From an uncultured virus (IMG/VR IMGVR_UViG_3300006752_000020) (lineage: Duplodnaviria; Heunggongvirae; Uroviricota; Caudoviricetes): a stretch of DNA of 20,000 bases. The translations under genes and the position numbers were made by a program. Each line of letters begins with the position of its first letter. The stretch's first letter is position 1. Under the pieces are notes generated by a model that was given only the letters and a program-made list of their open reading frames with translations, did not search any database and had not been told where the DNA came from. The DNA is taken from the IMG/VR virus record IMGVR_UViG_3300006752_000020, one strand, 5' to 3'. Positions 1 to 20,000 of the stretch are shown in pieces.

Positions 1-2525
1 GTACCAAAACCAACAGGAGTTACACCGAACTCAGCACCAGGTTGAACAGCATTGTCAACATTAGCCAGGATTTTAGCAGAACGATCAGCATCGCTATCAA
101 CAATACCACCAATATATCCAATTTCTTGAATATATTCAATAGGATCGTGATACTCACTTAGAACTGTTTTAATACCAACTGCATCAGGACCATTACCTTG
201 GAAAAATAGGTTGTTAACATCAGAATTAGCATCAAACCAAAGACATCCAGCTTTAGATCCAACTGGTGTTCCATCATCTGTATTGCAGAGAATAAGACTA
301 CCAACAGATTGTGATATATCAATTGTCGAAGAAGGGGATAATGTATCGAATCCAACTCTAACAAAACTCCCGGTATCAGTACCACCAAGACCAGTATGAT
401 TACTGTAGAACTTGGCATTTTTATAAACTTCTACGGCATTAGAGTCATTTAGACTAACCTTAGTACCGATACCAACACCACCCTCAAAGATTGATTCTCC
501 ACCAACAAATTCCTGAGATGCATTTCTTCTCAGTCCAACATAGAAATCAACATCATCTTGACGCTTACCTGATGTAGTACCAATACCAATACCACCATAT
601 CCAATTACAGCAATTTCAGCATTGTCATCCATGCTGATTCCTTCTTCTACTCTAATACCACCAAGTGTAGTATTAAATCCAACCTTCTTAATTAGTAAGT
701 TAGTGTTATTTCCGTCAGTAATGTCAAGGTCAGCAACAGATGTAACACCGACAGATCCAATCATGAACTGACAACTAACCGCTCCTCCTACAACAACACT
801 TGTACCACTAATTTCTCCAGTACCACCATCTAACCGAATAGATCCAAATGTACTAATACCACCACCATTATAAACAAATGTACTCTGAAGAGTCAAAGAC
901 TCTGCGAAAAGTGATGTTGTAGTAATAATACCACTCAAGTTAGCAAATACTGTACCAGATGCAGAAACTTGTGTTGATAGATCCCCAAAGACTAAGGTAT
1001 CTGTAAGAATTCTACATGTGCCACCAATATTGACTTGCTTGAATGTTGCAGAGTCTCCACCAGTTTGAGTAATATCCCCGGTAATTGTTGTGTCATCAAG
1101 AGTTGCACTAGATCCTGGTACACAAGAGACAATGCCAAGTACAACTAACTCAGTAGCAGTAACATCAGAAATATTTACAGATCCGCCAAATGTACCACCG
1201 ATTGAAAGATCACCACCAATAGTAACATCACCACCAAATGTACCATCTCCTGAGAAATCAGCACCACCAATAACACCCAATCCCCTACCAAGTGCAGAGG
1301 ATGTACTACCTACACCAACAAAATTGGATACGATTACCTCACCACCAAATGTAGATATGCCAGTGTTTCTAATAAAGATGCTGTTAATTCCAAGAGAATC
1401 AATCTGATCAACACTAATATCAGGTACGCCAGTTAATCCTTGTGCCAAACCTGCGACACCAGTAATATCACCGATAACATCGCCAATGAATCCACCAGCA
1501 GCGCCAACCGAACCGCTAAATGTACCTGTTCCGACCACATCGAGATCATAATCGGGGTCAACTCTAGATTTACCAACACCAATCTTACCTTCACTAGTAA
1601 CAACTACACGAGGCTTATTCTTAATAGCATCTGGATCTAAATCATCTTGCCCCCAGAACTCAACTTGTCCGATAGGGGTATTACCTACACCAGTTACGGC
1701 ACCGTTGAAAAGAATTGCTTGTCTTGGAATAGCACCACTAGTTTCAATAAACCTAATGCCATGACGACTGTCTGCGTTAGATACAGTTCCAATGAAAGTA
1801 ATACTATTCTCATCATTAGTGAATGTCAATCCACGATCAGTGCCAATCATGGCACCTGATGCCATATTTAATCCACCAACAAATGAACCGATACCAGTCA
1901 GTTCAATATTACCACTACCACTGACAGTTTGAACGCCAACAATATCACCAACCAGGTTGATGTTACCTTGCTGTGCATTACCAGTAAGTGTAATATTTTT
2001 TGCACTCAGTCCTTCAAATGTACCAACACCACTAATAGCATCAACTCCAACAAGATCACCAACAGCAAAAGATGCCTGTGGGAATGTTACAGATACACCA
2101 ACAGGTCTAAATGCATATATTGTTGATCCTACTCCAGGTGTATCATTATCCCATACAGATGTTGGAAGGTTGGTTAATTGAGATCCATCACCCTCAAACT
2201 TGACAGCTCTTACTGTACCCCCAGTGGATATAGTAACACCCGTTGTTCCTACACCAACTTGAAATACTGCTTCAGGTACTGTTGTTCCAATTCCAACTGA
2301 ATATCCTACAGCAACATTAACATTGCCATAATGTGTTTGATATCCAATTACATTGACATCTCTAAAGTTAGCTTGATTTTCTACAATCAAGTTACCCCGA
2401 ATATCAAGTTCCTCTCTAGGAATAGTCGTGCCGATTCCGACTAGACCATTACTAGAGATTAGATCATCTGCATCAACCTGAATGCCATCTCTAAAGTTGA
2501 TGATTGTCTTGTAATTATTAGGCAT
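1..2525 (-). CDS. Tail fibre-like virion structural protein, 3' end outside the window (at least 841 aa)
   Basis: Absent from the ORF track because it has no stop in the window. Manual translation from ATG at 2525 (MPNNYKTIINFRDGIQVDADDLISSNGLVGIGTTIP...) stays open to the window edge (...GVTPVGFG). It is G/T/V/S-rich with repeated GIGT(T) motifs, typical of cyanomyovirus fibres, and has a late-promoter motif upstream. Confidence 0.85.
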   Translation of the reverse strand, partial: MPNNYKTIINFRDGIQVDADDLISSNGLVGIGTTIPREELDIRGNLIVENQANFRDVNVIGYQTHYGNVNVAVGYSVGIGTTVPEAVFQVGVGTTGVTISTGGTVRAVKFEGDGSQLTNLPTSVWDNDTPGVGSTIYAFRPVGVSVTFPQASFAVGDLVGVDAISGVGTFEGLSAKNITLTGNAQQGNINLVGDIVGVQTVSGSGNIELTGIGSFVGGLNMASGAMIGTDRGLTFTNDENSITFIGTVSNADSRHGIRFIETSGAIPRQAILFNGAVTGVGNTPIGQVEFWGQDDLDPDAIKNKPRVVVTSEGKIGVGKSRVDPDYDLDVVGTGTFSGSVGAAGGFIGDVIGDITGVAGLAQGLTGVPDISVDQIDSLGINSIFIRNTGISTFGGEVIVSNFVGVGSTSSALGRGLGVIGGADFSGDGTFGGDVTIGGDLSIGGTFGGSVNISDVTATELVVLGIVSCVPGSSATLDDTTITGDITQTGGDSATFKQVNIGGTCRILTDTLVFGDLSTQVSASGTVFANLSGIITTTSLFAESLTLQSTFVYNGGGISTFGSIRLDGGTGEISGTSVVVGGAVSCQFMIGSVGVTSVADLDITDGNNTNLLIKKVGFNTTLGGIRVEEGISMDDNAEIAVIGYGGIGIGTTSGKRQDDVDFYVGLRRNASQEFVGGESIFEGGVGIGTKVSLNDSNAVEVYKNAKFYSNHTGLGGTDTGSFVRVGFDTLSPSSTIDISQSVGSLILCNTDDGTPVGSKAGCLWFDANSDVNNLFFQGNGPDAVGIKTVLSEYHDPIEYIQEIGYIGGIVDSDADRSAKILANVDNAVQPGAEFGVTPVGFG

Positions 2526-2552
2526 TATCTTTTAGTGGCAAGACCTTTTTAC

Positions 2553-5500
2553 TTATTTATCCTTTAGTTCATCAACCTGTGAACTCAGGTCTTTGACTGC
2601 TTCAATAAGGAGAGGAATTAGTTTGTTATAGTGGACACCTTTAGTGCCATCAGGTTTGGTAGATACTGCCTCAGGGAGAACTTTTTCTACATCTTGAGCG
2701 ATAACGCCAACATCGTGACCTGTATAGCTCTTGTTACCTTCCTTCCAATCGTATTCAGTACCACGAATCTGCATAACCTTAGCGAGAGGATTATCAAGTG
2801 TGGAAACATTTTCCTTCATAGCAAGGTCAGATGTCTGACCATAGAAAGCAACAATGTCATCACATACATGGAGTGGACCACCACAATATGTAAATCCTGC
2901 ACCACTCATGAATACATCACCAGAGAATGTGGTGAAACCATTGAAGTTAACCTGCTTCTCAAATGTTACAGATGCTGTGTACCTAGTATCAGTTGCGATA
3001 GCAACAGCGAATCCAGTTGCAGCATTAAGAACAAGATCACCAGATCCAGCAACTGTTCTAATTTCTGTCTGTTGAGTACCAACACCAACCAGAACATTGT
3101 TTAACTTAGCACCATTCGGGAAGTTTCCAACAATTTCAAGACTTCCACCAAGTTCAACAGTACCACTAGTAATTAAGTCATCAGTGAAGTTAACATCGTT
3201 GGAGAATGTGACAGGACCATCAAACTGAGATAGGATATTCTGTTGAGGACCACCTTCAACAATGATTCTTTGTCTAACAATAACTTCATCAAATACAACA
3301 GAGTTACTAGATGCAGATTCACCTGTTACAGTAGGAATAGGAATACCGAAGGATGATTCTTCACCACTAGAAGAAGAGATTCTCTTGTTACCAATGTAGA
3401 AGTCACCTTCATTATTCAGACCAGTATATACAATTGCACCTGCTGATCTTTCTTGTGCCTGTGACAAATACTCTTCATCATCAGTCAGTGTTCTGTTCTG
3501 TACTTGGGGAAGACCTGTTGAATAGTTACCAGGACCATATCCAAGATATTCAAATGTGTATCCAGATGCACGAAGAATCGATGGACGACGCATTTCAATA
3601 GCTAAAGGATCGACTTTTCTGATCAATGATCCTACATAATGTTCTGCCGGTAGTGTACCAAGCGCACCTCGAATAACACGAAGACCATCATTACCACCAC
3701 CAATCAAACCTTTTTCAGATACTCTCATGATCTCAGCATCAACCTCAACATAATCACCAAGTTGGAATCTTAAATCAGTACCAATACCAGCATTGGGAAG
3801 TTGTAGTCTAAGTGTTGTTGATGTTGCATCTAGTGCATCTTTAGCAGTTGCATGCTCGCCACCATATAGATTGGTATATCTCGATCCAATAGCTTCACTA
3901 AGTGGAACTGTCTGATTATTACCATTGAATGCAGTTTTATACAGTCTATATCCAGCACTATAATTGATATCATTTACTGTTGTAGTAGTAAATGTGTTAA
4001 TACCTGCAACTGTATTAACCGTAAATTCTCCAAGATTGTTGCTACTAGCATCTACAATCTTGAATCTAGATCCTTTACGGAGTCCGTGAGGATAAGATGT
4101 TGTGACAGTTGTCAATCCTAATGTGCTATCAAAATGAGTTGATGCTAGAGAGACAGAAGGTGTAACTCTGTAAGCATATTGACCTTCAATAACAATAGGA
4201 TCGCCAGATGTTACTGCAATAGCAATACTATTCTTATCTGGTACACTAGTAATTCGGAATAATCCATCACTAGTTGTGCCAATACCAGTAATTGATACTA
4301 CATCACCAATACATGATGAAATACCAGAAGTGGGAACACCAATAGAAGATCCGGGATAATTCTCAATTGTTAATGTTTCTCCACCAGAGAAACCAGAACC
4401 AGGAGCAAATACTTCAAATCCAGTAATGGTAGTAGAACCAACACCTACAGTAACTGTAGCTGTGGCACCATTCCAAACACTACCATTTAGTAGTCTTATA
4501 TTATGTTGTGTAGTTACAGCATATCCCGTAGAAGATACCAAATTCTCGTGAATCTTAAGTCCACCTAAATCATGTTGGTTTTCAAAGGTAACTGTACAGA
4601 CACCAGCAGAAATACCAGTAACACTGGATACTGCATAACCAACATTAAATGTAGTTAAGAACTTATCAACAGTTTCTCTGGTCAAAGAGTTCTTAAGATC
4701 ATTTACATCAACTTTACCCAAAGGTGAGCGTCTTGCAAATGATTTTGCAGCTGGTGGGTTAATTAGAACATTATCTCTATCCTGTTGTGGATAGTAAAAA
4801 GTAACATTCTGCTCATATTTCTTAGGAGTAAACTCCTGAGGTGGTGAATAGTCAGCAGAAAGAAGTTCTAAGATGTAAACACCATCCTCCTGTCCAGCGA
4901 GATATTTTTCAACAACGGTACTACGATATACTGAGAAGTTTTTCTTATTATTGTTAATTGCAAATCTAGGCAGGAATAAATTTCTGCTGTTGACAGTAGA
5001 GACAAAATTACCAGTGTTTCTTTCTACACCACCATTGTCAGTATTGCCATAATTAAATTGATATGCATCAATTAATCCACTAACAGTAAAATATCCATTG
5101 TATCCTTTGTTAGCAAGTCCACCAGTATTATTAGAGTCTTGAACATTCTCTACGAAGATGATATCTCCAACCTCAACCATGTGAGGTAATTCAGTTCTAA
5201 CAGTAACAACAGATCCTGTTTCACTGATATCAGCAATAAACTGATGATTTCTCTTAAAGTTGTTATCGTCAAGAGAAATTGTAGTTGATGACGGATCACT
5301 AGTCTTAGCAAATCCAGTGAGGCTAGAGTTTTGGATGATGAAACCATTTACAGGGTCTCTAGAGTTTCCTGCCTCTTTAGGAATAACATATCTTACCTTA
5401 TACAACTTATCTTCAATACTTCTCTTATCTTCAAATCTTCTGATGAAACCAATGTTAGTTCCAGCTCCAGCGTCTAAATTGATATTTGTTTGAATCTGAG

Positions 5501-7787
5501 GATAGATTGTATTACCATCCTCTACATGCAAGAACCATTGTTCCTGGTTAATATCCCATTGAATTGGATGACCAATATCACCAGTTTGCTTATCAGATAC
5601 TGTACTTTGAACTCTTAATGATGAACCACCAAATAATTCAATGGGGATACCATTAATAGCATTGGAGAATGTAGTTGCTACTTTTAGTTCGGTTGGAGAA
5701 TCTACGATAGCATAATATATTCTATTAAATTGAAGACCTTCTGGGAGATCACCATCATCACTGAAGATTCTAATCTTCTCACCTGTTACCAAACCAATAG
5801 CAGTATTGGTCATTGCAAACTGACTATTTGGAACAGTTAGACTGCTATTTTTAGACCCAGTTTGATCACCAAGGATTGCTGTCGCAACACCAGACAGAAC
5901 ATTCTCTGACATACGAACATCAGCATTATATTCTGTACCACCAATAGAGACATATAATTTTTCTGTATTATTGGCACCAATTCTAAAACCCTGAGAGAGT
6001 GATAGAGGTGGTTCATCCTGACGATCAAACCCGAAGATATACAGGTGACTGGATAAACCAACATTTTTGGTCTTACTTACATCTAACTGGTAGAAACTTA
6101 CAGTATCAATTTTAGATGCTGATGTATCTACATGCTGAGGTGTGGTGATATGTGTAATATATCCTTGATCATCTCTTGGGAATGCTGCATCTCTAAATCC
6201 ATCTGCTAATAGAGCAAATTGACCAAAGTTAGAGTTTGAGTTAGTAATAGATGCGTCAGCACCACTTTCACCAACAAAGTGAGCATTGTAACCAATAGCA
6301 AAAACAGAAACGACTTGAACAACAGCGTTTTCTGAGATCTTGATATGAGATTGTTCCCATCCTTGTCTATAAACTGCACCAGAGTCTAGGTGATAAACAG
6401 TGGTGGCATCAGTAGATGAAGATTCTGCTGAAAGCGTAGATCCAGATACTTTTTGATATGCAATACCTTCGTAGAGTCTAGATTGTGAGTTGTACTTAAC
6501 AAATGCACGGTCATCTTTTTGTAGACTAATTCCAGTGAATTGAGCCACAACCATTGAACGGAAACCAGTAGCTTTACTACCATCCGTATGCATCCCATTC
6601 ATGCCAAAGACAGAACGCAATGAGATATTAAAGATATATGGAGATGCGCCAGTTACCGTATCAGATTCAATAGTAACAACAGCACTTGTAATGTTAGAAG
6701 GTGTTGCTGGTAAATTATTTGGAAAGGTTGCAAGGCTATATGTAAATGTAGTAGCATCTACAATAGATTGAACAATTGTTGAGATATTGTATTGTGATAC
6801 ATTTACACCACTAATCTTAATAGGAGTACCGGCACTTAATCCGTGCTCCAGTTGTGTCGTAACAGTGATCTGAGATGTAGGACTTAAACCATCACCAGAG
6901 ATGATACTTGCAATCTCTAGAGGGTCAGTACCAAGAGCACCAACGATCTCATTTTCTTGACGAACTGCTTCAAAGTCACCTTGATTTTCAGGCCATTCGT
7001 ATGAAATAGCACGACCAGATGCTTCTTGGAAAGCATATGTCAGCTTGTAATAATACATGCTGAGGTCAGTGATACCATAACCTTTGACATCATTCTTACC
7101 ATCAGCATACTCAAAACAAGTAAGTTTGTGGTGAGAAAATGCTGGAAATGATCTATTGTCGTCATTAAATTGCTGGTGATCAGTAAATACTAATCGATCA
7201 CCCACTCCATCGAAGAAAGAGAATTGCCAGAAGTAACAGTTACCAGTAATTCTGAAAATACTACTTGCAGGAACATCATCATCTGTAGGATTAGGTACAT
7301 ACAGAGGACGAAGTTTAGTCTTTCTAAGATCAAGTCCAACAACGGAAGTACCACGAGGTACAATTACACCACCGTTGACGGAGTTGAATCTATATAATTG
7401 ATTGTTTTCTACGGTTAGATCAAATTCACTTGTCAATGACAAAGAAAATTCAGTTGTGCCTAATGTTTCTGCACCGATTGGAGATACGCCAACCGCCCTA
7501 GTCGGATCACTGGGATCTTTTTTAATAGCAAAACCAGGACGATTGTCGATGAAGTGATCACCGGGAAACAAGAGAATAGTTGTCTTGTCAGTAATATCGT
7601 TATCGAATCCAGTTTGATACGAGAATCGTGCAGATTCTAATAATGCTCGCTGAATAGTTTTGAAGGGTTTTGTTAAGGAGTTACCCTGGTTCGTGATACT
7701 ATCAGTGGCATCAAGATCGTTAGGGTTAACATAAAGAATTTTACCTTCAGTATTCTTGATGAAATTCTCTAGCTTATTAAGTGGCAT
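2553..7787 (-). CDS. Large tail fibre/tailspike-like structural protein with C-terminal intramolecular chaperone (peptidase S74-like)
   Basis: 1744-aa ORF. N-terminal LYVNP...GNSLTKPFKTIQRAL motif as in cyanophage structural proteins; repeated HGL..G..I.I modules; C-terminus SDLAMKEN...YDWK...GVIAQDVEKVLPEAV...VHYNKLIPLLIEAVKDL fits the S74 autocleaving chaperone pattern. Confidence 0.85.
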   Translation of the reverse strand: MPLNKLENFIKNTEGKILYVNPNDLDATDSITNQGNSLTKPFKTIQRALLESARFSYQTGFDNDITDKTTILLFPGDHFIDNRPGFAIKKDPSDPTRAVGVSPIGAETLGTTEFSLSLTSEFDLTVENNQLYRFNSVNGGVIVPRGTSVVGLDLRKTKLRPLYVPNPTDDDVPASSIFRITGNCYFWQFSFFDGVGDRLVFTDHQQFNDDNRSFPAFSHHKLTCFEYADGKNDVKGYGITDLSMYYYKLTYAFQEASGRAISYEWPENQGDFEAVRQENEIVGALGTDPLEIASIISGDGLSPTSQITVTTQLEHGLSAGTPIKISGVNVSQYNISTIVQSIVDATTFTYSLATFPNNLPATPSNITSAVVTIESDTVTGASPYIFNISLRSVFGMNGMHTDGSKATGFRSMVVAQFTGISLQKDDRAFVKYNSQSRLYEGIAYQKVSGSTLSAESSSTDATTVYHLDSGAVYRQGWEQSHIKISENAVVQVVSVFAIGYNAHFVGESGADASITNSNSNFGQFALLADGFRDAAFPRDDQGYITHITTPQHVDTSASKIDTVSFYQLDVSKTKNVGLSSHLYIFGFDRQDEPPLSLSQGFRIGANNTEKLYVSIGGTEYNADVRMSENVLSGVATAILGDQTGSKNSSLTVPNSQFAMTNTAIGLVTGEKIRIFSDDGDLPEGLQFNRIYYAIVDSPTELKVATTFSNAINGIPIELFGGSSLRVQSTVSDKQTGDIGHPIQWDINQEQWFLHVEDGNTIYPQIQTNINLDAGAGTNIGFIRRFEDKRSIEDKLYKVRYVIPKEAGNSRDPVNGFIIQNSSLTGFAKTSDPSSTTISLDDNNFKRNHQFIADISETGSVVTVRTELPHMVEVGDIIFVENVQDSNNTGGLANKGYNGYFTVSGLIDAYQFNYGNTDNGGVERNTGNFVSTVNSRNLFLPRFAINNNKKNFSVYRSTVVEKYLAGQEDGVYILELLSADYSPPQEFTPKKYEQNVTFYYPQQDRDNVLINPPAAKSFARRSPLGKVDVNDLKNSLTRETVDKFLTTFNVGYAVSSVTGISAGVCTVTFENQHDLGGLKIHENLVSSTGYAVTTQHNIRLLNGSVWNGATATVTVGVGSTTITGFEVFAPGSGFSGGETLTIENYPGSSIGVPTSGISSCIGDVVSITGIGTTSDGLFRITSVPDKNSIAIAVTSGDPIVIEGQYAYRVTPSVSLASTHFDSTLGLTTVTTSYPHGLRKGSRFKIVDASSNNLGEFTVNTVAGINTFTTTTVNDINYSAGYRLYKTAFNGNNQTVPLSEAIGSRYTNLYGGEHATAKDALDATSTTLRLQLPNAGIGTDLRFQLGDYVEVDAEIMRVSEKGLIGGGNDGLRVIRGALGTLPAEHYVGSLIRKVDPLAIEMRRPSILRASGYTFEYLGYGPGNYSTGLPQVQNRTLTDDEEYLSQAQERSAGAIVYTGLNNEGDFYIGNKRISSSSGEESSFGIPIPTVTGESASSNSVVFDEVIVRQRIIVEGGPQQNILSQFDGPVTFSNDVNFTDDLITSGTVELGGSLEIVGNFPNGAKLNNVLVGVGTQQTEIRTVAGSGDLVLNAATGFAVAIATDTRYTASVTFEKQVNFNGFTTFSGDVFMSGAGFTYCGGPLHVCDDIVAFYGQTSDLAMKENVSTLDNPLAKVMQIRGTEYDWKEGNKSYTGHDVGVIAQDVEKVLPEAVSTKPDGTKGVHYNKLIPLLIEAVKDLSSQVDELKDK
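2554..2561 (-). promoter_or_regulatory. T4-like late promoter motif (GATAAATA)
   Basis: Matches the NATAAATA late consensus, overlaps the stop codon of the 1744-aa gene and lies about 30 nt upstream of the ATG at 2525. Confidence 0.65.
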
Positions 7788-7819
7788 CTCTCTTCAGACT
7801 GAGAACTGTGTGCTCTGAC

Positions 7820-7834
7820 TATTTAGACTAAATA
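7820..7834. promoter_or_regulatory. Back-to-back divergent late promoter motifs (TATTTAG-A-CTAAATA)
   Basis: CTAAATA occurs on both strands as a 7-bp inverted repeat in the 73-nt gap between divergent starts at 7787 (-) and 7861 (+). Confidence 0.65.
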
Positions 7835-7860
7835 AGCAGTGATCTCTGCGGCTAATTTTC

Positions 7861-8439
7861 ATGTCTGATATTAGACCGATTAAATGGGTAGCAATTGGCA
7901 CGGGCACATTGTTTGCTATAGCGCACATTGGTGTTCTTGGACATTTAATCAATACAACAAAAACGCCAGAAGTTCCAATTATTAATTTACCCAGAGGAGA
8001 TTATTCTTCTTACAAAATTGAAGCAAGTAAAGACGGATATAGTATAGAGTATAAAGCGAACGATCCTGCTGTTCTTAATTCTGAAAGATCTCTTGACTTA
8101 GATAAAAATAAGAATGGATTCTTTGGTGGTAATAGTAATGAAAGGAGAACTGAATATCGCCGTGATGAATACACAATGGACGGCACTCGTAACTTAGGAG
8201 GTGCTGGATTAGACAGCGAGGGAAAGTCTGCAAAAGAAGTAGAGTGTTTGATCGCGGACGCTGGAGCACGATCACAAGGTGCAATGGCAGGAACTAGCAT
8301 TGCTGCCGGTATTGGTGTTCCTGCTGTGATTGGTATTCCATATGTTGGATGGTTAGCAGCTGGATGGATTTCACTTTTGGGTGGTAAGATTGGATCCGAG
8401 GCAGGATCTACAGTTGGATCCGTATTTAATGATTGCTGA
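7861..8439 (+). CDS. Hypothetical membrane protein (N-terminal hydrophobic helix, C-terminal glycine-zipper-like segment)
   Basis: 192-aa ORF. WVAIGTGTLFAIAHIGVLGHL at the N-terminus; Cys-flanked G/A-rich hydrophobic C-terminus (GAMAGTSIAAGIG...IPYVGWLAAGW...GGKIGSEAGSTVG). Confidence 0.8.
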   Translation: MSDIRPIKWVAIGTGTLFAIAHIGVLGHLINTTKTPEVPIINLPRGDYSSYKIEASKDGYSIEYKANDPAVLNSERSLDLDKNKNGFFGGNSNERRTEYRRDEYTMDGTRNLGGAGLDSEGKSAKEVECLIADAGARSQGAMAGTSIAAGIGVPAVIGIPYVGWLAAGWISLLGGKIGSEAGSTVGSVFNDC

Positions 8440-9242
8440 TGGCCGAAATACCTAACATTGATCTTTCAGTTCGGCAAATTAATATTAACTCACTAGGTAT
8501 ACCTGATGTGCCTAAATGGTTGACATCTGAACCACCTCAGGCTATACCAATCTATCCACCAGTTACTTCACAAATTGGCACACCTATTATAAACATGCCA
8601 GGATGTGTTGAGTCTCATAGAGATAGTGGTGAGAATCAAACACTCAAGGAAGAAGATAAAGATGGTGTCCAGATATTTTGTGATGCAGGAACACCTAGTT
8701 TTAACCCAATAGATTATGATCCAAATAAGTTGGAGATAACAACAGAGTCTCCACCACCTCCACCCATTACACCTCCTGAGAAAGAAGATACTAAAACAGA
8801 TACCGAAGCACCACCACCTCCTCCACCGCCTGCAAAGGCAGAGTGTCCTACAAGAGAGCAGCAGTTAAAGAACCCTGTAGGAAAAGTATTACAAAATGAT
8901 AAAAAAATTACTAGGTATGAGACAGTAGGAAAAGAATGTCTCCCCGTATTTGAGAATTTAAATATACCAGATCAGATTATTGCTAACCTACCATCTCCAG
9001 GTGCTGTAACTGTTACCGCCTCAATTGCTGTAGTCGCGACGACATCTGCACTGCTTGCAAAGCCTCTTGCTGATCTTTTGTTAAAGGTTGTGAAACCGAC
9101 TGTGAAGAAGGTAATGAAGAAGATTGCGACCTTACGGGGTAAGACGCCCCCGGTACTGTCTGCGTCTGAGAGGAAGGCTGAGCAACGGGATCGGAACCGG
9201 GCGATAAAGATTTTACGGTCGGCACTGAAACCGAAGGGATAG
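8439..9242 (+). CDS. Hypothetical proline-rich membrane-anchored protein
   Basis: The ATG at 8439 overlaps the upstream stop (TGATG), so it is preferred over the TTG at 8433. Four Cys residues, poly-Pro linker, hydrophobic helix AVTVTASIAVVATTSALLA and a basic tail. Confidence 0.8.
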   Translation: MAEIPNIDLSVRQININSLGIPDVPKWLTSEPPQAIPIYPPVTSQIGTPIINMPGCVESHRDSGENQTLKEEDKDGVQIFCDAGTPSFNPIDYDPNKLEITTESPPPPPITPPEKEDTKTDTEAPPPPPPPAKAECPTREQQLKNPVGKVLQNDKKITRYETVGKECLPVFENLNIPDQIIANLPSPGAVTVTASIAVVATTSALLAKPLADLLLKVVKPTVKKVMKKIATLRGKTPPVLSASERKAEQRDRNRAIKILRSALKPKG

Positions 9243-10050
9243 TGTGACGATGTTGCTTAATACTATTAACATTGTTAACTACGACATCCGCACATATTTT
9301 TCTATAGGGGCTGCGTGGGTGGAAACTAATTCCTGCCTTCATTAATTCTCCACAATTCTTAAGTCTGGCTAGCTCAAAGTCTAACCTCTTATTGGCAAGC
9401 ATTTGACCTTGAAGTGCATTTTGAGTATCTGCTGCTGCCTTACATCGTTCCTGTAACCCACCATCAAGTGGGAAAGAAATTGTTGCAGATAAACCAATAC
9501 TGGTACTATAGTTTCTAGTATCGCCAGTTCTCACTGGTTTCTTCCAAAGTTCACGACCTGGATTATCAGGAACACCGTCTCCAGCCATTTCCATGGTGGT
9601 GATAGTCATGTCTGCACCATCTTCAAATGCACGAACAGTCTCACCATCTGAGTTGGTATATGTTCTATCATCATACCAAGATTCCCATGGCCAGTTCTTG
9701 ACATTTTTTTGAGTCTCTACCATCTGACCTTCAAAATCTCTATTGTCATACTGAGGTTCCATATAATATGTGGAGAATGGATCCTTCTCATTACGAGCAT
9801 GAGTAATGAATGGTGTGATATTAGCAGTCGGTCCTTGACATGCAATACCCCCACCATATTGGTTGGTTATATATGGTCCTTGTAATACCTGAATAGCTTG
9901 GTTCGTAACTGAGCCTGAGCTATTTGCGATTGGGTTTGCTGTTGCACTTACACCCCCTACATCCGCTGCATGAGCAGGGGCAGCTACAACCACAGTCAGA
10001 ACAGATAGACATAAGGTTTTTACTGGGTAAAGATACTTGTTGTGTCGGTT
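9013..10050 (-). CDS. Exported, probably outer-membrane, hypothetical protein; true start uncertain
   Basis: The frame is open from 10311 to 9013, but its first ~95 codons overlap the 147-aa gene. A signal-like segment (KRNRHNKYLYPVKTLCLSVLTVVVAAPAHA|AD) begins near 10050. The mature part has amphipathic strands and a helix. The upper coordinate is approximate. Confidence 0.75.
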   Translation of the reverse strand, partial: NRHNKYLYPVKTLCLSVLTVVVAAPAHAADVGGVSATANPIANSSGSVTNQAIQVLQGPYITNQYGGGIACQGPTANITPFITHARNEKDPFSTYYMEPQYDNRDFEGQMVETQKNVKNWPWESWYDDRTYTNSDGETVRAFEDGADMTITTMEMAGDGVPDNPGRELWKKPVRTGDTRNYSTSIGLSATISFPLDGGLQERCKAAADTQNALQGQMLANKRLDFELARLKNCGELMKAGISFHPRSPYRKICADVVVNNVNSIKQHRHTIPSVSVPTVKSLSPGSDPVAQPSSQTQTVPGASYPVRSQSSSLPSSQSVSQPLTKDQQEALQAVQMSSRLQQLRR

Positions 10051-10463
10051 ACGCTTGTGACCTCGGTCAACCTTTGGATCACAGTTTGATTTGAAACCCC
10101 TGGACCGCTGTAAGTTTGAGTAAACTGAAAAGCCGCACCCGGATTTGTTATCTTGAAGTTTTGATTGGACATACTCAATGCTGAGTTGTTGCTCGTTATC
10201 TGCCCTTCTGTACCCCCAAGAGGATTTACTATCACAGAGTTTGTTGTTTGTGATGGAGTCAATGATTGTCCACCATTGTCCACATTTGTTCCGCTTACTG
10301 AATACTGCCATCCTGTTGCATAATCTATGGAATTAATCGTTTCAGTCACCTTCGATGTTGTCTCAGTGTGACTAGACATACTACCCTGAGTAAAATTTGG
10401 GACCACAGGGACCGCCATTACTGGAGATCCCATTAGTATGGTCAAGAGAAATATCTTCCTCAT
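10020..10463 (-). CDS. Secreted Thr/Ser/Gln-rich hypothetical protein (apparent paralogue of 10472-10969)
   Basis: 147 aa; signal peptide MRKIFLLTILMGSPVMA|; GAGG ribosome-binding motif upstream; motifs QYSVSGTNV and GAAFQFTQTY. Confidence 0.85.
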   Translation of the reverse strand: MRKIFLLTILMGSPVMAVPVVPNFTQGSMSSHTETTSKVTETINSIDYATGWQYSVSGTNVDNGGQSLTPSQTTNSVIVNPLGGTEGQITSNNSALSMSNQNFKITNPGAAFQFTQTYSGPGVSNQTVIQRLTEVTSVTDTTSIFTQ

Positions 10464-10471
10464 GATAAACC

Positions 10472-10969
10472 TCAGTCAATTACAGTGATTTCACTTACAA
10501 ATTGACCAATTGCTGTACTACCAGCTCCGCCAGCCGTCACCGTAAGAGCACCAGTAGTGCTAACAGTACCTGCTAGACTACCAGCAGTTCCTGCAGTGTA
10601 AGAAGTTACATTAGAGAAGTTTGGAGTTGTTCCTGTTGTTACTGCTGCAGTTGGGACTGCATCACCTTGAAGGTAGGAAGTACTGAAAGAGAATGCCTCT
10701 CCTGCAGTTGCTTGAGTTGCAGAAATATTTCCAGGAGAATATATTCCACTCGAAATTGTTCCAGCAGAAACAGCACCTGCCGTAGTTCCGTCTGTAGTAT
10801 TTACATTGGAACCAGAGATACTATACTGGGACCCTAATCTTGTTGCTGAACTTCTAGCAGAGTCCACAGTCAGTTGGACACTAGAAGACATTTTATGAAC
10901 TAATCCGCCAGCGTTTGCTACACTAGCGGTCATCAATAACATTCCAAAAGCTAGTAAAGCTTTCTTCAT
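10472..10969 (-). CDS. Secreted Thr/Ser/Gly/Ala-rich hypothetical protein
   Basis: 165 aa; classic Sec signal MKKALLAFGMLLMTASVANA|; motifs QYSISGSNV and GEAFSFSTSY. Confidence 0.85.
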   Translation of the reverse strand: MKKALLAFGMLLMTASVANAGGLVHKMSSSVQLTVDSARSSATRLGSQYSISGSNVNTTDGTTAGAVSAGTISSGIYSPGNISATQATAGEAFSFSTSYLQGDAVPTAAVTTGTTPNFSNVTSYTAGTAGSLAGTVSTTGALTVTAGGAGSTAIGQFVSEITVID

Positions 10970-11001
10970 TTTTATTTGATTGTAGGAGAACCTACATTAT
11001 A

Positions 11002-11085
11002 TAGGAGTAGGGAGACTTGAACTCCCACGAGATTACTCTCAACAGATTTTAAGTCTGGTGCGTCTACCTATTCCGCCATACTCCC
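11002..11085 (-). tRNA. trnL: tRNA-Leu (anticodon UAA), CCA not encoded
   Basis: Reverse complement GGGAGTATGGCGGAATAGGTAGACGCACCAGACTTAAAATCTGTTGAGAGTAATCTCGTGGGAGTTCAAGTCTCCCTACTCCTA folds as a cloverleaf: acceptor GGGAGTA/TACTCCT, anticodon loop CTTAAAA, long variable arm, T-loop TTCAAGT, discriminator A. Confidence 0.96.
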
Positions 11086-11562
11086 AAACCAATTGAAATT
11101 AATAACAAGTCTATGGTCATCTGTAGATGTAGTACCACTATGCATGGTATTTACTGGAAAAATGACCATACGATTTGCTACACTTGAAACTTTTTCTCCA
11201 TCCTCAAAATAAGTATATCCATTATTTGAATTGATATAGTAGACAGCTGTCCATTGATCTGGAAGAGTGGTTACCCTATCAATATGAAGAGCATTTTCTA
11301 AAAATATATCTCTCTTTGGACTAAAATTGGCTTTAATTCTAGTCCAATTATATGGGTTGATATATTTTGTGAATATATTAGTAACTTCCCTATTATAATT
11401 AGAACCGTATTGATATATGCATGTCACCATAGCATATAGGTTTGGATCTTCTTCACCCTCATACACTACATTTTTATTATAGAACCAATTGATATCCTTG
11501 AAGATATTAATTATTGTTTGGTGATCTTCTTCAGATAAAAAATTATCAAGAACCTTCATCAT
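11068..11562 (-). CDS. 2OG-Fe(II) oxygenase superfamily protein
   Basis: 164 aa with HxD (HID), TAVYYIN..NGYT.F, a distal His (MHSG) and RLVINFN. This fits the facial triad plus 2OG-binding Arg of cyanophage 2OG-Fe(II) oxygenases. Confidence 0.8.
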   Translation of the reverse strand: MMKVLDNFLSEEDHQTIINIFKDINWFYNKNVVYEGEEDPNLYAMVTCIYQYGSNYNREVTNIFTKYINPYNWTRIKANFSPKRDIFLENALHIDRVTTLPDQWTAVYYINSNNGYTYFEDGEKVSSVANRMVIFPVNTMHSGTTSTDDHRLVINFNWFGSMAE

Positions 11563-11665
11563 GATTAGTGTACATTTCTTCTAGATCATCATCTTCAGGA
11601 AACTCAAAGACTCCTGTTGCGTCATCTGTAGGTGGAATTTCTTTTTTCTCTTCAGGTTCTTGCAC
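11546..11665 (-). CDS. Putative small acidic protein (39 aa)
   Basis: GTG start with GGAGG 9 nt upstream; MQEPEEKKEIPPTDDATGVFEFPEDDDLEEMYTNHDEGS*; fills the talC-oxygenase gap and overlaps both neighbours. Confidence 0.55.
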   Translation of the reverse strand: MQEPEEKKEIPPTDDATGVFEFPEDDDLEEMYTNHDEGS

Positions 11666-12305
11666 TTTGCACAGCCTCCCAGTCTTTGTCAAAAATTTCT
11701 AGACCGTTATCAGTCAGAATATGATTATACATCTTTTCAAAGATTGTCGGTGGCATTGTTACAATTTCTGCACCATTATACCAAGACCGAACTGCTCTCT
11801 GCACACTACGAATGGAAGCAGAAAGAACTTTAGTTTCCATCCTATACATACGATATAGTTCAGAAATAGAACGAACTACTTCTAAACCAGCAATAGATTG
11901 ATCGTCAAGACGACCAACAAAAGGTGAAACATATGTAGCACCAGCTTTAGCTGCAAGGACTGCTTGAGCAGCACTAAAGATCAATGTTACATTTGTCCTG
12001 ATACCTTTACCAGAAAGATAATTACAAATTAAAAGACCCTCTGGAGTACATGGTAGTTTAATAGTGCAACAATCACCAAACTTTTGAGAAAGACGCAGTG
12101 CCTCAGAAGTCATCTCTTCTTGAGTACCAACAACCTCCATACTGATATCTTTGATACCAATGTTACGGAGTTCTTCGTAAACCTTTTCAGGGTCGCGACC
12201 ACTCTTCATAATCAAAGATGGATTAGTTGTTACACCATCGATTAGACCAGTAAGGTAGTGCTTTTGAATTACCTTTGTGTCAGCTGTGTCAAGAAAGATC
12301 TTCAT
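11652..12305 (-). CDS. talC: Transaldolase, TalC/FSA-type (auxiliary metabolic gene)
   Basis: 217 aa; MKIFLDTAD, GVTTNPSLI, Schiff-base Lys in IKLP, NVTLIFS, YVSPFVGRLDD, ASIR. Confidence 0.97.
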   Translation of the reverse strand: MKIFLDTADTKVIQKHYLTGLIDGVTTNPSLIMKSGRDPEKVYEELRNIGIKDISMEVVGTQEEMTSEALRLSQKFGDCCTIKLPCTPEGLLICNYLSGKGIRTNVTLIFSAAQAVLAAKAGATYVSPFVGRLDDQSIAGLEVVRSISELYRMYRMETKVLSASIRSVQRAVRSWYNGAEIVTMPPTIFEKMYNHILTDNGLEIFDKDWEAVQSART

Positions 12306-12323
12306 AATCTAATTAATACCGAT

Positions 12324-12566
12324 TTATTTAGTAGTAGCAACGATAGGATCTACCCAAAGAACTGCTTCTTCTGGAAGAAATGCTTGGCACATTTCAAGCA
12401 CACGAATGAACTCATCAGGAGTGTTGCACTCTAAGGTTTTTATAGTGTTCGTATCTGAGACACAAGCAAACCTCCTCTTACACATATCTACAACAACACA
12501 CTCAAGATACTCACCCTCTGCAGTCTCAAATGTAGAGTCTGCAAAACTGTACTCGTCGTCGTTCAT
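12324..12566 (-). CDS. Small acidic hypothetical protein
   Basis: 80-aa ORF directly downstream of the consensus promoter and co-oriented with its neighbours; VVVDMCKRRF...ECNTPDEFIRVL. Confidence 0.75.
   Translation of the reverse strand: MNDDEYSFADSTFETAEGEYLECVVVDMCKRRFACVSDTNTIKTLECNTPDEFIRVLEMCQAFLPEEAVLWVDPIVATTK
12325..12331 (-). promoter_or_regulatory. Late promoter-like motif (CTAAATA) upstream of talC
   Basis: Overlaps the stop codon of the 80-aa gene, about 20 nt before the talC ATG; same motif as at 7820-7834. Confidence 0.5.
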
Positions 12567-12589
12567 GAGGTTTTTTTATTTACCTGCCC

Positions 12590-12619
12590 ATTATAGGGCA
12601 CTCAGACACCCCGTGTCAA
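12590..12619 (-). promoter_or_regulatory. sigma70-type (early) promoter TTGACA-N18-TATAAT
   Basis: Minus strand has perfect TTGACA (12619-12614) and TATAAT (12595-12590) with an 18-nt spacer, about 24 nt upstream of the ATG at 12566. Confidence 0.85.
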
Positions 12620-13383
12620 CCCCCTCTCTTGTCATAATCATACCCAGAGATTGAGAATTGCTTATCATCTCCAGGATACTCTGCTGGAGTTTCTCCTTCA
12701 TACTCAACAATCAATGGATCTCCATCAATTCTAGACGCCCATACATGATAGAAACAATCGACTGATTTATCATCCGAATCTTTTACGACTATCTTCTCTT
12801 TATCAATCTCCATTACATTTAGATGGTAATGTCTCTCACCGATAGGTTGTAATTGAACAGTGATACTATCATAATCCACCAGACCATTCCAGTATTCAGG
12901 TAATTGAATTGTATTACTATCTTTAAGTCTACCTCTGATATAAACTCCTGCCTCTGGACCTTCAGCACAAATGTGTCTCAGTCTATGATTCTCTTTATTA
13001 GGATGCTTAATATCAAATCCTTTCCAAGATTGGACATTAATATTCCCTGCAAATGTAGGAGCAGTTACAGTACCAGATACATTAAGTACTCCAGTAATTT
13101 GAGTCGCCCCAGTAATACTTGTGGCAGCAGTAATAGTAACTACTCCATTGAGTGTAGTTGCACCAGCAACAGTCAATGTTCCTGAAGGTTTTATTGCATC
13201 AGGTAAAGGGTCAGGAACAATTGCAACATTGCCTGTGATTAAAATCTCACTTTTTCCTAAAATTGGACCGGTAACTACTGCTCCTGTTTGACAGTCAATA
13301 GGTGCTGCAAAAGCTGTTGGTAGTCCGTAATAATTACCTGGAGACCCAGTTCTCAGCGATGAGGTTATTGAATTATTTGTCAT
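12616..13383 (-). CDS. Short fibre/spike-like virion protein
   Basis: 255 aa; central 6-residue-period repeats (TLTVAG ATTLNG VVTITA ATSITG ATQITG VLNVSG) suggest a triple beta-helix; C-terminal KGFDIKHP...LRHICAEGPE...IQLPEYW domain resembles those ending phage fibre proteins. Confidence 0.7.
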   Translation of the reverse strand: MTNNSITSSLRTGSPGNYYGLPTAFAAPIDCQTGAVVTGPILGKSEILITGNVAIVPDPLPDAIKPSGTLTVAGATTLNGVVTITAATSITGATQITGVLNVSGTVTAPTFAGNINVQSWKGFDIKHPNKENHRLRHICAEGPEAGVYIRGRLKDSNTIQLPEYWNGLVDYDSITVQLQPIGERHYHLNVMEIDKEKIVVKDSDDKSVDCFYHVWASRIDGDPLIVEYEGETPAEYPGDDKQFSISGYDYDKRGG

Positions 13384-14216
13384 TATGGAAGAAATCCTCC
13401 GAGAGTAGATTTAATAGCACTATTAGCGACTCCGCCAATACCTGTTTTAGAGATTACACTATCGGCAACAAATCCACCTAGACCACCACCACCTGTGACA
13501 GCATCAACTGCTCCAGAAGCTAATGAACCCAGTCCACCGCCCCCTGTAACGGCACCTATTGCTCCAGAGGCTAATCCACCTAGACCACCACCACCAGTAA
13601 CGGCACCGAGTGCTCCAGAGGCTAATCCACCTAGACCACCTCCGGTAACAGCACTTAGTGCTCCACCGGCTACTCCAAGTAGAGTTGGAGATGCAAATGG
13701 TCCTACGAAAGATTCAACTATATCTCCAGGAACAAATGACCCGTCGAACATACCCATACCAAAAGTCTTTGCGACAGCATTACCTCGCTTACCTGTTGTA
13801 GCTACAGTATTTGCCTTCATAGAGATTCTTTGACCAGCAGTAATATTTACATTTCTTCCTCCATGAATATCAATATCTTGACTTGACTGTAGCATGATAT
13901 TCTTAGCATTGACCCTTACAGATCCATGATCCGCAGTAATAGTAATATCACCATTAGCAGCACTGATTCTAATATCAATAATCCCCGGAGAGTTTTTATC
14001 ACCGGCACGAACTTCTAAAGTTTTTTCTTGAGCAATTCTAGCTAACCCACCTTGAGTATGGGCGATTAGAAAAGTATCGTCATTATCATTAACAGAATAT
14101 ACCTTACATACTTCAGGACCCGTCGCCCCTTCGGTAGGATTACCAGTATCAATCCTAAAGTGAGCTCCTCTAGAATCAATAACTCTTCTTTTATGATTCT
14201 TTGGTTTACTTGCCAT
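13383..14216 (-). CDS. Putative gp5 C-terminal-like spike protein with glycine-rich repeat tail
   Basis: 277 aa directly after the gp5-like gene; ~8-residue-period beta repeats (DIRISAANGDITITADHGSVRVNAKNIMLQSSQDIDIHGGRNVNITAG), then Gly-rich repeats. Confidence 0.65.
   Translation of the reverse strand: MASKPKNHKRRVIDSRGAHFRIDTGNPTEGATGPEVCKVYSVNDNDDTFLIAHTQGGLARIAQEKTLEVRAGDKNSPGIIDIRISAANGDITITADHGSVRVNAKNIMLQSSQDIDIHGGRNVNITAGQRISMKANTVATTGKRGNAVAKTFGMGMFDGSFVPGDIVESFVGPFASPTLLGVAGGALSAVTGGGLGGLASGALGAVTGGGGLGGLASGAIGAVTGGGGLGSLASGAVDAVTGGGGLGGFVADSVISKTGIGGVANSAIKSTLGGFLP
13470..13664 (-). repeat. About 4 tandem copies of a ~51-nt (17-aa) coding repeat GA(L/I/V)xAVTGGGGLGGLAS
   Basis: Visible in the protein and in the DNA, for example GCTCCAGAGGCTAATCCACCTAGACCACC at 13561 and 13612, 51 nt apart. 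Confidence 0.9.
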
Positions 14217-16354
14217 TACACACCCTCACTAGATGGAATTGAACGAACACAATCGATTGCAGAAATAATTCCGACTTGACCAGTTCCTGTTGGAATTTTT
14301 CCAAATCCTGCTTTAAGAATTGCTCCAGATCCAGTTTCACTTAAAATTCTGAATTCTGGTAAGGTTTCATCAAATCTTAAAATATTTAGAACCTTAACTT
14401 CAAGTATACCACCATTATCATCAGTAACAATATCATAAATTGGTGATGGAGTTCCAATTCCAATAGGAGTATCTTTACCATCTTCAAAAGTATACTCTGG
14501 TCCCTCAGGAAGATTGATGAATACTAGTCCATCATCAGATACACCAGGAATTGTAACTCGGTCTCTTCCTGGTACATATCCAGATCCAGGATTGGTAACA
14601 ATAACCCTAGTGATTCCATCATTATTTGGATTATCTTCAGTTGGTCTTTCTGGATATGACTCTCCAGTTGTAAGCATGACAATTTCAATAACTTGATCAT
14701 TATTTTCTCCACCAAGAATGGCTTGTCCTACTGCACCATATCCAAGATTACATTTATCTCTGAAGTTGACAATAGGCGGGAATCGATATCCAGACCCAGT
14801 ATTCTTCATCTTAGCACCAATAATACTACCAGTTCTTTGAACACCAGCAAGAACTCCACCGAGTCCGGCATTTTCTACAAAATATCCCATAACAACTTCC
14901 GCAGCTGCACCAACACCACCACCGCCAAAGATTTCGACATAAGGTCCAGTACAGTTTCTAGGAGGACCACCATAACATCCACCAGGAATAACACTGTTAG
15001 CAGCAGTTTCGCCTAGTAATTCACCGTCACCAAAGATATCCCATTTACCCCATTTTCGTTCAAAATCATTAGTAAGATTTGCTGCACCTTTAGAAATTTT
15101 CAGCGCATCCATTACATATTCAAAAGGATCCTCTCCCTTTTCCTTACTAGTACCGCCAACGACATATTCTTTATCTTGCGGACACTTGCCTTTATTTGAT
15201 TGATTACAATCAAGGAATGATGCAACAGTATTGAGATTACTAGCTGCACTGGATAAGAAATCTGCAATTTGGAATCCAGGAGCAATAATTTTAGCAACAC
15301 CTTCAAGAGGACCTACCATCAAATCTGCAATTTGATCAATTATTGCACCAACAAATGCACCAGTAAACTGTGCTCCCTGACATCCAGCATATTCCCTTCC
15401 ACTATTAATCATATCCATCAAAAGATCTTCAATAGTGCCAGACAGAGCTTCTACAGCTTTATTTGCAACACAACCAATTGCTTCTTGTAAGAATTTTGAT
15501 GGACCAAGCATTGCTGTCTGTGCAGCAACACCAGCAAGGTGTGCAATGGTAGCAGATCCAGTTGATGCTAATACTTTAGAAAAAACCGCTGCATATAAAG
15601 CCTTCAATCCAGTTTGACCTAATGTTTCTAGTTTATCAAATAACTTTTCAATCATTGTACCAACAAATCTGTTGGCCTGAACTTCAATAATATCTGCTGC
15701 TAACCTAACTTCATTAGCAAGATTAGTGCCAGCAAGTGTGAGATTTTCTACTTTACTTGCTAAGTTCTCAACAACATTTGCCATCTCACTAATAGGATTA
15801 GTTTGGCAAGTATCAGCAGTTAATACTTTAGTCCCATTACCAGCATTATCTGGTTTTTTTGTTTTTGTTGAAGTATTAGGTGTTGGTTGAGTTGCTTTGT
15901 TTTGTTCGTTAGTTTCATCCTTTGGAACTCTGGCACTTTCAGGTGTATTAGAGCCATATGAACCATATGGTGCGAAAGGTGATTTATACTCTCCACTTTC
16001 TACAAAAGATGTTCTAGGAAAAGTTCCTAAAATCAAGGGTTGTTGTCCTTCCTCATCCAGAAAGAATCCAAAAACAACATCTCCCTGTTGAACTAGGGTT
16101 GATTGTGCATAATTTGCCCCACCTGCACCAGAAGTTGTTGGGAGAGCAAGTATAGCATAAGGTAGATTTTTATTATCAATATCTTCGTTATATGGGTGAC
16201 AACCCATGATACGAACTTTGCACCTGTTACCCCACCCTTCACCCTTTACAAGCTGTTCTTCCTGTGCATCATCAGGAGCAACTTGTCCGATAAAGGCTCT
16301 AAGTGTACCTAGTCCAAAATAACTAGTAAGTGGGAAATCAGGAATTTTTGACAT
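14216..16354 (-). CDS. Baseplate hub subunit, T4 gp5-like (N-terminal OB fold; no lysozyme domain recognised)
   Basis: 712 aa; RCKVRIMGCHP...LPYA...PTTSGAG...GDVVFGFFLD...QQPLILG fits the gp5 N-terminal OB-fold pattern; GSGY beta repeats at the C-terminus. Confidence 0.8.
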   Translation of the reverse strand: MSKIPDFPLTSYFGLGTLRAFIGQVAPDDAQEEQLVKGEGWGNRCKVRIMGCHPYNEDIDNKNLPYAILALPTTSGAGGANYAQSTLVQQGDVVFGFFLDEEGQQPLILGTFPRTSFVESGEYKSPFAPYGSYGSNTPESARVPKDETNEQNKATQPTPNTSTKTKKPDNAGNGTKVLTADTCQTNPISEMANVVENLASKVENLTLAGTNLANEVRLAADIIEVQANRFVGTMIEKLFDKLETLGQTGLKALYAAVFSKVLASTGSATIAHLAGVAAQTAMLGPSKFLQEAIGCVANKAVEALSGTIEDLLMDMINSGREYAGCQGAQFTGAFVGAIIDQIADLMVGPLEGVAKIIAPGFQIADFLSSAASNLNTVASFLDCNQSNKGKCPQDKEYVVGGTSKEKGEDPFEYVMDALKISKGAANLTNDFERKWGKWDIFGDGELLGETAANSVIPGGCYGGPPRNCTGPYVEIFGGGGVGAAAEVVMGYFVENAGLGGVLAGVQRTGSIIGAKMKNTGSGYRFPPIVNFRDKCNLGYGAVGQAILGGENNDQVIEIVMLTTGESYPERPTEDNPNNDGITRVIVTNPGSGYVPGRDRVTIPGVSDDGLVFINLPEGPEYTFEDGKDTPIGIGTPSPIYDIVTDDNGGILEVKVLNILRFDETLPEFRILSETGSGAILKAGFGKIPTGTGQVGIISAIDCVRSIPSSEGV

Positions 16355-16581
16355 TAGTCTTCATATACTCTACATTCATCTGCTTCAGGTTCCATCTCAC
16401 AATAGAGTTCTAATGCTGTGGGATCATGATGATCACCTGCTTCAATATCTTTTTCGTGATTTTTAGCATAAAATTCTAATTCTTGAAGTTCTCCTTCAAT
16501 ATGACGCCGCTGTTGTGGAGATGTGGATGAATCATCCAAAATCTCTTTATCTTTTTGGATGTGAGCTTCGATACTTTCCAT
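16354..16581 (-). CDS. cp12: CP12 Calvin-cycle inhibitor (auxiliary metabolic gene)
   Basis: 75 aa; C-terminal TALELYCEMEPEADECRVYED is the CP12 C-x8-C motif; no N-terminal Cys pair, as in marine picocyanobacterial and phage CP12. Confidence 0.95.
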   Translation of the reverse strand: MESIEAHIQKDKEILDDSSTSPQQRRHIEGELQELEFYAKNHEKDIEAGDHHDPTALELYCEMEPEADECRVYED

Positions 16582-17901
16582 TTAACTTTTTGTTTTAATT
16601 CCGTGTGAGTCTCTTACTACCCTCATAGAGGTGTATGATTTTGTGGGAAGAAACTTATGAGTAATTTCCCTAATAATATATAGACCACTTATTTTACGGT
16701 CTATTTCAGGAGTTTCCCTGAAATCGTTAACTTTAGGAAATTCTAGATATACTGGATCTCCAGCACATAAATTTGTATTAACTGGAACTAAAATATTGAG
16801 ATCTATGTTAGTGAAAGAACTATATCTAGCTGCTGATTGTGCCTGATCCTGATATGGATTGTAATTGAACTCTGTGGAGACACCAACATCTAGAGTACCA
16901 ACATTAGCCACTCCAGAAAGAACTCTAGGAGCCCATTGTGTTGCATTAATATTTTCTGGATCTGCAACAGCAGCTGGTTTTTCTACTTCTCCTAGTAGAT
17001 TTTTAAAATCAGGTGTAAATAATGACTCGTTTGGTTGAGTGAAAGAAAAATCTAGTGGATTAAAGAAAATTCGATACGATGATTTCTCTCCTTCATTAAG
17101 AGACCTACGAAGATCAGCACTTTTATTTACTTGGACAGTTAAAATAGTTGTAGCACTTTCTCCCTGATTTTCATATGGGTTACTCATCGTCTCCCTATAA
17201 TAATATTTTTGTGCAGACTTTTCACTCTCCTTAGCAAATTTTATTAATCCATCAATTGATTTAAAAACAAATCCTCGTTTTGTTTGCCAAAAGAAAAATC
17301 CTGCAGATTTACTTTTAGCTCCAACTGGAACTGCATGTTTTGATAATAACACAGCCCATGTTAATGGGTGTTTCATATTACCGGTAAATGGAAATGCGTT
17401 CTCAGTTTTTTCTAAGTCAACAGGTTGTAAAGGTTCTAAAAGACCTATAATCTGTTCAATAGTTTTATCGATGGTTGGATCAGTATACTTACGGGAAATT
17501 CTAGTTTGCTCATTTGTGATACCTTCTCTTGATACTAAATGTAGTATAAAATGCTCTGATCTTTTGTCAGTAGCATAACTTAGTATTTTATCAACATACA
17601 TTACATAATCAAAAGGTTCAGATTTTCCTGCAAAGTTATCGAATGGGGTTTTAATTTGGAAGTGGATTCTTTCTCCACCACGAATTGGTAATCCATTAAA
17701 GACTCCTTGAAGATCACCATCCGGTCCTTTGACAGTATTTCCAGTATTAGCAACTTCAATTATTGCCGTTGTTATTGGCGAATATAAGTTTTCAAAATAT
17801 TGAAAATCAATAACACCACCAATAATAGATACGGTCTTTTTTCCGTCTTTTGAGGTAATATTAAATTTTGTATAAACTGATGGTCCAGTTAAAGCAGACA
17901 T
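16582..17901 (-). CDS. Putative baseplate hub / tail protein (gp27-like by position and motifs)
   Basis: 439 aa; FQYFENLYSP...GLPIRGGE, GFFFWQTKRGFVFKSIDGL, ISGLYIIREITHKF; lies upstream of the gp5-like gene. Confidence 0.65.
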   Translation of the reverse strand: MSALTGPSVYTKFNITSKDGKKTVSIIGGVIDFQYFENLYSPITTAIIEVANTGNTVKGPDGDLQGVFNGLPIRGGERIHFQIKTPFDNFAGKSEPFDYVMYVDKILSYATDKRSEHFILHLVSREGITNEQTRISRKYTDPTIDKTIEQIIGLLEPLQPVDLEKTENAFPFTGNMKHPLTWAVLLSKHAVPVGAKSKSAGFFFWQTKRGFVFKSIDGLIKFAKESEKSAQKYYYRETMSNPYENQGESATTILTVQVNKSADLRRSLNEGEKSSYRIFFNPLDFSFTQPNESLFTPDFKNLLGEVEKPAAVADPENINATQWAPRVLSGVANVGTLDVGVSTEFNYNPYQDQAQSAARYSSFTNIDLNILVPVNTNLCAGDPVYLEFPKVNDFRETPEIDRKISGLYIIREITHKFLPTKSYTSMRVVRDSHGIKTKS

Positions 17902-19466
17902 TATGAATACCTATACTTTAGATCTTTCATAATATCAATATAATCTCCACCACCTGACTCGTATACATTACTGCCCATGTTTTGATTATCTTCAGATTCG
18001 CTATTTACAGATGATGATCCACCCTTAATATTTAGAGATGCAACTGAGAATGGAACCATTATTGGTTCTGATTGCACAGTTTCATAAGATGGCATTACTG
18101 ATGGTATTTTTTGCATACCATCTAAAGATGAGACAAGCCTCTTAGGAGGAGCAACAACTTCTCCAGTAAAGGGGGCAGTGCCAGGGAATCCATATTCCAT
18201 GGGATTAATTGCATTCTTTCTAGGATATCCAGTAATACCTTCTGCTTTACCAAGTTCCCAATGCAAGTGTGGTCCACTAGATCTTCCAGTTGATCCTACT
18301 CTACCAATAATATCGCCTGGTTTTACTTTATCATTCTTCTGATATGGAGACTGTTCCAACATGTGTCCATAAAAATGCTCCAGTCCATTTGCATCCACGA
18401 ACACAACATAGTTACCATAGCTCTTTTCAAACCCCTTATCAGTGATAGTAGAATCTGAGGGAACCGTGAGCGCAGAACCAGACTCCGCAGGAATATCTAA
18501 TCCCATATGACCTCGCCCAGCACCAATACCATCTCCTAGAGCATATCCAGGAGGTTTTTTCCCAGTATCTTGAAATATTAATCCAGATGTTTGTGGTTGT
18601 ACTCCAGGAGAAGGTTGTTGGCGAGTTGTTGGTGCCTGTCTTGTCTCAGCAGGAGGTGAAGGAGGAAGAGTAGTTGGAGGCTGCATAATAGTCTCTACTT
18701 GCTGATTGTACTCTTGTTGAGTAATTTCTCCCCTATCTAGTTTTTCCTTAGCTTCTGCAATTTGAGACTGTTGATTAACACTTCGTCCAGTAGGTATTGC
18801 AGGTGTTGTTGGCATAGGATCTAATCCTAGTTTTTGTCTAGCATCAGCAATTTCTCTTTCACTCTGTGATTTTAAATCCTCAAAATCTCTAATAGTATCA
18901 TTAAATGTTTTGTCAACATCTAGTTGAAGTTGTGAGAAATCTTTAGTTAACTCTTCAAACTCTCGTGTAACTTCCCGTTCACTTGTAAATATTTTTCCAG
19001 ATATTAAATCTCTGCTTAGTGCAGCAGCCGTATCCTTAAGACTTTGTAAGACATTTCCAATGCTACTGACGACTGTAACAATATTATCATACAAATTAGT
19101 AACGAACTGAGTTACATCCTCAACAATTACAATAATTTTTGGGAGATTTGCTAATAACCAATCAAGAAGAATCCAACCAGCTGCTTTCAGTAACCCAGAA
19201 AATATACTCTTAGATCCTTTGATGGCAGAAGAAATTCCACCTTTAATAAAATTCTGAGGTTTTTTTGCCTCTACAATTTTCTCTGCATCTTTTGTTCTTG
19301 CAGTATCAACTTCTAATCTGTCAAGACTTAACTTAGTCGTTTCTCTTTGTTTATCTTTTCTAATCTCCTTACCTAAAGACTTCCTAAGACCTTGAGTGGT
19401 CTGCCTAATAGAAAGCAGACCTACATCAACAATATTTAATGCCTCATTAGTAGGAATTAATTTCAT
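17901..19466 (-). CDS. Virion-associated protein with coiled-coil N-terminus and M23 (LytM) metallo-endopeptidase domain
   Basis: 521 aa; HxxxD (HMGLD), YGNYV, YGHM and IGRVGSTGRSSGPHLHWE (HxH) are M23 motifs; amphipathic helical N-terminal half and P/Q/T linker. Confidence 0.88.
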   Translation of the reverse strand: MKLIPTNEALNIVDVGLLSIRQTTQGLRKSLGKEIRKDKQRETTKLSLDRLEVDTARTKDAEKIVEAKKPQNFIKGGISSAIKGSKSIFSGLLKAAGWILLDWLLANLPKIIVIVEDVTQFVTNLYDNIVTVVSSIGNVLQSLKDTAAALSRDLISGKIFTSEREVTREFEELTKDFSQLQLDVDKTFNDTIRDFEDLKSQSEREIADARQKLGLDPMPTTPAIPTGRSVNQQSQIAEAKEKLDRGEITQQEYNQQVETIMQPPTTLPPSPPAETRQAPTTRQQPSPGVQPQTSGLIFQDTGKKPPGYALGDGIGAGRGHMGLDIPAESGSALTVPSDSTITDKGFEKSYGNYVVFVDANGLEHFYGHMLEQSPYQKNDKVKPGDIIGRVGSTGRSSGPHLHWELGKAEGITGYPRKNAINPMEYGFPGTAPFTGEVVAPPKRLVSSLDGMQKIPSVMPSYETVQSEPIMVPFSVASLNIKGGSSSVNSESEDNQNMGSNVYESGGGDYIDIMKDLKYRYS

Positions 19467-20000
19467 TATCCGTATGTTATTTTAGTAAAACCAAGATGAT
19501 CATTAAGAGGATCAGATGTAACTATAGAAGGATATGCTGTGGCAGTTGGTGTCGATGGATTTAGTTCTTCTCCCTCAGAACCACGATCATCGATTGGCAT
19601 AACAACAACATTAGGTACAGATGATATCTGCCCCTCTACATTAAATGGAGCCCTACTAACTGGCTCAAGTGTATAAGGTGTATTATTTAATGGTATAACT
19701 TGCGGTTTTGTTATATTTGTTGGTTGATTCGATTGTGGCATCTGTTGCACAGGAGGAGCAACAGTAGATGCAGGAGGAGCACTACTAGTAGGTGGAGAAG
19801 GTGGTGTGTATTTACCTAAAGACATATCCAACATCTGTTTAATAGCGTCCAGTCCCTTTAATCTTTCAGGATCTGGGGGTCCCTGTCTAAGAGCTCCAGT
19901 ATTTCTAAACATATCATGATCTACTCGCGATATTCTTGCATCAAGATAAGATCTCGCATCATTATCCAAACCATTTCGCAGATTTTGGATATACTTCATA
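19466..20000 (-). CDS. 3' part of a tail/baseplate-associated protein (start probably outside the window)
   Basis: Frame is open to the window edge; P/Q/T-rich C-terminal region like that of the next gene; TAATG overlap with the downstream ATG. Confidence 0.7.
   Translation of the reverse strand, partial: MKYIQNLRNGLDNDARSYLDARISRVDHDMFRNTGALRQGPPDPERLKGLDAIKQMLDMSLGKYTPPSPPTSSAPPASTVAPPVQQMPQSNQPTNITKPQVIPLNNTPYTLEPVSRAPFNVEGQISSVPNVVVMPIDDRGSEGEELNPSTPTATAYPSIVTSDPLNDHLGFTKITYG

Follow-up and report, generated by a model that had tools for sequence, protein, structure and literature searches.

A widespread cyanophage gene cassette with predicted exported and membrane products and a possible role at the host envelope

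Results

The genes of the cassette

The window, i.e. the whole stretch of DNA that was analysed, comprises 20,000 nucleotides from an uncultured tailed virus (IMG/VR record IMGVR_UViG_3300006752_000020). Five open reading frames are found between a tail-fibre-like gene (2553-7787, minus strand; phrog_529, E=0) and the gene for tRNA-Leu(TAA) (11001-11086, minus strand), which forms the cassette boundary; a preliminary description of this DNA had placed them at the same coordinates. The plus strand carries g1 (7861-8439, 192 aa; phrog_605, E=1.2e-89) and g2 (8439-9242, 267 aa; phrog_570, E=1e-107), and the minus strand carries g3 (9013-10311, an ORF of 432 codons; phrog_848/1755), g4 (10020-10463, 147 aa; Pfam DUF6322, phrog_650) and g5 (10472-10969, 165 aa; phrog_564, E=1.9e-72). 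The overall range conceals two long overlaps, between g4 and g3 on the same strand (10020-10311) and between g2 and g3, tail to tail (9013-9242).

All five proteins match PHROG families with E-values from 1e-52 to 2.7e-122, far beyond chance, and each is found in 365 to 433 phage records by tblastn. In gene order they belong to T4-GC 219, 234, 235, 236 and 237, i.e. the families of Syn9 gp163, gp164, gp165, gp166 and gp167, and these T4-GC numbers are borne by annotated homologues in S-SM2, P-SSM2, P-HM1 and P-HM2. Together the five genes make up a single copy of an uncharacterised cassette that is very widespread in marine cyanophages.

The guess that such genes were already known as cyanophage hypotheticals was right: section 27 of Sullivan et al. 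2010 (Environ Microbiol, PMC3037559) describes a cassette of hypothetical genes, T4-GC 218, 219, 234, 235 and 237, together with a 'plasmid stability' gene, T4-GC 414. According to the cassette description in that paper, it is present in 15/16 cyanomyoviruses, mobile, often near tRNAs and without assigned function, and T4-GC 218 and T4-GC 414 are 'often' beside the cluster, so not obligatory. The Syn9 equivalents are gp161 to gp167. In the present genome the T4-GC 218 homologue, a two-helix DUF6450 protein and member of the wider module, is found about 60 kb from the cassette, by the small terminase gene (contig position 470-907), and T4-GC 414 has no tblastn match on the 112-kb contig, which is incomplete.

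Predicted export and membrane anchoring

In g1, a hydrophobic helix near the N-terminus (residues 7-30) and a hydrophobic block resembling a glycine zipper at the C-terminus (140-175) flank a hydrophilic middle; Cys129 is present in 43/43 and Cys192 in 42/43 sequences. The start codon of g2 overlaps the g1 stop as TGATG, and the g2 protein consists of a proline-rich middle, a moderately hydrophobic C-terminal segment (about 187-215) and a basic tail (17 K/R vs 3 D/E); its four conserved cysteines are found in 63, 63, 63 and 62 of 63 sequences. The TGATG coupling and the hydrophobic helices that had been described for the two plus-strand genes are both seen, and g1 and g2 would be anchored in the cytoplasmic membrane.

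The minus-strand genes had been described as three genes with Sec-type signal peptides. For g4 (MRKIFLLTILMGSPVMA/V) and g5 (MKKALLAFGMLLMTASVANA/G) an N-terminal signal of the classic, cleavable Sec type is indeed present. A heuristic rule that asks for K/R among residues 1-6, a hydrophobic core and a small-x-small motif fits 52/52 distinct g4 homologues and 49/50 distinct g5 homologues. Both mature proteins are free of cysteine, g4 being rich in S/T/N/G and g5 in S/T/G/A, and conserved cysteines are confined to g1, g2 and g3. In g3 the signal-like segment, TLCLSVLTVVVAAPAHA/AD, is not N-terminal, as it begins 98 residues into the 432-codon frame (residues 99-115 of the ORF, DNA 9967-10017), and it ends in a signal-peptidase-type motif, AHA/AD. 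It is preceded by a basic leader (residues 1-96). After it, long beta-hairpins and one helix of 42 residues make up a conserved domain that carries three or four conserved cysteines, and a poorly conserved S/P/Q-rich tail completes the protein. Cys101 is not conserved and its context, KTLC, is no lipobox. We infer that the conserved domain of g3 is exported, and g4 and g5 would be released into the same compartment.

It had also been claimed that two of the subunits are related. The g4 protein matches Pfam DUF6322 (PF19847) with E=1.5e-34 and 118.9 bits (cut-off 30.6). The g5 protein stays below reporting, with no match to the local PF19847.4 model at E<=0.1; among the matches listed, PF19847.5 is in the precomputed annotation of 120/120 g5 relatives. 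A direct comparison of g4 and g5 supports a relationship only in part, with a BLASTP E-value of 0.003 over 12 residues and an hhalign probability of 89% over just 16 columns. The g5 protein is probably a distant paralogue of g4. Its structure model, with a pLDDT of 52 and no confident monomer fold, is too poor to bear on the beta-rich character that had been proposed, and a g5 profile finds no sequence relative in the PDB below E=0.28.

Two overlaps involving g3

The g3 start codon (ATG, 10311-10309) lies 289 nt inside g4 (-289 from the g4 stop) in a different frame, so that the first 97 g3 codons fall within the 3' two thirds of g4. The ATG is formed on the g4 codons Gly51-Trp52 (GGA TGG), and the GGA is present in 53/53 relatives. 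Between this ATG and the hydrophobic core there is no ATG, GTG or TTG; the next is a GTG inside the core (9993-9991). The g3 frame is stop-free in 53/53 distinct relatives, for which the chance expectation is 1.4% on average and 4.7% at maximum, and in 44/53 the closest in-frame stop upstream lies 7 codons before the ATG. The same arrangement is found in two podoviruses and in S-SKS1. The g3 leader is weakly conserved, with 36-78% identity vs 71-97% for g4 at the same loci, and synonymous sites of g4 show no detectable extra constraint in the overlap (entropy 0.98 vs 1.05, p=0.28).

At the other end, the coding ends of g2 and g3 overlap by 230 nt (9013-9242), and by 209-233 nt in 61/61 distinct loci. 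When the codons of g2 are permuted synonymously, the g3 frame remains open in on average 0.2% of the permutations. Here the g2 frame is the conserved one (0.87 identity), and the g3 tail (0.73) evolves like non-coding frames.

Synteny and distribution

We surveyed the synteny of 80 related loci, counting for each gene the loci with room for it. The g2 gene convergently abuts g3 in 78/78 loci, g4 lies upstream in 72/72 and g5 upstream in 61/61. Independent occurrence, which had been named as a refutation of the module, is not seen for g2 to g5. The g1 gene is on the strand of g2 wherever it is found. Among the 57 loci with both genes, only 22 have g1 adjacent to g2, 12 have 60-1000 nt between them and 23 more than 1 kb; g1 is missing despite room in 14. 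The g5-g4-g3/g2 block is invariably syntenic, whereas the linkage of g1 is loose.

The block moves as a unit and is found in differing neighbourhoods in S-RIM12, Bellamy, S-SM2, P-SSM2, P-HM1, Syn9 and S-SKS1, the g5-g4-g3/g2 order recurring in the last of these. In T4-like phages its place is often a variable region, next to genes for photosynthesis and carbon metabolism. T7-like cyanopodoviruses carry g4 and g3 with the tail fibre gene on one side and the small terminase gene on the other; a g2-like protein (phrog_9426) and a DUF6450-like protein with two helices (phrog_721/2714/21865) are encoded with them. No g3 or DUF6322 gene was detected in S-PM2, a lytic T4-like phage, with an A1 profile search that was positive in the controls Syn9, S-SKS1 and KBS-P-1A; a PF19847 search of the same genomes matched nothing, controls included, and is by itself uninformative for S-PM2. 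The absence agrees with the account of the cassette in Sullivan 2010 (PMC3037559).

In several myoviruses psbA/psbD, hli, petE and talC neighbour the cassette, and the Sec signals of cyanobacteria serve the periplasm and the thylakoid lumen alike. As a Sec signal can lead to the lumen, an envelope destination is unproven, and the signals could instead direct g3, g4 and g5 there to alter the photosynthetic membranes during infection. We find this very unlikely: the podovirus copies lie among late morphogenesis and packaging genes and not by psbA, none of the proteins is similar to a photosynthesis family in Pfam, and transcription is mid to late.

Transcription and virion content

This timing comes from one phage, P-HM2, in which the homologues of g5, g2 and T4-GC 218 are late, that of g4 late/mid and that of g3 mid (Thompson et al. 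2016, PMC5082946, supplementary file 6). The virion proteins given for S-SM1, Syn9 and S-PM2 in Suppl. Table 8 of Sullivan 2010 (PMC3037559) include none of T4-GC 218, 219 and 234-237. Together with the predicted topologies, this makes it likely that the cassette is a module whose products exit the cytoplasm or sit in a membrane, that stands outside the known virion, and that is transcribed from mid to late infection. The earlier proposal of a conserved unit of exported and membrane proteins outside the known virion is supported to this extent.

The proteins could still be low-copy accessory proteins of the tail or fibre, or assembly chaperones. The cassette abuts tail-fibre genes here and follows the tail fibre gene in podoviruses, and the g1 sequence weakly resembles a tape-measure PHROG (E=0.0059). 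However, the products are undetected in the three virion proteomes, no chain related to g3 or g5 is present in a PDB copy of 2026, Sec signals are hard to square with assembly in the cytoplasm, and the gene neighbourhood varies between phages. A structural or morphogenetic role is highly improbable.

The same virion data fit a second alternative, in which the exported proteins form a coat on, or obstruct, the receptor or envelope of infected cells. Later phages would then be unable to inject, or released progeny would be kept off the debris, which would give exclusion or progeny protection. That the products appear exported or membrane-bound and are missing from virion proteomes is consistent with such remodelling of the surface, as are the mobility of the cassette and its siting in variable regions, seen in the genomes compared and in the cassette description of Sullivan 2010 (PMC3037559). 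At least one lytic cyanophage, namely S-PM2, can also do without it. The P-HM2 transcripts are mid to late and not early, however, and no protein matches the PADLOC models. Known exclusion genes, for example imm and sp of T4, belong to the early class. The cassette is also retained, at the lysis position, in T7-like phages, which have very small genomes, and we regard surface remodelling as unlikely.

Structure models of g3

The 42-residue helix of g3 is modelled with a pLDDT of about 95. When residues 44-262 of g3 (336-residue query) were modelled as four copies, ipSAE values of 0.65, 0.61 and 0.65 were obtained, compared with 0.00 for the best of 3 controls. In our calibration the ipSAE mark was reached by 20/30 proteins solved as one-chain pairs and by 1/23 solved as single chains; it is only a rough guide for g3, for which its own alignment and four copies were used. 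The runs share at least 90% of their contacts, with a partner pLDDT of 76-78. According to the model, strand 65-74 pairs with strand 177-186 of the neighbour and the long helices pack together, from which we infer that g3 forms a side-by-side homo-oligomer.

The model has no match among solved folds. The best Foldseek match in the PDB has E=0.09 and a TM of 0.06, and VIA-align matches only the single helix, with Z about 5. Of the checks suggested earlier, interface modelling yields a predicted g3 homo-oligomer, and the fold search yields no match.

The cassette had been likened to a fibre-assembly system or a trans-envelope channel. In this scenario g3 would be a channel ring, g4 and g5 would build a surface structure through it or on it, and g1 and g2 would be their membrane partners, a minimal apparatus for secretion, a fibre or a pore. 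The modelled strand pairing between g3 copies (0.65; best control 0.00) lends the pore idea weak support. Also consistent are the low-complexity, S/T/G-rich and Cys-free character of g4 and g5, the latter without a confident monomer fold, and the strict g5-g4-g3 synteny with its translational entanglement of g4 and g3. The resemblance itself does not hold up, as there is no family or fold match to TolC, outer-membrane proteins, curli, pili, secretins, autotransporters or spanins, and the protein called 'outer-membrane-like' has no Pfam, NCBIfam or fold match. The long strands of g3 are mostly polar, unlike a membrane-embedded barrel, and the benefit of a surface fibre made just from mid to late in a lytic infection is not obvious. 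Such an apparatus is quite unlikely.

Discussion

A possible role in breaching the host envelope

The module possibly acts on the envelope of its host as infection ends, and this is the reading we put forward tentatively. The argument is built on position and topology. In T7 the holin 17.5 and the spanins 18.5/18.7 occupy the slot where cyanopodoviruses carry g4 and g3. In the podovirus KBS-P-1A a strongly hydrophobic segment is found in 10/57 annotated proteins, and the DUF6450-like protein and g4 are two of them. The other eight are two products of the virion block, three small ORFs upstream of the RNA polymerase gene, a gp222-like protein, PsbA and a 65-aa protein, which we take to be HLIP-like. 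Candidates for the peptidoglycan hydrolase are encoded elsewhere on our contig, namely a 168-aa Phage_lysozyme2 protein and a Peptidase_M23 protein. With the two-helix DUF6450 protein, the module might then take the place of unrelated proteins at the spanin or outer-membrane step of lysis, and perhaps also at the holin step.

Several observations count against a role in lysis. The cassette itself has no endolysin, and none of the five proteins has a lipoprotein box, so that there is no o-spanin equivalent. For g4 and g5 we know of no counterpart in any lysis system. In P-HM2, g3 falls in the 'middle' cluster, and the lytic S-PM2 does without the cassette. The siting in variable regions near photosynthesis genes and the polar strands of g3 point the same way.

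A more specific version is doubtful. Here at least three lineages of picocyanobacterial phages would share a lysis or envelope-perforating machine unrelated to known ones. Exported g3 would self-assemble side by side into a ring or sheet by strand pairing and a helical collar. As its start codon is hidden in the gene of its secreted partner g4, the synthesis of both would be tied. It would act with the second secreted paralogue g5, the tail-anchored g2 and the glycine-zipper g1, and the outer cell layers would be opened in place of spanins. If the envelope reading is true, the cassette may be the means by which abundant cyanophages breach their hosts.

Comparison with known systems

The closest system is the cassette of Sullivan 2010 (PMC3037559), as g1 to g5 are homologous to T4-GC 219, 234, 235, 236 and 237 with order and orientation kept. 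Its passages and tables on the cassette do not mention the signals, the two overlaps, the membership of T4-GC 236 or the podovirus copies.

The likeness to TolC/OEP, outer-membrane beta-barrels, curli and pili lies merely in the general idea of exported subunits with an oligomeric partner. There is no Pfam or NCBIfam match to TolC/OEP or an outer-membrane barrel at E<=0.1 and no fold match for the beta part of g3, which does not exclude such a family. No family profile of a curli, pilus or other fibre subunit matches g4 or g5, for which Pfam gives only DUF6322 (g4) and NCBIfam nothing.

Among holins, T4 gp t has one N-terminal helix and a large periplasmic domain. Similarly, a hydrophilic domain comes after the N-terminal helix of g1, and the DUF6450 protein has two helices with charged ends; g1 differs in its C-terminal glycine-zipper block. 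No described holin family is among the Pfam or PHROG matches of g1, g2 and the DUF6450 protein.

With two-component spanins (lambda Rz/Rz1, T7 gp18.5/18.7, T4 PseT.3/PseT.2) the cassette shares the predicted direction towards the envelope, adjacent genes that overlap out of frame, a long helix (periplasmic in spanins, modelled in g3) with conserved Cys, and, in T7-like cyanophages, a place adjoining the terminase genes. An i-spanin has an N-terminal membrane helix and a periplasmic coiled coil, with which the hydrophobic segment of g3 (99-115) and its 42-residue helix might be compared. However, this segment comes after a leader of about 96 residues and basic in composition, and ends in a signal-peptidase-type motif, there is no sequence-family or fold match to spanins, the cassette lacks an outer-membrane lipoprotein and it adds two extra secreted proteins. 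An o-spanin, i.e. a small outer-membrane lipoprotein with a lipobox Cys, is not seen, g4 and g5 being free of Cys and Cys101 of g3 having no lipobox context.

In other overlapping phage genes, such as phiX174 E within D and lambda Rz1 within Rz, a second frame within a conserved gene is likewise kept open and its product is exported or located in a membrane. The cassette differs from these in that only the 5' leader of g3, its weakly conserved part, is overprinted.

Gene content and earlier records of the cassette

The five genes g1 to g5 (7861..10969) form a conserved module of exported and membrane proteins that is absent from known virion proteomes, transcribed from the middle to the late phase and common to unrelated cyanophage lineages. 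The cassette is an already known, uncharacterised gene set. According to annotated relatives, g1 is T4-GC 219, g2 is 234, g3 is 235, g4 is 236 and g5 is 237 in the gene clusters of Sullivan et al. 2010 (PMC3037559), and the counterparts in Syn9 are gp163 to gp167. A passage of that paper suggests that the cluster moves as a cassette and that its genes are grouped for functional reasons.

The window comes from a contig of 112,306 bp that belongs to a T4-like cyanomyovirus; the nearest isolates are the S-RIM12 phages, at ~78% nucleotide identity. A tail-fibre-like gene (2553-7787, minus strand, phrog_529) bounds the cassette on one side and a tRNA-Leu(TAA) gene (11001-11086, minus) on the other. 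The plus strand carries the ORFs g1 (7861-8439, phrog_605) and g2 (8439-9242, phrog_570), the ATG of g2 lying within a TGATG. On the minus strand are g3 (9013-10311, phrog_848/1755), g4 (10020-10463, phrog_650) and g5 (10472-10969, phrog_564). Each of the five matches a populous PHROG of unknown function, with E-values from 1e-52 to 2.7e-122, and g4 is the only one with a Pfam family (DUF6322, E=1.5e-34). NCBIfam and PADLOC gave no matches for the cassette proteins, and a protein atlas search returned only their own viral clusters, 'Gp163' and 'Gp164 family'. Scans for promoters and terminators and a search for the motif TATAAATA gave counts at or below chance, and therefore no transcription unit can be defined from them.

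The literature search found no paper that mentions DUF6322, and none on cyanophage holin, spanin or endolysin/lysis genes by title or abstract. In GenBank, a g5 homologue is labelled 'OMP1 protein' in ACG-2014a/b/d, S-MbCM6 and S-CAM1 (hits H100-H112); the basis of the label was not found, and the literature gave unrelated papers only.

Some other genes of this virus were recorded along the way. A 2OG-Fe(II) oxygenase-like gene (11068-11562, minus, PF13640, E=1.5e-5) overlaps the 5' end of the tRNA-Leu(TAA) gene by 19 nt (11068-11086) with its last codons and stop. There are two peptidoglycan-hydrolase candidates. One is a 168-aa protein at 43206-43712 of the contig C1 (L096:10209-10712, minus) with a Phage_lysozyme2 domain (PF18013, E=6.7e-14) and a weak match to an endolysin PHROG. 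The second candidate (window 17904-19466, minus) is 521 aa long and carries a Peptidase_M23 domain, with a weak, sub-threshold SHOCT match as well (E=8.2e-6).

Distribution and linkage

The cassette is among the most widespread function-unknown gene sets of cyanophages. Searching 50,697 phage records by tblastn, counted per gene, gave 365 records for g1, 408 for g2, 433 for g3 and 411 each for g4 and g5, all of them Synechococcus or Prochlorococcus phages or marine single-cell virus records. In metagenomes, the proteins related to g3 exceed 7,000, and so do those related to g5. A scan of prokaryote genome contigs found no relative of g3; it used exact subfamily peptide patterns of low sensitivity and therefore says little about host homologues.

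Gene order was compared in 80 related IMG/VR loci, with the loci that have room as denominators. In 78/78 loci g2 is convergent with g3 and abuts it, g4 lies just upstream of g3 in 72/72, and g5 is upstream of g3 in 61/61. The position of g1 is looser. It directly neighbours g2 in 22 loci; the two are 60-1000 nt apart in 12 and more than 1 kb apart in 23; a further 14 loci have room for g1 but lack it, and 7 could not be assessed. The neighbourhood of the block varies among S-RIM12, Bellamy, S-SM2, P-SSM2, P-HM1/2, Syn9 and S-SKS1 (a Llyrvirus), and across these phages it often adjoins tRNAs or photosynthesis genes.

In the T7-like cyanopodoviruses 9515-10a, P-SSP3 and KBS-P-1A, a g3 homologue is found between the tail fibre and small terminase genes. 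The neighbouring ORFs were scanned in 9515-10a and KBS-P-1A, where g3 is accompanied by g4, a g2-like protein and a two-helix protein. The g2-like protein (phrog_9426) is short and rich in Pro, and has an A/T/V-rich segment towards its C-terminus as well as a basic tail. The two-helix protein (phrog_721/2714/21865) belongs to the family of T4-GC 218, which is Pfam DUF6450, and is a holin-like candidate by topology only. In this genome the DUF6450 protein, of the Syn9 gp161 family, has 145 aa and is encoded outside the window, next to the small terminase gene and ~60 kb from the cassette (C1:470-907; L094:473-907, minus); in other cyanophages it lies within or beside the cassette.

Among late-region clusters of exported or membrane proteins, no other than this cassette was found to be common to myoviruses, podoviruses and S-SKS1. 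No g3 was detectable in S-PM2 with the same profile that found it in Syn9, S-SKS1 and KBS-P-1A. A PF19847 search of S-PM2 gave no match either, but nothing matched in any genome, so that result carries no weight.

The two overlaps of g3

The signal-like segment of g3, TLCLSVLTVVVAAPAHA|AD, occupies residues 99-115 of the 432-codon frame, and there is no canonical start codon between the ATG at 10311 and its hydrophobic core. We infer that this ATG, inside g4, is the start of g3 and that translation proceeds from there. The analysis covered 66 usable related loci with 53 distinct g4 sequences. In 53/53, no stop interrupts the g3 frame as far back as an ATG that precedes the g4 stop by 289 nt (292 nt in one lineage); when synonymous codons of g4 are permuted, the open frame survives in a mean of 1.4% of trials and a maximum of 4.7%. 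The ATG is formed by the Gly51-Trp52 codons of g4, and the Gly codon is GGA in 53/53, whereas GGA accounts for only 60% of Gly codons across these genes. In 44/53 sequences the nearest in-frame stop is 7 codons before the ATG. In KBS-P-1A the first g3 ATG lies 193 nt inside g4, which is the same arrangement; S-SKS1 shares it, and in 9515-10a the g3 ATG follows that of an unannotated g4 by 8 nt.

We rejected a frameshift out of g4 as the main route to g3: the frame stays open back to a fixed ATG, and a stop precedes that ATG by 7 codons in 44/53 sequences; in the podovirus 9515-10a the ATGs of g4 and g3 are 8 nt apart; and many relatives lack any other start codon. Two IMG/VR loci are anomalous: L050 has a truncated g4 ORF of 29 aa, with only 9 open codons of the g3 frame upstream, and in L063 the frames continue abnormally far. 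Insertions or faulty assembly may be the cause.

The predicted leader of g3, its first ~96 residues, encoded in the overlap with g4 (10020-10311), is basic (pI 9.8, 18 K/R vs 8 D/E). In the same compared loci its identity is 36-78%, against 71-97% for g4. At four-fold degenerate/synonymous sites of g4 the entropy does not differ between the overlap and the rest (0.98 vs 1.05, p=0.28); the leader sequence is therefore under no detectable extra constraint, and only the open frame and the ATG are kept.

At their other ends, g2 and g3 share 230 nt tail to tail (9013-9242). This overlap is 209-233 nt long in 61/61 distinct related loci, and the g3 frame is open in just 0.2% of synonymous permutations of g2. 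Pairwise identity in the overlap is 0.87 for the g2 frame, 0.73 for the g3 tail and 0.72-0.76 for the non-coding frames, and one further antisense frame is open in 36/42 sequences. Elsewhere the overlap measures 215 nt in P-SSM2, 80 nt in Syn9, 15 nt in S-SKS1 and 4 nt in P-HM1/2. Because its length varies between phages and the tail evolves like the non-coding frames, we interpret the long tail of g3 as an extension that is specific to the lineage and weakly constrained.

These two conserved dual-coding regions explain, independently of function, why the public annotations of g3 and g4 disagree. Public gene calls for g3 have either 326 aa or 425-436 aa, and g4 (DUF6322) is unannotated in 9515-10a (L084:4495-4866), S-SM2 (L003, ~5513-5947) and S-SKS1 (L100:4001-4417), because the overlapping long g3 ORF was called instead.

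Protein features and structure models

Both g4 and g5 have Sec-type signals, no Cys and mature parts rich in S/T/G/N, and they have the motifs G(W/S)QYS(V/I)SG(T/S)NV and (A/E)AF(Q/S)F in common. In g1, an N-terminal helix is combined with a glycine-zipper block, and two Cys are conserved. Four Cys are conserved in g2, which has a Pro-rich linker and, towards the C-terminus, a hydrophobic segment and a basic tail.

In an alignment of 60 diverse family members, g3 consists of the leader, the hydrophobic segment and a conserved N-terminal motif block, followed by a hairpin ending in PLD and a long helix. Two Cys, 194 and 224, do not vary among these members, and Cys244 hardly does (numbering of the 336-residue query). 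A subfamily-specific insertion of ~60 residues in the g3 of this window, DNRDFEGQMVETQKNVKNWPWESWYDD...MTITTMEMAG (window 9550-9760, residues ~88-150 of the query), is present in the closest aligned relatives, missing in most of the 60, and modelled as extra strands.

The g3 model has a mean pLDDT of 71, reaching ~90-97 around the last hairpin and helix, and contains long beta-hairpins and a 42-residue helix, with most strands polar. It resembles no solved fold meaningfully: the best Foldseek hit in the PDB has E=0.09, and a wide VIA-align search aligned nothing but the single helix, at Z ~5. The g3 and g5 profiles found nothing below E=0.28 among PDB sequences. The g5 model is poor (mean pLDDT 52, pTM 0.23) and was therefore left out of the fold search.

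Four copies of g3 residues 44-262 gave ipSAE values of 0.65, 0.61 and 0.65, against 0.00 for the best control; the ipSAE mark was reached by 20/30 solved homo-pairs and 1/23 single chains, a calibration that applies only roughly to four copies and to an alignment of our own. According to this model, strand 65-74 of one copy pairs with strand 177-186 of the next, and the long helices lie packed together. It supports, rather than shows, self-association of g3. The preliminary description had likened the five genes to a fibre-assembly or trans-envelope channel system, and a secretion, fibre or pore apparatus stands as a rival explanation.

Expression, virion evidence and possible role

None of T4-GC 218, 219 and 234-237 is among the virion proteins of S-SM1, Syn9 and S-PM2 in Supplementary Table 8 of Sullivan et al. 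2010 (PMC3037559), a result to be weighed against a rival in which the cassette acts in the virion or its assembly. According to supplementary file 6 of Thompson et al. 2016 (PMC5082946), the P-HM2 homologues of g5, g2 and T4-GC 218 are in the Late class and that of g3 is Mid; in the same study the g4 homologue is Late in light and Mid in dark. In four RNA-library runs, relatives occur only as short contigs that contain 5-6% of the sampled words. Pieces of them fall on all five genes, but give no evidence on transcription, strand or transcript ends.

A role in lysis or in breaching the envelope is our tentative proposal, somewhat short of probable. The topology of the module products favours it, and so does the lack of other late-region membrane proteins in KBS-P-1A, where 10/57 annotated proteins have a strongly hydrophobic segment and 2 of these 10 belong to the module. 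In cyanobacteria, Sec signals can also direct proteins to the thylakoid lumen, which weakens the proposal and bears on a rival role of the cassette in the thylakoid. It is further weakened by the lack of a detectable cassette g3 in S-PM2 and by a cassette that holds no lipoprotein and no endolysin. The 'middle' expression of g3 in the P-HM2 data (PMC5082946) also counts against it. A further rival is exclusion or protection of the progeny.

In the ocean, a substantial fraction of Prochlorococcus and Synechococcus is lost to T4-like and T7-like cyanophages. If the cassette is a lysis or envelope-breaching system, a new mechanism would be defined and a handle gained on the timing of viral lysis in the sea. 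Genome position also speaks for this role: in T7, by its generally known gene order, the holin 17.5 and the spanins 18.5/18.7 lie between the tail fibre and small terminase genes, the interval that holds g3 in the cyanopodoviruses.
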